Part shown: positions 1 to 45,707 of the stretch, piece after piece
Layout of the letters: every line of letters starts with the position of its first letter
Position numbering within the stretch: the stretch's first letter is position 1
DNA from: Candidatus Daviesbacteria bacterium
GTDB taxonomy: Bacteria > Patescibacteriota > Microgenomatia > Daviesbacterales > UBA10151
Length of the DNA: 45,707 nt
Direction of reading: 5' to 3'
Assembly (NCBI GenBank): GCA_030648645.1
Contig: JAUSHL010000008.1
Location: 1-45,707 of the forward strand
Notes under the pieces: generated by a model
What the model saw: the letters and a program-made list of their open reading frames with translations, nothing else
Databases searched by the model: none
Told to the model about the DNA's origin: nothing
Program-made: the position numbers and the translations under genes

Positions 1-138
1 TAAGAGATTGCCACGCTCTCCGGCAATTGCCGGATCGCTCGCAATGACAAAGAGTAGTTAATTAAAGGACACAAAAAATGTTTGAGATTGTTTCAGTTCA
101 GATTTCGCAAAACTATATCAATTGAGATTTCGCATTAC
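1..138 (-). repeat. 139-nt dispersed repeat, copy 1 (inverted orientation; outermost nt cut by window edge)
   Basis: By eye, an exact reverse complement of 45569-45706. About 3 mismatches to 1021-1159. The outer ~49 nt equal the left arm of a family-A palindromic element (GTCATTGCGAG..TCCGGCAATTGCCGGA..GGCAATCTC). Confidence 0.9.
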
Positions 139-190
139 ACATGTTTTAGATATTGACAAAGCATCCAAAAAACATTATAAACTACTCAAG

Positions 191-505
191 ATGTCTGGAG
201 AAATAATAGCTATTGTAGATGGTAAAGAATATCAGGTACTGGAACGCAAAGGAGCACCTTTAGAACTTGGAAAAAGATTTATTTGTGGAGCGGAACTTAC
301 AAGAGAAACTGTTGATAAAGATGGCAAACATGTTAGTACAGAGACTAAATATGTATCAGGTGAACTAATCTTAAATGGAATCTGGACGGTATATGCAGGC
401 TGTGGAACTGAATTTTTAGTTACAAAAGCTTCACCAAGCATAATCGAATGTTGCGGTAAACCAGCAGTTTTACAAAAACCAAAACCCCTCCCATCATCAG
501 ATTAG
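191..505 (+). CDS. small hypothetical protein with desulforedoxin-like C-terminal motif (VYAGCG..x14..CCGKP)
   Basis: The ORF is open from 122 (TTG), but 122-138 lies in the repeat, so the first in-frame ATG at 191 is preferred. The C-terminus resembles the desulforedoxin pattern YxCxxCG...CCGxxM but lacks the first Cys. No clear SD. Confidence 0.45.
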   Translation: MSGEIIAIVDGKEYQVLERKGAPLELGKRFICGAELTRETVDKDGKHVSTETKYVSGELILNGIWTVYAGCGTEFLVTKASPSIIECCGKPAVLQKPKPLPSSD

Positions 506-521
506 AAGTTGTGTCATTTCA

Positions 522-573
522 AGGCCTCGCCTTTTTTTCAGAGGCCTCGCCTTTTTTTCAGAGGCCTCGCCTT
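522..573. repeat. tandem 20-nt repeat AGGCCTCGCCTTTTTTTCAG x about 2.6
   Basis: Units at 522-541 and 542-561, with a partial unit at 562-573. Each unit holds the palindrome GAGGCCTC followed by a T7 run. Located between the two cassette ORFs. Confidence 0.9.
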
Positions 574-609
574 GGAGGCACGACACGACACCAGATCACA
601 TCACCATAG

Positions 610-639
610 TTGTAAATTAGAGTATTTTGGGTATAAAAT
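610..639 (+). promoter_or_regulatory. sigma70-like promoter (TTGTAA-16-TATAAA); partial copy of the module at 2117-2212 and 44254-44345
   Basis: Hexamers read directly. Shares ATTxGAGTATTTTGxGTAT with the other two copies. The ATG at 647 follows 9 nt after the -10, with no SD. Confidence 0.45.
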
Positions 640-646
640 ACCAATC

Positions 647-994
647 ATGTCAAATCCGGAACATATAGAAAAATTAAAAAGGGAGCTTTTTGGATATAAA
701 GATGATTCCTTTTCTACTCCCAACCCAGATACATTCATTGATTTATCTGGTAACCATTATATGCCTTTCAACGAACAAACCTGTGGAAGTTTAGCATTAA
801 TCCGGCAAAAAAATAATGAAGGAGAGACAATACATTACAGTCATATGCCAAGTTTATTACGTGATATGCTTGAACATCCTAACAGTCTTTTGTTTGATAT
901 TAGTCAACTTATGGACTTGATGACTGATGAAGAAATCGAAGCATGTGAAAAATATTTAGACTCTCCGGATGACTCTCAAGATTTTAGCAAATAA
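647..994 (+). CDS. acidic hypothetical protein (115 aa)
   Basis: First ATG of ORF 509..994. The upstream part of that ORF runs through the tandem repeat. No recognisable motif. Confidence 0.5.
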   Translation: MSNPEHIEKLKRELFGYKDDSFSTPNPDTFIDLSGNHYMPFNEQTCGSLALIRQKNNEGETIHYSHMPSLLRDMLEHPNSLLFDISQLMDLMTDEEIEACEKYLDSPDDSQDFSK

Positions 995-1020
995 ACTTTG
1001 CAGATTATACTTGTAGCAAT

Positions 1021-1159
1021 GTAATGCGAAATCTCAATTGATATAGTTTTGCGAAATCTGAACTGAAACAATCTCAAATATCTTTTGTGTCCTTTAATTA
1101 ACTACTCTTTGTCATTGCGAGCGATCCGGCAATTGCCGGAGAGCGTGGCAATCTCTTAA
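1021..1159 (+). repeat. 139-nt dispersed repeat, copy 2
   Basis: Same sequence as 45569-45707 except about 3 positions around 1077-1083. Inverted relative to 1-138. Confidence 0.9.
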
Positions 1160-1210
1160 ATAGATAAGATTGCTTCGTCGGGTCGAAAAATCGACCCTCC
1201 TCGCAATGAC
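1111..1210. repeat. family-A palindromic element, full-length intergenic copy (100 nt)
   Basis: Outer stem GTCATTGCGAG / CTCGCAATGAC and inner stem GCAATCT / AGATTGC. Nested perfect hairpins TCCGGCAATTGCCGGA and GGGTCGAAAAATCGACCC. Confidence 0.9.
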
Positions 1211-1319
1211 AGAATTTTGTATCATTTGAGACTTCGTTTATGTGTATCTTTTTAGATTTCGTGTAACATAGAGCGATAGACTTGACTACCAAGACCATCA
1301 GGAATACACTTAAATTAAG

Positions 1320-2117
1320 TTGTTAACTAATCTGCAAAAATCAAAATTTGCTTGGTTTATTGTTGTTTATTATCTATTTTTGCTTCTCTGGTGGTTAAAA
1401 CTTTCTATTTTGGGAGAATGGATAGGCTCAGAAAATTATCTTTTTGGCACGGTGTATCCCATTTTGTCTTTGATAGGAGGTATTAATGGACTGCTGATAT
1501 CCAGAATTTATGGCGGTTGGTCAAGCGTTATTGGTAAAGGTATTATTTTTTTGTCACTGGGTTTGCTAGGGCAAACCTTCGGACAATTTATTTGGACCTA
1601 TTATAATGTAATCGCTAAAATTGAAGTGCCCTATCCGTCTCTTGCTGATTTTGGCTATTTTGCTTTAATTCCGGCTTATACTTTAGCAGCTTGGATGTTT
1701 GCTCAAGCTGCAGGAGCTAAATTCTCCTTGCGCACAAGCGGCGGGAAGATTATAGCTTTATTTATTCCTCTTATAGCTATTGTCATTGCTGATATTCTTT
1801 TTCTAAAGAATATTGGTATAGATTTATCTACTCCTATTAAAACATTTTTAGATTTTGGCTATCCCTTAGGAGAAATAATCCCGGTTTCTATAGCTTTATT
1901 TACTTTAACATTATCTAGAAATCTTTTAGGGGGATCAATGAGAAATAAAATTCTTTATTTAATAGGAGCTTTCTTTTTTCAATTCTTAACAGAATATGCT
2001 TTTTTATATACAGCTGGAGATGGGACTTATATAAATGGAGGCTGGAATGATTTAATGTATGCTACATCTTATACAATTATGAGCTTGGGGATAATTACAT
2101 TTAGAAAATATGACTAA
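1320..2117 (+). CDS. integral membrane protein (about 7-8 TM), function unknown
   Basis: Long ORF that is hydrophobic throughout. TTG start at 1320, with no in-frame ATG near the N-terminus. Confidence 0.6.
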   Translation: MLTNLQKSKFAWFIVVYYLFLLLWWLKLSILGEWIGSENYLFGTVYPILSLIGGINGLLISRIYGGWSSVIGKGIIFLSLGLLGQTFGQFIWTYYNVIAKIEVPYPSLADFGYFALIPAYTLAAWMFAQAAGAKFSLRTSGGKIIALFIPLIAIVIADILFLKNIGIDLSTPIKTFLDFGYPLGEIIPVSIALFTLTLSRNLLGGSMRNKILYLIGAFFFQFLTEYAFLYTAGDGTYINGGWNDLMYATSYTIMSLGIITFRKYD

Positions 2118-2212
2118 ATAAACCAATTTAATTCGAGTTTGCAACTCTCATTAAATGGTTTGAACCAAATTTTGATTAAAAGTTGCAGATTGGAATATTT
2201 TTGGTATAAAAT
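2117..2212 (+). promoter_or_regulatory. conserved intergenic module, copy 1: imperfect long hairpin plus promoter-like hexamers
   Basis: About 90 percent identical by eye to 44254-44345. Hairpin AACCAATTTAAT..GAGTT-TGC-AACTC..ATTAAATGGTT. It is followed by TTGATT and TTGCAG -35-like and AATATT / TATAAA -10-like hexamers. The ATG follows directly, with no SD. Confidence 0.6.
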
Positions 2213-2488
2213 ATGGATCCTTGTAGTGAAGCAGTAAATAAAATAGTGAGAGAGCAACAGTCTATTATAGGTCCAATCGCGCTGGAAATGGCCGGAAAAG
2301 TTTCAGGGCTCAAAATTGAGAGTGATAAAGTAGAAATTACCGGTAATAATAAAGAAGTTTTGGGGGGTTTAGTCAGTCAATATGCCAAACTTTTTGGTAA
2401 AACTTCAGTGGAAGTTTGTAAGGAAGCTTTTTCTTCCTACTCCAATAAAATACCTGCTTCTGATATACCAGATATTTTAAAAAACTGA
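2213..2488 (+). CDS. small hypothetical protein (91 aa)
   Basis: ORF with an ATG start just upstream of the histidine kinase gene. No recognisable motif. Confidence 0.5.
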   Translation: MDPCSEAVNKIVREQQSIIGPIALEMAGKVSGLKIESDKVEITGNNKEVLGGLVSQYAKLFGKTSVEVCKEAFSSYSNKIPASDIPDILKN

Positions 2489-2500
2489 TATTATAATAGT

Positions 2501-3835
2501 ATGGTATCAGCAGAAAGACTAGGTGTTTTTTTAAAACTTCAGCAAATTGTTTTAGATAATGAAGATAGTAATAATCTTTTAACTAATCTTCTGCCTCAAA
2601 TTTTTCAATCACTTATTTCTATTAATCTGATCTATGAATTTATAGCTGTTATCTTTATTGATGAAAATCATCAGCCTTTAAAATCTTATTGTACTAACTC
2701 CACCAATAATTTGATTAATCTGGAAAATTTACTGGCAAAAGGCAGTGCCTGGGAAAAAGAGTCTTTATGGGGAGAGATAGTTATATCTTCTGAAATTAAT
2801 CAATTTATTCAAAACTCATACCCTAATTTTACTAATATAAAATCAATAATTATCTCACCAATTCATATTGGTAAGAAACTGTCCGGATTATTGGTTTTGG
2901 TAAATCCCAGAGAAGGTAAAGAAGTGGTCCAGGAAGAACAGGAAATTATAAAATTAACAGCTAATATTTTGGGCTTGGCTTACAAAATACAGGATACTCA
3001 AACATCTTTAACCAATGTGACTCAGGAAGTTTATAAAATGAATTTAAAACTGCATCAGTTGGATAAATTAAAAGATGATTTTGTCTCTGTGGCTTCTCAT
3101 GAGCTTAGAACTCCGATGACTGCTATCAGGTCATATGCCTGGATGGCTTTAAATAGACCCGATGTAATTTTAACAGATAAGATGAAAAAGTATCTGGAAA
3201 GAACTTTAATCTCAACTGAACGGTTAATTAACTTAGTCAATGATATGCTGAATGTTTCTAGAATTGAAGCCGGAAGTATTGAAATTAGACCTAAGTCTTT
3301 TGATATTCGAGCATTGACTAATGAAGTAATGATAGAGGTTGGAACTAAGGCCTCAGAAAAATCTTTGCATTTAGAAGTAGAACAGGGGAGTACTTTGGAT
3401 ATTTTTGCTGACCAAGATAAAGTTCATCAAATTTTACTAAATCTTATTGGTAATGCTTTGAAATTTACTCCAAATGAAGGAAAAATTAGTATTAATTTAT
3501 TTCCTGACGGAAAAATGGTTGATATTTCTGTTACCGATAGTGGGGTAGGAATTGCCGAAGATGATCAGTCCAGATTATTTAAAAAATTCGAGAGACTGGA
3601 TAACTCTTATGTTTCTTCAGCTACATCCGGTGGAACAGGTTTGGGGCTTTTTATCTCTAAAAGTTTGGTGGAACTGATGGGAGGAAAAATTTGGGCTTCA
3701 TCGCAAGGTTCGGGGAAGGGCTCCACTTTTACTTTTTCTTTACCTCTTGCAACAACAGAGGTACTTTCTCAGGCAGAAAAATATACTAAAAAACCGGAGG
3801 GTGATATTAAAATCCTCGAACCAGTAGCGATCTGA
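2501..3835 (+). CDS. cytoplasmic sensor histidine kinase with N-terminal GAF-like region
   Basis: H-box FVSVASHELRTPMTAI, N-box LIGNALKFT, G-boxes DSGVGI and GGTGLGLFISKSLVELMGG. No TM segments. Confidence 0.85.
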   Translation: MVSAERLGVFLKLQQIVLDNEDSNNLLTNLLPQIFQSLISINLIYEFIAVIFIDENHQPLKSYCTNSTNNLINLENLLAKGSAWEKESLWGEIVISSEINQFIQNSYPNFTNIKSIIISPIHIGKKLSGLLVLVNPREGKEVVQEEQEIIKLTANILGLAYKIQDTQTSLTNVTQEVYKMNLKLHQLDKLKDDFVSVASHELRTPMTAIRSYAWMALNRPDVILTDKMKKYLERTLISTERLINLVNDMLNVSRIEAGSIEIRPKSFDIRALTNEVMIEVGTKASEKSLHLEVEQGSTLDIFADQDKVHQILLNLIGNALKFTPNEGKISINLFPDGKMVDISVTDSGVGIAEDDQSRLFKKFERLDNSYVSSATSGGTGLGLFISKSLVELMGGKIWASSQGSGKGSTFTFSLPLATTEVLSQAEKYTKKPEGDIKILEPVAI

Positions 3836-4286
3836 TTTTCTTTTTTAATTTACCGAAAATGAACCTTCCTGCAACCCACCATTCAAAACCTGAAGCATCA
3901 ATTTCAAAAAAATCTTCTTTTTCCAACTGTTTTAATAATGTTTGAATATATTTTGGCATTTTTTTATTTATTTCTTCATCACTAAAAAATTTAACTTTTG
4001 GTGTTTCCCAAGAAGGTCGAAGCTCTCCTTTAATTTCTCCCAAAGCTTCAAAAACAGCATGTCTGCTCTTTTTACCTAAAAGATCAAAATTCCAAATCCC
4101 TTTAAATTTAACATTTTTAGCAATAATCCCTGTTTCTTCTTCCAGTTCTCTGATGGCAGCTTTCTCCGGTTTTTCATCTTTTTCTATGCCTCCACCAGGT
4201 ATAACCCAAAGTCCATTATCTTCTCTTTTACAAAATAAAATTCCATTTTCGGTTTTTACCACACAAAGTGCAGCTTTGAAGTTCAT
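3807..4286 (-). CDS. Nudix hydrolase
   Basis: Nudix box GGGIEKDEKPEKAAIRELEEETGI. Confidence 0.8.
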   Translation of the reverse strand: MNFKAALCVVKTENGILFCKREDNGLWVIPGGGIEKDEKPEKAAIRELEEETGIIAKNVKFKGIWNFDLLGKKSRHAVFEALGEIKGELRPSWETPKVKFFSDEEINKKMPKYIQTLLKQLEKEDFFEIDASGFEWWVAGRFIFGKLKKKIRSLLVRGF

Positions 4287-4325
4287 GTGCTAATTTTAAC
4301 ATAGAAAAACTGGTATACTTTTCTT

Positions 4326-5132
4326 GTGATTATAGATTCTCATGTGCATTTATCTATTTATGAAGGGCAGGCAATTTCTTTGCAAAAAGCATTGGATAAA
4401 TTGCTGGAAGAAATGAAGAAAAATAATGTGGAACAAGCAATTATTATTCCTGATAATATAGAAAATGATCCTAAAATTGCTGATTTAGATACAGCAATTT
4501 CACTTATCAAAGGAAAAAGCAATTTATTTCTTCTGGGCAGTCCCCAAATTATTCAAAGAGGAAGCAGTGAAGTTGAAAAGTATAAGAAATTATTTGTGGA
4601 AGGGAAAATTAAAGGAATTAAATTTTTCCCCGGACATGATCCATACTATCCCATTGATGAGAGATGTCTGCCTTACTTTGAAATATGCCAAAATCTTAAT
4701 ATTCCTGTTGTTTTTCATACCGGAGAAAATTCCAATAATCCTGAATTATCTAAATATAACGATCCAAAATATATAGTTGAAGTGGCTAAAAAATATTCCA
4801 ATTTGAAGGTAGTTATTACCCATTATTATTGGCCAAAAATTGAGTATTGTTATGAAATAACTAAAAATACTCCAAACATCTACTTTGAATTAGCAGGTAC
4901 AGCTGATGAGGAGGTTTTAGAAAAAAGCGGAGGGATAGAAAAAATGAAAGAGGTTTTACTAAAAACTATTGCCGATAGACCTGATCAAGTAATCTTTGGG
5001 ACTGATTATCCAATGTGTAAGATAGAAAGTCATATTGAATTAGTAAAGTCTTTAAATTTATCTCAGGATGAAAAAAACAAAATTTTTAGTACCAATGCTA
5101 TAAAACTCTACAAACTTCCAAAACTGCTATAA
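4326..5132 (+). CDS. amidohydrolase-type TIM-barrel metal-dependent hydrolase
   Basis: N-terminal IIDSHVHL metal motif, with later HTGE and GTDYP motifs. GTG start. Confidence 0.6.
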   Translation: MIIDSHVHLSIYEGQAISLQKALDKLLEEMKKNNVEQAIIIPDNIENDPKIADLDTAISLIKGKSNLFLLGSPQIIQRGSSEVEKYKKLFVEGKIKGIKFFPGHDPYYPIDERCLPYFEICQNLNIPVVFHTGENSNNPELSKYNDPKYIVEVAKKYSNLKVVITHYYWPKIEYCYEITKNTPNIYFELAGTADEEVLEKSGGIEKMKEVLLKTIADRPDQVIFGTDYPMCKIESHIELVKSLNLSQDEKNKIFSTNAIKLYKLPKLL

Positions 5133-5142
5133 TAATTTAGGT

Positions 5143-6885
5143 ATGGTGAAAGTGGCCTTAATAACTGTAAATTACAATGGTTTGAAAGATACTTTAGAAT
5201 TTTTGGAATCACTGCAAAAATTAGATACCAAAGACTTGGAAGTGAAAACCATTGTGGTAGATAATGGTTCTTTTGATTCCAGTGTTCCAAAAATCTCAGA
5301 AAAATTTCCCAAAATAGATCTTGTCCAAACAGGATCCAATAAGGGTTTTACCGGAGGATTTAATAAAGGTTTGGAATATGGGGGAGCTTGGGGGGCAGAT
5401 TATTTTTTACTGATTAACAATGATACAGAAATTGGATCCTCAGATTTATTAAAAAGTCTAATTAAAACTCTAGAAAAAAATTCTAATGCAGGTTTAGTTG
5501 CTCCTAAAATTTATTTTGCCAAAGGGTATGAATATCAAAAAAATTATGAAGAAAAAGATTTGGGTAAAGTAATTTGGTACGGTGGCGGAAGTTTTGATTG
5601 GGATAATGTGATGAGTAAACACATTGGAATTGATGAAGTAGATTCAGGGAAATATGATGAAATAAAAGAAACTGGTTTTATTTCCGGATGTTGTTTTTTA
5701 ATGAAAAAAGAAGTGATAGAAAAAGTTGGCGGATTTGATGAAAAACTTTTTGCCTATTTTGAAGATAATGATTTTTTGCAAAGGGTAAAGAGTGCTGGTT
5801 TTCAATTATTTTATAATGGGAAAGTTTTTATTTATCATAAAGTTTCTCAAACTGCAGAGATTGGTTCGGAATTTGCCGATTACTTTGTTACCAGAAATAG
5901 ATTAACTTTTGGCTTCAAATATGCCAAAACGAGAACTAAATTTGCTCTCCTTAGACAATCATTGGGGTTTTTAATAACTGGAAGAAAAATGCAAAAAAGG
6001 GGAGTGTGGGATTTTTTTCTTCAAAAAAAAGAGGGAGAAAAAAAATTAGTAAAAATAAATTCCAACCCTGATTTTCCTAAAAAACTATCTATAGTTATCG
6101 TAAATTATAATACTAAAGATTTAACAGAAAAACTGCTTGAAAGCATCTATCAAAATAAATTATGTCAAAATTTTAAAGAAGTAGAAGTGGTACTTTTAGA
6201 TAATGGTACATTAGATTGTTGCGAGGAGATGGTAAAAAAATTTAAAGAAGTAAAATATTTTAAAAATTTAGAAAATTTAGGTTTTTCCAAAGGTTACAAT
6301 AGAGTCATCAAATATTCCACGGGACAATATATTTTAATGCTAAATTCTGATATTGAAATTTTGGATAACAGTGTGGAAGAAATTTTAAAAGTAGCAGAAG
6401 AAAAAAACGAAAAAGCAGTTTTAGGGGGAAAACTTTATTTTCCGGATAAGTCTTCTCAGGATTCCTGTTTTTTCTTACCGACAATTTCCGGAGCTTTCAA
6501 GGAATATTTTTTGAATAAAAAAGGAACTTATTTTATGTTTGTGCCAAAATCGGATAGTCCAAGTAAAGTTGAGGGTTTGATCATGGCTTGTTTCTTAATT
6601 CCCAGAAAAGTGATTGATCGGGTAGGCTATTTAGATGAGGGAACTTTTATCTTTTTTGAAGATATTGAATATTGCCGGAGATTAAGAGATAACAATATTC
6701 CTATTTATTTTTGTCCAAAAGCAGAATTTATTCATCATCATGGTGCTTCACATAAAAAGTTAAAGGAGGGGGAGGCTTATAAAATGTTAGTCAAAGGTTC
6801 CAAACATTATCATGGAATTTTTTATTATTCTTTATTATATTTAGTAATCCTCTTTGGCCAGAAGTTTAGGAAAATTATCTATTAG
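5143..6885 (+). CDS. two-module family 2 (GT-A) glycosyltransferase
   Basis: Two tandem modules open with VALITVNYNG and LSIVIVNYNT. Each has DNGS/DNGT and later FEDND / FEDIE acidic motifs. Confidence 0.75.
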   Translation: MVKVALITVNYNGLKDTLEFLESLQKLDTKDLEVKTIVVDNGSFDSSVPKISEKFPKIDLVQTGSNKGFTGGFNKGLEYGGAWGADYFLLINNDTEIGSSDLLKSLIKTLEKNSNAGLVAPKIYFAKGYEYQKNYEEKDLGKVIWYGGGSFDWDNVMSKHIGIDEVDSGKYDEIKETGFISGCCFLMKKEVIEKVGGFDEKLFAYFEDNDFLQRVKSAGFQLFYNGKVFIYHKVSQTAEIGSEFADYFVTRNRLTFGFKYAKTRTKFALLRQSLGFLITGRKMQKRGVWDFFLQKKEGEKKLVKINSNPDFPKKLSIVIVNYNTKDLTEKLLESIYQNKLCQNFKEVEVVLLDNGTLDCCEEMVKKFKEVKYFKNLENLGFSKGYNRVIKYSTGQYILMLNSDIEILDNSVEEILKVAEEKNEKAVLGGKLYFPDKSSQDSCFFLPTISGAFKEYFLNKKGTYFMFVPKSDSPSKVEGLIMACFLIPRKVIDRVGYLDEGTFIFFEDIEYCRRLRDNNIPIYFCPKAEFIHHHGASHKKLKEGEAYKMLVKGSKHYHGIFYYSLLYLVILFGQKFRKIIY

Positions 6886-6904
6886 TATGGTATGATAAAA
6901 AAGT

Positions 6905-7291
6905 ATGGACAATGCTTCTAAGAAAATTTTAATTGTTGAAGATGATCAATTTTTAAGAGATTTTTATCAGGAGCTTTTAACTGCCGAGGGTTATCAAATA
7001 GATACAGCTCCTGATGGGGAAATAGCCTTGGAAAAACTTTCCAAGGGTGGCTGGGATTTGGTACTTCTTGATATTATGCTTCCTAAAAAAGATGGGTTGC
7101 AGATTTTGCAGGATGTTAAAGACAAACCTCCTGCCTGTGCTGTTGGTCCAATTGTAGTTTTGACCAATTTAGGTCATGATACTGTAATCAATAAAGCTTT
7201 TCTTTTAGGAGCGGGAGGTTATTTAATTAAATCTGCTCTAAATCCTGATGAAGTGTTAAAAGAAGTAAAGAGCTTCCTCAGCAAATCCTAA
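6905..7291 (+). CDS. stand-alone response-regulator receiver domain (CheY-like)
   Basis: ILIVEDD acidic pocket, VLLDIMLP phospho-Asp site, conserved T and K positions. No output domain. Confidence 0.85.
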   Translation: MDNASKKILIVEDDQFLRDFYQELLTAEGYQIDTAPDGEIALEKLSKGGWDLVLLDIMLPKKDGLQILQDVKDKPPACAVGPIVVLTNLGHDTVINKAFLLGAGGYLIKSALNPDEVLKEVKSFLSKS

Positions 7292-8101
7292 ATGGTTAAG
7301 GTGATTTTTCAAGATGATTATCTGTTAGTTTTAGATAAACCTCCAGGATTGGTGGTAACTTCCTCAGAAACAAATTATGAAAAAACTCTGGAAGATATTT
7401 TAAAATCTGATTTTGGAATTAAAATTGACAGAGGAGGAATAGTTCATAGATTAGATAAAGATACTTCAGGACTTTTGGTGGTTGCAAAAACTGCAGAAGT
7501 TTTAGAAAAACTGCAAGCTCAATTTAAAGAAAGAACTGTCAAAAAAGAATATTTAACGTTGGTTCATGGTTGGGTAGAAAAGGCCGGAAAAATTGATGCT
7601 CCAATTTTAAGAAATCCAGGCAATAGAGAAAAGTTTATTGCTCTAGCCTCCCAGACCTGCCCGCCATTGCTTCACTCAGGCGATAGCAGGTGGGCGTCCC
7701 CTTGTAAGGCTAGAGATGCAGTGACGGAGTATGAACCCACAAATAATTTTAAATTTTCAATTTTAAATTTTCAATCAATTTTCAATGATTTTAATAAAAT
7801 TCAAATGAAAAAGTTAGAAAGACAGCATTATGGAGAATTTACTTTGCTCAAGTGCTTTCCACATACTGGACGGACACATCAAATTAGGGTACATTTAAAA
7901 TACATAGGAAATTCAGTGGTTGCTGATGAAAAATATGGGGGTAGAAACACATACAGGTTAGATAAAAGATGGTGCCCCAGACAATTTTTACATGCAGCTA
8001 AGTTAGAATTTTCTCATCCTGTAACAGGTAAGAGATTAATATTTGAAAGTCCTTTACCTGTTGATTTACAACAAGCTTTGGGTTATTTAGAAAAAATTTA
8101 A
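7292..8101 (+). CDS. RluA/RluD-family pseudouridine synthase carrying two in-frame repeat insertions
   Basis: HRLDKDTSGLLVVAK (catalytic Asp) and TGRTHQIRVHL motifs. No S4 domain. Confidence 0.8.
   Translation: MVKVIFQDDYLLVLDKPPGLVVTSSETNYEKTLEDILKSDFGIKIDRGGIVHRLDKDTSGLLVVAKTAEVLEKLQAQFKERTVKKEYLTLVHGWVEKAGKIDAPILRNPGNREKFIALASQTCPPLLHSGDSRWASPCKARDAVTEYEPTNNFKFSILNFQSIFNDFNKIQMKKLERQHYGEFTLLKCFPHTGRTHQIRVHLKYIGNSVVADEKYGGRNTYRLDKRWCPRQFLHAAKLEFSHPVTGKRLIFESPLPVDLQQALGYLEKI
7641..7715. repeat. GC-rich palindromic insertion (about 75 nt) inside the pseudouridine synthase gene
   Basis: Outer stem CTCTAGCC / GGCTAGAG. Locally GC-rich. Translated as ASQTCPPLLHSGDSRWASPCK between conserved blocks. 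Confidence 0.6.
7741..7806. repeat. family-C AT-rich repeat (TTTTAAATTTTCAATTTTAAATTTT type) inside the pseudouridine synthase gene
   Basis: Same word family as intergenic 26868-26930 and 43100-43165. Translated as NNFKFSILNFQSIFNDFNKIQ. Confidence 0.6.
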
Positions 8102-8104
8102 CAA

Positions 8105-9814
8105 ATGGCACCACATACATTATTTATACAACTTGCAATAATTCTGGGATTGTCCGCAATCTTGGGTTTTTTAATGAAACTTCTTAAGCTACCTCTTTTA
8201 GTAGCATACCTTTTAGTGGGTGTATTAATTGCCTCGATGCAAATTTTTGATGTTGCAACTTCTGAAGTTTTAACCTTATTACCTGAAATTGGTATGGCTT
8301 TTGTTTTATTTTTTGTAGGTATGGAACTTGATATTAAAGAAATAAAGACTTTAGGTAAGCCGATTCTCGCTGCAGGTATTGGACAAATTTTTATATCCAC
8401 TTTTGCAGGTACTTTATTAGCTTCCGCTTTAGGGTTTCCAATCACTGAAAGCTTTTATTTAGGAACAGCCTTAGCTTTTTCTTCAACAATAGTTGTTGTA
8501 AAACTTTTATTGGAAAAGAAAGATTTAAGCTCTCTATATGGAAAACTTAGCTTGGGAATACTATTATTAGAGGATTTAGTTGCCGTGCTTTTGCTTATGG
8601 GTATGACAGTAAGCAGTTCATTTTTAAATCTTGGATTGCAGGGTAGTTTTCCTCTCTTGGCTCTTCTTGCAAAAGGAGGTTTCCTTTTGCTTCTATCATT
8701 GGTTTTATCCCGCTATGTTCTAGAAAAAGTTTTTGATGCTGTAGCTAGATCAGCAGAACTATTATTTTTATCAGCATTGGCTTGGTGTTTCATCTTTGTT
8801 TCACTTGCCCAATTTCTAGGATTTTCCGTTGTCATTGGAGCATTTTTAGCCGGTATTGCTTTGGCTAATTCATCTTTTCATTATGAGATTCAAGGAAAGG
8901 TAAAACCTCTCCGGGATTTTTTTGTGACCCTATTTTTCGTTTATTTAGGTTCTCAGGTGGTTTTTTCCCAAATATCACAAGTTTTACCTTTAATATTGAT
9001 ATTCTCAATTTATGCTCTTATTTTAAAACCAATCATTTACCTTTTGATATTAGGGCTTTTTGGGTTCAGAAAGCATACAATCTTTCAGACTGCATTAAAT
9101 TTATCTCAAATTTCAGAATTTTCTTTAATTATAATGGTGGTTGGAGTAAATTTGGGAGTTGTTTCTCAGCCAGCTCTTACAGCTATGGCATTAACCGGTG
9201 TGATTTCGATTATTGTTTCATCAATAATGATTTCTTATTCCAGAAGTATTTATAAATTTATGGCTCCTGTTGCTGGATTTTTTGAACATGGTGGAGTAAG
9301 TAGATCTAATGAGCAAAAAAAAATAGAGTTAGAAGATCATGTTATTTTAATTGGAGCAAAATGGATGGGTGGAGAAATCTTAAAGTATTTGAAAAAAGAA
9401 AGAATTCCTTTTTTGGTAGTAGATATCGATCCGGATGTGGTTAGTAAATTAGCAGGGGAGAAGGTACATGTTTTATTTGGCGATATTAGTGATCCAGAGG
9501 TATTGGAATTTTTGGATTTACATAAAGCCAAACTAGTAATTTCTACTACCGATAGTCCTGAAGACAATTTGGTATTGGTGACAGAGTTACGGCGTAAAAA
9601 TGCCCGCGCAGCGATTGTGATTCGGGCAAATGATGTGATGGAGGCAGAAGAGTTATATAAAGCTGGGGCAGGTTATGTAATTTTGCCGGATGTTGTATCA
9701 GGGGATTTTATTGCCACGATTTTAAGAAATCATTGGCCGAATATGAATTTTTTTAAACAAAGACCGGAGATTGAACTTGCTAAACTTGCCAAAAACCACC
9801 TGGCAGGGGAGTAA
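8105..9814 (+). CDS. Kef-type (CPA2) cation:proton antiporter with C-terminal TrkA-N/RCK domain
   Basis: About 12 hydrophobic segments, then the Rossmann-like HVILIGAKWMGGEI ... VVDIDPD. Confidence 0.8.
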   Translation: MAPHTLFIQLAIILGLSAILGFLMKLLKLPLLVAYLLVGVLIASMQIFDVATSEVLTLLPEIGMAFVLFFVGMELDIKEIKTLGKPILAAGIGQIFISTFAGTLLASALGFPITESFYLGTALAFSSTIVVVKLLLEKKDLSSLYGKLSLGILLLEDLVAVLLLMGMTVSSSFLNLGLQGSFPLLALLAKGGFLLLLSLVLSRYVLEKVFDAVARSAELLFLSALAWCFIFVSLAQFLGFSVVIGAFLAGIALANSSFHYEIQGKVKPLRDFFVTLFFVYLGSQVVFSQISQVLPLILIFSIYALILKPIIYLLILGLFGFRKHTIFQTALNLSQISEFSLIIMVVGVNLGVVSQPALTAMALTGVISIIVSSIMISYSRSIYKFMAPVAGFFEHGGVSRSNEQKKIELEDHVILIGAKWMGGEILKYLKKERIPFLVVDIDPDVVSKLAGEKVHVLFGDISDPEVLEFLDLHKAKLVISTTDSPEDNLVLVTELRRKNARAAIVIRANDVMEAEELYKAGAGYVILPDVVSGDFIATILRNHWPNMNFFKQRPEIELAKLAKNHLAGE

Positions 9815-9820
9815 AAATTC

Positions 9821-9849
9821 TTGCATCTATCAAATTAAATTGTTAACAT
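9821..9849 (+). promoter_or_regulatory. sigma70-like promoter of the six-gene operon (TTGCAT-17-TAACAT with TGn extension)
   Basis: Hexamers and spacing read directly. AGAAAGAGGAA ribosome-binding site at 9860-9870, ahead of the ATG at 9876. Confidence 0.5.
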
Positions 9850-9875
9850 AGCCACAATCAGAAAGAGGAACTTTA

Positions 9876-10652
9876 ATGAATGTAGCCATTATCTCTCCAA
9901 CAGCTTATTTGAATGAATTATCATGCTATAGAAAGAATTCCTATCATATGGTACTTGCGCAAAGAGTATTAGAAGATGAACACTATGCAAATTTTTATAA
10001 TCTTTATAAAGGATTTACTATTTTAGATAATGGGGCATGTGAGTTAAAAAGATCAATCCATTTTGAAGCTCTACTAAAAGTTATAGAACTGATTCATCCT
10101 AATGTAGCTGTCTTACCTGATATATTAGGGGACAGTGAAGCAACATTAAAATTAAGTAATTTATTTTTAAATAAAATTAGTCAAAAAGACTGCGAAAATT
10201 TAATTTTTATGGGGGTTTGCCAAGGTCAAACTAAAAAAGAATGGCTAACAAGCTTTAATTTTTTTGCAAAGCACGACAAAGTCAAAATGATTGGAATTAG
10301 CAACACAGAAGCAATGTTTAAAGCAGATAAGAATACTTTCAGCAGAGTACAAACTTTAAAATATTTATTAGATCATAATCTTTTACCTCAAAATAAAAAA
10401 ATACATTTACTTGGTCTTCCTGATTCAGGTCACTTAGAGTTGTTCAAGATGAAACAATATAATTGTGTCGAAGGAGTTGATACAAGTGCACCTGTAGTTC
10501 ATGGAACCGCGGGGATATCATTTAAAGAAAATTTATCATATAAAAAAATTCGACAATATTTAGATTCAGCAACGATCTTAAATAAAAGACAAATTGCGTT
10601 AATAAAACAAAATATTGATGTATTATTTGTATCTTCGGGATATCTATTATGA
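9876..10652 (+). CDS. minimal TGT-superfamily (DpdA-like) transglycosylase candidate, 258 aa
   Basis: ILDNGACE resembles the TDSGGFQ loop. VLPDILGD is also present. HLLGLPDSGHLELF...VEGVDTSAPVVHG resembles LMGVGxPxD...GxDMFDCVxPTRxxRxG. No CxCxxC..H zinc site. Confidence 0.45.
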   Translation: MNVAIISPTAYLNELSCYRKNSYHMVLAQRVLEDEHYANFYNLYKGFTILDNGACELKRSIHFEALLKVIELIHPNVAVLPDILGDSEATLKLSNLFLNKISQKDCENLIFMGVCQGQTKKEWLTSFNFFAKHDKVKMIGISNTEAMFKADKNTFSRVQTLKYLLDHNLLPQNKKIHLLGLPDSGHLELFKMKQYNCVEGVDTSAPVVHGTAGISFKENLSYKKIRQYLDSATILNKRQIALIKQNIDVLFVSSGYLL

Positions 10653-12226
10653 GTAATTTAGAAAGAAAGAGTACTAGAATTTCTTTTGAAGGAGAGAGAG
10701 GAACAGGAAAATCTACATTAGCCCAAATATTCTTAATAAATCAAGAGATTTTGGGTCGAAAAGCTATTATAAATAGACAAGTTGATACTGGTAAATCTAC
10801 GAATCCGTCACATTTAAAGACGTTAGAACTTCATACAGAATGGGAGAAGTTAATTACTGATGGTGAAGAATCCGATCGGGTTGAGTCAATCGCAATGACG
10901 AAATTTCACTATGCTCTTAAATGGTTTATTCAAGAAGAGAACATCTTCACGACTATACGAGAGAGTTGTAATACATTTATTTGTGATAGAGATATCGATT
11001 CTATTGTTTTGTACGCGGCAGTTGAGATGATTATTTCGAATTCTAGAAAGTATCAAACAAATGAATCCAGAATCAATTTAATCAAATCACTTTGGGAAAC
11101 AACAAAATCAGTAAAAGAATTACCAGATATCACTTTCTGTTTTACAAGTAAAGACCATGAATTAACTCTTAAGAGATCATATCTATCAAAAGAATTAACT
11201 CAAGATGAATTTGATTTAAATCCAATCCAAAGAGCATCCCAAGAATTAGCTTCAATTTTGCTCAGTGATGTGGTTAAAACAAGACCGATAGAAGAAGGAA
11301 AGAAAATTTATATGATCAATATAGATGGTAAAAGATTTGATGAGGTAGCTCGTGTAGTTGATATTCTATATTCAAAACCATATTCTCTAATTAAGAAAGA
11401 AATAGATTACCCAATTTTAAGTATAAGAAGCGCAGATTCAAAAAAGCTGATTCCTAAATCTTTGGCGGATTTAATTACTGCACTAGTGGAATCTACAAGT
11501 GGATCTGCTTTTCCATCAAAAGAAGATGTATCATTGGGATTTTCAAATTGTGTATTTTCTAATGCATCATTAGTGTATTGGGCACAAGAATTAAAACTGA
11601 GCAATTTGATTTTTACATCTGTAGAAGAAGACGGAATAACAAATACAAATCCAGTACATTGGGTTACTTTTGAAGTCTTAGATGATGAAGTTGGCAGAGT
11701 GATTGATATTACACCGTTTAATCCTCCGATAATTGGATCAAACGTACGTTTTAAGCAAAATAATGATGTTATACAAATTGCTGAACCATTTGACGGTACT
11801 CGATTAAATTGGAGGCAGTTGAGAATTGATAATCCTCGAATTGCAATAGAACTGATGGAATTAGCAAACTTATCTCAGTTAATACAGCCAGATTATGTAA
11901 TTAATCATGCATATAAAATGTATATGTCTGGCGATAGAGAAGGACATATCGTATTCGCAGGTGTAAGGTTGGTTAGAATGCTTGAGAAATATAACAAAAT
12001 GGATGAAATTTATAAATATATTAAAGAAATGGTTGCTAGTTTTCCAGATAACTTAGTTGTTATTAGAGAAATTACTAGACTTAATAAAGAGTATGATCTA
12101 GAATTAGATGAATTTACAGGAACAATTAAGAGAGCAAGAAATCGAATTGTAAATGCTATAAATATCATGGATAATTTAAATGCTAGGAAATTTAAAGATT
12201 ACTATAAATGGGTTATCGAGAACTAA
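10649..12226 (+). CDS. fusion protein: thymidylate/nucleotide-kinase-like N-domain plus transglutaminase-like Cys-His-Asp fold and helical C-terminus
   Basis: ISFEGERGTGKST P-loop and ICDRDIDSIVLYAA (DRxxxSxxxY) match Tmk. GFSNCVFSNASLVYWAQEL ... VHWVTFEV ... RVIDITP matches the transglutaminase core pattern C..H..D. ATGA overlap with the upstream ORF. Confidence 0.5.
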   Translation: MSNLERKSTRISFEGERGTGKSTLAQIFLINQEILGRKAIINRQVDTGKSTNPSHLKTLELHTEWEKLITDGEESDRVESIAMTKFHYALKWFIQEENIFTTIRESCNTFICDRDIDSIVLYAAVEMIISNSRKYQTNESRINLIKSLWETTKSVKELPDITFCFTSKDHELTLKRSYLSKELTQDEFDLNPIQRASQELASILLSDVVKTRPIEEGKKIYMINIDGKRFDEVARVVDILYSKPYSLIKKEIDYPILSIRSADSKKLIPKSLADLITALVESTSGSAFPSKEDVSLGFSNCVFSNASLVYWAQELKLSNLIFTSVEEDGITNTNPVHWVTFEVLDDEVGRVIDITPFNPPIIGSNVRFKQNNDVIQIAEPFDGTRLNWRQLRIDNPRIAIELMELANLSQLIQPDYVINHAYKMYMSGDREGHIVFAGVRLVRMLEKYNKMDEIYKYIKEMVASFPDNLVVIREITRLNKEYDLELDEFTGTIKRARNRIVNAINIMDNLNARKFKDYYKWVIEN

Positions 12227-12236
12227 TTAATTAACT

Positions 12237-12737
12237 ATGAAAATTGCTACACTTTGTTATTTAATTGATTCAAAAAAGAAAAGAGTTTTATTGGGTAAGA
12301 AAAAATATGGTGGAGCAAAAGGGAAATTAAATGGTTTTGGAGGCAAAGTTGAAACAAAAGATATAACAATCCTTGAGTGTATAAAAAGAGAGTTTTTAGA
12401 AGAAACAGGTATTTCTTTAAATAATCCCAAATTATCAAATGTAGTATTTTTTAATTGGGAAGGAGAAAAAGAGAATCTTGTTGTTTATGTGTATAAATGT
12501 ACTAATTGGAGTGGTGATCCTAAAGAATCAGAAGAAATGACTGCAGATTGGTATAAATTAGATTCTATCCCAATTGGAAAAATGTGGGCATCAGACTCTA
12601 TCTGGTTTCCTTTAGCTATAAAATATTCAGAGTTAATAATAAATTTATACTTTCAACCTAATAAGGATCAACCAAAAGAAGTATCTATAAAATTCAATGA
12701 AAAATTATATGAAAATATCCACGAAAAAACTAACTAA
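12237..12737 (+). CDS. MTH1/NUDT1-like Nudix (d)NTP pyrophosphohydrolase
   Basis: VLLGKKKYGGAKGKLNGFGGKVE..REFLEETGI Nudix box and MWASDSIWFPLAIK. These are close to human MTH1 segments (GRWNGFGGKV, MWPDDSYWFPLLL) as I remember them. Confidence 0.7.
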   Translation: MKIATLCYLIDSKKKRVLLGKKKYGGAKGKLNGFGGKVETKDITILECIKREFLEETGISLNNPKLSNVVFFNWEGEKENLVVYVYKCTNWSGDPKESEEMTADWYKLDSIPIGKMWASDSIWFPLAIKYSELIINLYFQPNKDQPKEVSIKFNEKLYENIHEKTN

Positions 12738-13629
12738 AATTCCATTATATTTAGCAAGGGTATTAGATTCTGATAATAATCAAATTAAATTAGAGCAGCT
12801 CCGCGTAAAAGAATATTCAAAGAAAATTACTAGCCTAAGAGGAACAAGAATAGCAATTATACCATGGAGCGCAGGTCTAGATTCTACTGCATCATTACTT
12901 ATGGCGTTAGAATCAGGTAATCGAGTGATTACTGTAAACTTCAATTATGGACAGCAATACTGGAATAAAGAAAGAGAAACAATAAATAAAATCCGCCAAA
13001 TGATATTTAAAAGATATCCACAGGCTTTAAGCCTTTGGCTACAGCATAAAGAAGTTGATATCTCTTGGCTTGATAAAGCACTGAAAAAAGAGTTTCCAGG
13101 AGAATGGCAGCATATTTTCCCAATGAGAAATTTCACCATATTAATGGAGGTAATGAAAGTTATTCCTATAAATAATTACAAATATAGAGAGATCTGGTTT
13201 AGCTGTGTCCAGGGAGAAATTCCATTTTCAGGTGGTGACAAGAGTATAGTATTTTTAACAGAAGTTGCGAGAATATTTAGTTTAAACAAATTCCTTCTTG
13301 TTCTTCCATTAATTGGGCTCAACAAGACTGATATTGTTAAGTGGGCGCTAAATAAATCTTATAGATTTGAGATCATTAAAGAAACAATATCCTGTTTCAG
13401 CGGGAAAGGAGAAAAACATTGCGGTAGCTGTCTAGCTTGTTTTAATAGATTGGTGGGATATTATTCCGCTGCTGTTGTAAAGAATTGTGGATTTATCCCT
13501 AACTATAATCTACTAAAACCATTTATTGATAAATATAAAAGTGCGTTCAAAAAAGAGAATTATTATTCTCCTTCTCGAAAAAATGATATCTTTAATCTAA
13601 TTTATTTTTTAGAAAATAAAAATTTATGA
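12697..13629 (+). CDS. QueC-like PP-loop ATPase (7-cyano-7-deazaguanine synthase family) with ~50-aa N-extension
   Basis: SAGLDS PP-loop, NFNYGQQ, FPMRN, PLIGLNKTDIV, and zinc site C-x8-C-x2-C-x2-C (CFSGKGEKHCGSCLAC). The start may be the ATG at 12697 or at 12709; both overlap the Nudix ORF. Confidence 0.7.
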   Translation: MKNYMKISTKKLTKIPLYLARVLDSDNNQIKLEQLRVKEYSKKITSLRGTRIAIIPWSAGLDSTASLLMALESGNRVITVNFNYGQQYWNKERETINKIRQMIFKRYPQALSLWLQHKEVDISWLDKALKKEFPGEWQHIFPMRNFTILMEVMKVIPINNYKYREIWFSCVQGEIPFSGGDKSIVFLTEVARIFSLNKFLLVLPLIGLNKTDIVKWALNKSYRFEIIKETISCFSGKGEKHCGSCLACFNRLVGYYSAAVVKNCGFIPNYNLLKPFIDKYKSAFKKENYYSPSRKNDIFNLIYFLENKNL

Positions 13630-14492
13630 TAAGCTTTATTATCCCAAGCTATAAGAGATCACAAGTAATTACAGGAGTTTTAATTGCTTTAAAAAATCAG
13701 ACAATAATTAAAAAAAATCCTTGTGAGATATTAGTAAGTATTGATAATATCGATCCGGAAATTAAGAATTATACTTCATATCTTGAACAAATCCAGAAAA
13801 TATTTACAGATTTTCAATTACAATTAAAGATAATTTTAGTAATAAACAATACACAAGGATTAGTTCTAGCAAAGAACAAGGCGATAAATCTGGCAAAATA
13901 CCCTTATATTATGATGATGGATGATGATTTATATATGGAGGACGATTATGTCGAAAGTTTATTAAAGGATTTAAAGATAAAAGAAGTTGGTGCAGTTTCA
14001 GGCTTTATCGTTTCATATAGACCAGCAATTTCTCATACCCAAAAGTCCGATATTATTAATAATATTTCTCAAATAGATAATCTCCAAACATTACATATTA
14101 AAAAAACAATAGATGGTTGGCGATCGGTATTCGGAAAAAAAGAGCAAGTGATGAACTGGATAAAAATTCGCGATTCTATCCCTCGACAAAAAAGATATAA
14201 TATGGATTATTTAATAAACTCATATCTTTTTAAGAAAGAAGCATTTATAAAGGTAAAAGGATATAATATTAAACTAAATAGTAAGACTTCAGCACATGAA
14301 GAGGTTGATTTTACATTTAGGATTAAAAGATTAGGATATAATCTTATTTTTAATCCACATCATATGATGTGGCATCTTACGGTTGGTAAGGGTGGTATTT
14401 ATAAAGGATTAGATAGAAAATCTAGTAAAAGGGTCTTAGAGGAAGAATATAACGAACAACTTCCCAAATTAATAAGGTCTATATCAAGATAA
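13626..14492 (+). CDS. family 2 (GT-A) glycosyltransferase
   Basis: ISFIIPSYKRSQVI N-terminus and MMDDDLYME DxD motif. ATGA overlap with the QueC-like ORF. Confidence 0.7.
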   Translation: MISFIIPSYKRSQVITGVLIALKNQTIIKKNPCEILVSIDNIDPEIKNYTSYLEQIQKIFTDFQLQLKIILVINNTQGLVLAKNKAINLAKYPYIMMMDDDLYMEDDYVESLLKDLKIKEVGAVSGFIVSYRPAISHTQKSDIINNISQIDNLQTLHIKKTIDGWRSVFGKKEQVMNWIKIRDSIPRQKRYNMDYLINSYLFKKEAFIKVKGYNIKLNSKTSAHEEVDFTFRIKRLGYNLIFNPHHMMWHLTVGKGGIYKGLDRKSSKRVLEEEYNEQLPKLIRSISR

Positions 14493-14514
14493 AACGAATT
14501 ATTATAATTTAAAA

Positions 14515-14769
14515 ATGTGTAGTCCTAAAAAAGTGTGTTGCTTTGTCTGTTATAAAAACTTCCCAAAATCTGTTAAATCTCAGAGATGTAAAACTTGTGG
14601 AGATTTTAAATGTCCGCTTTGCAAAAGTTGCCTTTGCGATTTAACAGTTGGGGAGCAAAGAGTTGCACTAGCAATGATGCGAACTTATAAGCCAATCCTT
14701 GGAAATGATTATGACTTTTCAGTCCATGGAGCGATTGAAAAACGTATTAAAGCTAGTTTGAAAAAATGA
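14515..14769 (+). CDS. Cys-rich zinc-ribbon protein (84 aa)
   Basis: CCFVC..x13..CKTCGDFKCPLCKSCLC gives ten Cys residues in CxxC-type pairs. Last ORF of the operon. Confidence 0.55.
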   Translation: MCSPKKVCCFVCYKNFPKSVKSQRCKTCGDFKCPLCKSCLCDLTVGEQRVALAMMRTYKPILGNDYDFSVHGAIEKRIKASLKK

Positions 14770-14820
14770 ATAAAATATCCACCTCTTGATTTGAGATCAA
14801 TATTTATCTAAACTGAATAT

Positions 14821-15015
14821 ATGGAGAAAATAAGAAATCTACCTGTAACTGTTTTCAATAGATTTAAAAAAGCTATTTTGGTAGTTTTAATTGGAGTAGC
14901 GGGGTTACTTTTAACTTTAGCAGGATTGGGATTAATTACCTTAACTCTTCCATTAATCTTGTATTCAGGTGTAGCTTTATTAATTATGACCGTTCTGTTA
15001 TACATTTTTATGTAA
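14821..15015 (+). CDS. small 2-TM membrane protein (64 aa)
   Basis: ATG start and two hydrophobic helices. The opposite-strand ORF 14808..15044 looks like a shadow. Confidence 0.4.
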   Translation: MEKIRNLPVTVFNRFKKAILVVLIGVAGLLLTLAGLGLITLTLPLILYSGVALLIMTVLLYIFM

Positions 15016-15063
15016 CCCATCGTCGCTAAAGCTATGGTGGGCAAAGAAGGAGGTGTTTAAAAT

Positions 15064-15192
15064 ATGGGATCATTTGGAGGATTTTATAAAGGAGAAAAGA
15101 AAAAGAAAAAACAAGGAGAAAGTAAAAATGTGGGAAGTTTTGCCCCAGTTTTTACTCCACCCGAAGTGATCAAGAAGGGAAAAATTCAGTAG
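15064..15192 (+). CDS. small Lys-rich protein (42 aa, MGSFGGFYKGEKKKKKQ...), absent from the ORF track
   Basis: Near-perfect SD AAGGAGGTG at 15047-15055, 8 nt before the ATG. The stop at 15190-15192 lies 4 nt before the next gene. Confidence 0.5.
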   Translation: MGSFGGFYKGEKKKKKQGESKNVGSFAPVFTPPEVIKKGKIQ

Positions 15193-15196
15193 AGTA

Positions 15197-16210
15197 ATGA
15201 AACGATCTGCCCGGAGAAAATTTAAAAAAAATAAACCAAGCAAGATATTTATTGGAATTGTTGCTTTGGTAATTTTAATTTGCCTGATTATTTTAGGTAA
15301 ATCTATTAGTTTTATTAGCAGTTTAAATAAACCTTTATCCCCGGATAGTGCAGTCATTTATAAACCAACTAATTGGAATGGTAGAGGAGTAATAAACACT
15401 GCAATTCTGGCGGATAAAAATTATATTTTATCTTTTAATCCTTATCAAAAATCTCTTCTGGTTTTAAAAATTCCTGACGAAACATATTTATCGGTGCCTT
15501 TTAATTTTGGAAAATGGAGTTTGGGTAGTGTTTATAAATTAGGTCAATCTGAATCTGCTCCAATGGGTGCTTCGTTGTATAAAAAAACCTTAGAAGAAAA
15601 TTTAGGTATACCAATTAATGGTTATATTATTGATCAAAAAGATAAACAATCTTTTGAAAAAACACTTGAAACTTTACGTCAAAATCCTTTAGAAAATATA
15701 TCCTTTCTACGAAAGGTAAAAACTGACTTGTCATTTTTAGAATACTGGAAACTTTTTTGGTCTTTGAAGGGTGTACGTTTTGATAAGGTGAAAATTTTAG
15801 ATTTAGGTGATTCTGATTTGACATCATGGACAATTTTACGGGATGGTAGTAGGGTTATATCTTTGGATCAAGATGAATTGGACAATTATATTCAAAAATA
15901 TTTTGCCGATTCAAAAATAACCGATGAGGGTTTATCAATTGGTGTATACAATACAACCGATCATTCGGGATTAGCAGAAAAAGCAGCCAGATTAATCGAA
16001 AATATGGGAGGCAGAGTAGTTTTTATTGCCAATTCCAAATCGCATCTTGATCAAAGTATTGTACTTGGAACAAAATCCTATACTTTTGATATATTAAATA
16101 GAATTTTTGGTCAAAATCTATCATCAAAACCTCAAAATTTAGATTCCTCCCGAGCAGATATTAATCTATTCTTAGGTGAAGATTACTTCATGAAGTATAA
16201 TAGTAAGTAG
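15197..16210 (+). CDS. membrane-anchored LytR-CpsA-Psr-like protein with LytR_C domain
   Basis: N-terminal basic stretch plus a TM helix. LVLKIPDETYLSVP is LCP-like. VYNTTDHSGLAEKAARLIENMGGRV is LytR_C-like. Confidence 0.55.
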   Translation: MKRSARRKFKKNKPSKIFIGIVALVILICLIILGKSISFISSLNKPLSPDSAVIYKPTNWNGRGVINTAILADKNYILSFNPYQKSLLVLKIPDETYLSVPFNFGKWSLGSVYKLGQSESAPMGASLYKKTLEENLGIPINGYIIDQKDKQSFEKTLETLRQNPLENISFLRKVKTDLSFLEYWKLFWSLKGVRFDKVKILDLGDSDLTSWTILRDGSRVISLDQDELDNYIQKYFADSKITDEGLSIGVYNTTDHSGLAEKAARLIENMGGRVVFIANSKSHLDQSIVLGTKSYTFDILNRIFGQNLSSKPQNLDSSRADINLFLGEDYFMKYNSK

Positions 16211-16215
16211 CTATT

Positions 16216-16968
16216 ATGCTAATCTGGATCATTTTATTTTTTGCTGTTTTAATCGCCTCATTTATTTTGGCTCTAAAATCTATGGGTGATTATCAGGATC
16301 AACCTTTGGGATTAGGATTAAAATATTCCTTATTTCTAATTAAAAATCCAACAGCTTTAAATACATCATTATTGGAAGAAATTTATCATGAATCGTTAAA
16401 AAATAATGCCATTATTACTTTAGAAAAACTTTTTAATGGAGATAAAAATGCCTTGGTAATTTTTGCTCCTAAAAGATTAACTGATAAACTCAATACAACT
16501 TTAGATTTATTGGAGCTGGAGGATTATTCTTTAAAAGAAGTAAGTAATTTTCATGCTTTAGAAATCGGAAGTAAAAATCTTTCTCCTAAAATTTTGGAAC
16601 AGGATTTTCATTTTAAATTATCAGAATTACAAGAAGGTGAACAATTATGGTGGCAAATAGTTTTAAAACCCAAAGTAATAAACCGTCAATGTAAAAATAA
16701 AGAAGTTTATTTTCAAACTGTAATCAGGGTAATTTTATTGACAGCAGATAAAGCTAAGGAACAGGAATTAGATGAAATATTATCTACCAAAGGAAAAGAT
16801 TTAGGACTTATTGTTTTACCTCAGGCTTATTCCGGCATTGAATTGTTAAAATTTTATCAACAAAGAATCTTACCTTTAAATTATATTAAAGAACTAGGAG
16901 AAGAGGCATTACCTTTTATAACCGATAAGCAGATCATTGCTTTATTAAATGTACGAACACATGGTTAG
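16216..16968 (+). CDS. N-terminally anchored hypothetical protein
   Basis: Single TM helix at the N-terminus. No motif recognised. Confidence 0.5.
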   Translation: MLIWIILFFAVLIASFILALKSMGDYQDQPLGLGLKYSLFLIKNPTALNTSLLEEIYHESLKNNAIITLEKLFNGDKNALVIFAPKRLTDKLNTTLDLLELEDYSLKEVSNFHALEIGSKNLSPKILEQDFHFKLSELQEGEQLWWQIVLKPKVINRQCKNKEVYFQTVIRVILLTADKAKEQELDEILSTKGKDLGLIVLPQAYSGIELLKFYQQRILPLNYIKELGEEALPFITDKQIIALLNVRTHG

Positions 16969-16969
16969 T

Positions 16970-17746
16970 TTAGGATGATTCTTCATCATCCGAAAAAACT
17001 ATTTCTTCATCAATATCGTTTTGTAAAATAAGATTATTAGAAGCATAAGTAGTAGCAGTAGTGGCTTCAAGATGATCAAGAAATGATGGTTGATTTTTGA
17101 ATCTGGCGGAACAAAAAACTTCTCTGATTAAAATTGATAAGGTATTATTTTTGAGATTTTTGATACAGGCCTGATATTTATTTCCACCTTTGATTAAACG
17201 TAATAAATGCGAAGATAAATCATCTGGTAAAACTCCCAAATAATCTCCGTTATAATCTGTGACAGAAATGCCTCGGTTCTTTTGGATCAGCTGTACAGCC
17301 ATTCCCGGAGAAAGTAAGGATAGTTTTTGTGGTTCTGCCACTTTTAACAGTCCGATTAATTTAGTTTTCCCCGGCTCTTCGATAAAAAGATCACCACTGA
17401 TTGATGTTAATTGAGTATTAGATTGATTATTTCTAATTAAAATAGAATGTTTTTTACCACCTTTTTTACGGCAGATTTCAATTCTTTTTATAAATTTTGC
17501 AGCAATTTGATTATATGGGTCAATTTCTAAAGCACTTTCGAAAGATTTTTTTGATTTCAGTAAATTACCTATCTCGAAATTAGCTCTTCCTAATCGGTTT
17601 AAGGCATCGATATTTTTAGGGTCAAGTTCTATTAATTGTTGATTTAAATCAATAGCTTCTTCCCAGTTGCAAGACATTGCAGCTTTAATTGCTTGTTGGG
17701 TGATGGCAGTTGAGGATTCATCCATTAGGGAGAAAGTATATAACAA
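16970..17746 (-). CDS. TPR-repeat protein with beta-rich C-terminal domain
   Basis: TPR-like AIDLNQQLIELDPKNIDALNRLGRANFEIGN.. repeats. TTG start at 17746, or alternatively the ATG at 17725. Confidence 0.55.
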   Translation of the reverse strand: MLYTFSLMDESSTAITQQAIKAAMSCNWEEAIDLNQQLIELDPKNIDALNRLGRANFEIGNLLKSKKSFESALEIDPYNQIAAKFIKRIEICRKKGGKKHSILIRNNQSNTQLTSISGDLFIEEPGKTKLIGLLKVAEPQKLSLLSPGMAVQLIQKNRGISVTDYNGDYLGVLPDDLSSHLLRLIKGGNKYQACIKNLKNNTLSILIREVFCSARFKNQPSFLDHLEATTATTYASNNLILQNDIDEEIVFSDDEESS

Positions 17747-17788
17747 AATCTAATTTTTATGCAAGATAGATGTTTTAAAATAATCTTT

Positions 17789-17815
17789 CAACATCGGGGT
17801 CAATCCCCGATGTTG
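17789..17815. repeat. perfect 11-bp-stem hairpin CAACATCGGGG-TCAAT-CCCCGATGTTG in a divergent intergenic region
   Basis: Read directly. It lies between the 5' ends of the 16970..17746(-) and 17911..18618(+) genes. Confidence 0.85.
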
Positions 17816-17910
17816 CATGGCTAAAAAGACAATATCTTCCCATATCCGAAGTGGAATTTAATCTAAAAAACATCAACATCAAGTAGTGTATAATACTCAG
17901 AATTGATGTT

Positions 17911-18618
17911 ATGAAGTCTGGTGAAATAGATAATTATGCCCATCACACAAAAGCCTACTCACGATTTGCAGGTCAATCATTTAGTTGGAGATATATTGAG
18001 AAACCTGCATTCGATAGAAATCTCCCTGATAGTATTTATCAAAATAGTCCATTGATTATCGATCTGGGTTCTGGAAGTGGAAGAATTATTGAATACCATC
18101 TTCTAAGGGGTGCTGACCCTTTAAAATTAACTGGGATTGATGCCAGTGCATCGATGATTGAAACTACTATTGATAATTATTCACAAGTAAATTTTATTCA
18201 TTCCTCTATGCAGAACTTAAAAACTTCTCAAAACAGTATAGATTTAGTAACGAGTAATTTATCTTTTCGGTATTTAGATAATCAAGAAATGTTATGTATG
18301 TTTAAAAAAATTAAGTTCATGTTGAAACCGGAAGGAACGCTATTCTTTTTAGATGTACATCCTATTAGATATGGATTGGCTAATGGTTTTGACAGATACT
18401 ATCAAGAGACGAAAAGACATGTTCCTACTCCTTGGGGTGGTGAAGATAGCTACTACTACCGTACTTTATCTACTTATATAAACACAGTTGTTGAGGCAGG
18501 TTTAATTATTCGGGCAGTTGATGAATGTCCAGTGAATTTAGGGGGACAAAAAGCTAATACAAATGAGTATCGGAAATATAATACTCCTGCACGTTTTGCT
18601 ATTTTAGCTGTAAAATGA
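17911..18618 (+). CDS. class I SAM-dependent methyltransferase
   Basis: Motif I IIDLGSGSGR and post-I GIDAS. Motif II/III region DLVTSNLSF ... LKPEGTLFF. Confidence 0.75.
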   Translation: MKSGEIDNYAHHTKAYSRFAGQSFSWRYIEKPAFDRNLPDSIYQNSPLIIDLGSGSGRIIEYHLLRGADPLKLTGIDASASMIETTIDNYSQVNFIHSSMQNLKTSQNSIDLVTSNLSFRYLDNQEMLCMFKKIKFMLKPEGTLFFLDVHPIRYGLANGFDRYYQETKRHVPTPWGGEDSYYYRTLSTYINTVVEAGLIIRAVDECPVNLGGQKANTNEYRKYNTPARFAILAVK

Positions 18619-18672
18619 TTTTTGTGATTTTAACTTGCAAAAAGTACCATTAGAAGCTATCATCAGTAAGTT

Positions 18673-19443
18673 ATGTCAGGACATTCTAAATGGAGTACTA
18701 TCAAGAGGGCGAAAGGGACTGCAGATATTAAAAAAGGCATGGTATTTACCAAATTAGCCAATGCCATTGCACTTGCTGCAAGAGCAGGAAATTCCGGTGA
18801 TGTGAACTCTAATCCAAGACTGCGGACTGTTTTAGAAGATGCCAAAAAAGTGAATATGCCCAAAGAAAATGTCCAAAGAGCAATCGATCGGGGACTGGGA
18901 AAATTACCCGGACAAACTATTGAAGAAGTAACTTATGAAGGTTTTGGTCCGGGCAAAGTTGCTTTTTATTTAGAAGGGGTAACCGATAATAAACTAAGGA
19001 CAAATTCGGAAATTAAAAATCTTTTTGAAAAAAGCGGAGGAAATTTAGGGAGTTTGGGTAGTGTGGCTTATATGTTTGATAAAAAGGGAGAGATAAGAAT
19101 TAAGTCTCAAGTGACAAGTGGTAAAAGTCAAGATGAAGAGATGCTGGAATTAATAGATTTAGGGGCAGGGGATGTAGAAGAGTATCTTGAGGATGAAGTA
19201 CAGAAATATCTTGTGTATACAGAAATTACTCAATTAAATAATGTGAGTACAAAAATTACTCAATCTGGATTTGAGGTAGAATCTGCCGAGATTATAATGA
19301 AACCAAATATAATTGTCAATATTTCTGACAAAGAAATTGCTGAAAAAGTAATGGAGTTTACAGAGAAATTAGAAGAACACGATGATATTCAAAAAGTTTT
19401 TGCCAATTTTGAAATCGATGAAGAGTTGATGAGTAGTCTTTAG
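18673..19443 (+). CDS. yebC: YebC/PmpR-family transcriptional regulator
   Basis: MSGHSKWSTIKRAKG..D..K N-terminus is diagnostic of the family. Located upstream of ruvC, as in many bacteria. Confidence 0.9.
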   Translation: MSGHSKWSTIKRAKGTADIKKGMVFTKLANAIALAARAGNSGDVNSNPRLRTVLEDAKKVNMPKENVQRAIDRGLGKLPGQTIEEVTYEGFGPGKVAFYLEGVTDNKLRTNSEIKNLFEKSGGNLGSLGSVAYMFDKKGEIRIKSQVTSGKSQDEEMLELIDLGAGDVEEYLEDEVQKYLVYTEITQLNNVSTKITQSGFEVESAEIIMKPNIIVNISDKEIAEKVMEFTEKLEEHDDIQKVFANFEIDEELMSSL

Positions 19444-19454
19444 CGAAACTTCTC

Positions 19455-19470
19455 TCCGGCATTTGCCGGA
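19455..19470. repeat. family-A sub-hairpin TCCGGCATTTGCCGGA just after the yebC stop
   Basis: One-mismatch copy of the TCCGGCAATTGCCGGA core seen in family-A elements. No T-run follows, so it is not a canonical terminator. Confidence 0.6.
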
Positions 19471-19518
19471 TCGAAGAATAATATTGTTCGAACATAGTGA
19501 GAACATACAATAAAAATT

Positions 19519-20070
19519 ATGATAATACTTGGTATAGATCCTGGAACAGCTACAACCGGTTATGGTTTGATAAAAATCCCAGAGGATATTTTAAGCCGTG
19601 AATTTGATTATGATATCGAACTCATTGATTATGGTTTTATTACCACACCAAAAGATACTTTGATGGAAAAACGTTTGGTTTTATTGCATCATGAACTGGA
19701 AAAAATTGTGGATAATTTTAAACCGGATGCAATCGTGATTGAGATGTTATTTTTTGGAGCAAATACCAGAACAGCTATTTCTGTAGGTCAGGCTAGGGGA
19801 GTACTAATGCTTTCGGCAGGGATGAGAGGTATTCCTATACATGAATACACTGGTCCTCAGGTAAAATTAATGGTAGCAGGAGGTGGGAGAGCAGATAAAC
19901 AACAAGTACATGAAGGAGTGAGAAATTTTTTAGGGAAGAAAAATAATAAATATAAAGAACTAATGAAGCCAATGTCAGGATTAAAAAGACGCGATAAGAA
20001 GTTTTCCGATGATGCTATCGATGCTTTAGCAATCGCGATTTGTCATGTTTTAAAAATAGTGAATAAATAA
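19519..20070 (+). CDS. ruvC: Holliday junction resolvase RuvC
   Basis: IILGIDPGTATTGYG, EMLFFG and DDAIDALAIAICH catalytic acidic motifs. Confidence 0.9.
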   Translation: MIILGIDPGTATTGYGLIKIPEDILSREFDYDIELIDYGFITTPKDTLMEKRLVLLHHELEKIVDNFKPDAIVIEMLFFGANTRTAISVGQARGVLMLSAGMRGIPIHEYTGPQVKLMVAGGGRADKQQVHEGVRNFLGKKNNKYKELMKPMSGLKRRDKKFSDDAIDALAIAICHVLKIVNK

Positions 20071-20082
20071 AAATAAACTAAT

Positions 20083-20877
20083 ATGAAAATTAAAATTAAA
20101 AAATTAAATTTAAATAAGAGAGAAAAAATTATTATTACCTCAATAATATTATCAATTGGACTTCTATCTACTCAGCTTGTGCCATTTTATTTAACATACA
20201 GATTTATTTTAGGATTGACAGTACTGGCGTATATTCTTTCTTATTGGGCATTAGCAGAGGGAATGGATAAGCTGAAAGCTGTAGTTTTATTAATTTTACC
20301 AACACTGTTTACTTTAGCTATTGCCAGTTATTATTTTATATTACCGGTCCGGTGGTTAACCAGACTTCCGGTAACTTTTCTATTTGGTATAACTTTTTAC
20401 TTTTTACTTTTATCTCAGAATATTTTTAATGTAGCATCATCAAGAACAATTCCTCTTTATAGAGTAGCCTCGACCACAATCTTGATTTTAACATTAATCA
20501 CAGCTTTTTCCTTGTTTAATGTAATGTTTACTTTACATATGTTATTTATTTTTAATGGACTGGGAATTTTTTTAATTAGCTTTCCTTTAATTCTACAGGT
20601 GATTTGGTCAATTGAAATGGAAAAATTAAACAGTCTGGTATTGGTTTATACTACTATTTTAGCATTACTGGTAGCTGAATTTGGAATTATATTTTCTTTT
20701 TGGCCAATCTCACCCCTGATGAGTTCAGTAGTTCTTTCGACAACTTTATACATTGTATTAGGAATTAGCACTCATACATTTAGAGAAAGATTAAATAGAG
20801 GAGTAGTATGGGAATATTTAGGTTGGGGAATCTTAATTTTTCTAATAGCCTTCTTTTTTACTTCCTGGAAAGGATAA
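20083..20877 (+). CDS. polytopic membrane protein, function unknown
   Basis: About 7 hydrophobic segments. ATG start. Confidence 0.6.
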   Translation: MKIKIKKLNLNKREKIIITSIILSIGLLSTQLVPFYLTYRFILGLTVLAYILSYWALAEGMDKLKAVVLLILPTLFTLAIASYYFILPVRWLTRLPVTFLFGITFYFLLLSQNIFNVASSRTIPLYRVASTTILILTLITAFSLFNVMFTLHMLFIFNGLGIFLISFPLILQVIWSIEMEKLNSLVLVYTTILALLVAEFGIIFSFWPISPLMSSVVLSTTLYIVLGISTHTFRERLNRGVVWEYLGWGILIFLIAFFFTSWKG

Positions 20878-21648
20878 TACAATTAATCTAATTTCTAATT
20901 TCTAATGAGGGGAGAAAGGGGAGTAGAGAGCATAATAACCAGCTAAAGTAGGTGATATAGTTTGATATCTTTGATAAATATTAAAAACTATAAGACATTT
21001 TCTGTGCCTAAATATTGCGGTAAATAATATTATCAATTCTAAATATAAAGTAGTGTAATACCATGTAATGTAAGATAGGGGTATCCTCTTTTTGTTCTCT
21101 GTCGTTTCGAATTATTGGTCATTGTGGACAACTGCCAATCCAGCAACTGCCGGATTTTCACGCGTGAAAAAAACACGAAACCGACATCAGAGTAGAAGAG
21201 TGGCATTGTGTTTTTGGGTAAACCAATGGTGCATTTATACTGAGATTAAAGAGTTACTGCACTCTGAGTGGAGTGTATCTTGAGTTACCTCTATTTCATC
21301 AGCTTTTCTGACTCCTCAATTGTCTTGTCGCACAATATTAATATATCAGATTTATGGAGGGATTTCTATTCTGGATCAAAAAGTTTATTAATAAAAAAAG
21401 AGAAAAAATATATGAATTTTTTACTCTATAATTCTACCCTCAAAAATCCTACTTTTTATTTTTCATATCATTTTTCATAACCATAAATTTTAGTAACTAA
21501 CAAAATACCCTTTAGGGCTCTATGACAACCTAAACTTAGATGGTGTAATATACCACTTATCCCCTTTGCGGGCGTTTTAGAGGCCTTCTAGAGCCTCGTG
21601 CCTAGACAGCCTGGAGGAGGATGATGTTTTACCTAAAAATATCATAAT

Positions 21649-21729
21649 GTCATTGCGAGCGACTGAAAGGAGCATGGCAATCTCTAAAAATGAATAAGAT
21701 TGCTTCGTCGTTATACTCCTCGCAATGAC
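21649..21729. repeat. family-A palindromic element, intergenic copy (81 nt)
   Basis: GTCATTGCGAG..GGCAATCTC-loop-AGATTGCTTCGTCG..CTCGCAATGAC. Confidence 0.9.
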
Positions 21730-21808
21730 GAAAAATAACTATGATCTTGACAGTTATTGATTTTCAGCTTATCATTATTCGTATAATCATCCTTATGTGC
21801 ATACAACA

Positions 21809-22780
21809 ATGAATACCTTTGATAAACAAAATTTAAATAATTTAGAAGGCATTGATGACTTCTTTGTTTATTTGCAAACTAACAACTATTCTCCGAAAAC
21901 TTTATATAGCTATGAAAAAGATTTATATATATTTTCCCATTTTTTAACTTTGCGTAGAATTTCTATCTTTGATTTGGATAAAAAATTGATTAATGAATTT
22001 AAAGCTTATGTAGCTTCAGATGATCGTCAAACTTCAGGTGGTGCAGATATGAAAAAAGAAAGGATTTCTTCTGCCAGTCTTAATCGTTGTTTATCAGCCG
22101 TCCGTGCGTATGTCCGTTTCTTAATTGATACTGATATTAAGTGTCCGGTATCTCCTGATCAATTTAAAATGGTTAAAAGAGAAAGACCTCATCCCCATGT
22201 GGCTGATTTAAATGAAATTATTTCATTGATTGAATCCCCTTCAAAGTTTGAAAATGATCTTATCATAGCCTCAAGAAACCGAGCTATTTTGGAAGTTTTG
22301 TTTGCTACAGGAATGAGAATATCTGAACTGGTATCTTTAAACAAAAGAGATATTAATGATTCGGGTAGAATTTTCATTACCGGTAAGGGTAGAAAACAAA
22401 GATTTGTTTATTTAACTGAACGGGCTCAAACAGAACTTGATGTTTATCTTAAGTTAAGAGAAGACAATCAACAGGCTTTATTTGTCCCCACGAAGGGTAA
22501 AACAATAAATAATTCACAACGGAGAATATCTTCAAGATATATTCAAGATAAAATTCAACATTATCGGGAACAATTAAAAATTGATCTACCTATTAGTCCC
22601 CATGCACTTCGTCATGGTTTTGCTACTTATTTGGCAGAAGAGGGGGCTTCTCCTGCTGCTATTCAGATATTATTAGGTCATGAATCTCTCAATACTACTA
22701 CCCGTTATATCAATGCTTCTGATAAATTTGCCGAAGAAACACATCGTAAATACCACCCCCTTTCCAAAAATGAAAACTGA
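21809..22780 (+). CDS. tyrosine recombinase (XerC/XerD-like)
   Basis: ATGMRISEL (Arg I), HALRHGFAT (H-x-x-R), LLGHESLNTTTRY (His and catalytic Tyr). The ORF is open from GTG 21797; ATG 21809 is preferred. Confidence 0.85.
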   Translation: MNTFDKQNLNNLEGIDDFFVYLQTNNYSPKTLYSYEKDLYIFSHFLTLRRISIFDLDKKLINEFKAYVASDDRQTSGGADMKKERISSASLNRCLSAVRAYVRFLIDTDIKCPVSPDQFKMVKRERPHPHVADLNEIISLIESPSKFENDLIIASRNRAILEVLFATGMRISELVSLNKRDINDSGRIFITGKGRKQRFVYLTERAQTELDVYLKLREDNQQALFVPTKGKTINNSQRRISSRYIQDKIQHYREQLKIDLPISPHALRHGFATYLAEEGASPAAIQILLGHESLNTTTRYINASDKFAEETHRKYHPLSKNEN

Positions 22781-22913
22781 AGATTTTGCCCCCATTTTCT
22801 ATAGCAATGATTCTTCGTCGCACAATATTGTTTCCCTGCCTGTATTCTGTTTGATTTGATTTTGTAAAATGATTGACAAACATTGAGCTTTACATATAAA
22901 CTGGAAGGAACAT

Positions 22914-23642
22914 ATGGAAATGCCAGAATTTATAAATCCACTCCCCGATCATATTGAAATGTCTGAAAAAAAACTATTTTCTAAAAAAAATGTAATGACT
23001 TTTTTAGTCATTGCAATTGGGCTTTTGGTAATACCTTTTTCTGTGAGAATGTTGGAACAGGCCAATATTATACAAATTAAAGCTACAGGTGATGAAATTA
23101 CTTTTGTGCAGGGAGACAATATTGATTGTACTACCGGAAATACTTGCAAGGCTATTGGTACTAAATTTCAGGTACTTCTAAAATCACCTCTAGGTCCTCC
23201 CGGAACTCCTGTTCCGACTCAGCCTCCGACAGTTACTCCACTTCCAACAATCACTCCTGGAGGACCAACCCCAACTCCAGTTCCAGTTAATTTATTAAAT
23301 GCCAATATGCAAAACAGAACTTTACCGGATGGTACACCAACAGGAAGTGGTCCGGATCATTATGCCATTAATGAGCCTTGGTTCTACGACCCTGGAACTT
23401 ACACATTATCAGGTAGCGGTGTATGTACAGGTAATGGATGTACTTGGGATATCAGAGCTGATACATATTTCGTAAATTCGGATGGAGTAACTCCTGATTC
23501 CCAAAGAGGAACTCAAAACTCTTATCGTAATACTACCTTTACCCTCCCTGCTGGTCAAATGTTTACAGTTATCCTGCAACTAAAATCAGGTGATACAGCT
23601 ACTTTTTCTAATGTCAGTTTAGTTCGCATCTCTACACAATGA
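22914..23642 (+). CDS. membrane-anchored surface protein with Pro/Thr-rich linker
   Basis: TM helix near the N-terminus, PGTPVPTQPPTVTPLPTITPGGPTPTPVPV linker, beta-rich C-domain. Confidence 0.6.
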   Translation: MEMPEFINPLPDHIEMSEKKLFSKKNVMTFLVIAIGLLVIPFSVRMLEQANIIQIKATGDEITFVQGDNIDCTTGNTCKAIGTKFQVLLKSPLGPPGTPVPTQPPTVTPLPTITPGGPTPTPVPVNLLNANMQNRTLPDGTPTGSGPDHYAINEPWFYDPGTYTLSGSGVCTGNGCTWDIRADTYFVNSDGVTPDSQRGTQNSYRNTTFTLPAGQMFTVILQLKSGDTATFSNVSLVRISTQ

Positions 23643-23650
23643 AATAATTT

Positions 23651-25492
23651 ATGAAAAAAATATTTTTACAAATTTTAATAGTTTTACCAATGCTTCTTGC
23701 AGTGATATTGATTAAACCGTCACAGGTTGATGCTTGGTATGGTTGTAGTGATCAAACTCAGCGGAAAATTACAGCTTGTGGAGCGGATCCAAATCATCCG
23801 AATGAGGAAGCATATGAATATACTTGCACTGCATGTAATTCGCTTGATTCTGGGGCATGTGGTGCGCAGTGCCCAGTAAATGGCGGTGCTCCCATAGGTA
23901 CCTGTACATGGGGAGGATGGCAACCATGTAATAATAGTGGAACTGGACCAACAGGGACTATTTCTTGTGTTAATAATCCTACTTGTACTGTCACTCAATT
24001 TAATAATGGTGTCGGATCTGTTGATTTGGATATTAAATGGCAGAATTGGAAGGAGTGTCAGGATGTGGGAGTTTTACCACCTGGTGAGACTCTTTGTTAT
24101 TATGTAGGTGCCGAGTTATGTGTCTTAAGCGAGGATGGGGTAGAAAAAATTGTCAGAAGTGGTGGTAGTATACCGGGTAGACCAAGTATTTTTCCTAATG
24201 GAGGATATGATAATCCGGAATTTACAAATATTCCCTGGATTCAACCTGGTAAGAGTATTAAATTTTCACTTTATGAAACAGGCTATACCTGTGACAGTTT
24301 TGCTAATTGCCGGGAAAATGGTGAATATAAAAGAAGACAATGTAGAGGTAAACTTATTGCCACACAGACGGTTACAGGTGTTTCTGCAGGCCCTACTAGC
24401 ACTCCTGTTCCAACCACTTCAACTGCTTTTTATAGAGTTTCAACTGCTCCTTTTGGTACCAGTAATAATCCGGAATGGAAAGCTTATTCTGATAATGCAG
24501 GTATGACTGCAGATGTAGATTTTGGTGATGTAGCAATGGGGACAAAACTGACAGTTTATGCTCAATTTAAAAGTACAACCGGAGAAATTAAAAGTTTTAG
24601 TAAAGAAATAGAATATATTGGTACTGATCCGGTTACTTCCAGTATTGAATGTAGTTATTCCCCGACCGGTGAAGGAACTGAAGTGAAAATTTTGGGAGAA
24701 AATTTTGGTGATCAGGGATCAAAAAGTAAAGTTACTTTTAATAGTCAAACAGCCCAGATTATCTCTTGGGGAAATCAAATGAATCCAACTTATACTCCTG
24801 TTCCAACTAATCCGACGATTGCCGAACCAACATCGACAGCTTCTGCATCTGTAATAGTTTTAGGAATTTCCAGTAAATCAACAGTTTTAGCCAAGATTAG
24901 TGATAAATTGAAAGAAAATCTGGCTATTCCGGTGTTTTTGGAAACCAATAGTGGCAGAAGAGCTCCCAAAACCGGACAATTATATTGCACCATCAATGTC
25001 ACAACTGTTAATTTTGTGGCTTTAACAGCCTGCCGTCCTCCGGCTAATTTTGGTGGTGAAACCAGAGTGCAGATTTATGAAAATACGGCCAATGCCAAAC
25101 CTATTTTTGATAAAAAAGTTTTGGTAGGAAATGATGGCACCATGGGTTGGGCTCCCTCCTCTGCTTTGCCAATTGTGGAAGTAGGTAAAAAATATGTCCT
25201 AATTATCAAAGGTCCAAAAGGTATTGCCATCAAAAAAGAATTTACAGCTCAAACAGGATCAACAATCTTAAGTGATATTGCTTTACCGGTTGGTGATATT
25301 GCCCCAATTGCAAATCCTGACAACACAGTTAATTCATTGGATTATTCAGAACTCAAAAGAGAATGGAATGCAGTCACTGATGTTACCCGGGCCGGAGATT
25401 TTAATATGGACAATAGAATTAATAGTTTTGATTATTCCTGTATGAGAAATAGTTTCAATATAACAGGAGCTCAATTTTTAACTGGACAATAA
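23651..25492 (+). CDS. secreted multidomain protein: Cys-rich N-domain, IPT/TIG-like domain, C-terminal dockerin-like repeats
   Basis: Signal peptide ending VDA. PTSTPVPTTS linker. TIG-like SIECSYSPTGEGTEVKILGENFG. Paired Ca-loop-like repeats GDIAPIANPDNTVNSLDYSEL and GDFNMDNRINSFDYSCM. Confidence 0.6.
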   Translation: MKKIFLQILIVLPMLLAVILIKPSQVDAWYGCSDQTQRKITACGADPNHPNEEAYEYTCTACNSLDSGACGAQCPVNGGAPIGTCTWGGWQPCNNSGTGPTGTISCVNNPTCTVTQFNNGVGSVDLDIKWQNWKECQDVGVLPPGETLCYYVGAELCVLSEDGVEKIVRSGGSIPGRPSIFPNGGYDNPEFTNIPWIQPGKSIKFSLYETGYTCDSFANCRENGEYKRRQCRGKLIATQTVTGVSAGPTSTPVPTTSTAFYRVSTAPFGTSNNPEWKAYSDNAGMTADVDFGDVAMGTKLTVYAQFKSTTGEIKSFSKEIEYIGTDPVTSSIECSYSPTGEGTEVKILGENFGDQGSKSKVTFNSQTAQIISWGNQMNPTYTPVPTNPTIAEPTSTASASVIVLGISSKSTVLAKISDKLKENLAIPVFLETNSGRRAPKTGQLYCTINVTTVNFVALTACRPPANFGGETRVQIYENTANAKPIFDKKVLVGNDGTMGWAPSSALPIVEVGKKYVLIIKGPKGIAIKKEFTAQTGSTILSDIALPVGDIAPIANPDNTVNSLDYSELKREWNAVTDVTRAGDFNMDNRINSFDYSCMRNSFNITGAQFLTGQ

Positions 25493-25517
25493 GTCTAGAT
25501 TATGATTCAATAAAGTT

Positions 25518-26123
25518 ATGATAATTCTGTCCAAAATTAAAGCATTTTTATTTTCAGGATACAGGTGGATTTTTACCTTGCTTGCTGTGGCTATAATTGC
25601 AGAACTGATCTGGGCTTTTAGAACTTTGGGTGGTAATGTATCTACGACATTACCTATTGCTATAACTAACCCGGCTGTATCCACGTCAACAACTGTGCAA
25701 AATGGTTCAATTACTTTAACTGCCCCTAAAGCAAGTTTCAGTGTTGGAGAAAAAATCCCTGTTAGTATTAATATTGATTCAATAAAGGCTACAGATGGGG
25801 CTGATATAATTATTAGTTATGACCCAAAGTTGTTGACAGTAAGTGGTCCTGTGGAAGTCGAAAAAATGTATGATGACTATCCTTTAAATGTTTTTGATAA
25901 TGCTACAGGTAAGATTTCTGTATCGGGAATAAGCAGTAATCCTAATGGCAAAGTTGCCAAAGGTGTATTGGGAACAGTCATTTTGGAGGCTAAAGCTCCC
26001 GGAAAAACCCAAATTAGTGTTGATTTTATAAAAGATAGTACCACTGATTCCAATATTATTGAAACTAAAACAAGCAAGGAATTGCTAGGCAAAGTTGGGA
26101 ATTTGGAGGTGGAGATTAAATGA
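25518..26123 (+). CDS. N-terminally anchored cohesin-domain protein
   Basis: TM helix, then SITLTAPKASFSVGEKIPVSINID..DGADIIISYDPKLLTV..GVLGTVILEAKAPGKTQISVDF, a cohesin-like pattern. Confidence 0.55.
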   Translation: MIILSKIKAFLFSGYRWIFTLLAVAIIAELIWAFRTLGGNVSTTLPIAITNPAVSTSTTVQNGSITLTAPKASFSVGEKIPVSINIDSIKATDGADIIISYDPKLLTVSGPVEVEKMYDDYPLNVFDNATGKISVSGISSNPNGKVAKGVLGTVILEAKAPGKTQISVDFIKDSTTDSNIIETKTSKELLGKVGNLEVEIK

Positions 26124-26863
26124 GAAAAGTCGTCAGTCGTCAGTCGTCAGTCGTCAGACTTTTTGTTTCTGTGGTAGTTTTTCTAATAGCTATAACCTAT
26201 AACCTGTCCCCTGTTTTTGCTGCTGGGGCTACGCTTTCTTTATCTCCTGCCACCGGCACCTTTAATCAGGGTTGTAGTTTTTCGATTGATGTTTTACTGG
26301 ATACGGGTGGTATTCCGACCGATGGAACTGATGCAATTTTATTTTATGATCCAACCAGATTTACCGCCACTAAGATAAGAAGTGGCACAATTTATTCTGA
26401 TTACCCCGGAAATACCATTGATGCTCAGGGTGGCAGAATAAGTATTAATGGATTATCTTCCGTGTCTTCTGCTTTTTCCGGTACAGGAGTTTTAGCTTCA
26501 ATTGATTTTACAGTGGCTGTAGCTGCTCCGGCTTCTGTTACTCAAATTAAATTTGATTTTGATCCTAACAATAAGGCTAAAACTACTGATTCCAATGTGG
26601 TAGAAAGAACAACTGTGGCTGATGTTTTAAATCAGGTGAATAATGGTAATTATACAATTGGCACAGGTGTTTGTGGTGCTATTGTTACTCCTATAATTAC
26701 CCAACCAGGAGGTCAGGGAGGTACTGAAATCGTGGTAACAAAAACTCCTCCTCAGGAAGAATTTCCCAAAACTCCTCCAGGTGCATTTGAAGATACTATG
26801 GTAATAATTGGAGTTGGCACAATATTGATAATTTTGGGAATTTTGGGATTAGCTATCCTCTGA
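26120..26863 (+). CDS. cohesin-domain surface protein with signal peptide and C-terminal TM anchor
   Basis: ATLSLSPATGTFNQGCSFSIDVLLDTGG..DAILFYDPTRFTA..GVLASIDFTVAV. C-terminal hydrophobic helix. ATGA overlap with the upstream ORF. Confidence 0.55.
   Translation: MRKVVSRQSSVVRLFVSVVVFLIAITYNLSPVFAAGATLSLSPATGTFNQGCSFSIDVLLDTGGIPTDGTDAILFYDPTRFTATKIRSGTIYSDYPGNTIDAQGGRISINGLSSVSSAFSGTGVLASIDFTVAVAAPASVTQIKFDFDPNNKAKTTDSNVVERTTVADVLNQVNNGNYTIGTGVCGAIVTPIITQPGGQGGTEIVVTKTPPQEEFPKTPPGAFEDTMVIIGVGTILIILGILGLAIL
26129..26157 (+). repeat. heptanucleotide tandem repeat (GTCGTCA)x4 +G within codons 4-13 of the cohesin gene
   Basis: Read directly: gtcgtca at 26129, 26136, 26143 and 26150. Confidence 0.95.
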
Positions 26864-26867
26864 GGAG

Positions 26868-26930
26868 AATTTTAAATTTTAAATTTTTAATTTTAAAATT
26901 GATTTAAAATTTGAATTTTGTTTTTTAAAA
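26868..26930. repeat. family-C AT-rich intergenic repeat
   Basis: AATTTTAAATTTTAAATTTTTAATTTTAAAATTGATTTAAAATTTGAATTTT. Shares long words with 43100-43165 and 7741-7806. Confidence 0.7.
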
Positions 26931-26938
26931 TTATTTCT

Positions 26939-27856
26939 ATGAAGTTATCCTCACTCATTACTGATTTTTTGGAATATTTGGAAGTTGACAGAGAGGCATC
27001 CCAAAAAACTATTCAAAATTATGATCATTACTTAAAGAGATTTTTAGAATTCACCGGTGACATTGATCCCAAAGAAATTGATTTAGTAAAGGTCAGAAAA
27101 TATAGATTATATTTATCCAGATTTACTGACCCCAAAACTAATAAATCTTTAAAAAGAGTAACCCAGAATTATTTTATGATTGCCCTACGGGCGTTCTTGC
27201 GGTATTTAGCAAAACAGGATATTGAAAGTTTATCAGCCGAAAAAATTGAGTTGGGAAAAACAGAGGCCTCTCCAATCAAAACATTGGATGAGGAATCCTT
27301 GCAAAGCTTACTTGATGCTCCGGATATTTTACAAAAATCAGGGCTTCGTGATCGGTCTTTGCTTGAAACTTTATTTTCTACCGGACTTCGGGTAGCAGAA
27401 CTGGCCTCTTTAAATACTGACACAATAAATTTAGACAGAAAGGAATTTTCGGTTGTGGGAAAAGGACAGAAAGAAAGAGTGGTATTCTTATCGGATTCTG
27501 CTATTAAATGGCTTGATCAATATTTAAGGGTTAGGAAAGATTCTTTTAAACCATTATTTATTAGATTTCAGGGAAAAATTGATCCGGCGGATGCCGGGGA
27601 AAAAATGAGGCTCACTCCCCGCTCGATTGAGCGGATTGTGGAAAAATATGTTAAAGGTACAGGACTTTCTGTAAAAGCTACTCCACATACTTTAAGGCAT
27701 TCCTTTGCTACGGACTTACTTATCAATGGAGCAGATATCAGATCAGTGCAGGAGATGTTGGGTCATTCTAATATCTCCACCACTCAAATTTATACTCATA
27801 TTACAAACAAACACCTGAAGGACGTCCACAGATCTTTTCATTCAGGGAATAAATAG
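26939..27856 (+). CDS. tyrosine recombinase (XerC/XerD-like), second paralogue
   Basis: STGLRVAELASL, HTLRHSFAT, MLGHSNISTTQIYTH. The ORF is open from TTG 26918; ATG 26939 is preferred. Confidence 0.85.
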   Translation: MKLSSLITDFLEYLEVDREASQKTIQNYDHYLKRFLEFTGDIDPKEIDLVKVRKYRLYLSRFTDPKTNKSLKRVTQNYFMIALRAFLRYLAKQDIESLSAEKIELGKTEASPIKTLDEESLQSLLDAPDILQKSGLRDRSLLETLFSTGLRVAELASLNTDTINLDRKEFSVVGKGQKERVVFLSDSAIKWLDQYLRVRKDSFKPLFIRFQGKIDPADAGEKMRLTPRSIERIVEKYVKGTGLSVKATPHTLRHSFATDLLINGADIRSVQEMLGHSNISTTQIYTHITNKHLKDVHRSFHSGNK

Positions 27857-27870
27857 TGTTTTTATATCCA

Positions 27871-27895
27871 ATATCCAACCCCCGAGGTTGGATAT
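27871..27895. repeat. REP-like hairpin ATATCCAACC-CCCGA-GGTTGGATAT, 5' flank of the RAYT gene
   Basis: 10-bp stem read directly. The inverted-orientation partner is at 28588-28610. Confidence 0.9.
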
Positions 27896-27922
27896 TATAT
27901 TTTAGTATGCTAGCATAAAAAT

Positions 27923-28576
27923 ATGCCTTATAGAACTACTCCATTGGTAGCAGATAGTTTTTATCATGTTTACAATCGTGGGGTTGAGAAAAGAATAATT
28001 TTTTTAGATGAACGAGATTATCAAAGATTTCTGCAAACTCTTTATTATTATCAATTCACAGGTCCGAAACCTGCCTTTTCAGCACGAGATAAATTTCAAA
28101 TAAAAGATTTTAGTACTAATCCCAAAATTGTTGAAATAATTTGTTATTGTTTAATGCCAAACCATTTTCATCTTTTAATAAAGCAACTTAAAGATAATGG
28201 TATTTCCGAATTTATTGGTAAAGTTATCAATAGTTATACCAAATATTTTAATACTAAACATAAAAGAGTTGGTCCTTTATTACAAGGGACTTTTAAGACA
28301 GTTCTTGTAGATGATAATTTTCAATTTATGCATTTATCCCGTTATATCCACTTAAATCCTTATGTTGATAAATTGGTTGAAAATTTAGAGGTCTATGAAT
28401 ATTCATCTTATCCTCAATTTATTGGTTTAACCACAAATCTTTTATCTGTGCCTCAAGCCATATTAAGTCTATTTAAAGATGGTAATGATTATAAAGAATT
28501 TGTTGTAGGTCATGCAGATTATGCTAGAGAATTAGCACATATTAAACATATACTAATAGAAAATTTCGAGGAGTAA
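27923..28576 (+). CDS. REP-associated tyrosine transposase (RAYT; IS200/IS605-type Y1 HUH transposase family)
   Basis: YHVYNRG N-terminus, HUH motif LMPNHFHLL, catalytic Tyr region SRYIHLNPY. Flanked by inverted REP hairpins. Confidence 0.8.
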   Translation: MPYRTTPLVADSFYHVYNRGVEKRIIFLDERDYQRFLQTLYYYQFTGPKPAFSARDKFQIKDFSTNPKIVEIICYCLMPNHFHLLIKQLKDNGISEFIGKVINSYTKYFNTKHKRVGPLLQGTFKTVLVDDNFQFMHLSRYIHLNPYVDKLVENLEVYEYSSYPQFIGLTTNLLSVPQAILSLFKDGNDYKEFVVGHADYARELAHIKHILIENFEE

Positions 28577-28587
28577 TATATCCAGCC

Positions 28588-28610
28588 TATCCAACCTCGG
28601 GGGTTGGATA
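28588..28610. repeat. REP-like hairpin TATCCAACC-TCGGG-GGTTGGATA, 3' flank of the RAYT gene (opposite orientation)
   Basis: The loop is the reverse complement of the loop at 27871-27895. Confidence 0.9.
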
Positions 28611-28611
28611 T

Positions 28612-28818
28612 TCAGATCAGAGATTTGCCGGCGAAGCCGTAGTACATAAAATCACCAACAAAGCCAAAGATTTGAATTGGCCAAGTGAAAGCTACCATAA
28701 AAAATCCCGGAGAAAAAAGGGACAATGCCGGCCAGTGGTAAAACCAAGCATAAACACAGGCAAAAACTAACCCAAAAATAAAATAAAAAATCACTATTTT
28801 TGAAAACTTTTTTTCCAT
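28612..28818 (-). CDS. small 2-TM membrane protein (68 aa)
   Basis: The ATG at 28818 lies 1 nt after the gyrA stop (TAAAATG). The longer ORF version, up to 28872, overlaps gyrA. Confidence 0.45.
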   Translation of the reverse strand: MEKKFSKIVIFYFIFGLVFACVYAWFYHWPALSLFSPGFFMVAFTWPIQIFGFVGDFMYYGFAGKSLI

Positions 28819-28819
28819 T

Positions 28820-31411
28820 TTAAATTTTTTCTTTTGATGAAACCACCGTTGCTGCTGCGACTTGCTCCCCATCTCTTGTTCTCATTAAAATTACACCTTG
28901 GGTTTGTCTTTGCAGTGTTGGTACATCCTTCAGCGGAATTTTAATAATTTGACCTTTATTGGAAGTCATAACCAAGGTATCATCATCCGGATTGATAATT
29001 TGAGCTGTGACAATTGCACCGGTTTTAGAGGTAACTTGGGCAGCTTTTACTCCACTCCCACCCCGTAATTGTTTTGACCATGCAGTAATTGAGCTTTTTT
29101 TGCCCAAACCATTTGCCATGACTACGAGTAATTGATCAGTTTTTGGATAATTGATTTTATTTGCAGAGATGACAAAATCTTCTTTGCCTAATTTTACTCC
29201 CCTGACTCCTGATGTATCCCGATGGGTTGGCCTAATATCTTTTTCATCAAATTTAATCGATTGTCCCAAGGATGAAACTAAAATAATTTCATCATTGCCT
29301 GTGGTGTTGCAAACCCATCCTAATTCATCACCGGCATCAAGTTTAATAGAAATCAAACCATTTTTTCTGATTGAAGCATATTCTTCAATTGGAGTTTTTT
29401 TGACATTACCATCTTTAGTACACATAAACATAAATTTAGTCACGTCTTTGGCACGGAGTGATAAAACAGCAGTGATTTTTTCGCCTTGTTCAATGTTTAT
29501 TAAATTAACGATTGCCTGTCCTTTGGAAATTTTTGAACTTTCCGGAATTTCCCAAACTTTAAGTTGAAAAGCTCTTCCTTTATTGGTAAAAAATAATAAA
29601 TTATCCAGAGTTTTGGTATAAAACAAATGCGATACAGCATCAGTTTCCTTAGTGGTAATTCCTGACACTCCCTTGCCTCCCCTACCCTGTACTCTAAATG
29701 TTGAAGGTAATTGTCTTTTAATATAGCCACCTTCAGTAATTGTTACAATTGTTGATTCATCAGCCACCAAATCCTCTTCAGAGAACTCCCCTACTTTTGA
29801 TTTATAAACTCTGGTTCTTCGGGCGTCTCCATATTTTTCTTTAATTTTAGTTATTTCATCTTTGATTACACTTAAGATTTTTTCAGGATGTGCAAGCAAG
29901 TCTTCAAGGTAAGTAATTAATTCTCTGACCATTTTTAGCTCATCCTCAATTTTTTGTCTTTCAAGGGCTGCTAAACGTCTCAGTTGCATGTCTAAAATAG
30001 CCTGAGATTGAATCTCAGTTAATTTAAACTTGACCATCAAGTTTTGCTTAGCATCATCTGCATCTTTACTTTTTTTGATGGTTTCAATCACAGCATCAAT
30101 ATTATCCACAGCAATTTTTAATCCTTCTAAAATATGGGCTCTGGCTTTAGCTTCTTTTAATTCGAATTCTGATCTTCTTCTGATAACTATTTGGCGGTGT
30201 GTAATAAATTCTTCTAAAATATGTTTTAAGGTCATTAAGTGTGGTAATACTCCATCTGATAGTGCGACCATGTTGACATTAAAAACAGACTGCATGGCAG
30301 TGTATTTAAATAAATTATTCAATACTGATTGTGGTTTGGAATCTCTTTTTAATTCTACCACCACTCTCATTCCTCTTCTGTCTGATTCATCACGTAAATC
30401 TGTAATTCCTTCGACTTTTTTCTCTTTGTGTAAATCAGCAATTCGGGACACAAGTGTGGCTTTGTTTACCTGAAAAGGAAGTTCAGTGATAATAATACTG
30501 AATTTGCCATTTTTTTCTTCTTCAATTTCAGCTTTAGCTCTCATGACAATTCGACCTTTTCCTGTAGCATAAGCATTCATGATTTCGGCTGAATCATAAA
30601 TAGAACCACCGGTTGGAAAATCAGGACCTTTGATAAATTTCATTAAATCTTCCACACTTGCCTCGCTTTGGAATTTAGTATTTATTTCTACGTCATTGCG
30701 AGAAGTCTTCGACGAAGCAATCTCATTTGTCATTCTGGCTTGACCAGAATCAGATTGCTTCTCCGGCAATTGCCGGATCGCAATGACGGTATGTTGACTA
30801 TCTGATTTGTTCGGATGTTCAATCATATACATCAAAGCATCAGAAAGTTCTCCCAAATTATGAGGCGGAATTTGGGTTGCCATGCCGACAGCAATACCAG
30901 AGGCACCATTTAAAAGTAAATTTGGTATGACAGACGGTAAAACTGTAGGTTCAACTGTGGTACTTGAGTAATTATCAATATAATCAACAGTTTCTTTGTG
31001 GATATCGCGGAGTAGCTCATCAGCAATCGCCGAAAGTCGGGCTTCAGTATAACGCATGGCGGCAGGAGAATCTCCGTCGACTGATCCAAAATTTCCCTGC
31101 CCATCAACCAACATATATCTCATTGAGAAATTTTGAGCCATACGGACCATGGCATCATAAACCGGAATATCACCATGAGGGTGATAGTTTTTTAAAACTT
31201 CTCCAACTACAGCGGCAGATTTTTGATGTCTACTGGTATGATGTAGACCTGATTGGTGCATGGCATAAATAATTCTACGGTGGACTGGCTTTAATCCATC
31301 TCTGACATCAGGTAAAGCTCGGGAGACTATGACAGACATGGCATAGTCCAAGTAACAGCGTTTCATTTCCGGAATAATGGGAGTTAATTCAATCTTGCCA
31401 ATGTTACTCAT
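28820..31411 (-). CDS. gyrA: DNA gyrase subunit A with in-frame repeat insertion
   Basis: [10 protein letters not shown], active-site [15 protein letters not shown], and C-terminal beta-pinwheel repeats. The ATG at 31411 is preceded by an AAGGA SD. Confidence 0.95.
30692..30787. repeat. family-A palindromic element (96 nt = 32 codons) in-frame inside gyrA
   Basis: GTCATTGCGAG..GAAGCAATCTC..hairpin ATTCTGG/CCAGAAT..AGATTGCTTC TCCGGCAATTGCCGGA TCGCAATGAC. Translated as [32 protein letters not shown]. Confidence 0.9.
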
Positions 31412-31558
31412 TTTATTGATCCTTTTTGGCAAGTCAAACACTGTGAGATCCTAGTGCTATTGATCGAAAAGTTGTTTATTTTACCGATATTGCTCATAAA
31501 AATAGCCTTTTAAGGCTCATTCATTATATCCTGATTGATCTCAAAAGTGCAAGGTTTT

Positions 31559-31888
31559 TTAAGGCAAGAAAAGCTTACGGGCTGCAAAATTTTCTCCGTC
31601 ATCTCTGACTCTATCCCAGGTAAAAACTCTATTCCCTTCATTTAGACCCCAAAGGCGCATTTTTCCATTTGTTGTACTAAACCAATAAGTAATTGGATGG
31701 TTTATTTCCTGACTTAAATTTTGTATTGCTTTTTTTGCCTGTTGATAAACTGTAGTAATATCGCCGATCTCTTTGTTTGCCTCAGGAATAGAGGTTACCA
31801 AGGTAATTGCATTAAAGGTTTGTAAGTCTATGGTTAAAGTTAGATCCTTATTACCAGCTATAAAATCAATAGTTAGGCTCTCGGTCAT
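31559..31888 (-). CDS. hypothetical protein (109 aa)
   Basis: ORF with an ATG at 31888 (TTG at 31897 is also possible). No motif recognised. Confidence 0.45.
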   Translation of the reverse strand: MTESLTIDFIAGNKDLTLTIDLQTFNAITLVTSIPEANKEIGDITTVYQQAKKAIQNLSQEINHPITYWFSTTNGKMRLWGLNEGNRVFTWDRVRDDGENFAARKLFLP

Positions 31889-31951
31889 ATCCGGCAATTA
31901 TACACTTGCATGAATCATTTTACAAACTATAGGGTTGGAAGTTGGATCAGC

Positions 31952-32029
31952 TTCCCACACTCGGTGTGGGAACACGACACCAAATAATTTCACTTCCTAA
32001 CTTCTTATCTTCCCACTTGTCAAGTGGGA
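31952..32029. repeat. two related hairpins TTCCCACAC-TCG-GTGTGGGAA (31952-31972) and TCCCACTTG-T-CAAGTGGGA (32011-32029)
   Basis: Read directly. They lie in the intergenic region downstream of murD, and no U-run follows on either strand. Confidence 0.8.
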
Positions 32030-32073
32030 GCATAAAGTTTTCATAAGGCTTCTTTTTCTTTTTACTGAAATGT

Positions 32074-33510
32074 TTATCCGAAGATCTTTGCTACAGCTAA
32101 ATTAAATTTTCTACCCCTGTCAAATTCATTTTGGAATAAATTAAAAGATGCAGCTCCGGGGGAAAATAGAATTGTATCCCCTGGTTTTGTAACTGATTTT
32201 ACATCAGTTAACAATTTTTCTAAATCGGAATATGTACCTTGAATTAAAAGGGATTGCTTCTCCTGCTTTTGCCGGATCGCAATGACGTCATTGCGAGGAG
32301 TCTTCGACGAAGCAATCTGCTGTAAACATTTCTTTATTTCATCAGTTGCAGAACCTTCCAAAAAATAAACAGATTTTGCATATTTTTCGATTGCCTGAGC
32401 CAGATCATTGTATGGTAAATCTTTATTAACTCCACCGGTTATCAAAATAGCTCCGGATAGACTTTTAATATTTGCCTGTGCTGCTACAGGTGTGGTGGCA
32501 GCTGTATCGTTATAAATTTTAATTCCATTTTTATCGTAAATTAATTGAAGTCTAAATTCTACTCCCGCAAAATTTTCCAGTGCTTGATACGCACGTTGGG
32601 CGTCCCCCTGCGTGCGTAATATTTCATTGAAAACTGCAAAAGATGCTGCAAAGTTTTCCAGATTATGTTCCCCGGGGATTTTAGGTAAAAAATTTTCCGG
32701 CAAATCAGTTAGTGAATAATAAATAATTTTTCCTTTTAATCCCTTAATAAAATTATCTGAATTTGTAATAATGTCTCCTTTTTTAATAAATAAAAAATCA
32801 TTGTTGTTTTGAAACTTTGCAATAAATCTTTTCGCTTCAGTGTAGTTTTCCATTGTGCCATGATAATTAAGATGGTCCGGATAAATATTAGAAATTACAG
32901 CCCAATGAGGAGAAACATGATGTTCTCCGAAGGCCATCAGTTGAAAAGAAGAAATTTCCAACACAACCAAAGTATTAGTTTTAACATAAGGAATTGTATC
33001 TAAAACACTCTTGCCAATGTTGCCTGCAAAAATTATATCTTTACCACCTGCTTTTAAGGTTTCATAAATCAAAGAAGCTGTGGTTGATTTCCCTTTGGTA
33101 CCTGTAACTCCAATAACTTGCTCAGGTTTTACAAATTGCAAAAAAATTCCCATATCCATTTCCACTTGTTTCCCTTTTTCTCTGGCATATTTTAAATATG
33201 GATTATCAGGTTTTAGTGCAGGGTTTCTGATAATTAAATCAGCCCAATCCAAATCTTCAAACTTATGTTCCCCTAATACATACTCTATTTCAGGAAATTC
33301 TTTAAGTTGATCAAGGGATGGTTTTAAGAATTCTTTATCCTTTAAATCTGTAACTTTAACTTTGGCTCCGAGCTTAGCAAAAAATCTGGTAGCTCCCAGC
33401 CCTCCCTGGTTTATGCCTAAACCCAGTATAAGAACTCGCTTGCCGCGAAATCTTGATTCTTCGCTTCGCTCAGAAATTAAAACCTTCTTTCCGGCAAAAT
33501 TGGTATCCAT
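32074..33510 (-). CDS. murD: UDP-N-acetylmuramoylalanine--D-glutamate ligase with repeat insertions
   Basis: Rossmann N-terminus RVLILGLGINQGG, Mur ligase P-loop GVTGTKGKSTT, and DHLNYHG. Confidence 0.85.
   Translation of the reverse strand: MDTNFAGKKVLISERSEESRFRGKRVLILGLGINQGGLGATRFFAKLGAKVKVTDLKDKEFLKPSLDQLKEFPEIEYVLGEHKFEDLDWADLIIRNPALKPDNPYLKYAREKGKQVEMDMGIFLQFVKPEQVIGVTGTKGKSTTASLIYETLKAGGKDIIFAGNIGKSVLDTIPYVKTNTLVVLEISSFQLMAFGEHHVSPHWAVISNIYPDHLNYHGTMENYTEAKRFIAKFQNNNDFLFIKKGDIITNSDNFIKGLKGKIIYYSLTDLPENFLPKIPGEHNLENFAASFAVFNEILRTQGDAQRAYQALENFAGVEFRLQLIYDKNGIKIYNDTAATTPVAAQANIKSLSGAILITGGVNKDLPYNDLAQAIEKYAKSVYFLEGSATDEIKKCLQQIASSKTPRNDVIAIRQKQEKQSLLIQGTYSDLEKLLTDVKSVTKPGDTILFSPGAASFNLFQNEFDRGRKFNLAVAKIFG
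32252..32317. repeat. family-A element, permuted arm order (66 nt = 22 codons), in-frame inside murD
   Basis: GATTGCTTC..GCCGGATCGCAATGAC|GTCATTGCGAG..GAAGCAATC forms a near-perfect hairpin. Translated as IASSKTPRNDVIAIRQKQEKQS. Confidence 0.9.
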
Positions 33511-33550
33511 CAACTTCTAATTTTAACAGATTGGAAGTATAATTTGGCAA

Positions 33551-34378
33551 ATGAATAAAAATAGCCCAATTGGAATATTTGATTCTGGTGTTGGAGGACT
33601 AACTGTTGTTAAGGAAATTTTACAAGAATTACCTCATGAATCTTTGATTTATTTAGGTGATACAGCCAGAGTACCTTATGGAACTCGTGGTAAAGAAGTA
33701 ATTACTAAATTTGCCTTAGAAATGGCAAATTATCTTCTTAAACATAATGTCAAAATTTTAGTGGTGGCCTGCAACACGATTTCAGCTACATGCTTAAATG
33801 AAATTCAAACTCTCTCTTCTGTTCCAGTTTTAGGGGTGATTGATTCGGCAGTAGATGAAGCACTAAAAGCTACTAAAATAAAACATATTGGAGTTATTGG
33901 AACCAGAGCTACTATAAGTAGCGGAGTTTATGAAGATAAAATTAAAAAAATTGATTCTCAGATTAAAGTTAGCTCTGCCAGTTGTCCTTTGCTTGTACCA
34001 CTAGTTGAAGAAGGTTTTACTTCTTGTTTGGCTACCAAGTTAATAGTTCAGGATTATTTAAATAAACTTCCTCTAAAAGATATTGACCCTGATTCAATCG
34101 GGATTGATACCTTGATATTAGGATGTACGCATTACCCTCTTTTGCAAGATATTATTCAGGATGTTGCGGGGCAAAAAATAACTTTAATTGATTCTGCAAA
34201 ACCTTTAGCCAAAAACTTGAGAAAAATTCTAGAAGAAAAAAATCTTTTAAGAGAAAATAAAAAACCAAATTATGAATTTTATATAACAGATGCTCCAGAA
34301 AGGGCCAAGGAAATTGCAGAAAATTTTTTTGGCAAAAAACTTCCAGGAGAATTCAAAAAAATAGATCTTGAATGTTAA
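33551..34378 (+). CDS. murI: glutamate racemase
   Basis: IGIFDSGVGGLTV, LGDTARVPYG, VVACNTISA, GCTHYP. Confidence 0.95.
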   Translation: MNKNSPIGIFDSGVGGLTVVKEILQELPHESLIYLGDTARVPYGTRGKEVITKFALEMANYLLKHNVKILVVACNTISATCLNEIQTLSSVPVLGVIDSAVDEALKATKIKHIGVIGTRATISSGVYEDKIKKIDSQIKVSSASCPLLVPLVEEGFTSCLATKLIVQDYLNKLPLKDIDPDSIGIDTLILGCTHYPLLQDIIQDVAGQKITLIDSAKPLAKNLRKILEEKNLLRENKKPNYEFYITDAPERAKEIAENFFGKKLPGEFKKIDLEC

Positions 34379-35721
34379 TTTGGGTTCATAAGTTTTAGAG
34401 CTAATTTATGATTATCCCCTGCTCCCATGAAAATTACAAGATTATCCTCTTTAATTTCTTTGGGTAATAAATCTAATAATTTATCATAAGAATTTATATA
34501 TTTAACATTTTCTTGATTAATGGCATCAACTAATTGCTGGGTGTTTACTAAACCAGTATCTACTTCGCGACTGGGAAAAATATCTAAAATATATGTTCTT
34601 TCTGCTGGGGAGTTTTTTAAAACTTTAACAAAATCATCAAACAAAGCTTTGGTTCGGGAAAACATATGAGGTTGAAAAACTAAAATAATTTTTTTATCAG
34701 GAAATTTTTCCTTGGCACCTTCCAAAGTTACTTTAATTTCTGTGGGGTGATGAGCAAAATCAGAAATAATTTGTGCTCCATTAAGTTCCCCAATTTTTTC
34801 AAATCTTCTCCCTACTCCGGAAAAATTCATTAAGCTTTTTTTAATTATTTCCGGATCAATTTTTAAAGAAAGTCCCAATTGGAAAACTGCTGAGGCATTT
34901 AAAATATTGTGTTTTCCCGGAATTTGTAACGGAAAATCAATTAATTTTTCCGAATAATCTATGATATTGTCAATGATGTTGTCATTGCGATCCAGCGAAG
35001 CTGGAGAAGCAATCTCCGACCTAGATTGCTTCGTCGTTTCACTCCTCGCAATGACATCCATGATTCCCTTGTCGGATAAATTGGCAATAATTTTTTCTTT
35101 GGTTTGGGAAAGAAATTTTTTAAAACTTTTCTTATAACTTTCAAAATCTTTAAAATATTCCGGGTGATCCATTTCTATTGTTGTGCAGATAGTAATATCA
35201 GGATGTGTAACTAAAAAATTATCATTAAATTCATCAGCCTCAGTGATAAAATATTTCCCCTTCCCAAGCCTGTAATTAGTTCCCCATTTTGGCACAATTG
35301 CTCCAACTTCAACCGTAGGATCAAATCCTGCATCTTCCAAAAGTTGCCCTATCATGGCAGTGGTTGTAGTTTTACCATGAGTTCCACAAATTGCGATCAC
35401 AAATTTATCTTTTTCTAAATATTTTCCCATAAATTCCTGCCAAGTTAAAATTGGAATACCCAATTTTTTGGCTTCCTCTAATTCTGGATTATTAGGATCC
35501 AATGAATAAATTGCCGGGGTAACTGTTAAAATATCAATATCTTTTAAATGTTCCGGAGAGTGTCCTTCAAACAATTTTTTAGCATCAAAAACTTTGGTAA
35601 ATTCATTAAATGGATTTTTATCACAGCCGGAAATTGCAAATCCTTCATTTTGAGCAATTGAGGCTACAGCTGAAGCCCCACTTCCCCCAATCCCTAAAAA
35701 ATGAACTTTTAAATCCTTCAT
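34375..35721 (-). CDS. murC: UDP-N-acetylmuramate--L-alanine ligase with in-frame repeat insertion
   Basis: HFLGIGGSGASAVA and ICGTHGKTTTTAM P-loops, and DFAHHPTEI. Confidence 0.9.
   Translation of the reverse strand: MKDLKVHFLGIGGSGASAVASIAQNEGFAISGCDKNPFNEFTKVFDAKKLFEGHSPEHLKDIDILTVTPAIYSLDPNNPELEEAKKLGIPILTWQEFMGKYLEKDKFVIAICGTHGKTTTTAMIGQLLEDAGFDPTVEVGAIVPKWGTNYRLGKGKYFITEADEFNDNFLVTHPDITICTTIEMDHPEYFKDFESYKKSFKKFLSQTKEKIIANLSDKGIMDVIARSETTKQSRSEIASPASLDRNDNIIDNIIDYSEKLIDFPLQIPGKHNILNASAVFQLGLSLKIDPEIIKKSLMNFSGVGRRFEKIGELNGAQIISDFAHHPTEIKVTLEGAKEKFPDKKIILVFQPHMFSRTKALFDDFVKVLKNSPAERTYILDIFPSREVDTGLVNTQQLVDAINQENVKYINSYDKLLDLLPKEIKEDNLVIFMGAGDNHKLALKLMNPN
34981..35055. repeat. family-A palindromic element (75 nt = 25 codons) in-frame inside murC
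   Basis: GTCATTGCGA..GAAGCAATCTC..AGATTGCTTCGTCG..CTCGCAATGAC. Translated as VIARSETTKQSRSEIASPASLDRND. Confidence 0.9.
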
Positions 35722-36539
35722 TGATTTATTATAAATCTTTTTACGGTCGAAAGTGCTGTTTCCAGTCTTTCGGGTGTACTTTCAATCATTAAAACTAAAT
35801 TAGCAAAGGTGTGTTTTTTTGCCAATAAACTCATGGTATAATAGGCAAAATCCATGTCTTCGGGCCAATTATTTGTTCCTACAATATGTAATTCCCGGAA
35901 AGTAATATCCAACCTCTTTGCTTGCAAAATATAATCAGAAATATCTTCTTTGCATCTCCTGTCATTATCATAACTCTGATTAGACCGTGACATTTTTGGC
36001 ACATCTCCGACAATGCCTGTTATCTTAGAGTAAGTTAAATATTTTTGCATTCTTTTTGGTGTCCGCGCATCTTCAATCGCTATAATCTCTCCGTTTGTGT
36101 TTCTTCTGTAAACACCAGTTTCAATGGCAACTGGTTTAGGGGAAATCTCGGCTAGAAAGTGAAGATATGCGACAATTAGGTTATTTTCAGGGATGTAATT
36201 CATAGGTATGATTGGCGGGTGTTGAACTAACCATCTTGCGTTAACACGGTCAGCTAAATCAAATGAGGATCTATTATTAGATAGATATTGAATTAATTCC
36301 AAACCATCTGGCTTGCCGTCTATTTTTAAAGAAGCTTGAGTGTGAATTGTATAAGCCACTCCCCCACTTTTTTGGATATCATTTAATTTCTTCACTTTTG
36401 TTGGGGTAAGATTTTCTGCTCCTAAACACAATTCAATTACTTCAGCTCCTTCTCTACATAAAGACTCTACCGCCTCAACTATGGGCATATTTGGACAAGC
36501 CAAACCAGTTGAAATTCCTAATTCATATTTTACCGGCAT
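35718..36539 (-). CDS. hypothetical TIM-barrel protein (sugar-phosphate isomerase/epimerase-like?)
   Basis: Alternating beta/alpha pattern with VIEL, IHT, IET and LHIVG strands. 4-nt overlap with the murC start. The assignment is weak. Confidence 0.3.
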   Translation of the reverse strand: MPVKYELGISTGLACPNMPIVEAVESLCREGAEVIELCLGAENLTPTKVKKLNDIQKSGGVAYTIHTQASLKIDGKPDGLELIQYLSNNRSSFDLADRVNARWLVQHPPIIPMNYIPENNLIVAYLHFLAEISPKPVAIETGVYRRNTNGEIIAIEDARTPKRMQKYLTYSKITGIVGDVPKMSRSNQSYDNDRRCKEDISDYILQAKRLDITFRELHIVGTNNWPEDMDFAYYTMSLLAKKHTFANLVLMIESTPERLETALSTVKRFIINQ

Positions 36540-37296
36540 TTGTTTTCCTCCTCATTTCCTGATTTGCGTATTTTAACTCTTTCCGGGTATTTATTCCAAT
36601 CCACTCGTTCTTTTTAACCAATTGAAAGAGATTAATAGTATGGTGATTTTGATGTGCAATATTTAATAAGTCGGTCAGATAGTATTCTCCTGCTTCATTT
36701 AACAGAATTTTATCTATATTCTGTTTTAACCACTTAACATCAAAAATATATGCACCACAATTAATTTCGTTACTTTGTAAGCCACTGGAAAAATATTTGG
36801 CAGCTTCAAGAATTTGTTGAAAGTTTCCTTCTTTATCGCGGATAATCCGACCTAATTTATTTTCTCCCGAAATAAGCAGAGTTACCATGCTGATAACTGC
36901 CTTACTCTTTTTATGTGAAGAAATAAAATTTATTAAAGTTTGCGGAGAATAAAAAGCTGAATCATCACCGTTTGTCACAAGTATTGTCGTAATTTTATGA
37001 TTTAGTTTATTCAAAGCACAATGTACCGCGTGTCCGGTACCAAGAGGATCGTTCTGTAAGATAAATTCACATTCAGAGAAAGTTGCAATTCTTTTTTTTA
37101 CCAGTTCTGATCTGTACCCAACTACTACACAAAGTTGTGCCAAATCTAATTTATTGATTGTTTGCAAAGTATAATAAATCATCGGTTGGCCGGCAATTTT
37201 GTGTAAAACTTTAGGTAATTTGCTAGCCATTCTTTTACCCTTGCCACCGGCAAGTATTACAGCTGCTGTATTTTTTCCAGATGATTTTAAATTCAT
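36523..37296 (-). CDS. sugar-1-phosphate nucleotidyltransferase (GlmU N-terminal-domain-like, no acetyltransferase domain)
   Basis: AVILAGGKGKRMASKLPKVLHKIAGQPM and VTNGDD. The ATG at 37296 is preferred over the TTG at 37359. Confidence 0.7.
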   Translation of the reverse strand: MNLKSSGKNTAAVILAGGKGKRMASKLPKVLHKIAGQPMIYYTLQTINKLDLAQLCVVVGYRSELVKKRIATFSECEFILQNDPLGTGHAVHCALNKLNHKITTILVTNGDDSAFYSPQTLINFISSHKKSKAVISMVTLLISGENKLGRIIRDKEGNFQQILEAAKYFSSGLQSNEINCGAYIFDVKWLKQNIDKILLNEAGEYYLTDLLNIAHQNHHTINLFQLVKKNEWIGINTRKELKYANQEMRRKTNAGKI

Positions 37297-37368
37297 TACA
37301 AAGGGCAGAATTACACGTCCAAGTTTGCTTGCTTGGTCCTCCAGAGGCGGACTTCGCAAGTAATTGAA

Positions 37369-40620
<3,252 letters not shown>

Positions 40621-40643
40621 TTAGCAGGAAAAATTAAATTTTT

Positions 40644-41327
40644 CTAGCTCTCATTATTGTGAGGTAGTAATAACATTAAATATTCTAAAACTGCTCTGAT
40701 GTTTACATTTTGCTTTGCCCATTTCTCCGCTTCCAGTAAATCCTTCAGAAAATTATTATCCAACCCCCGAGGTTGGATATGATTGATTAATTGGTTTCTA
40801 AAATAAGCGGTCATTGTAAAAAGAAAATTTTCTTTATCTTCAAGCTTTTCTATAAATTTAAATCTTTCTTCCATATTTGCTTCCAAAAGTTTCTCAATTT
40901 CTTCCTGATATTTTTGTCCAACTAATCCAACCTCGGGGGTTGGAGTATTTTGGAGATTAATTATTTTGCATCGGGAAATAATGGTTGGCAGAAGTTGATC
41001 TTCTGATCTTGCTCCTAAAATTAAAGAAACACAGTCCCCTGCTTCTTCTAAAGTTTTAAGCAGTGCGTTTTGGGCATCCAAACTTAAATTTTCGGCAACT
41101 AAAAGCACAACAGCCTGATTTTTTCCTTGATATGGTTTTAAACTTAAAAATTCCTGAATTTTTCTGCTCTCCCCTATCCCCAACTTTTCTTCTTGCGAAA
41201 ACCAAAGGGTGTTGGGGTGATTTTGTGAAAGATCTAAACCCTTTAAAATTTGCTCAATTTCACTTTGTCTTACCGTAATATCAGGATGAATTACTAAACT
41301 TGAAATCATGAAATGATTATACTGCAT
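40644..41327 (-). CDS. holB: short DNA polymerase III delta-prime-like clamp-loader subunit (no P-loop) containing two REP hairpins
   Basis: LSLDAQNALLKTLEE and LLPTIISRCK match the sensor-1/SRC region of delta-prime. The start could be ATG 41327, ATG 41309 or GTG 41333. Confidence 0.5.
   Translation of the reverse strand: MQYNHFMISSLVIHPDITVRQSEIEQILKGLDLSQNHPNTLWFSQEEKLGIGESRKIQEFLSLKPYQGKNQAVVLLVAENLSLDAQNALLKTLEEAGDCVSLILGARSEDQLLPTIISRCKIINLQNTPTPEVGLVGQKYQEEIEKLLEANMEERFKFIEKLEDKENFLFTMTAYFRNQLINHIQPRGLDNNFLKDLLEAEKWAKQNVNIRAVLEYLMLLLPHNNES
40757..40780. repeat. REP-like hairpin TATCCAACC-CCCGA-GGTTGGATA(T) inside the holB-like gene
   Basis: Same sequence as the RAYT-flanking REP. Translated as HIQPRGLD. 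Confidence 0.9.
40926..40944. repeat. REP-like hairpin TCCAACC-TCGGG-GGTTGGA inside the holB-like gene (opposite orientation)
   Basis: Inverted relative to 40757-40780. Translated as TPTPEVGL. Confidence 0.9.
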
Positions 41328-41392
41328 TGACACTAATCATCAACTCTGGCAATAATAGAGATAAGGTCTGCTATTTGGTGGACGAGGAAATT

Positions 41393-43090
41393 ATGGTACA
41401 AACTGCTCAACTTGGGGTTGATGATATTTTAGCAAAACAAGGGGTTTTAACCCCTGATCAACTTTCCTCAATTAAACTGGAAGCAATTAACAGTGGTAAA
41501 CAGATTGAGCAGATTATTGAAGAACATCAATTAGCATCTCCGGCAAGGCTTGCTTCCGCCAAAGCTCAAATTTTAGGTGTTTCCTATATAAATTTGGAAG
41601 GCAAGGCTATATCTTCTGAAATCTTAAATTTTATTCCGGAAGCCGTTGCCCGTCGTTATCGCTTAATCCCCTTTGATAGAAAGAGTGATAAGTTGTTTGT
41701 GGCCATGGCTGATCCGTTAGATTTACAAATTGTTCAATTTATTGAAAAAAAATCAGGGTTATTTGTAAAACCATATTTGGCAGTAGCAGATGATATTTTA
41801 AAAGCCATTTCCGATCAGTACTCCCAGAATTTAACTACAGAAGTAACTTCGGCTCTGCGGGAAGTTACATCTTATAATAAACCAAAAGAAGAAGCAGATA
41901 AAACAGAAATAATTCATGAAGCTCCGGTGGCCAATATTATTTCTCAACTTTTAGATTATGCTGTTAAATCTAAAGCTTCCGATATTCATATTGAACCATT
42001 AGAGGATAAAACCAGAGTCAGATATAGAATTGATGGAATTTTACATGAGAAAGTTATTTTACCGAGAGGGGTACATGATGCACTGGTTTCCAGAATTAAA
42101 ATTCTTTCCAGTTTAAAGATTGAGGAAAAAAGATTACCACAAGATGGACGTTTTAGCTACACTTCCGGCAAATCTATTTTTGACCTGCGTGTTTCGACAG
42201 TCCCAACTATTTATGGTGAAAAAGTGGTAATGAGGTTATTGCCAAAAACTTCAGTTGCTCCAACTCTTATGGATTTAGGACTTCGTGGGTTGGCACTAAA
42301 AAATTTAGAAAATCAAATCTTAAGACCACATGGCATTATTCTTATCTGCGGTCCAACCGGATCCGGAAAAACTACAACTTTATATTCAATTTTAACTAAA
42401 ATTTCAACTACAAAAGTTAATATTTTAACAATTGAAGATCCGGTTGAGTATCAAATCCCCGGAGCTAATCAAATTCAGGCCAATCCTCAAATTGGTTTAA
42501 CTTTTGCAGCAGCTCTACGTTCATTTTTGCGTCAGGATCCGAATATCATGCTGGTCGGAGAAATCCGTGATAGTGAAACTGCAGATTTGGCAATTCAGGC
42601 AGCTCTGACCGGCCATGAAGTTTTTTCAACTTTACATACCAACACTGCTTCAGGCTCACTGCCCCGACTTTTAGATATGGGCATGGAGCCATTTCTTTTA
42701 GCCTCATCTATCAATGCTGTTGTCGGTCAACGAATACTCCGAAAAATTTGTTCTCATTGTAAAACTACTTATACTCCTCCACCGGAAATTGTAGAAAATA
42801 TCCGTAAAAATTTGGGAAATTTAATGAAAGAAGGCAATCAGATTTCTCTTTATAAAGGAGTGGGCTGTGCTGAATGTGGTAATTCAGGTTATTCAGGCAG
42901 AGTGGGGATTTTTGAAGTTTTGGTAGTTTCACCAAAGATAATGAGATTAATTTTAGGCAGATCTTCTGCCTCGGAAATGGAAGCAGAGGCCGTTATAGAG
43001 GGAATGGTGACCTTAAAACAGGACGGATATATGAAGGTTTTGGAAGGAGTTACAACTTTGGAAGAAGTGTTGCGGGTTGCTGAGGACTAA
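41393..43090 (+). CDS. pilB: type IV pilus assembly ATPase (GspE/PilB family)
   Basis: N-terminal T2SSE_N-like domain, Walker A GPTGSGKTTT, Asp/His boxes, and tetracysteine CSHC..x28..CAEC. GAGGAAATT SD before the ATG at 41393. Confidence 0.9.
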   Translation: MVQTAQLGVDDILAKQGVLTPDQLSSIKLEAINSGKQIEQIIEEHQLASPARLASAKAQILGVSYINLEGKAISSEILNFIPEAVARRYRLIPFDRKSDKLFVAMADPLDLQIVQFIEKKSGLFVKPYLAVADDILKAISDQYSQNLTTEVTSALREVTSYNKPKEEADKTEIIHEAPVANIISQLLDYAVKSKASDIHIEPLEDKTRVRYRIDGILHEKVILPRGVHDALVSRIKILSSLKIEEKRLPQDGRFSYTSGKSIFDLRVSTVPTIYGEKVVMRLLPKTSVAPTLMDLGLRGLALKNLENQILRPHGIILICGPTGSGKTTTLYSILTKISTTKVNILTIEDPVEYQIPGANQIQANPQIGLTFAAALRSFLRQDPNIMLVGEIRDSETADLAIQAALTGHEVFSTLHTNTASGSLPRLLDMGMEPFLLASSINAVVGQRILRKICSHCKTTYTPPPEIVENIRKNLGNLMKEGNQISLYKGVGCAECGNSGYSGRVGIFEVLVVSPKIMRLILGRSSASEMEAEAVIEGMVTLKQDGYMKVLEGVTTLEEVLRVAED

Positions 43091-43099
43091 AATGAGTGT

Positions 43100-43165
43100 A
43101 ATTTTAAATTTTTAATTTTAAATTTTAAATTAGTTTTAAAATTTGATTTTTAAAATTTGAGTTTT
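43100..43165. repeat. family-C AT-rich intergenic repeat
   Basis: AATTTTAAATTTTTAATTTTAAATTTTAAATTAGTTTTAAAATTTGATTTTTAAAATTTGAGTTTT. Related to 26868-26930. Confidence 0.7.
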
Positions 43166-43183
43166 GGGCAGCATTTTAAAAAT

Positions 43184-44254
43184 ATGAATATTCATCAATT
43201 ATTAGAATTAACAGTTGCAAGAAAAGCTTCAGATCTACATTTGGTTGTAGGTTATCCTCCTACTCTTAGAATTAACGGAGAATTAGTTGAAGTTGCCGGT
43301 AGTGTCCTTCTGGATGACAATGAGATGGGTAATTTAATATCTCCCCTGCTTACTCAGACACAAAAACAAACTTTTGAAAAAGATTTAGAGTTAGATTTTG
43401 CAATCAATTTACAAAATCAAGCCAGGTTTAGGGTAAATATTTTTCAGGAGAGAGGTCACTTAACTGCCAGTTTGAGACTTATTCCTTTAATTATTCCGGA
43501 ATTATCTAATTTGGGATTACCGCCGGCTGTGGAAAAATTTGCTGATCTAAAACAGGGTTTAATTTTAATAACCGGACCTACCGGTCATGGAAAATCAACT
43601 ACCTTGGCTGCTTTAATTAATAAGATAAATCAGACACGAAATGCTCATATTTTAACAGTTGAAGATCCGATTGAGTATATTTACCCCAAGGCTAAAGGTT
43701 TAATTTCTCAAAGGGAATTATTGGTTGATACCAAAGCTTGGCCAAATGCTTTGCGGGCAGCACTTCGGGAAGATCCTGATGTGGTTTTGGTGGGAGAAAT
43801 GAGAGATCTGGAAACTATTATGGCAACACTGACAATTGCAGAAACCGGTCATTTGGTTTTTGCCACACTTCATACCAACAGTGCTGCTCAAACTGTTGAT
43901 CGAATCATTGATGTTTTTCCGGAACAGCAACAATCTCAGGTGAGATTACAACTTGCCTCAGTTATTGAGGCAGTGGTTTCACAACGATTAATTCCCACAA
44001 TTAAACCGGGCAGGGCTTTGGCAGTTGAACTTTTGATTTCCACTCCTGCTCTGGCATCTATTATCCGTGATGGTAAAACTCATTTGATTGATAATTTAAT
44101 TCAAACTTCAGCAGAACTGGGTATGGTGAGTTTGGAAAGATCACTGGTTTCTTTAGTTAAAAATGGGAGCATCAGTTTTGAAATGGCTCAAAGTTATTCT
44201 CTCCGTCCTGATTTACTGGCAAAACTTTTGACTGAAGCTGAACGAGGGAGATAA
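43184..44254 (+). CDS. pilT: twitching-motility retraction ATPase (PilT family)
   Basis: ASDLHL, Walker A GPTGHGKSTT, VGEMRDLET, GHLVFATLHTN. The ATG at 43184 is preferred over the TTG at 43157. Confidence 0.9.
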   Translation: MNIHQLLELTVARKASDLHLVVGYPPTLRINGELVEVAGSVLLDDNEMGNLISPLLTQTQKQTFEKDLELDFAINLQNQARFRVNIFQERGHLTASLRLIPLIIPELSNLGLPPAVEKFADLKQGLILITGPTGHGKSTTLAALINKINQTRNAHILTVEDPIEYIYPKAKGLISQRELLVDTKAWPNALRAALREDPDVVLVGEMRDLETIMATLTIAETGHLVFATLHTNSAAQTVDRIIDVFPEQQQSQVRLQLASVIEAVVSQRLIPTIKPGRALAVELLISTPALASIIRDGKTHLIDNLIQTSAELGMVSLERSLVSLVKNGSISFEMAQSYSLRPDLLAKLLTEAERGR

Positions 44255-44345
44255 TAAACCGATTTAACTCGAGTTTGCAACTCTCATTAAATGGTTTGAA
44301 CTCAAAATTTTGATTAAAAGTTGCAGATTGGAGTATTTTGAGTAT
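44254..44345 (+). promoter_or_regulatory. conserved intergenic module, copy 2: hairpin plus promoter-like hexamers
   Basis: Near-identical to 2117-2212. The ATG of pilC follows immediately, with no SD. Confidence 0.6.
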
Positions 44346-45557
44346 ATGGCTATTTTTAAATATGTTGCCAAAGACATGCAAGGTGTATATCACAAAGGTG
44401 AAATTGAAACTGCTGATGAATCACATGCAGTTGCACTTCTCCGCAAAAAGAAATTAATTATCACTTCTTTAAAAATTAAAGGTGCTTCAGGAAATATGCC
44501 TTGGGATAAATTTATGAATAGGGTGCCATTTTCTGAGGTAGTGATTATGACCAGACAGTTGGCTACTATGATTGAAGCCGGATTGGTTTTATCAGAAGCT
44601 TTGGATATTTTGGAAGATCAACAGGAAAATAAACATTTTAAAGCTGTACTGGAAAATGTCTCTAAAGATATAAAAGCAGGTTTGGATTTTGCCACAGCTT
44701 TGGAAAAACATCCTGATATTTTTCCGCCTCTTTATAGCAAATTAGTCAAAGCCGGTCAGGCTTCCGGAAAACTGGATACAATTTTACTCGAACTTGCCAA
44801 AAATTTAGAAAAAGAAAGAGAATTTAAAAGCAGGGTCAGGGGAGCAATGATTTACCCAATTGTGATTGTGTTTATGATGATTGTAGTAATGTGTATCATG
44901 GTATTTTTTGTGATGCCAAAGCTAATTGGTCTTTATAAGGATTCAGGAATGGATTTGCCCTTGCCTACTAAAATTATGATTACAGGGTCAGACATTATTA
45001 TTAATTTTTGGTGGTTGATTTTGATGGTAATCATTGGAATAGTTATTCTTTTTAAAAAATTTGCTGCTACTACCAAAGGCAGATTATTTATTGATCAAAG
45101 AATACTAAAAACACCGGTTTTGGGAAAAGTTACATCTGTCGTAATTTTAACCAGTTTTACCAGAACATTTGGGTTATTAATTGCTTCCGGTCTTTCCATT
45201 TTAGAATCAATTCAAATTGTCAGTGATATTACCGGTAACAAAGTTTATCAAAACTGTTTGGAAACAGCTTATAAAGGAGTGGAAAAAGGTTTACCTTTAT
45301 CCACCCAACTTTTATCGATGAAAGAGTTTCCTAAAATTGTGGGTCAGATGGTTAAAACCGGAGAAGAAACAGGAAAATTAGATGAAATTATATTAAAACT
45401 GAGTGATTATTTTCAGTCAGAAGCTGATAATGCTTTAAAAAATATTACAACTTTAATAGAACCGATAGTATTAGTGATTTTGGGTATAGGAGTAGGGATT
45501 TTGGTAATCTCTATTATTCTTCCTATCTATCAATTAACTACCAATATAAGTCATTGA
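44346..45557 (+). CDS. pilC: type IV pilus inner-membrane platform protein (PilC/GspF family)
   Basis: Two GspF repeats (RQLATMIEAGL.., FTRTFGLLIASGL..) and 3 TM segments. The ATG at 44346 is preferred. Confidence 0.9.
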   Translation: MAIFKYVAKDMQGVYHKGEIETADESHAVALLRKKKLIITSLKIKGASGNMPWDKFMNRVPFSEVVIMTRQLATMIEAGLVLSEALDILEDQQENKHFKAVLENVSKDIKAGLDFATALEKHPDIFPPLYSKLVKAGQASGKLDTILLELAKNLEKEREFKSRVRGAMIYPIVIVFMMIVVMCIMVFFVMPKLIGLYKDSGMDLPLPTKIMITGSDIIINFWWLILMVIIGIVILFKKFAATTKGRLFIDQRILKTPVLGKVTSVVILTSFTRTFGLLIASGLSILESIQIVSDITGNKVYQNCLETAYKGVEKGLPLSTQLLSMKEFPKIVGQMVKTGEETGKLDEIILKLSDYFQSEADNALKNITTLIEPIVLVILGIGVGILVISIILPIYQLTTNISH

Positions 45558-45568
45558 TTTTGGTAACT

Positions 45569-45707
45569 GTAATGCGAAATCTCAATTGATATAGTTTTGC
45601 GAAATCTGAACTGAAACAATCTCAAACATTTTTTGTGTCCTTTAATTAACTACTCTTTGTCATTGCGAGCGATCCGGCAATTGCCGGAGAGCGTGGCAAT
45701 CTCTTAA
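45569..45707 (+). repeat. 139-nt dispersed repeat, copy 3, ending exactly at the window end
   Basis: Direct copy of 1021-1159 (about 3 mismatches) and a perfect inverted copy of 1-138. Confidence 0.9.

Follow-up and report, generated by a model that had tools for sequence, protein, structure and literature searches.

Organization and conservation of the locus

The window, that is, the whole 45,707-nt stretch of DNA that was analysed and from whose first letter ORF coordinates are counted, contains six ORFs between positions 9876 and 14769, all on the + strand, in agreement with an earlier sequence-only reading. The region comprises the following features:

9821–9875, + strand: intergenic stretch ahead of ORF1, read directly, in which an AG-rich ribosome-binding site (AGAAAGAGGA) and a weak promoter-like pair, TTGCAT...TAACAT, are found
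9876–10652, + strand: ORF1 (258 aa), DpdA3-type (TGT-superfamily) transglycosylase by fold and profile comparison
10649–12226, + strand: ORF2 (525 aa), made up of the next three features
10649–11398, + strand: N-terminal thymidylate-kinase-like P-loop domain of ORF2 (~residues 1–250), ATGA-coupled to ORF1
11432–11833, + strand: middle orphan domain of ORF2 (~residues 262–395), with C301, H337-W338, R350, D353, and P356-F357 invariant
11834–12226, + strand: C-terminal helical (TPR-like) tail of ORF2, from a predicted model
12237–12737, + strand: ORF3 (166 aa), MTH1/NUDT1-type Nudix (d)NTP pyrophosphohydrolase by profile matches
12709–13629, + strand: ORF4 (306 aa; 310 aa from the alternative start at 12697), divergent QueC-like PP-loop ATPase overlapping ORF3 by 29 nt
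13626–14492, + strand: ORF5 (288 aa), soluble GT2 (GT-A) glycosyltransferase with a DDD motif, ATGA-coupled to ORF4
14515–14769, + strand: ORF6 (84 aa), Cys-rich, probably outside the system

The motifs quoted in the sequence-only reading are all present, namely ILDNGACE and LLGLPDSG...VEGVDTSAPVVHG in ORF1, SAGLDS, NYGQ, and C-x8-C-x2-C-x2-C in ORF4, and DDD in ORF5, as are the ATGA stop/start overlaps at 10649–10652 (ORF1/ORF2) and 13626–13629 (ORF4/ORF5). The remaining gaps had been put at no more than about 20 nt, which is correct for ORF2/ORF3 (10 nt) and ORF5/ORF6 (22 nt), but ORF3 and ORF4 overlap by 29 nt with the ORF4 start at 12709, the one that aligns with the orthologues; an overlap of 26–29 nt is kept in four other loci. 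The operon is slightly AT-richer than the remainder of the window (GC 30.0% vs. 34.3%; background genes 34.2 ± 2.9%), and its codon usage is not distinct. As for the promoter-like site proposed ahead of the ORFs, a consensus scan returned fewer sites than occur in shuffled sequence (23 vs. 31 ± 5) and none at 9821 on the + strand, leaving the TTGCAT...TAACAT pair unlisted.

At least six other contig families (L001, L003/L009, L005/L008, L012, L016, and L017) carry ORF1–ORF5 in unchanged order, and one of them is a Patescibacteria genome. The cassettes of these relatives are tightly packed, with genes that overlap or stand at most ~45 nt apart, and the ORF1/ORF2 start-stop overlap is kept. The five genes are inherited as one unit. 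Of the coupled six-gene unit originally proposed, this part stands, whereas neither ORF6 nor the promoter is supported: ORF6 has no match in a family search and no tblastn counterpart in any related locus, and the genes 3′ of the GT2 gene in the relatives are unrelated ones. A fused QueD-QueE gene lies directly upstream of the cassette in L001, L016, and L017, and a divergent gene for a Vut_1 (YhhQ-type) transporter lies upstream in L003 and L005, which ties the cassette to 7-deazaguanine metabolism more strongly than first seen; the transporter also agrees with a salvage-fed route. The lack of QueD and QueE noted at the outset applies to the window but not to those three relatives; FolE, also noted as lacking, was seen in none of the cassettes. 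We found no description of the ORF1–ORF5 cassette in the literature.

Properties of the encoded proteins

The AlphaFold model of ORF1 (pLDDT 96) is a minimal (β/α)8 barrel of 258 residues that lacks a Zn-binding subdomain. The Pfam TGT profile does not match the protein, nor is TGT matched at the sequence level, but the best 19 matches of the model in the PDB are all tRNA-guanine transglycosylases (E ~2e-7, TMq 0.59–0.69), which upholds the TGT-superfamily likeness claimed for it. Among viral proteins, the fold of ORF1 is best matched by phiST DpdA3, CGPG_00065 (TMq 0.86, E 2e-18), tblastn finds the immuto DpdA (28% identity, 3e-12), and hhalign aligns ORF1 with phage DpdA3 over 246 columns at E 1.1e-40. 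Residues D51, N52, E56, P81, D82, Q116, G117, H177, G180, and D202 are invariant. By these comparisons, ORF1 is homologous over its full length to the DpdA3 subfamily of phages, and its status as an orphan TGT-like protein was rejected in favour of membership of this subfamily, which is known from phages (PMC10516641). No relative above 33% identity was found in 78 IMG/VR viral loci. The bare barrel, which has no counterpart of the TGT Zn subdomain, gives ORF1 the look of an enzyme that acts on small molecules.

ORF3 matches the NUDIX profile PF00293 at 2e-13, and its orthologue profile finds NUDT1/MTH1 structures at 1.8e-32 to 1e-28, compared with 8e-13 for the best bacterial MutT, so that the MTH1-like assignment made earlier is well founded; the family keeps LLGxKKYGxAxGxxNGFGGK...REFxEET and MWxSD. 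MTH1 converts purine (d)NTPs to monophosphates. ORF4 likewise lives up to the QueC signature attributed to it, with matches to QueC PF06508 (1e-21, 77.8 bits) and to the QueC structure 3bl5 (2e-9). It retains the PP-loop, NYGQ, PxRN, and four Zn cysteines, has GGDK in place of YPDC, scores 64 bits against TIGR00364 (under the cut-off of 150), and gives weak QatC matches (24 bits vs. a cut-off of 280). Its N- and C-terminal extensions are confined to the cellular clade, and the cellular proteins of this type are basic (pI 8.5–9.7), whereas phage QueC proteins are acidic. QueC-like enzymes are able to join 7-carboxy-7-deazaguanine (CDG) to amines besides ammonia (10.1101/2025.04.06.647259).

ORF2 belongs to a rare family in which a thymidylate-kinase-like P-loop domain is followed by a domain in which Cys, His, and Asp are invariant and by a helical tail. 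Walker A (G15–K21) and D113-R114-x-x-D117 are invariant in the N-terminal domain. The Thymidylate_kin profile PF02223 matches five of seven ORF2 orthologues (best 6.4e-6), not including the protein from the window itself, and the family profile finds thymidylate kinases in the PDB (best 2e-4), consistent with the kinase-like beginning read from the sequence; the assignment of a putative kinase is weak. The conserved residues of the middle domain are unchanged in 13 family members. A transglutaminase core had been suggested for ORF2, but this domain matches nothing in Pfam at E ≤ 10, its fold search is empty, and the model has low confidence in the region; a papain- or transglutaminase-like fold would follow solely from the motif order and a predicted helix followed by strands. 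The tail is predicted to form helices over H396–H524 (pLDDT 70–86), with weak TPR profile matches in one orthologue and, in the fold search, weak TPR-type matches and nothing else.

ORF5, correctly recognized from its DDD motif as a GT2 enzyme (PF00535, 5e-15), shows the highest conservation among the cassette genes (mean column identity 67%). All seven ORF5 orthologues weakly match TAGT PF20691 (best 1.8e-7), and a search for a phage relative found none. The second GT2 of the window shows no likeness to TET-associated DNA glycosyltransferases. Two computational tests proposed with the sequence-only reading, one for a TGT fold in ORF1 and a QueC-family match of ORF4 and one for co-occurrence of the genes in other genomes, did not refute it.

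DpdA3 genes in phages

In phages, DpdA3 occurs where dADG, dDG, or fdPreQ1 has replaced G completely; DpdA3 alone could not be made functional in E. coli, and the ADG nucleoside has been detected in cells under phage infection, which leaves the route of insertion open (PMC10516641). The neighbours of DpdA3-like genes in phages include an NTP pyrophosphatase, which can have any of three unrelated folds, a DNA polymerase, and often also a P-loop kinase. The DpdA3-type gene lies beside a PRA-PH/MazG-like (d)NTP pyrophosphatase in immuto, MazG in phiST, and an HD-fold pyrophosphatase in CP220. Of 63 viral loci, 37 have a MazG-like gene at most 2.5 kb upstream, and in 53 of 56 viral loci a family A DNA polymerase begins at most 2.5 kb downstream. 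Both immuto and CP220 have a gene annotated as thymidylate kinase beside DpdA3, an AAA_18 P-loop gene adjoins it in phiST, and BSP7_056, also near DpdA3, appears P-loop kinase-like when read by eye (GKST...CDRF). ORF2 and the kinase gene of CP220 share the P-loop alone, and ORF2 has no significant similarity to the immuto gene. When metagenomic DpdA3-like phage genes were searched with our own seeds, a kinase was near 1 of 78 loci.

The cassette resembles the DpdA3 modules of Cellulophaga phage phiST, Flavobacterium phage vB_FspM_immuto, and Campylobacter phage CP220 (Hutinet et al. 2023, PMC10516641) in its full-length DpdA3 homologue, its linkage to QueD, QueE, and QueC-type genes, and its neighbouring (d)NTP pyrophosphatase and P-loop kinase-like gene. 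It differs in being chromosomal in a cellular organism, in having a MTH1-type Nudix rather than a MazG or HD pyrophosphatase, in the fusion of its kinase-like domain to the orphan domain and helical tail, in its GT2, which has no phage counterpart, and in lacking an adjacent DNA polymerase, FolE, QueF, DpdL, DpdM, and DpdN.

Possible functions of the cassette

Positions 9876–14492 hold a conserved cellular cassette, probably of Patescibacteria, that would make a 7-deazaguanine derivative and insert it into nucleic acid, DNA being the most plausible target; its base, sugar, target, and chemistry are all deduced from the genes. The pyrophosphatases, P-loop kinases, and polymerase beside phage DpdA3 favour a nucleotide-pool route similar to that of phage T4, and this is the reading we tentatively prefer. 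CDG would be supplied by QueD/QueE, or a precursor would be imported, and the QueC-like enzyme would activate the 7-carboxylate with ATP and amidate it, with the Cys-His-Asp domain of ORF2 as a possible source of ammonia or another amine. The Nudix would convert dGTP to dGMP, the DpdA3-type enzyme would put the deazaguanine base in place of the guanine of the mononucleotide, and the kinase-like domain would re-phosphorylate the product for incorporation by the replicative polymerase. The GT2 may add a sugar to the nucleotide or to the base already in DNA, such glycosylation having precedents on the 7-deazaguanine scaffold in huimycin, dapiramicin, and, at the queuosine cyclopentenediol in tRNA, the eukaryotic glycosyl-queuosines. 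In the T4 hydroxymethylcytosine pathway, the corresponding parts would be the dCTPase gp56, the dCMP hydroxymethylase gp42, the dNMP kinase gp1, and the α/β-glucosyltransferases; this is an analogy of mechanism only, as the proteins are not homologous, the base is guanine rather than cytosine, and the host is a cell rather than a virus. The likely benefit would be to shield the cell's own DNA from nucleases. The cassette of this small bacterium, probably of Patescibacteria type, is built around a kind of enzyme until now described only in phages whose every G is replaced by a 7-deazaguanine, and its Nudix, kinase-like fusion, and GT2 hint at a cellular DNA base not yet described, perhaps one that carries a sugar.

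Several observations weigh against the pool route. The cassette contains no DNA polymerase, and a cell that replaced its whole dGTP pool would undergo a drastic change; phage replication modules commonly include MazG genes in any case; the metagenomic phage loci show a kinase only once, and that of ORF2 is weakly assigned; and the Cys-His-Asp domain lacks fold support. Two further points speak at the same time for the main rival, post-replicative base exchange: all characterised TGT and DpdA enzymes work on polynucleotides, and the paper defining DpdA3 argues for post-replicative insertion (PMC10516641).

According to this rival, which we consider somewhat less likely than the pool route, the DpdA3-type enzyme would replace G in finished DNA by a 7-deazaguanine base that the QueC-like enzyme has prepared, ORF2 would serve not as a nucleotide kinase but as an ATPase partner functionally analogous to DpdB, the base inside DNA would be worked on by the GT2 and possibly also by the basic QueC-like protein, and the Nudix would have a minor role, e.g., pool sanitation. 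Insertion in the bacterial dpd system requires the ATPase DpdB, the conserved ORF1/ORF2 overlap suggests a complex, the basic pI would fit nucleic-acid binding, and the GT2 orthologues have a weak likeness to TAGT DNA glycosyltransferases. Like the dpd cluster of Salmonella Montevideo (DpdA–DpdK, with dPreQ0/dADG in DNA and restriction), the cassette is cellular and may place 7-deazaguanine into the host's own DNA through a TGT-family enzyme and an NTPase partner. However, its transglycosylase is of the DpdA3-like subfamily and not bDpdA, it has Nudix, QueC-like, GT2, and ORF2 genes in addition, and DpdB, DpdC, and DpdD–K are unseen among the scanned window proteins, as the sequence-only reading had found for the ParB-like DpdB and the restriction-side genes. 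Base exchange in finished DNA also leaves no role for the conserved MTH1-type pyrophosphatase or the recurrent non-homologous ones beside phage DpdA3; the P-loop domain of ORF2 is of the small-molecule kinase type, ORF1 has neither an obvious nucleic-acid-binding addition nor a Zn subdomain, and replacement is 100% in DpdA3 phages vs. 0.1–30% with other DpdA subfamilies (PMC10516641).

Instead of modifying nucleic acid, the cassette could produce a 7-deazapurine nucleoside or nucleotide with a sugar attached, which would serve as an antibiotic, an antiviral, or a signal. The TGT-like enzyme would exchange the base onto ribose phosphate, the kinase, Nudix, and phosphatase would tune phosphorylation, and the GT2 would attach the sugar, as in huimycin or dapiramicin. 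Tubercidin biosynthesis is completed by a Nudix hydrolase, L012 and L016 have a His_Phos_1 phosphatase beside the cassette, and in L003 ABC transporter genes come after it. Natural products with a glycosylated 7-deazapurine are known, and so are their glycosyltransferases (10.64898/2026.04.15.718813). What makes this improbable is that neither exporter nor phosphatase is common to all cassettes, that characterised relatives of ORF1 occur only in phages with modified DNA, that the hosts appear to be small-genome Patescibacteria, and that known deazapurine clusters have a phosphoribosyltransferase and no DpdA or TGT-like enzyme; a paper on deazapurine gene clusters takes the absence of dpdA as a marker of secondary metabolism.

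Still more doubtful is modification of RNA or tRNA, with the TGT-like enzyme inserting a (glycosylated) 7-deazaguanine into tRNA in place of, or in addition to, canonical TGT in these reduced genomes. Eukaryotic tRNA contains glycosylated queuosines, Vut_1 transporters serve queuosine salvage, and the leading solved-structure matches of ORF1 are tRNA-guanine transglycosylases. However, ORF1 is far nearer to phage DpdA3 than to TGT and has neither the Zn subdomain nor the C-terminal regions with which TGT acts on tRNA, and base exchange in tRNA has no place for a kinase or an NTP pyrophosphatase.

Protein deazaguanylation, or a defence of type IV CBASS or Qat type in which the QueC-like enzyme attaches CDG to an amine of a protein that the TGT-like protein then binds, is very improbable: Cap10 is among the fold matches of ORF1 (rank 21, TMq 0.58), the QueC-like Cap9 ligates CDG to a protein N-terminus, and ORF4 has its weak QatC matches, but no CD-NTase, Qat A/B/D, or obvious effector is seen among the six cassette and ~20 other window proteins scanned, and the QatC score is far under the cut-off. 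In type IV CBASS, too, a divergent QueC-like enzyme and a TGT-fold protein occur together apart from queuosine biosynthesis, but Nudix, kinase-like, and GT2 partners are absent there. ORF1 is much nearer to DpdA3 than to Cap10 and retains the invariant acidic residues expected in an active transglycosylase.

Gene layout, conservation, and chromosomal setting

The sequence-only reading described six coupled plus-strand ORFs, and all six are real in the window sequence, as are both of the ATGA overlaps and every motif that it quoted.

Plus-strand open reading frames of the operon region, with coordinates in the window
9876–10652, + strand: ORF1, 258 aa, putative DpdA3-type transglycosylase
10649–12226, + strand: ORF2, 525 aa, kinase-like/Cys-His-Asp fusion protein
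12237–12737, + strand: ORF3, 166 aa, Nudix protein
12697 or 12709–13629, + strand: ORF4, 310 or 306 aa, QueC-like protein
13626–14492, + strand: ORF5, 288 aa, family 2 glycosyltransferase (GT2)
14515–14769, + strand: ORF6, 84 aa, outside the conserved set

The spacing needs one correction, in that ORF3 and ORF4 overlap instead of abutting, by 29 nt if ORF4 is taken to start at 12709, as its alignment with the orthologues indicates. The promoter-like site proposed for the unit is not above chance, since the scan returned 23 sites versus 31 ± 5 in shuffled sequences and none at 9821. ORF6, also counted as part of the system, was rejected because it has no relatives and tblastn found no counterpart in any related locus.

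ORF1–ORF5, hereafter the cassette, are found again, in unchanged order and with overlaps or gaps of no more than ~45 nt, in the related cellular loci L001, L003/L009, L005/L008, L012, L016, and L017; the outcome named beforehand as refuting, that the genes do not co-occur in other genomes, did not materialize for these five. The flanks are housekeeping genes that differ at each locus. The layout of L003 is identical to that of L009, which lies on a 1.05-Mb contig of 'Patescibacteria group bacterium BroJett019'. The MAG carrying L005/L008 (GCA_964444295.1, CAYUGO010000011.1) bears the title 'uncultured Gammaproteobacteria bacterium', yet the cassette in it is syntenic with that of BroJett019 and the encoded ORF1 shares 48% identity with that of the window, so that it may have been mislabeled or misbinned. 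At another locus, L015 (GCA_964481785.1, 3046–6767), downstream of a DpdA3-like gene come a 32-aa ORF and then a 366-aa gene truncated by the contig end; a separate Nudix gene is located 1.2 kb upstream, with an intervening NAD_binding_1 gene on the opposite strand, an arrangement that may represent a rearranged or decaying cassette.

Several loci link the cassette to 7-deazaguanine metabolism. In L001, L016, and L017, the operon also includes QueD and QueE, immediately upstream of the cassette, and a Vut_1 (YhhQ-family) transporter is encoded upstream and divergently in L003 and L005. In the window, tblastn found no Vut_1, QueD, QueE, FolE, or QueF, so the reported lack of QueD, QueE, and FolE holds for the window itself but, as regards QueD and QueE, not for the three loci just named; FolE was not seen in any cassette locus. 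In L012 (5421–6098, − strand) and L016 (6178–6789, + strand), the neighbor of the cassette on its GT2 side is a His_Phos_1 gene, which could provide a nucleotide phosphatase step.

The window is part of a cellular chromosome. A prophage or phage origin was rejected because the flanks carry genes for GyrA, an intein-bearing GyrB, Mur ligases, RuvC, YebC, and type IV pili; a pseudouridine synthase is also encoded. A foreign-DNA signature was likewise rejected: the GC content of the operon (30.0%) is about 4 points lower than that of the remainder of the window (34.3%), yet inside the gene-to-gene spread (34.2 ± 2.9%), and codon usage is unremarkable. The GyrB gene occupies 37369–40608 (− strand), with the Intein_splicing match at residues 453–873, between the GyrB and Toprim domains. 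A tyrosine recombinase (Phage_integrase and SAM-like N domains) is encoded at 21797–22780 (+ strand), ~7 kb downstream of the cassette.

The cassette proteins

The AlphaFold model of ORF1, built from a 29-member alignment, predicts a (β/α)8 barrel (pLDDT 96, pTM 0.92). Its top 19 PDB Foldseek matches are all tRNA-guanine transglycosylases (TGTs; E 2e-7 to 2e-5, TMq 0.59–0.69), with Cap10 lower in the same search (TMq 0.58), which bears out the TGT fold suspected from the sequence. Among viral models, the best Foldseek match is a protein of Cellulophaga phage phiST (TMq 0.86, E 2e-18). Searching phage genomes by tblastn retrieved DpdA3 founders at 3e-12 to 1e-5: the 'DNA guanine transglycosylase DpdA' of Flavobacterium phage immuto (28% identity, 3e-12), gp056 of Campylobacter phage CP220, and CGPG_00065 of phiST (locus tag confirmed), along with others. 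These three proteins are founding members of DpdA3, the subfamily tied to complete G replacement (Hutinet et al. 2023, PMC10516641). When the cellular clade was aligned with four phage DpdA3 proteins, hhalign gave a probability of 100% (E 1.1e-40, 246 columns, full length). DUF6610, which corresponds to DpdA4 (PMC10516641), is matched by 8 of the 29 ORF1 family members (best 1.4e-5) and weakly by ORF1, which also matches two PHROGs of unknown function.

A sequence-level link between ORF1 and TGT was rejected. Pfam TGT (PF01702) does not match ORF1 and matches one of the 29 family members (E 0.022), a search of PDB sequences with the family profile gave chance matches and no TGT, and hhalign against the verified E. 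coli TGT sequence found no significant alignment; the TGT link therefore rests on the fold and on DpdA3 homology. Four invariant residues of the family, D51, D82, Q116, and D202, are located at the ends of strands and follow the order of the TGT motifs DSGG, DE, QG, and FDC. The catalytic aspartates of TGT are Asp102, Asp156, and Asp280; the invariant ORF1 residues, which do not align to TGT by sequence, may be their equivalents. ORF1 ends directly after the barrel, and the Zn-binding CxCxxC...H subdomain is absent, with no conserved Cys cluster in the family. By fold, homology, and gene linkage, ORF1 is thus a predicted member of the DpdA3 subfamily that fails the Pfam TGT threshold and is devoid of the Zn subdomain. 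Net charge and pI were discarded as clues to DNA binding, being non-discriminating, as E. coli TGT is also acidic.

ORF2 belongs to a very rare family. An exhaustive HMMER search of 1.84 billion representatives recovered 16 proteins at E ≤ 1e-10, with none in which the middle domain stands alone; word-based homologue searches found 3 proteins only, and a metagenome scan returned ordinary kinase-domain matches only. The protein consists of a thymidylate-kinase-like N-terminus, a middle domain, and a helical tail. The kinase-like start was recognized in the sequence-only reading and remains a candidate assignment: the Walker A and DR motifs (D113-R114) are invariant, PF02223 matches five of seven orthologues (best 6.4e-6) while missing the window protein, and thymidylate kinases in the PDB match the family at 2e-4, in the P-loop region only. 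A transglutaminase core, listed for profile searches in that reading, gave no Pfam match at E ≤ 10 among ten orthologue segments. The middle domain has invariant C301, H337-W338, and D353 (13 sequences), a candidate transglutaminase- or papain-like Cys-His-Asp triad, and is predicted as a helix followed by strands, with pLDDT <50 in the region, in a model based on a three-sequence alignment only (pLDDT 59); Foldseek with this model found nothing below E 0.009, the matches being TPR-like noise. We also rejected a homologous relationship between ORF2 and the kinases encoded next to DpdA3 in phages, as the CP220 match covers the P-loop only and the immuto gene gave nothing significant.

The ORF3 family profile matches NUDT1/MTH1 structures over its full length at 1.8e-32 to 1e-28, compared to 8e-13 for the best bacterial MutT, in agreement with its earlier description as an MTH1-like Nudix protein. 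The base pocket of MTH1 is formed by Asn33, Trp117, and Asp119/Asp120; in the ORF3 family, which has the Nudix box, N32, W117, and D120 are invariant and Asp119 is replaced by Ser or Gly, so its specificity may differ.

ORF4 belongs to the QueC family, as had been read from its motifs: the SAGLDS PP-loop, NYGQ, and the Zn cysteines C233, C242, C245, and C248 are present, Pfam QueC (PF06508) scores 77.8 bits (cut-off 22), and the PDB QueC structure 3bl5 is matched at 2e-9. However, the TIGR00364 score of 64.1 bits is below the equivalog cut-off of 150.3, the substrate motif YPDC is changed to GGDK with only the Asp kept, and the clade has its own extensions at both ends of the protein (~45 aa N-terminal, ~50 aa C-terminal). 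For these reasons, the protein should be filed, on sequence criteria, as QueC-like and not as QueC. The cellular QueC-like proteins are basic (pI 8.5–9.7), with a net charge of +3 to +8 in the N-terminal extension; the phage QueC proteins are acidic (pI 5.5–6.0).

ORF5, the best-conserved cassette gene, encodes a soluble GT-A-type GT2 with an invariant DDD motif (PF00535, 56 bits, cut-off 23.3), as the sequence-only reading had it. TAGT (PF20691), the TET-associated DNA glycosyltransferase family, is weakly matched by all seven ORF5 orthologues (best E 1.8e-7), the window protein scoring 19.8 bits, under the cut-off of 27.5. The other GT2 protein of the window, a 580-aa protein with two such domains (5143–6885, + strand), lies 3 kb upstream, outside the conserved cassette, and has no TAGT match at E ≤ 1e-3.

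Phage relatives and known systems

The 78 IMG/VR viral loci with ORF1 relatives (L019–L096) share 23–33% identity with ORF1 and include no close relative, and no phage relatives of ORF2 and ORF5 were found. Because of this distance and of these missing counterparts, sequence comparison indicates that the cassette is cellular, with the transglycosylase as the sole component common to phages. In a crude survey of the 78 loci, QueC was counted in 48, QueD in 42, QueE in 51, and FolE in 47, and a kinase-like protein was detected in one only. A family A polymerase starts ≤2.5 kb downstream of the DpdA3-like gene in 53 of 56 viral loci, and a MazG-like protein is encoded ≤2.5 kb upstream in 37 of 63. 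In two further loci, L010 (7195–9597) and L011 (11250–13637), the DNA polymerase A beside the phage DpdA3-like gene carries a UDG-family N-terminal domain.

Individual phages give a more resolved picture. The order in immuto is an NTP pyrophosphatase (PRA-PH type), DpdA3, DpdN, a 'thymidylate kinase', and QueF, with PolA slightly further away; in CP220, DpdA3 is flanked by an HD/AAA_33 protein and a 'thymidylate kinase'; and in phiST, QueD, QueE, FolE, MazG, a hypothetical protein, an AAA_18 P-loop protein, DpdA3, a hypothetical protein, and PolIII follow one another. Bacillus phage BSP7 encodes a P-loop protein (GKST...CDRF) whose gene overlaps with the beginning of the DpdA3-like gene; PolI comes next. 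An NTP pyrophosphatase is hence found beside DpdA3-type genes in four unrelated folds, namely MazG/PRA-PH, HD, and, in the cellular cassette, Nudix, and a P-loop kinase-like protein in several lineages, though not all. In the searched text of the founding paper, the kinase and polymerase adjacency is not discussed and the phiST MazG is mentioned in passing (PMC10516641).

The phage DpdA3 module is the closest known system to the cassette. The bacterial dpd system (DpdA-K) differs in having the ParB-like DpdB, DpdC, and the restriction-side DpdD-K, none of which were found in the six proteins of the operon (PADLOC, Pfam, NCBIfam) or in 20 neighboring window proteins scanned, in keeping with the absences noted earlier. 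Type IV CBASS (Cap9/Cap10) and QatABCD differ in having a CD-NTase and effector, and QatA, QatB, and QatD, respectively, which are missing among the window proteins scanned; ORF4 scores 24 bits against QatC (cut-off 280). Going by these scans, the cassette is neither a bacterial dpd island, as it has no DpdB, DpdC, or restriction genes, nor a type IV CBASS or Qat system.

Modification of DNA with 7-deazaguanines is established in phages and bacterial dpd islands. To our knowledge, the DpdA3 branch has so far been described in viruses only, and there is no published reconstitution of its reaction. In the present case, the branch occurs in a stable, vertically organized cassette on cellular chromosomes, together with three partners absent from described systems: the MTH1-type Nudix protein, the kinase-like/Cys-His-Asp fusion, and the GT2. 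Our literature search found no paper on the cassette in Patescibacteria, on a cellular DpdA3, or on a DpdA-tied glycosyltransferase, none on a pre-replicative route to 7-deazaguanine, and, apart from PMC10516641, none on the biochemistry of DpdA3.

A candidate pathway and its alternatives

We consider it likely that the cassette enzymes synthesize a derivative of 7-deazaguanine and place it in nucleic acid, with DNA as the most probable target. As for the route, our tentative preference, which we put at somewhat short of an even chance, is a nucleotide-pool pathway analogous to that of T4 hydroxymethylcytosine, every step of which we infer. The QueC-like enzyme would amidate 7-carboxy-7-deazaguanine (CDG), with the Cys-His-Asp domain of ORF2 perhaps supplying the amine, in analogy to phage Gat-QueC fusions; the Nudix protein would convert dGTP to dGMP; the DpdA3-type enzyme would swap the base on the mononucleotide; the kinase domain of ORF2 would re-phosphorylate the product; the replicative polymerase would incorporate the modified nucleotide; and the GT2 would add a sugar. 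Such a route offers a role for every conserved gene, and is consistent with the bare-barrel architecture of ORF1, the recurrent pyrophosphatase partner, the replacement of 100% of G in DpdA3 phages versus 0.1–30% in other subfamilies, and the failed reconstitution of DpdA3 alone (PMC10516641).

The main rival is the published view, post-replicative base exchange on DNA, with ORF2 as a DpdB-like ATPase partner. It agrees with the known chemistry of the family, the conserved coupling of ORF1 and ORF2, and the basic QueC-like proteins, but leaves the Nudix protein without an explanation, and we find it somewhat less likely than the pool route. A small-molecule glycosylated deazapurine as the end product, at which the His_Phos_1 neighbor in two loci (L012, L016) hints, seems quite improbable, and modification of tRNA in place of DNA has, in our estimate, a slim chance. 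That the cassette modifies protein in the manner of Cap9/Cap10 is, in our estimate, highly improbable.

The nucleotide-pool pathway can be taken further. DpdA3-type enzymes would then be mononucleotide and not DNA transglycosylases, converting (d)GMP to 7-deaza-(d)GMP, and some Patescibacteria would in this way replace a large share of their genomic G pre-replicatively with a glycosylated 7-amido-type 7-deazaguanine, by means of a Nudix dGTPase, base swap, a dedicated kinase, and a glycosyltransferase. This full version is a doubtful one, but if true, the base would be the first case of pool-derived hypermodification in a cellular genome, and also the first 7-deazaguanine in DNA to bear a sugar.

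If the cassette modifies DNA by whichever route, it would add a probably new, possibly glycosylated, base to the natural DNA modifications, and its compact set of five genes could be used to probe whether the substrate of DpdA3 is DNA or the nucleotide pool, which work on phages has not settled. The modified DNA could also distort sequencing, restriction-based methods, and nanopore base-calling in the organisms that carry the cassette. Moreover, ultra-small episymbiotic bacteria would then have a previously undescribed means of marking or shielding their genomes. Of relevance to this idea of self-DNA protection, the window contains a type IV pilus/secretion ATPase cluster (41327–45557, + strand) encoding a PilB-like T2SSE protein with an MshEN domain, a PilT-like T2SSE protein, and a PilC-like T2SSF protein, and clusters of this kind are typical of DNA-scavenging episymbionts.

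Follow-up and report, generated by a model that had tools for sequence, protein, structure and literature searches.

A zinc-free, TGT-fold protein, very probably of the DpdA3 subfamily, encoded in a five-gene Patescibacteria cassette

The five-gene cassette and its host genome

The window, that is, the whole stretch of DNA that was analysed, comprises 45,707 nucleotides of a Candidatus Daviesbacteria genome. It carries a cassette of five genes in the same orientation, which is adjoined by a small Cys-rich reading frame. These features, together with the canonical TGT gene of the same genome, are as follows.

9876..10652, + strand: ORF1, 258 aa, predicted zinc-free TGT-fold transglycosylase, very probably of the DpdA3 subfamily
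10649..12226, + strand: ORF2, 525-aa fusion of a Tmk-like fold, a Cys-His-Asp domain and a helical repeat
12237..12737, + strand: ORF3, 166-aa Nudix (MutT-like) hydrolase
12697..13629, + strand: ORF4, 310-aa divergent QueC-family PP-loop ATPase
13626..14492, + strand: ORF5, 288-aa family-2 glycosyltransferase (GT2), its start overlapping the ORF4 stop (ATGA)
14515..14769, + strand: Cys-rich ORF, 84 aa, zinc-ribbon-like, adjoining the cassette
contig C7:9608-10639 (locus L003:1501-2559), − strand: canonical TGT

The ORF1 reading frame was open throughout; it was preceded by an AGAGGA-type ribosome-binding site 7 nt 5' of its ATG, and its stop codon overlapped the start of ORF2 (ATGA). A promoter and terminator scan gave a site count that was not above that of shuffled sequences. 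When sequencing runs were searched, the sole holder of the sequence was one groundwater metagenome, which may be its source; no RNA sequencing runs holding the sequence were listed.

In ORF2, a thymidylate-kinase fold was predicted for residues 8-243 (Z 20.0 to S. aureus TMK), which contain a CDRD motif and the P-loop GERGTGKS, and a helical repeat for residues ~394-525. The domain between them has an invariant Cys301, His337 and Asp353; these lie on two strands and at the N-terminus of a helix. It was assigned to no family when searched alone against Pfam. Its resemblance to NAT and transglutaminase domains (Atlas: NAT-like TM 0.60, transglutaminase-like features 0.88-0.89) is offered as a lead only. 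ORF4 retains the SAGLDS (PP-loop), FPMRN and C-x8-CxxCxxC zinc motifs and lacks the YPDC substrate motif, which is essential in E. coli QueC. The first 41 nt of the gene overlap the end of the Nudix gene (window 12697-12737). An N-terminal extension of ~50 aa is conserved in both orthologues of ORF4 (the alignments begin at residues 1 and 5), so this overlap is real and not a miscalled start.

The neighbourhoods of two among about a dozen closest ORF1 homologues were compared, and both showed the identical five-gene order, at 28-54% identity, in other genomes of ~1.1 Mb (loci L001 and L002). One genome is that of Patescibacteria BroJett019 and the other is a MAG labelled Gammaproteobacteria; one ORF1 orthologue lies on a 1.05-Mb Patescibacteria contig. 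At both loci a divergently oriented gene of the Vut_1/YhhQ family, known as that of the preQ0/preQ1/queuine importer, was located directly upstream of the transglycosylase gene. Despite its Gammaproteobacteria label, the genome of L001 (CAYUGO010000011.1) is of ~1.1 Mb, and the locus has 36% GC and a cassette of the Patescibacteria type; a serine recombinase gene is found two genes upstream (52-1647). The genome could have been assigned to the wrong taxon, or the cassette could be carried by a mobile element. The cassette is rare, as ORF1 was found in none of 400 other genomes sampled from the phylum. Its GC content (29.8% over 9876-14492, compared to 33.9% for the whole window) is compatible with acquisition, although the difference is small.

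The host is of the Patescibacteria type, with a groundwater genome of 0.96 Mb that is 95% complete, and the flanks of ORF1 are cellular (a two-component system, an RluA-type pseudouridine synthase, a Na+/H+ exchanger, YebC and others). As the preliminary description of this DNA had stated for canonical bacterial TGT, the enzyme of this genome is longer than ORF1 and has a zinc site: it has 352 aa, scores 347.7 bits against PF01702 and carries a CxCxxC...H motif after the Asp of its FDC motif. Canonical TGT was present in 40 of 41 sampled genomes of the phylum. Because the host encodes it, ORF1 is not a replacement of the tRNA enzyme.

FolE, QueD, QueA, QueF and YhhQ were not found in the 95%-complete host genome, and neither FolE nor QueD was detected in the two other genomes with the cassette. 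The cassette QueC was the sole clear QueC in each of the three. Since FolE and QueD are absent from all three genomes, the base must be salvaged. For the QueC-like ORF4, CDG, the canonical substrate, has no in-genome source. Given that QueA, QueF, QueD, FolE and YhhQ were not found, the tRNA pathway of the host may likewise depend on a salvaged base of the queuine type, or may stop at the inserted base.

Fold, active site and missing zinc site of ORF1

An AlphaFold2 model of ORF1, for which 29 homologues served as the alignment, had a mean pLDDT of 96 and a pTM of 0.92 and comprised eight beta-alpha units. The top matches of this model in a Foldseek search of the PDB were all bacterial TGT or archaeosine TGT (ArcTGT). 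VIA-align superimposed 235 of the 258 residues on residues 40-363 of Z. mobilis TGT (Z 18.2, rmsd 3.3 A), in agreement with the earlier suggestion that ORF1 is a TGT-like protein with a TIM-barrel fold. In an exhaustive VIA search of 48,161 representative chains the best three matches were DpdA 7UI4 (Z 16.8, 18% identity), ArcTGT (16.7) and bacterial TGT (16.5); lower down came generic TIM barrels (Z ≤ 15), QTRT2 (14.9) and Cap10 (9NTN_B, 14.3). As generic TIM barrels reached Z 15, the fold alone discriminates weakly, and sequence evidence matters.

Searches of PDB sequences with the single ORF1 sequence or a small profile returned nothing relevant, and PF01702 did not match ORF1 at E values up to 1. 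The sole Pfam family that scored ORF1 was DUF6610 (PF20314), at 13.7 bits against a cut-off of 27. Detection of the match to TGT by hhalign needed profiles on both sides, a 29-row profile against one TGT sequence being insufficient. With a profile of 169 relatives of 200-300 aa, which constitute the ORF1 family alignment, set against 29 Patescibacteria TGTs, the match had a probability of 95% (E 3e-8) over ORF1 residues 61-220.

This profile alignment paired D82 with the first Asp of LDDC, Q116 with the Gln of VQG, H177-x-L179-G180 with YxLGVG and D202 with the Asp of FDC. The motif residues paired with TGT are 87-99% conserved across the ORF1 family (D82, 99%; Q116, 87%; D202, 98%). When the TGT-specific beta-insertion (residues 85-109 of the TGT of the same genome) was excised, the alignment became continuous over ORF1 residues 20-238 and its score rose slightly; it then paired D51, which is 99% conserved, with the Asp of TDSGG, and N21-S-Y-H with NTFH. 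The strand order in the ORF1 model agreed with this pairing of D51. In the numbering of Z. mobilis TGT we take the TDSGG Asp to be D102, the first Asp of LDDC D156, the VQG Gln Q203 and the FDC Asp the nucleophile D280.

In untouched global hhalign alignments the partner of D51 had instead been a strand of the TGT-specific insertion. That pairing was rejected because the insertion strand lies outside the barrel, the model having exactly eight strands in the TGT order, and because excision gave a longer, better-scoring continuous alignment. We flag the assignment of D51, made by sequence comparison, as the least direct among the three Asp. The proposed check of the catalytic Asp residues, carried out by comparing profiles, thus aligned D51, D82 and D202 with the three active-site Asp of TGT. 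Judged from these alignments and the predicted model, ORF1 is probably catalytically active.

The zinc site of TGT is missing from ORF1. Its GVDTSAP motif corresponds to residues 200-206, with 56 residues C-terminal to D202, and its five Cys (17, 55, 106, 115 and 197) are scattered and form no cluster. None of the Cys columns is conserved, the top Cys frequency among the 169 relatives being 0.12. The near-invariant positions are D51, N52, E56, P81, D82, T90, Q116, G117, G140, R157, H177, L179, G180, D202 and N246. A CxCxxC motif was present neither in ORF1 nor in any of its 169 relatives, which confirmed the earlier account of a minimal 258-aa protein without a zinc Cys cluster. For this reason zinc loss is, as read from the family alignment, a trait of the DpdA3-like radiation. 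The same account had further expected a reduced, zinc-free architecture of DNA-targeting DpdA-like proteins in general; this did not hold, as the bacterial DpdA 7UI4 keeps a conserved CXCX2CX22H site (PMC10164549).

The preliminary description had also proposed that a separate 84-aa Cys-rich protein encoded at 14515-14769 supplies the lost zinc module in trans. That reading frame does exist; it follows the GT2 gene on the same strand at a distance of 22 nt and encodes 10 Cys in CxxC-type pairs, an arrangement that favours the proposal. However, no Shine-Dalgarno-like sequence was found 5' of its ATG, and the frame was absent from both orthologous cassettes. Weak look-alikes (best E 7e-7) were found in 3/400 genomes, in which ORF1 was not found, and no Cys-rich partner was found near the DpdA3 genes of two annotated phage clusters (immuto and phiST). 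A co-fold prediction of ORF1 with the Cys-rich protein scored 0.00 and gave no verdict. Since the whole family lacks the zinc site, including the DpdA3 enzymes of phages whose DNA is fully modified, a module in trans is uncalled for. The Cys-rich ORF is probably unrelated to the cassette, and we give its supplying zinc to ORF1 next to no probability.

Phage relatives and their gene context

The founder of the DpdA3 subfamily, named in 2023, is CGPG_00065 of Cellulophaga phage phiST (PMC10516641). The ORF1 family profile matched this protein over its full length (hhalign, 99.4%, E 5e-21, 244 columns). The tblastn matches were confined to Flavobacterium phage immuto_2-6A (28% identity, E 3e-12), where the protein is annotated as a DNA guanine transglycosylase, the DpdA of that phage, Campylobacter phage CP220 and relatives, to Cellulophaga phage phiST (again CGPG_00065) and relatives, and to a few others. 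ORF1 also matched PHROGs 19058 (E 3e-10) and 20335 (E 5e-9), of which CGPG_00065 and the immuto DpdA are the best members. The closest viral structure was M4SLA5 of phiST (TM 0.86). Because the PHROG, tblastn, hhalign and viral-structure matches all reach DpdA3 phage proteins, ORF1 is very probably a member of the DpdA3 subfamily, and its earlier description as a DpdA-type TGT offshoot can be made specific to DpdA3.

The radiation to which ORF1 belongs is large, with 2,437 cluster representatives at E ≤ 1e-3 and 504 at 1e-10. In a tree, ORF1 was placed in a separate 22-row clade (SH-aLRT 97), with phiST and immuto on other branches.

Phages of the DpdA3 group replace all of their G by a 7-deazaguanine, which is dADG in CP220, dDG in phiST and formyl-dPreQ1 in immuto (PMC10516641). 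Attempts to reconstitute a DpdA3 enzyme were unsuccessful (PMC10516641), and the case for DNA as the substrate therefore comes from mass spectrometry and genetics of the phages and not from enzymology.

Gene context was determined for 87 viral or metagenome loci that carry an ORF1 relative. FolE was found near the relative in 74 of them, QueE in 62, QueC in 59 and QueD in 56; a family-A DNA polymerase was found nearby in 79/87 loci. At one such locus the gene order was primase, QueC, QueD, QueE, FolE, two small genes, the DpdA3-like gene and the polymerase. This context gives strong support to a role of the ORF1 relatives in 7-deazaguanine DNA modification.

Some further genes at these loci were recorded. 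The polymerase at L052:8710-11088 has an N-terminal domain of the uracil-DNA-glycosylase superfamily (PF03167, E 2e-28). Within a few genes of DpdA3, immuto_2-6A encodes a thymidylate kinase (L094 7478-8002) and phiST a MazG-like pyrophosphatase (L093 4618-5205). These two are reminiscent of the Tmk-like and Nudix proteins of the cassette, although no sequence similarity to them was detected. A tblastn search of the 87 loci with the Tmk-like, Nudix and GT2 proteins of the window gave zero matches; the accessory genes are therefore not common to the phage clusters at such sensitivity.

Candidate mechanisms and known systems

The fold, the motif alignment, the family membership, the conservation of the cassette and the absence of de novo genes were computed here. 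By analogy with TGT and DpdA, the best-supported mechanism is one in which ORF1 would swap guanine for a salvaged 7-deazaguanine, most likely in DNA; we estimate its probability at about 0.6. ORF1 would work as a bare (beta/alpha)8 TGT barrel that lacks the N-terminal lid, the beta-insertion after strand 3 and the zinc subdomain. In this scheme the nucleophile that attacks C1' of a polymer guanine nucleotide would be D202, and acid/base catalysis would fall to D51; the 7-deazaguanine base that enters in exchange for guanine would be bound by D82, Q116 and the HxLG loop. The base would be salvaged, in two of the three loci through the neighbouring YhhQ-type importer, and the other four enzymes would presumably elaborate it or manage the nucleotide pool. 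The DNA target, the identity of the base and the roles of the accessory enzymes are what we infer from this analogy and from the gene context.

Among the points that count against this reading, the cassette does not have the FolE, QueD, QueE and polymerase neighbours that define the phage context, and its nucleotide kinase and Nudix hydrolase would equally suit a route through the nucleotide pool. On such a route the exchange catalysed by ORF1 would take place on free (deoxy)guanine nucleotides or nucleosides and not in a polymer, which we consider unlikely. The same low probability attaches to its details, in which the Tmk-like domain would phosphorylate the modified monophosphate and the Nudix enzyme remove competing or unwanted triphosphates, and to its product, which would be incorporated by a polymerase or, after glycosylation, would be a small-molecule 7-deazapurine nucleoside. 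The ATGA overlap that joins ORF1 to a domain with the thymidylate-kinase fold would fit this route, as would the MutT-like Nudix gene of the cassette, the kinase or MazG-like gene near DpdA3 in the annotated phages, the polymerase beside the gene in most viral loci, and the replacement of 100% of G in DpdA3 phages, which is typical of pre-replicative routes. However, look-alikes of the Tmk-like, Nudix or MazG proteins occurred in at most 2 of the 87 viral loci at tblastn sensitivity, and a polymer substrate needs no phosphoribosyl- or deoxyribosyl-transferase logic. Moreover, the TGT-superfamily enzymes characterised so far all act, to our knowledge, on polymers or protein adducts. It is decidedly unlikely that ORF1 inserts 7-deazaguanine into RNA, at a tRNA or rRNA position other than that of canonical TGT. 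The superfamily is ancestrally tRNA-directed, no restriction partner adjoins the cassette, and ORF1 is basic (pI 8.8) like the TGTs of Patescibacteria (median pI 8.5); against this, the genome already encodes a full-length, zinc-bearing TGT, the zinc subdomain is missing from ORF1, its closest relatives for which a phenotype is known have a link to DNA modification, and relatives adjoin DNA polymerases.

The presence of a QueC-like enzyme beside a TGT-like protein also brings to mind Cap9 and Cap10, of which such a pairing is the hallmark (PMC11996544). On this reading the cassette would serve defence or signalling in the manner of type IV CBASS: the QueC-like enzyme would ligate 7-carboxy-7-deazaguanine to a protein amine and ORF1 would bind or process the adduct. 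The match of ORF4 to the PADLOC QueC model (E 4e-13), the similarity of ORF1 to Cap10 (Z 14.3 to 9NTN_B) and the sporadic occurrence of the cassette (0/400 genomes sampled) are consistent with this. It is nevertheless very unlikely, both as a chemical scheme and as a function for the cassette: the cassette contains neither a CD-NTase nor an effector, no PADLOC model matched ORF1, the Z score to Cap10 was below those of generic aldolase barrels, and ORF1 keeps three catalytic Asp and groups with phage DpdA3 and not with Cap10.

Beyond the exchange of guanine for a salvaged 7-deazaguanine in DNA, we tentatively suggest that the whole cassette, encoded by the cell and fed by salvage, is a pathway for placing a hypermodified 7-deazaguanine not described before in the chromosomal DNA of Patescibacteria, a possibility that we rate well below an even chance. 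The GT2 enzyme might add a sugar to this base; the divergent QueC and the Cys-His-Asp domain might, in addition or instead, give it an amide or acyl linkage. In a stronger variant, DpdA3 enzymes would act on the nucleotide pool and not on finished DNA.

Taken by itself, ORF1 adds a member to a family that was named in 2023. The DpdA3 group has so far been described in phages only, whereas ORF1 is encoded by a cell, and no description of a cell-encoded, salvage-fed DpdA3 cassette was found in the papers searched. If the proposal is true, this would be the first DpdA3-type system that belongs to a cell and not to a phage. Among the DNA 7-deazaguanine transglycosylases, least is understood about DpdA3, which is tied to complete replacement of G in phages; its cellular host here appears unable to make the base, yet keeps a normal tRNA TGT. 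The five-gene unit, in which ORF1 is coupled to a kinase/thiol-enzyme fusion, a Nudix hydrolase, an altered QueC and a glycosyltransferase, is compact and assayable and predicts a modified base that is not yet catalogued. The zinc subdomain, which is conserved from bacterial TGT to bacterial DpdA, appears dispensable in a radiation of more than 2,400 sequence clusters. The proposal suggests that epibiont Patescibacteria may mark their own DNA with a base scavenged from their hosts.

When compared to known systems, the cassette shares with Cap10 and Cap9 of type IV CBASS the pairing of a TGT-like protein with a QueC-like enzyme; it differs in having no CD-NTase or other nucleotidyltransferase, no PADLOC match for ORF1 and a Z score of only 14.3. 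ORF1 shares with Z. mobilis TGT the (beta/alpha)8 barrel, the order of the active-site motifs and the three Asp, but differs from bacterial TGT in lacking the lid, the beta-insertion after the TDSGG strand, the zinc subdomain and a PF01702 score. Bacterial DpdA (S. Montevideo, 7UI4) has a TGT-fold barrel without an N-terminal beta-lid, acts on DNA, and was the best exhaustive structural match of ORF1, with the highest identity. It has 413 residues, four insertions and the CXCX2CX22H site, whereas ORF1 has 258 aa and lacks a Cys cluster. In the Dpd restriction-modification system this enzyme inserts preQ0 into DNA; its zinc site is said to be conserved in the family, it needs the ParB-like ATPase DpdB, and it sits with DpdC and DpdD-K (PMC10164549). 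None of DpdB, DpdC and DpdD-K was found among the cassette genes or the annotated flanks.

DUF6610 is the DpdA4 family, which occurs in archaeal viruses, HVTV-1 among them (PMC10516641). DpdA4 is likewise a short TGT-like barrel linked to 7-deazaguanine DNA, and one ORF1 relative with 48% identity carries a precomputed DUF6610 domain; however, the phage and profile matches of ORF1 go to DpdA3, and its PF20314 score is below the cut-off. The DpdA3 phage enzymes are also zinc-free bare barrels of ~260 aa, and their LDNG, PD, QG, HxLG and D[TS] motifs are conserved in ORF1. ORF1 differs from them in its cellular gene and its separate clade, and in having no FolE, QueD, QueE or DNA polymerase neighbours; it is instead coupled to the Tmk-like/Cys-His-Asp fusion, the Nudix hydrolase, the divergent QueC and the GT2 enzyme, and it appears to be salvage-fed.

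Follow-up and report, generated by a model that had tools for sequence, protein, structure and literature searches.

The closest described relatives of the repeats analyzed here are the CGTC-tagged REPs, a superfamily defined by Di Nocera, De Gregorio and Rocco (2013, BMC Genomics 14:522; PMC3733652). In the text of that report, a unit carries the tag CGTC, or the variants TGTC and CCTC, at one of its ends, has a stem that opens with two complementary A-T positions, and finishes in a 3-nt unpaired tail with the consensus CCA; in the published families the stem is perfect over 8-9 bp and closes a loop of 4-5 nt. Dimers are mostly head-to-head with 20-100-nt, often structured spacers, and more rarely tail-to-tail, and the intragenic ones are translated into 20-30 residues and frequently lie in genes for DNA replication and repair, in which in-frame REPs are already on record for several phyla (PMC3733652). 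The same text reports no dedicated transposase for these repeats and assigns the Rickettsia (R. conorii) elements RPE-4 and RPE-6 to the superfamily, and the hosts that it names do not include CPR/Patescibacteria, Chloroflexi, Nitrospirota or viral contigs (PMC3733652). Rickettsia palindromic elements (RPEs; Ogata et al. 2000) are inserted in frame and translated in many unrelated housekeeping genes, at positions thought not to disturb the protein fold (as related in PMC10969869 and PMC3733652).

Our analysis covered a 45.7-kb window, the whole stretch of Candidatus Daviesbacteria DNA available as one contig, in which gyrA occupies positions 28820-31441 of the minus strand as an intact ORF of 873 codons starting at a GTG. 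Its product contains the Pfam domains DNA_topoisoIV and DNA_gyraseA_C and is 70-92% identical to GyrA of Candidatus Daviesbacteria, the database version (863 aa) starting 10 codons later than the GTG of the ORF. A palindromic element lies in frame within this gene at 30692-30787 (minus strand) and encodes GyrA residues 219-250, between IPPHNL (191) and GPDFPTG (272). The initial annotation had described an element of exactly 96 nt and 32 codons inside an open gyrA, placed between these two motifs, and sequence, ORF and translation agree with it on every count; the in-frame palindromic element in gyrA is confirmed. Frame 0 is the only stop-free frame on the coding strand of the element, and the encoded peptide is hydrophilic and without cysteine.

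In the gyrA element, two CGTC-tagged REP units (~32-36 nt) stand in inverted orientation with the tags outermost and form a head-to-head heterodimer. Unit 1 (30692-30723, plus strand; GTCATTGCGAG-AAGTCTTCGACGA-AGCAATCT) runs from the tag through an AT-starting stem base, a small inner hairpin and GCAAT to the tail, and is followed by a 28-nt spacer (30724-30751, plus strand; CATTTGTCATTCTGGCTTGACCAGAATC) with its own stem-loop (TTCTGG...CCAGAA) and by the inverted unit 2 (30752-30787, plus strand; AGATTGCTTC-TCCGGCAATTGCCGGA-TCGCAATGAC). Each end shows CGTC, at 30691-30694 and, on the complement, at 30785-30788, and inclusion of the tag bases (C30691 and G30788) extends the element to 30691-30788. 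The conserved terminus, CGTC/TGTC, reaches one base further out than had been recognised. Folded as single-stranded DNA, the element reached -28.6 kcal/mol, compared with -11.5±2.5 for shuffled sequences (z = -6.8). Rfam returned no family for the whole window at gathering thresholds or for the surroundings of the element at relaxed thresholds. Additionally, the 32-aa peptide had a single match among 1.84 billion representatives, an unrelated tandem-repeat protein, a 44-aa composite peptide probe gave no candidate in a word-indexed database, and literature searches with the DNA or peptide strings of the element returned primers only, or nothing.

The repeat family to which the element belongs, here called family A, has seven copies in the window. 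Those that had been reported as intergenic, at 1111-1210 (100 nt) and 21649-21729 (81 nt), do lie between ORFs; both are head-to-head dimers, and the blocks GTCATTGCGA, GCAATCT, AGATTGC and TCGCAATGAC are invariant between them and the gyrA copy. Two more copies are in frame within genes and sit at most 5 kb from the gyrA element: one of 66 nt (22 codons; IASSKTPRNDVIAIRQKQEKQS) at 32252-32317 on the minus strand in murD (ORF 32074-33513), and one of 75 nt (25 codons; VIARSETTKQSRSEIASPASLDRND) at 34981-35055 on the minus strand in murC (ORF 34375-35721). Both had been overlooked by the initial annotation. Despite these copies, gyrA, murD and murC are all intact ORFs. The murD copy is made of the two units of the gyrA copy in swapped order and with their tags abutting, that is, a tail-to-tail dimer; unit 1 of gyrA is 97% identical to its positions 32287-32317 and unit 2 is 92% identical to 32252-32287. 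The left unit of the gyrA element (31 nt) has one further occurrence in the window, with one mismatch, where shuffled sequences lead to an expectation of 0, and the spacer occurs only once. With the murC copy, which is head-to-head, the window holds four head-to-head dimers (gyrA, murC, 1111 and 21649) and one tail-to-tail dimer (murD). The two remaining copies are single units: the one at the contig start (1-48) is part of a 139-nt inverted repeat also found at 1020-1158 and 45568-45706, and the one at the contig end (45659-45707) places the contig break at the centre of the palindrome. All window copies have a body that opens with ATTGC and closes with GCAAT; copies other than that in gyrA have the tags TGTC or CGTC, and the tails in the window are CTC, CTG, CTT or CCC.

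A census of genome and viral contigs, with a search pattern that finds head-to-head dimers only, gave 277-278 complete copies, many viral contigs carrying the family. The inner GCAATS..SATTGC pair was present in 226 of 278 copies and in none after shuffling. Immediately before GTCATTGCGA stood a C in 179 copies and a T in 81 (together 260 of 277), and TCGCAATGAC was followed by G in 188 and by A in 80 of the 277, which gives the family the ends (C/T)GTCATTGCGAG...CTCGCAATGAC(G/A). The tail following GCAAT was CCA in 256 of 462 units (55%), CTC in 89 and CCC in 31. Only 5 bp of stem are fixed (ATTGC/GCAAT), and the interior between ATTGCGA and GCAAT, with a nested hairpin in many cases, varies from 5 to 28 nt (median 14.5). 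Target-site duplications of 2, 3, 4 and 5 nt were found in 11, 5, 1 and 2 of the 277 copies, compared with expected numbers of 17, 4, 1 and 0.3, and thus showed no excess over chance. The enrichment of intragenic copies in lengths divisible by three, which the initial annotation had proposed to look for, was present on low-GC contigs (5/6 intragenic vs 20/59 intergenic copies; Fisher p = 0.028). Host genes of intragenic copies include GMP synthase, UvrA and a T9SS sorting domain, and a CPR gyrA shares identical 36-nt units with type IX secretion sorting domains, a feature characteristic of another phylum. A metagenome scan with the inner hairpin CCGGCAATTGCCGGATCGC gave 75 matches, mostly chance matches in GC-rich genes, with ~11 relevant low-GC loci.

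Judged from its sequence, the gyrA element is a member of the pan-bacterial CGTC-tagged REP superfamily and not a lineage-specific repeat, because it agrees with that superfamily in its ends, AT-starting stem, CCA-type tail, dimer organisation and lack of target duplication. Family A as a whole has the terminal tag (CGTC/TGTC), the A-T, T-A start of the stem and the 3-nt tail with consensus CCA, and is without a dedicated transposase flanked by the repeat; furthermore, among the published intragenic copies there are likewise some that read VI... at GTC ATT and ...ND at AAT GAC. It departs from the published families in not having the 8-9-bp stem and 4-5-nt loop, and its 5-bp stem and 5-28-nt interior argue for a distinct family, or a variant with an expanded interior, inside the superfamily. 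Its hosts, which include CPR/Patescibacteria, Chloroflexi, Nitrospirota and viral contigs, are a further difference. The separation from CGTC-1 to CGTC-4 is drawn from the text of the report, and one of the four may overlap with family A: CGTC-3, as far as its peptide VIAGLDPAIH tells, has the frame CGTC-ATTGC...GCAAT-CCA in common with family A. The Rickettsia precedent invoked in the initial annotation turned out to be closer than an analogy, as CGTC/TGTC tag, AT-starting stem, 3-nt tail and dimer layout are all in common. The gyrA element resembles RPEs in being inserted in frame, at a site that appears compatible with the fold (a loop outside the solved structures, modelled as coil), and in the tag of the superfamily. 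We nevertheless do not file it as an RPE. The R. conorii peptides VIPAKAGI, DSRFRGND and VIPWLDHGI differ from VIA..KQS and IAS..RND in a comparison by peptides only, RPE-1 as described is longer (~150 nt), and the RPE host is an obligate intracellular alphaproteobacterium, whereas the host of family A here is a CPR bacterium.

REPINs are essentially extragenic and are reported to have GTAG as their tag and to lie on either side of their own RAYT gene (Bertels and Rainey 2011; Nunvar et al. 2010). The gyrA element resembles them in that two inverted REPs and a spacer form one long hairpin, in the lack of target duplication and in the presence of a RAYT-like gene on the contig, but its tag is CGTC/TGTC and not a GTAG doublet flanking a cognate RAYT. 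The RAYT-like gene, a Y1 (HUH) transposase gene ~250 nt downstream of gyrA (27923-28576, plus strand; Pfam Y1_Tnp, 1.6e-6; NCBIfam REP_Tyr_transpos, 1.2e-12, below cut-off), is the window's sole Y1 transposase gene. The inverted hairpins on either side of it (TATCCAACCCCCGAGGTTGGATA; 27872-27898 and 28588-28614) belong to another repeat family, and the gene is conserved in relatives without nearby family-A copies. Both facts leave its role as the mobiliser unsupported; a tblastn search with its protein found no relative within the loci of ~200 other family-A copies. As a trans-acting mobiliser of family A, it is an unproven candidate. MITEs such as Correia/NEMIS, ERIC and the Coxiella QMITE are likewise short, non-autonomous and bounded by terminal inverted repeats, with occasional in-frame ORF fusions, but they come with a target-site duplication and a parent IS, whereas family A is modular, assembled from REP units, and no parent IS or transposase with family-A ends was found in the window.

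The 32 codons are absent at the DNA level from the closest orthologues, P0002 (92% identical) and P0003 (90%), and the peptide has no counterpart in 119 GyrA orthologues, these two and 117 others. Furthermore, no family-A termini were found across seven related gyrA neighbourhoods (~65 kb), compared with the seven copies of the 45.7-kb window. The claim that repeat DNA entered the gene, in place of an ancestral loop, is thus upheld. A homologous loop in orthologues had been named as the observation that would speak against it; the orthologues do possess a loop here, but it is a hypervariable one, with 36-88 residues separating PPHNL from GPDFPTG in 120 orthologues, and it lacks homology to the 32 residues. 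An exact empty site was not recovered among the relatives because the flanks of the loop have diverged even in the 92%-identical ones; the insertion would measure 96 nt, or 98 nt counting the tag bases, and may have been accompanied by a deletion. The loop of one relative, P0043, has an IASPARND motif and is palindromic (z = -3.8), and those of six others are unremarkable in hairpin potential (z = +1.3 to -1.5). The broader idea that the whole hypervariable loop of this clade consists of palindromic insertions is unsupported, as one loop in seven is palindromic as DNA. Decay might conceal old palindromic insertions in these loops.

Compared with all solved GyrA/ParC structures, the GyrA loop is an insertion; B. 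subtilis GyrA (4DDQ) aligns with its residues 178-203 and then 204-337, with nothing opposite the 49-residue loop. In an AlphaFold model (mean pLDDT 69.4, pTM 0.46), residues 214-254 have pLDDT < 50 and no secondary structure. That the loop is disordered and surface-exposed (the latter as expected in the initial annotation) is a soft inference, because the model is of modest quality.

At the neighbouring sites, both the murD and the murC insertions of the window are absent from the related locus L319, and L002, whose coverage leaves murC outside, likewise lacks the one in murD; L001 has other palindromic inserts at the murD and murC sites. In at least nine further orthologues, family-A units are present in the MurD loop (YFLEGSAT...YxDLEK). 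Units in this loop stay in frame between orthologues that are only 55-65% identical, and their evolution is that of coding sequence, in either of two reading frames. Comparable in-frame insertions in murD were found in three independent assemblies from other samples (L323, L324 and L325).

All these data point, with high probability, to a recent insertion of a REP dimer that survives as a translated passenger in a permissive GyrA loop. The dimer would have entered gyrA recently in this Daviesbacteria lineage, presumably by hairpin- or single-strand-DNA-based copying, possible routes being the trans action of a Y1/HUH transposase and template switching at the replication fork; the lack of a target-site duplication fits such copying, and not a DDE-type MITE. 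It would have landed in the clade-specific hypervariable loop between the post-IPPHNL helix and the GPDFPTG entry of the tower domain. The insertion probably survived because the loop is permissive, the length is a multiple of three and the frame used is the sole stop-free one for this orientation, which would make it a translated 32-residue passenger loop of GyrA. The murD and murC copies would be more instances of the same process.

An adaptive insertion, in which the REP dimer is kept for a function, either as an interaction or regulatory surface of gyrase or as a stem-loop that modulates expression, supercoiling sensing or local recombination, seems unlikely to us. The strong hairpin of the gyrA element, the recurrence of REP-type inserts in DNA-metabolism genes in the literature (with a UvrA copy in our census) and the persistence of in-frame units in such divergent MurD proteins could be read in this way. 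However, a single genome has the gyrA insert, which 92%-identical relatives lack, and the host proteins (gyrase, Mur ligases, GMP synthase, a T9SS sorting domain) are unrelated. In addition, inserts are always in variable loops and sister genomes have different palindromes at those sites, which is the pattern expected of tolerated passengers. Most probably the gyrA insert has no dedicated function, neutrality being our assumption.

We consider it very improbable that repeat reads were mis-threaded into gyrA during metagenome assembly. The contig does break at copies of the repeat at both ends, and the gyrA with the element is known from one assembly (one contig), a protein look-up finding no independent assembly of the window's own GyrA on record. 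On the other hand, gyrA is colinear on both sides of the element with the frame kept exactly, the spacer is unique in the window and so could not be borrowed from another local copy, and the independent assemblies show in-frame insertions in murD and other genes. That the 32 residues are an old or convergent loop that is merely repeat-like is scarcely credible: all relatives have an expanded loop here and that of P0043 is repeat-like in motif and palindrome, but no homologous stretch exists in the 119 orthologues, the loops of the six other relatives lack such hairpins, the units match the murD copy at 92-97% of their DNA and the invariant blocks recur in intergenic copies. Lastly, removal of the peptide by RNA-level excision or translational bypass is equally far-fetched, since, although a long hairpin is processable in principle, Rfam gave no match (introns included), the intragenic enrichment of lengths divisible by three and of open frames would have no reason if the copies were untranslated, and the MurD units evolve in the manner of coding sequence.

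The recent insertion of a passenger REP dimer is less novel than the initial annotation assumed, because the family is pan-bacterial and in-frame REPs have been published; its remark that it was aware of no characterisation in this lineage holds insofar as we found nothing on CPR or on gyrA, murC or murD, and these three genes are not in the accessible part of the supplementary files of PMC3733652, including the table of intragenic REPs. What is new is the CPR host, the host genes, the family variant with an expanded interior and the recurrently struck MurD loop. The MurD, MurC and GyrA loops can also be read as repeatedly struck by different REP units or dimers, and it is conceivable, though we hold it doubtful, that essential enzymes of Daviesbacteria, and perhaps of CPR generally, regularly gain lineage-specific surface loops from CGTC-type REPs. 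If so, part of these hypervariable loops would be decayed REP DNA, and the identical 36-nt units in a CPR gyrA and T9SS domains, together with the copies on viral contigs, would suggest an ongoing inter-phylum spread of the family. The MurD loop and the burst of copies in one lineage offer a tractable system for CGTC REP movement. Our results extend the picture known from Rickettsia and other bacteria to a new lineage and new genes, and do not alter it: as far as sequence comparison can tell, small selfish palindromes find their way into single-copy genes that are essential (gyrase A, MurC, MurD) in a CPR bacterium with a reduced genome, where they would become translated loops. Such inserts inflate and diversify CPR proteins, may lead alignments, phylogenies and structure predictions astray at these loops, and mark permissive sites in drug targets (gyrase, Mur ligases) that tolerate 20-30 extra residues.

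The 96-nt element at 30692-30787 (GTCATTGCGAGAAGTCTTCGACGAAGCAATCT, unit 1, 30692-30723; CATTTGTCATTCTGGCTTGACCAGAATC, spacer, 30724-30751; AGATTGCTTCTCCGGCAATTGCCGGATCGCAATGAC, inverted unit 2, 30752-30787) lies within a minus-strand ORF of 873 codons (28820-31441), which was identified as gyrA by its Pfam DNA_topoisoIV and DNA_gyraseA_C domains and whose best named matches were Candidatus Daviesbacteria (CPR/Microgenomates lineage). As the initial annotation had proposed, the repeat is in frame and the ORF runs through it uninterrupted: on the coding strand it forms exactly 32 codons, which encode GyrA residues 219-250 between IPPHNL (191) and GPDFPTG (272). Frame 0 is open, frames 1 and 2 contain stops, and the peptide, encoded by a length divisible by three, is hydrophilic and cysteine-free. 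The folding energy of the element as ssDNA is -28.6 kcal/mol (shuffles: -11.5 ± 2.5). Its 31-nt left unit occurs again at 32287-32317 with one mismatch (0 expected in shuffles), and the invariant blocks GTCATTGCGA, GCAATCT, AGATTGC and TCGCAATGAC are common to the seven copies or half-copies of the window, among them the two copies listed in the initial annotation (1111-1210 and 21649-21729), which do lie between ORFs. The gyrA repeat is a genuine family-A member, and chance resemblance is excluded.

Comparison with relatives bears out the earlier reading of the 32 codons as repeat DNA and not an ancestral loop, since they have no counterpart in orthologues, including the two nearest, P0002 (92% identity) and P0003 (90% identity), whose loci lack the 96 nt at the DNA level and whose short loops of 43 and 48 residues between PPHNL and GPDFPTG are unrelated. 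Yet the relatives do carry a variable, non-homologous loop there: among the 120 best GyrA relatives (70-92% identity) the stretch from PPHNL to GPDFPTG spans 36 to 88 residues and is low-complexity and unalignable. The VIA..KQS / IAS..RND signature was found in no other orthologue of this set, with the partial exception of P0043, where IASPARND within a palindromic loop (z = -3.8 for folding energy against shuffled sequence) is probably an independent, decayed unit. The idea that GyrA loops of the clade are in general palindromic insertions found no support, as six of the seven other loops showed no notable hairpin potential as DNA (z = +1.3 to -1.5). Additionally, family-A termini were absent from seven related gyrA neighbourhoods (~65 kb in total), compared with seven copies in the 45.7-kb window, which indicates that family A expanded recently in the window's lineage.

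In all solved GyrA/ParC structures the helix after IPPHNL is followed at once by (I/V)xxLMxxIPGPDFPT. For 4DDQ, the GyrA of B. subtilis, residues 178-203 align with the left flank and 204-337 with the right, and no residues stand opposite the 49-residue loop of the window GyrA. An AlphaFold2 model of modest quality (71-sequence alignment, mean pLDDT 69.4, pTM 0.46) placed helices at 193-208 and 263-267, with residues 214-254 below pLDDT 50 and devoid of secondary structure. Because the solved structures lack the loop and the model gives a low-confidence coil, the element is placed in a clade-specific, probably disordered and surface-exposed loop at the tower-domain entry, in line with the exposure expected in the initial annotation.

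Regarding family identity, one-genome-per-species contigs and IMG/VR viral contigs were scanned with the pattern GTCATTGCGA-N50-80-TCGCAATGAC. At least 120 stretches matched in the former, with Alpha-, Gamma- and Deltaproteobacteria, Bacteroidota, Chloroflexi, Cyanobacteria, Planctomycetota, Nitrospirota and Patescibacteria as hosts among the matches listed, and complete head-to-head dimers were present on at least 120 predicted viral or proviral contigs (IMG/VR, L199-L278 and further loci), either in phage DNA or in flanking host sequence. Among the matches listed, the inner GCAATS...SATTGC pair was found in 226 of 278 complete copies and in none after interior shuffling, the 3-nt tail behind GCAAT was CCA in 55% of units, and in the 277 copies with enough flank the preceding base was C (179) or T (81) and the following base G (188) or A (80), with target-site duplications at chance frequency only. 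The CGTC-tagged REP superfamily was defined by Di Nocera and colleagues (2013, PMC3733652): its members carry a terminal CGTC (often TGTC) tag, a stem beginning A-T and a 3-bp CCA tail, occur mainly as head-to-head dimers (tags outside) with 20-100 bp, often structured spacers, lack an associated transposase and are in some copies intragenic. Family A shares the tag, stem start and tail and likewise forms dimers, but its fixed stem is ATTGC/GCAAT only (5 bp), with an interior of 5-28 nt that frequently holds a nested mini-hairpin, whereas the published families have 8-9 bp stems and 4-5 nt loops. Because of this difference, we place family A as a distinct or variant family within the superfamily. 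Judging from the published peptide VIAGLDPAIH, CGTC-3 would share its CGTC-ATTGC...GCAAT-CCA frame (PMC3733652). Of the Rickettsia palindromic elements invoked earlier as precedent, two are assigned to this superfamily in the same source, R. conorii RPE-6 to CGTC-1 and RPE-4 to CGTC-4.

Two further in-frame copies, not listed in the initial annotation, lie in essential cell-wall genes less than 5 kb from gyrA: 66 nt in murD (32252-32317, peptide IASSKTPRNDVIAIRQKQEKQS) and 75 nt in murC (34981-35055, peptide VIARSETTKQSRSEIASPASLDRND). Both Mur ligase genes are intact, and both copies share with the gyrA copy a length divisible by three, frame 0 as sole open frame and a hydrophilic, cysteine-free peptide. 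Under the published scheme (PMC3733652), a head-to-head heterodimer with structured spacer occupies gyrA; the copy in murC and the two between ORFs are likewise of head-to-head type, and the murD copy is tail-to-tail, with the same two unit variants as in gyrA (97% and 92% identity) in swapped order and with abutting tags. The murD site lies between YFLEGSAT and YxDLEK (32230-32330). There, loci L002 and L319 have short loops, and L001 carries another CGTC-type dimer (4046-4153, TGTCATTCCTGCG...GCGGGATGAC, z = -5.2) encoding VIPAK...GIQ...WIP...RDD. Among 120 MurD orthologues, P0130 (L323) shares the window's tail-to-tail dimer, a single unit in another frame (SLR...RSNL) is present in no fewer than seven more (P0158, P0164, P0166, P0197, P0218, P0236, P0239), and P0198 and P0220 show decayed traces; family-A DNA was confirmed in L323, L324 and L325. 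At the murC site the closest relative, L001, has an in-frame hairpin with a 16-bp perfect stem (2239-2307, CCAAGGCCAGGCCTTGG..., z = -7.7). The MurD and MurC loops thus appear to be either hot spots or long-lived homes of REP units, both repeated hits and one old insertion later altered by indels being compatible with these sequences. Furthermore, a single 36-nt unit identical to unit 2 of the gyrA copy (AGATTGCTTCTCCGGCAATTGCCGGATCGCAATGAC) was observed in metagenome contigs of 34-36% GC (L137/L158, L147/L160, L152, L181). It is in frame (12 residues) in several diverged proteins, always at one and the same point of their Por_Secre_tail sorting domain (type IX secretion); the flanks differ strongly, and the unit varies only by one base, in L137/L158.

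An adaptive role of the insert is conceivable but unlikely: its presence in one genome only, in unrelated host enzymes and at variable loops is a passenger-like pattern. Wrong placement of the element by the assembler is unlikely: a single assembly of this gyrA gene is on record, but the gene continues colinearly and in the right frame to either side of the element, the spacer occurs only once in the window, and like insertions occur in other genes of independent assemblies. As for survival, an enrichment of lengths divisible by three within genes was also seen among complete copies from low-GC contigs (5/6 intragenic-like against 20/59 intergenic copies, Fisher p = 0.028), bona fide hosts including GMP synthase and UvrA. 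This excess reads as a survivorship signature, in which only in-frame, stop-free inserts at tolerant sites would persist. Removal of the element before translation has no support, as no Rfam match was found and the frame and length bias points to translation.

Observed for family A were palindromic dimers, no target duplication, recent lineage-specific expansion and in-frame survival at variable loops; its movement could proceed via a hairpin or single-strand-DNA intermediate. A candidate mobiliser is the RAYT-like Y1 transposase gene ~250 nt downstream of gyrA (27923-28576; Pfam Y1_Tnp, 1.6e-6; NCBIfam REP_Tyr_transpos, 1.2e-12, below cut-off). It is disfavoured because the hairpins flanking it in inverted orientation (27872-27898 and 28588-28614) are of another family, TATCCAACCCCCGAGGTTGGATA, and because it is kept beside gyrA in relatives without family-A copies (85% identity in L002). 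Further TATCCAACCCCCGAGGTTGGATA hairpins lie at 40757-40783 and 40924-40950; these hairpins are a second REP-like family, arranged with the gene in the manner of a REPtron. No dedicated transposase is reported for CGTC REPs (PMC3733652).

Other features of the window were also observed. The 139 nt at the two contig ends (1-139 and 45568-45706) are perfect reverse complements (100%), and a further copy (1020-1158, 99%) brackets with the first the small ORFs 122-505 and 509-994, which had no Pfam or NCBIfam match. Each copy has a family-A unit at its end and the break of the contig falls mid-palindrome; either the assembly could have stopped at the repeat, or the element could be larger and composite. 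The ~900 nt of 20878-21796, which precede a gene of the integrase/recombinase family and hold an intergenic dimer of family A at their 3' end, contained no ORF of at least 80 aa, tRNA or Rfam match, the last even with the threshold relaxed to E ≤ 1. ORF 18673-19443 is followed directly by a lone hairpin (19452-19476, CTCCGGCATTTGCCGGATCG) similar to the one inside unit 2; the conserved termini of the family are missing from it, and it may be a remnant or terminator. At the 5' end of the murD ORF, TTCTGAGCGAAGCGAAGAATC (33455-33476, minus; translated ISERSEESR) has the look of a unit from a further REP-like family; since it lies in an N-terminal extension missing in relatives, the true start codon may be downstream. 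Lastly, GyrB (37369-40608, minus) has 1079 aa, compared with 658-665 in relatives, and contains an intein (Pfam Intein_splicing, residues 454-874), so that each gyrase subunit carries a selfish insertion, different in kind from that of the other.

Palindromic repeats that are read in frame within housekeeping genes are already established, as RPEs in Rickettsia and as GTAG/CGTC REPs in several phyla; intragenic REPs are frequent in DNA synthesis and repair genes, dimers encoding 20-30 residues (PMC3733652). Our literature search found no paper on CPR bacteria, the ATTGCGAG family, or gyrA, murC or murD as hosts. The gyrA insert is a real, clean example of an already known phenomenon, and new here are a CPR bacterium as host, the variant of the family, the cluster of three essential-gene insertions in a 5-kb stretch, and the MurD loop.
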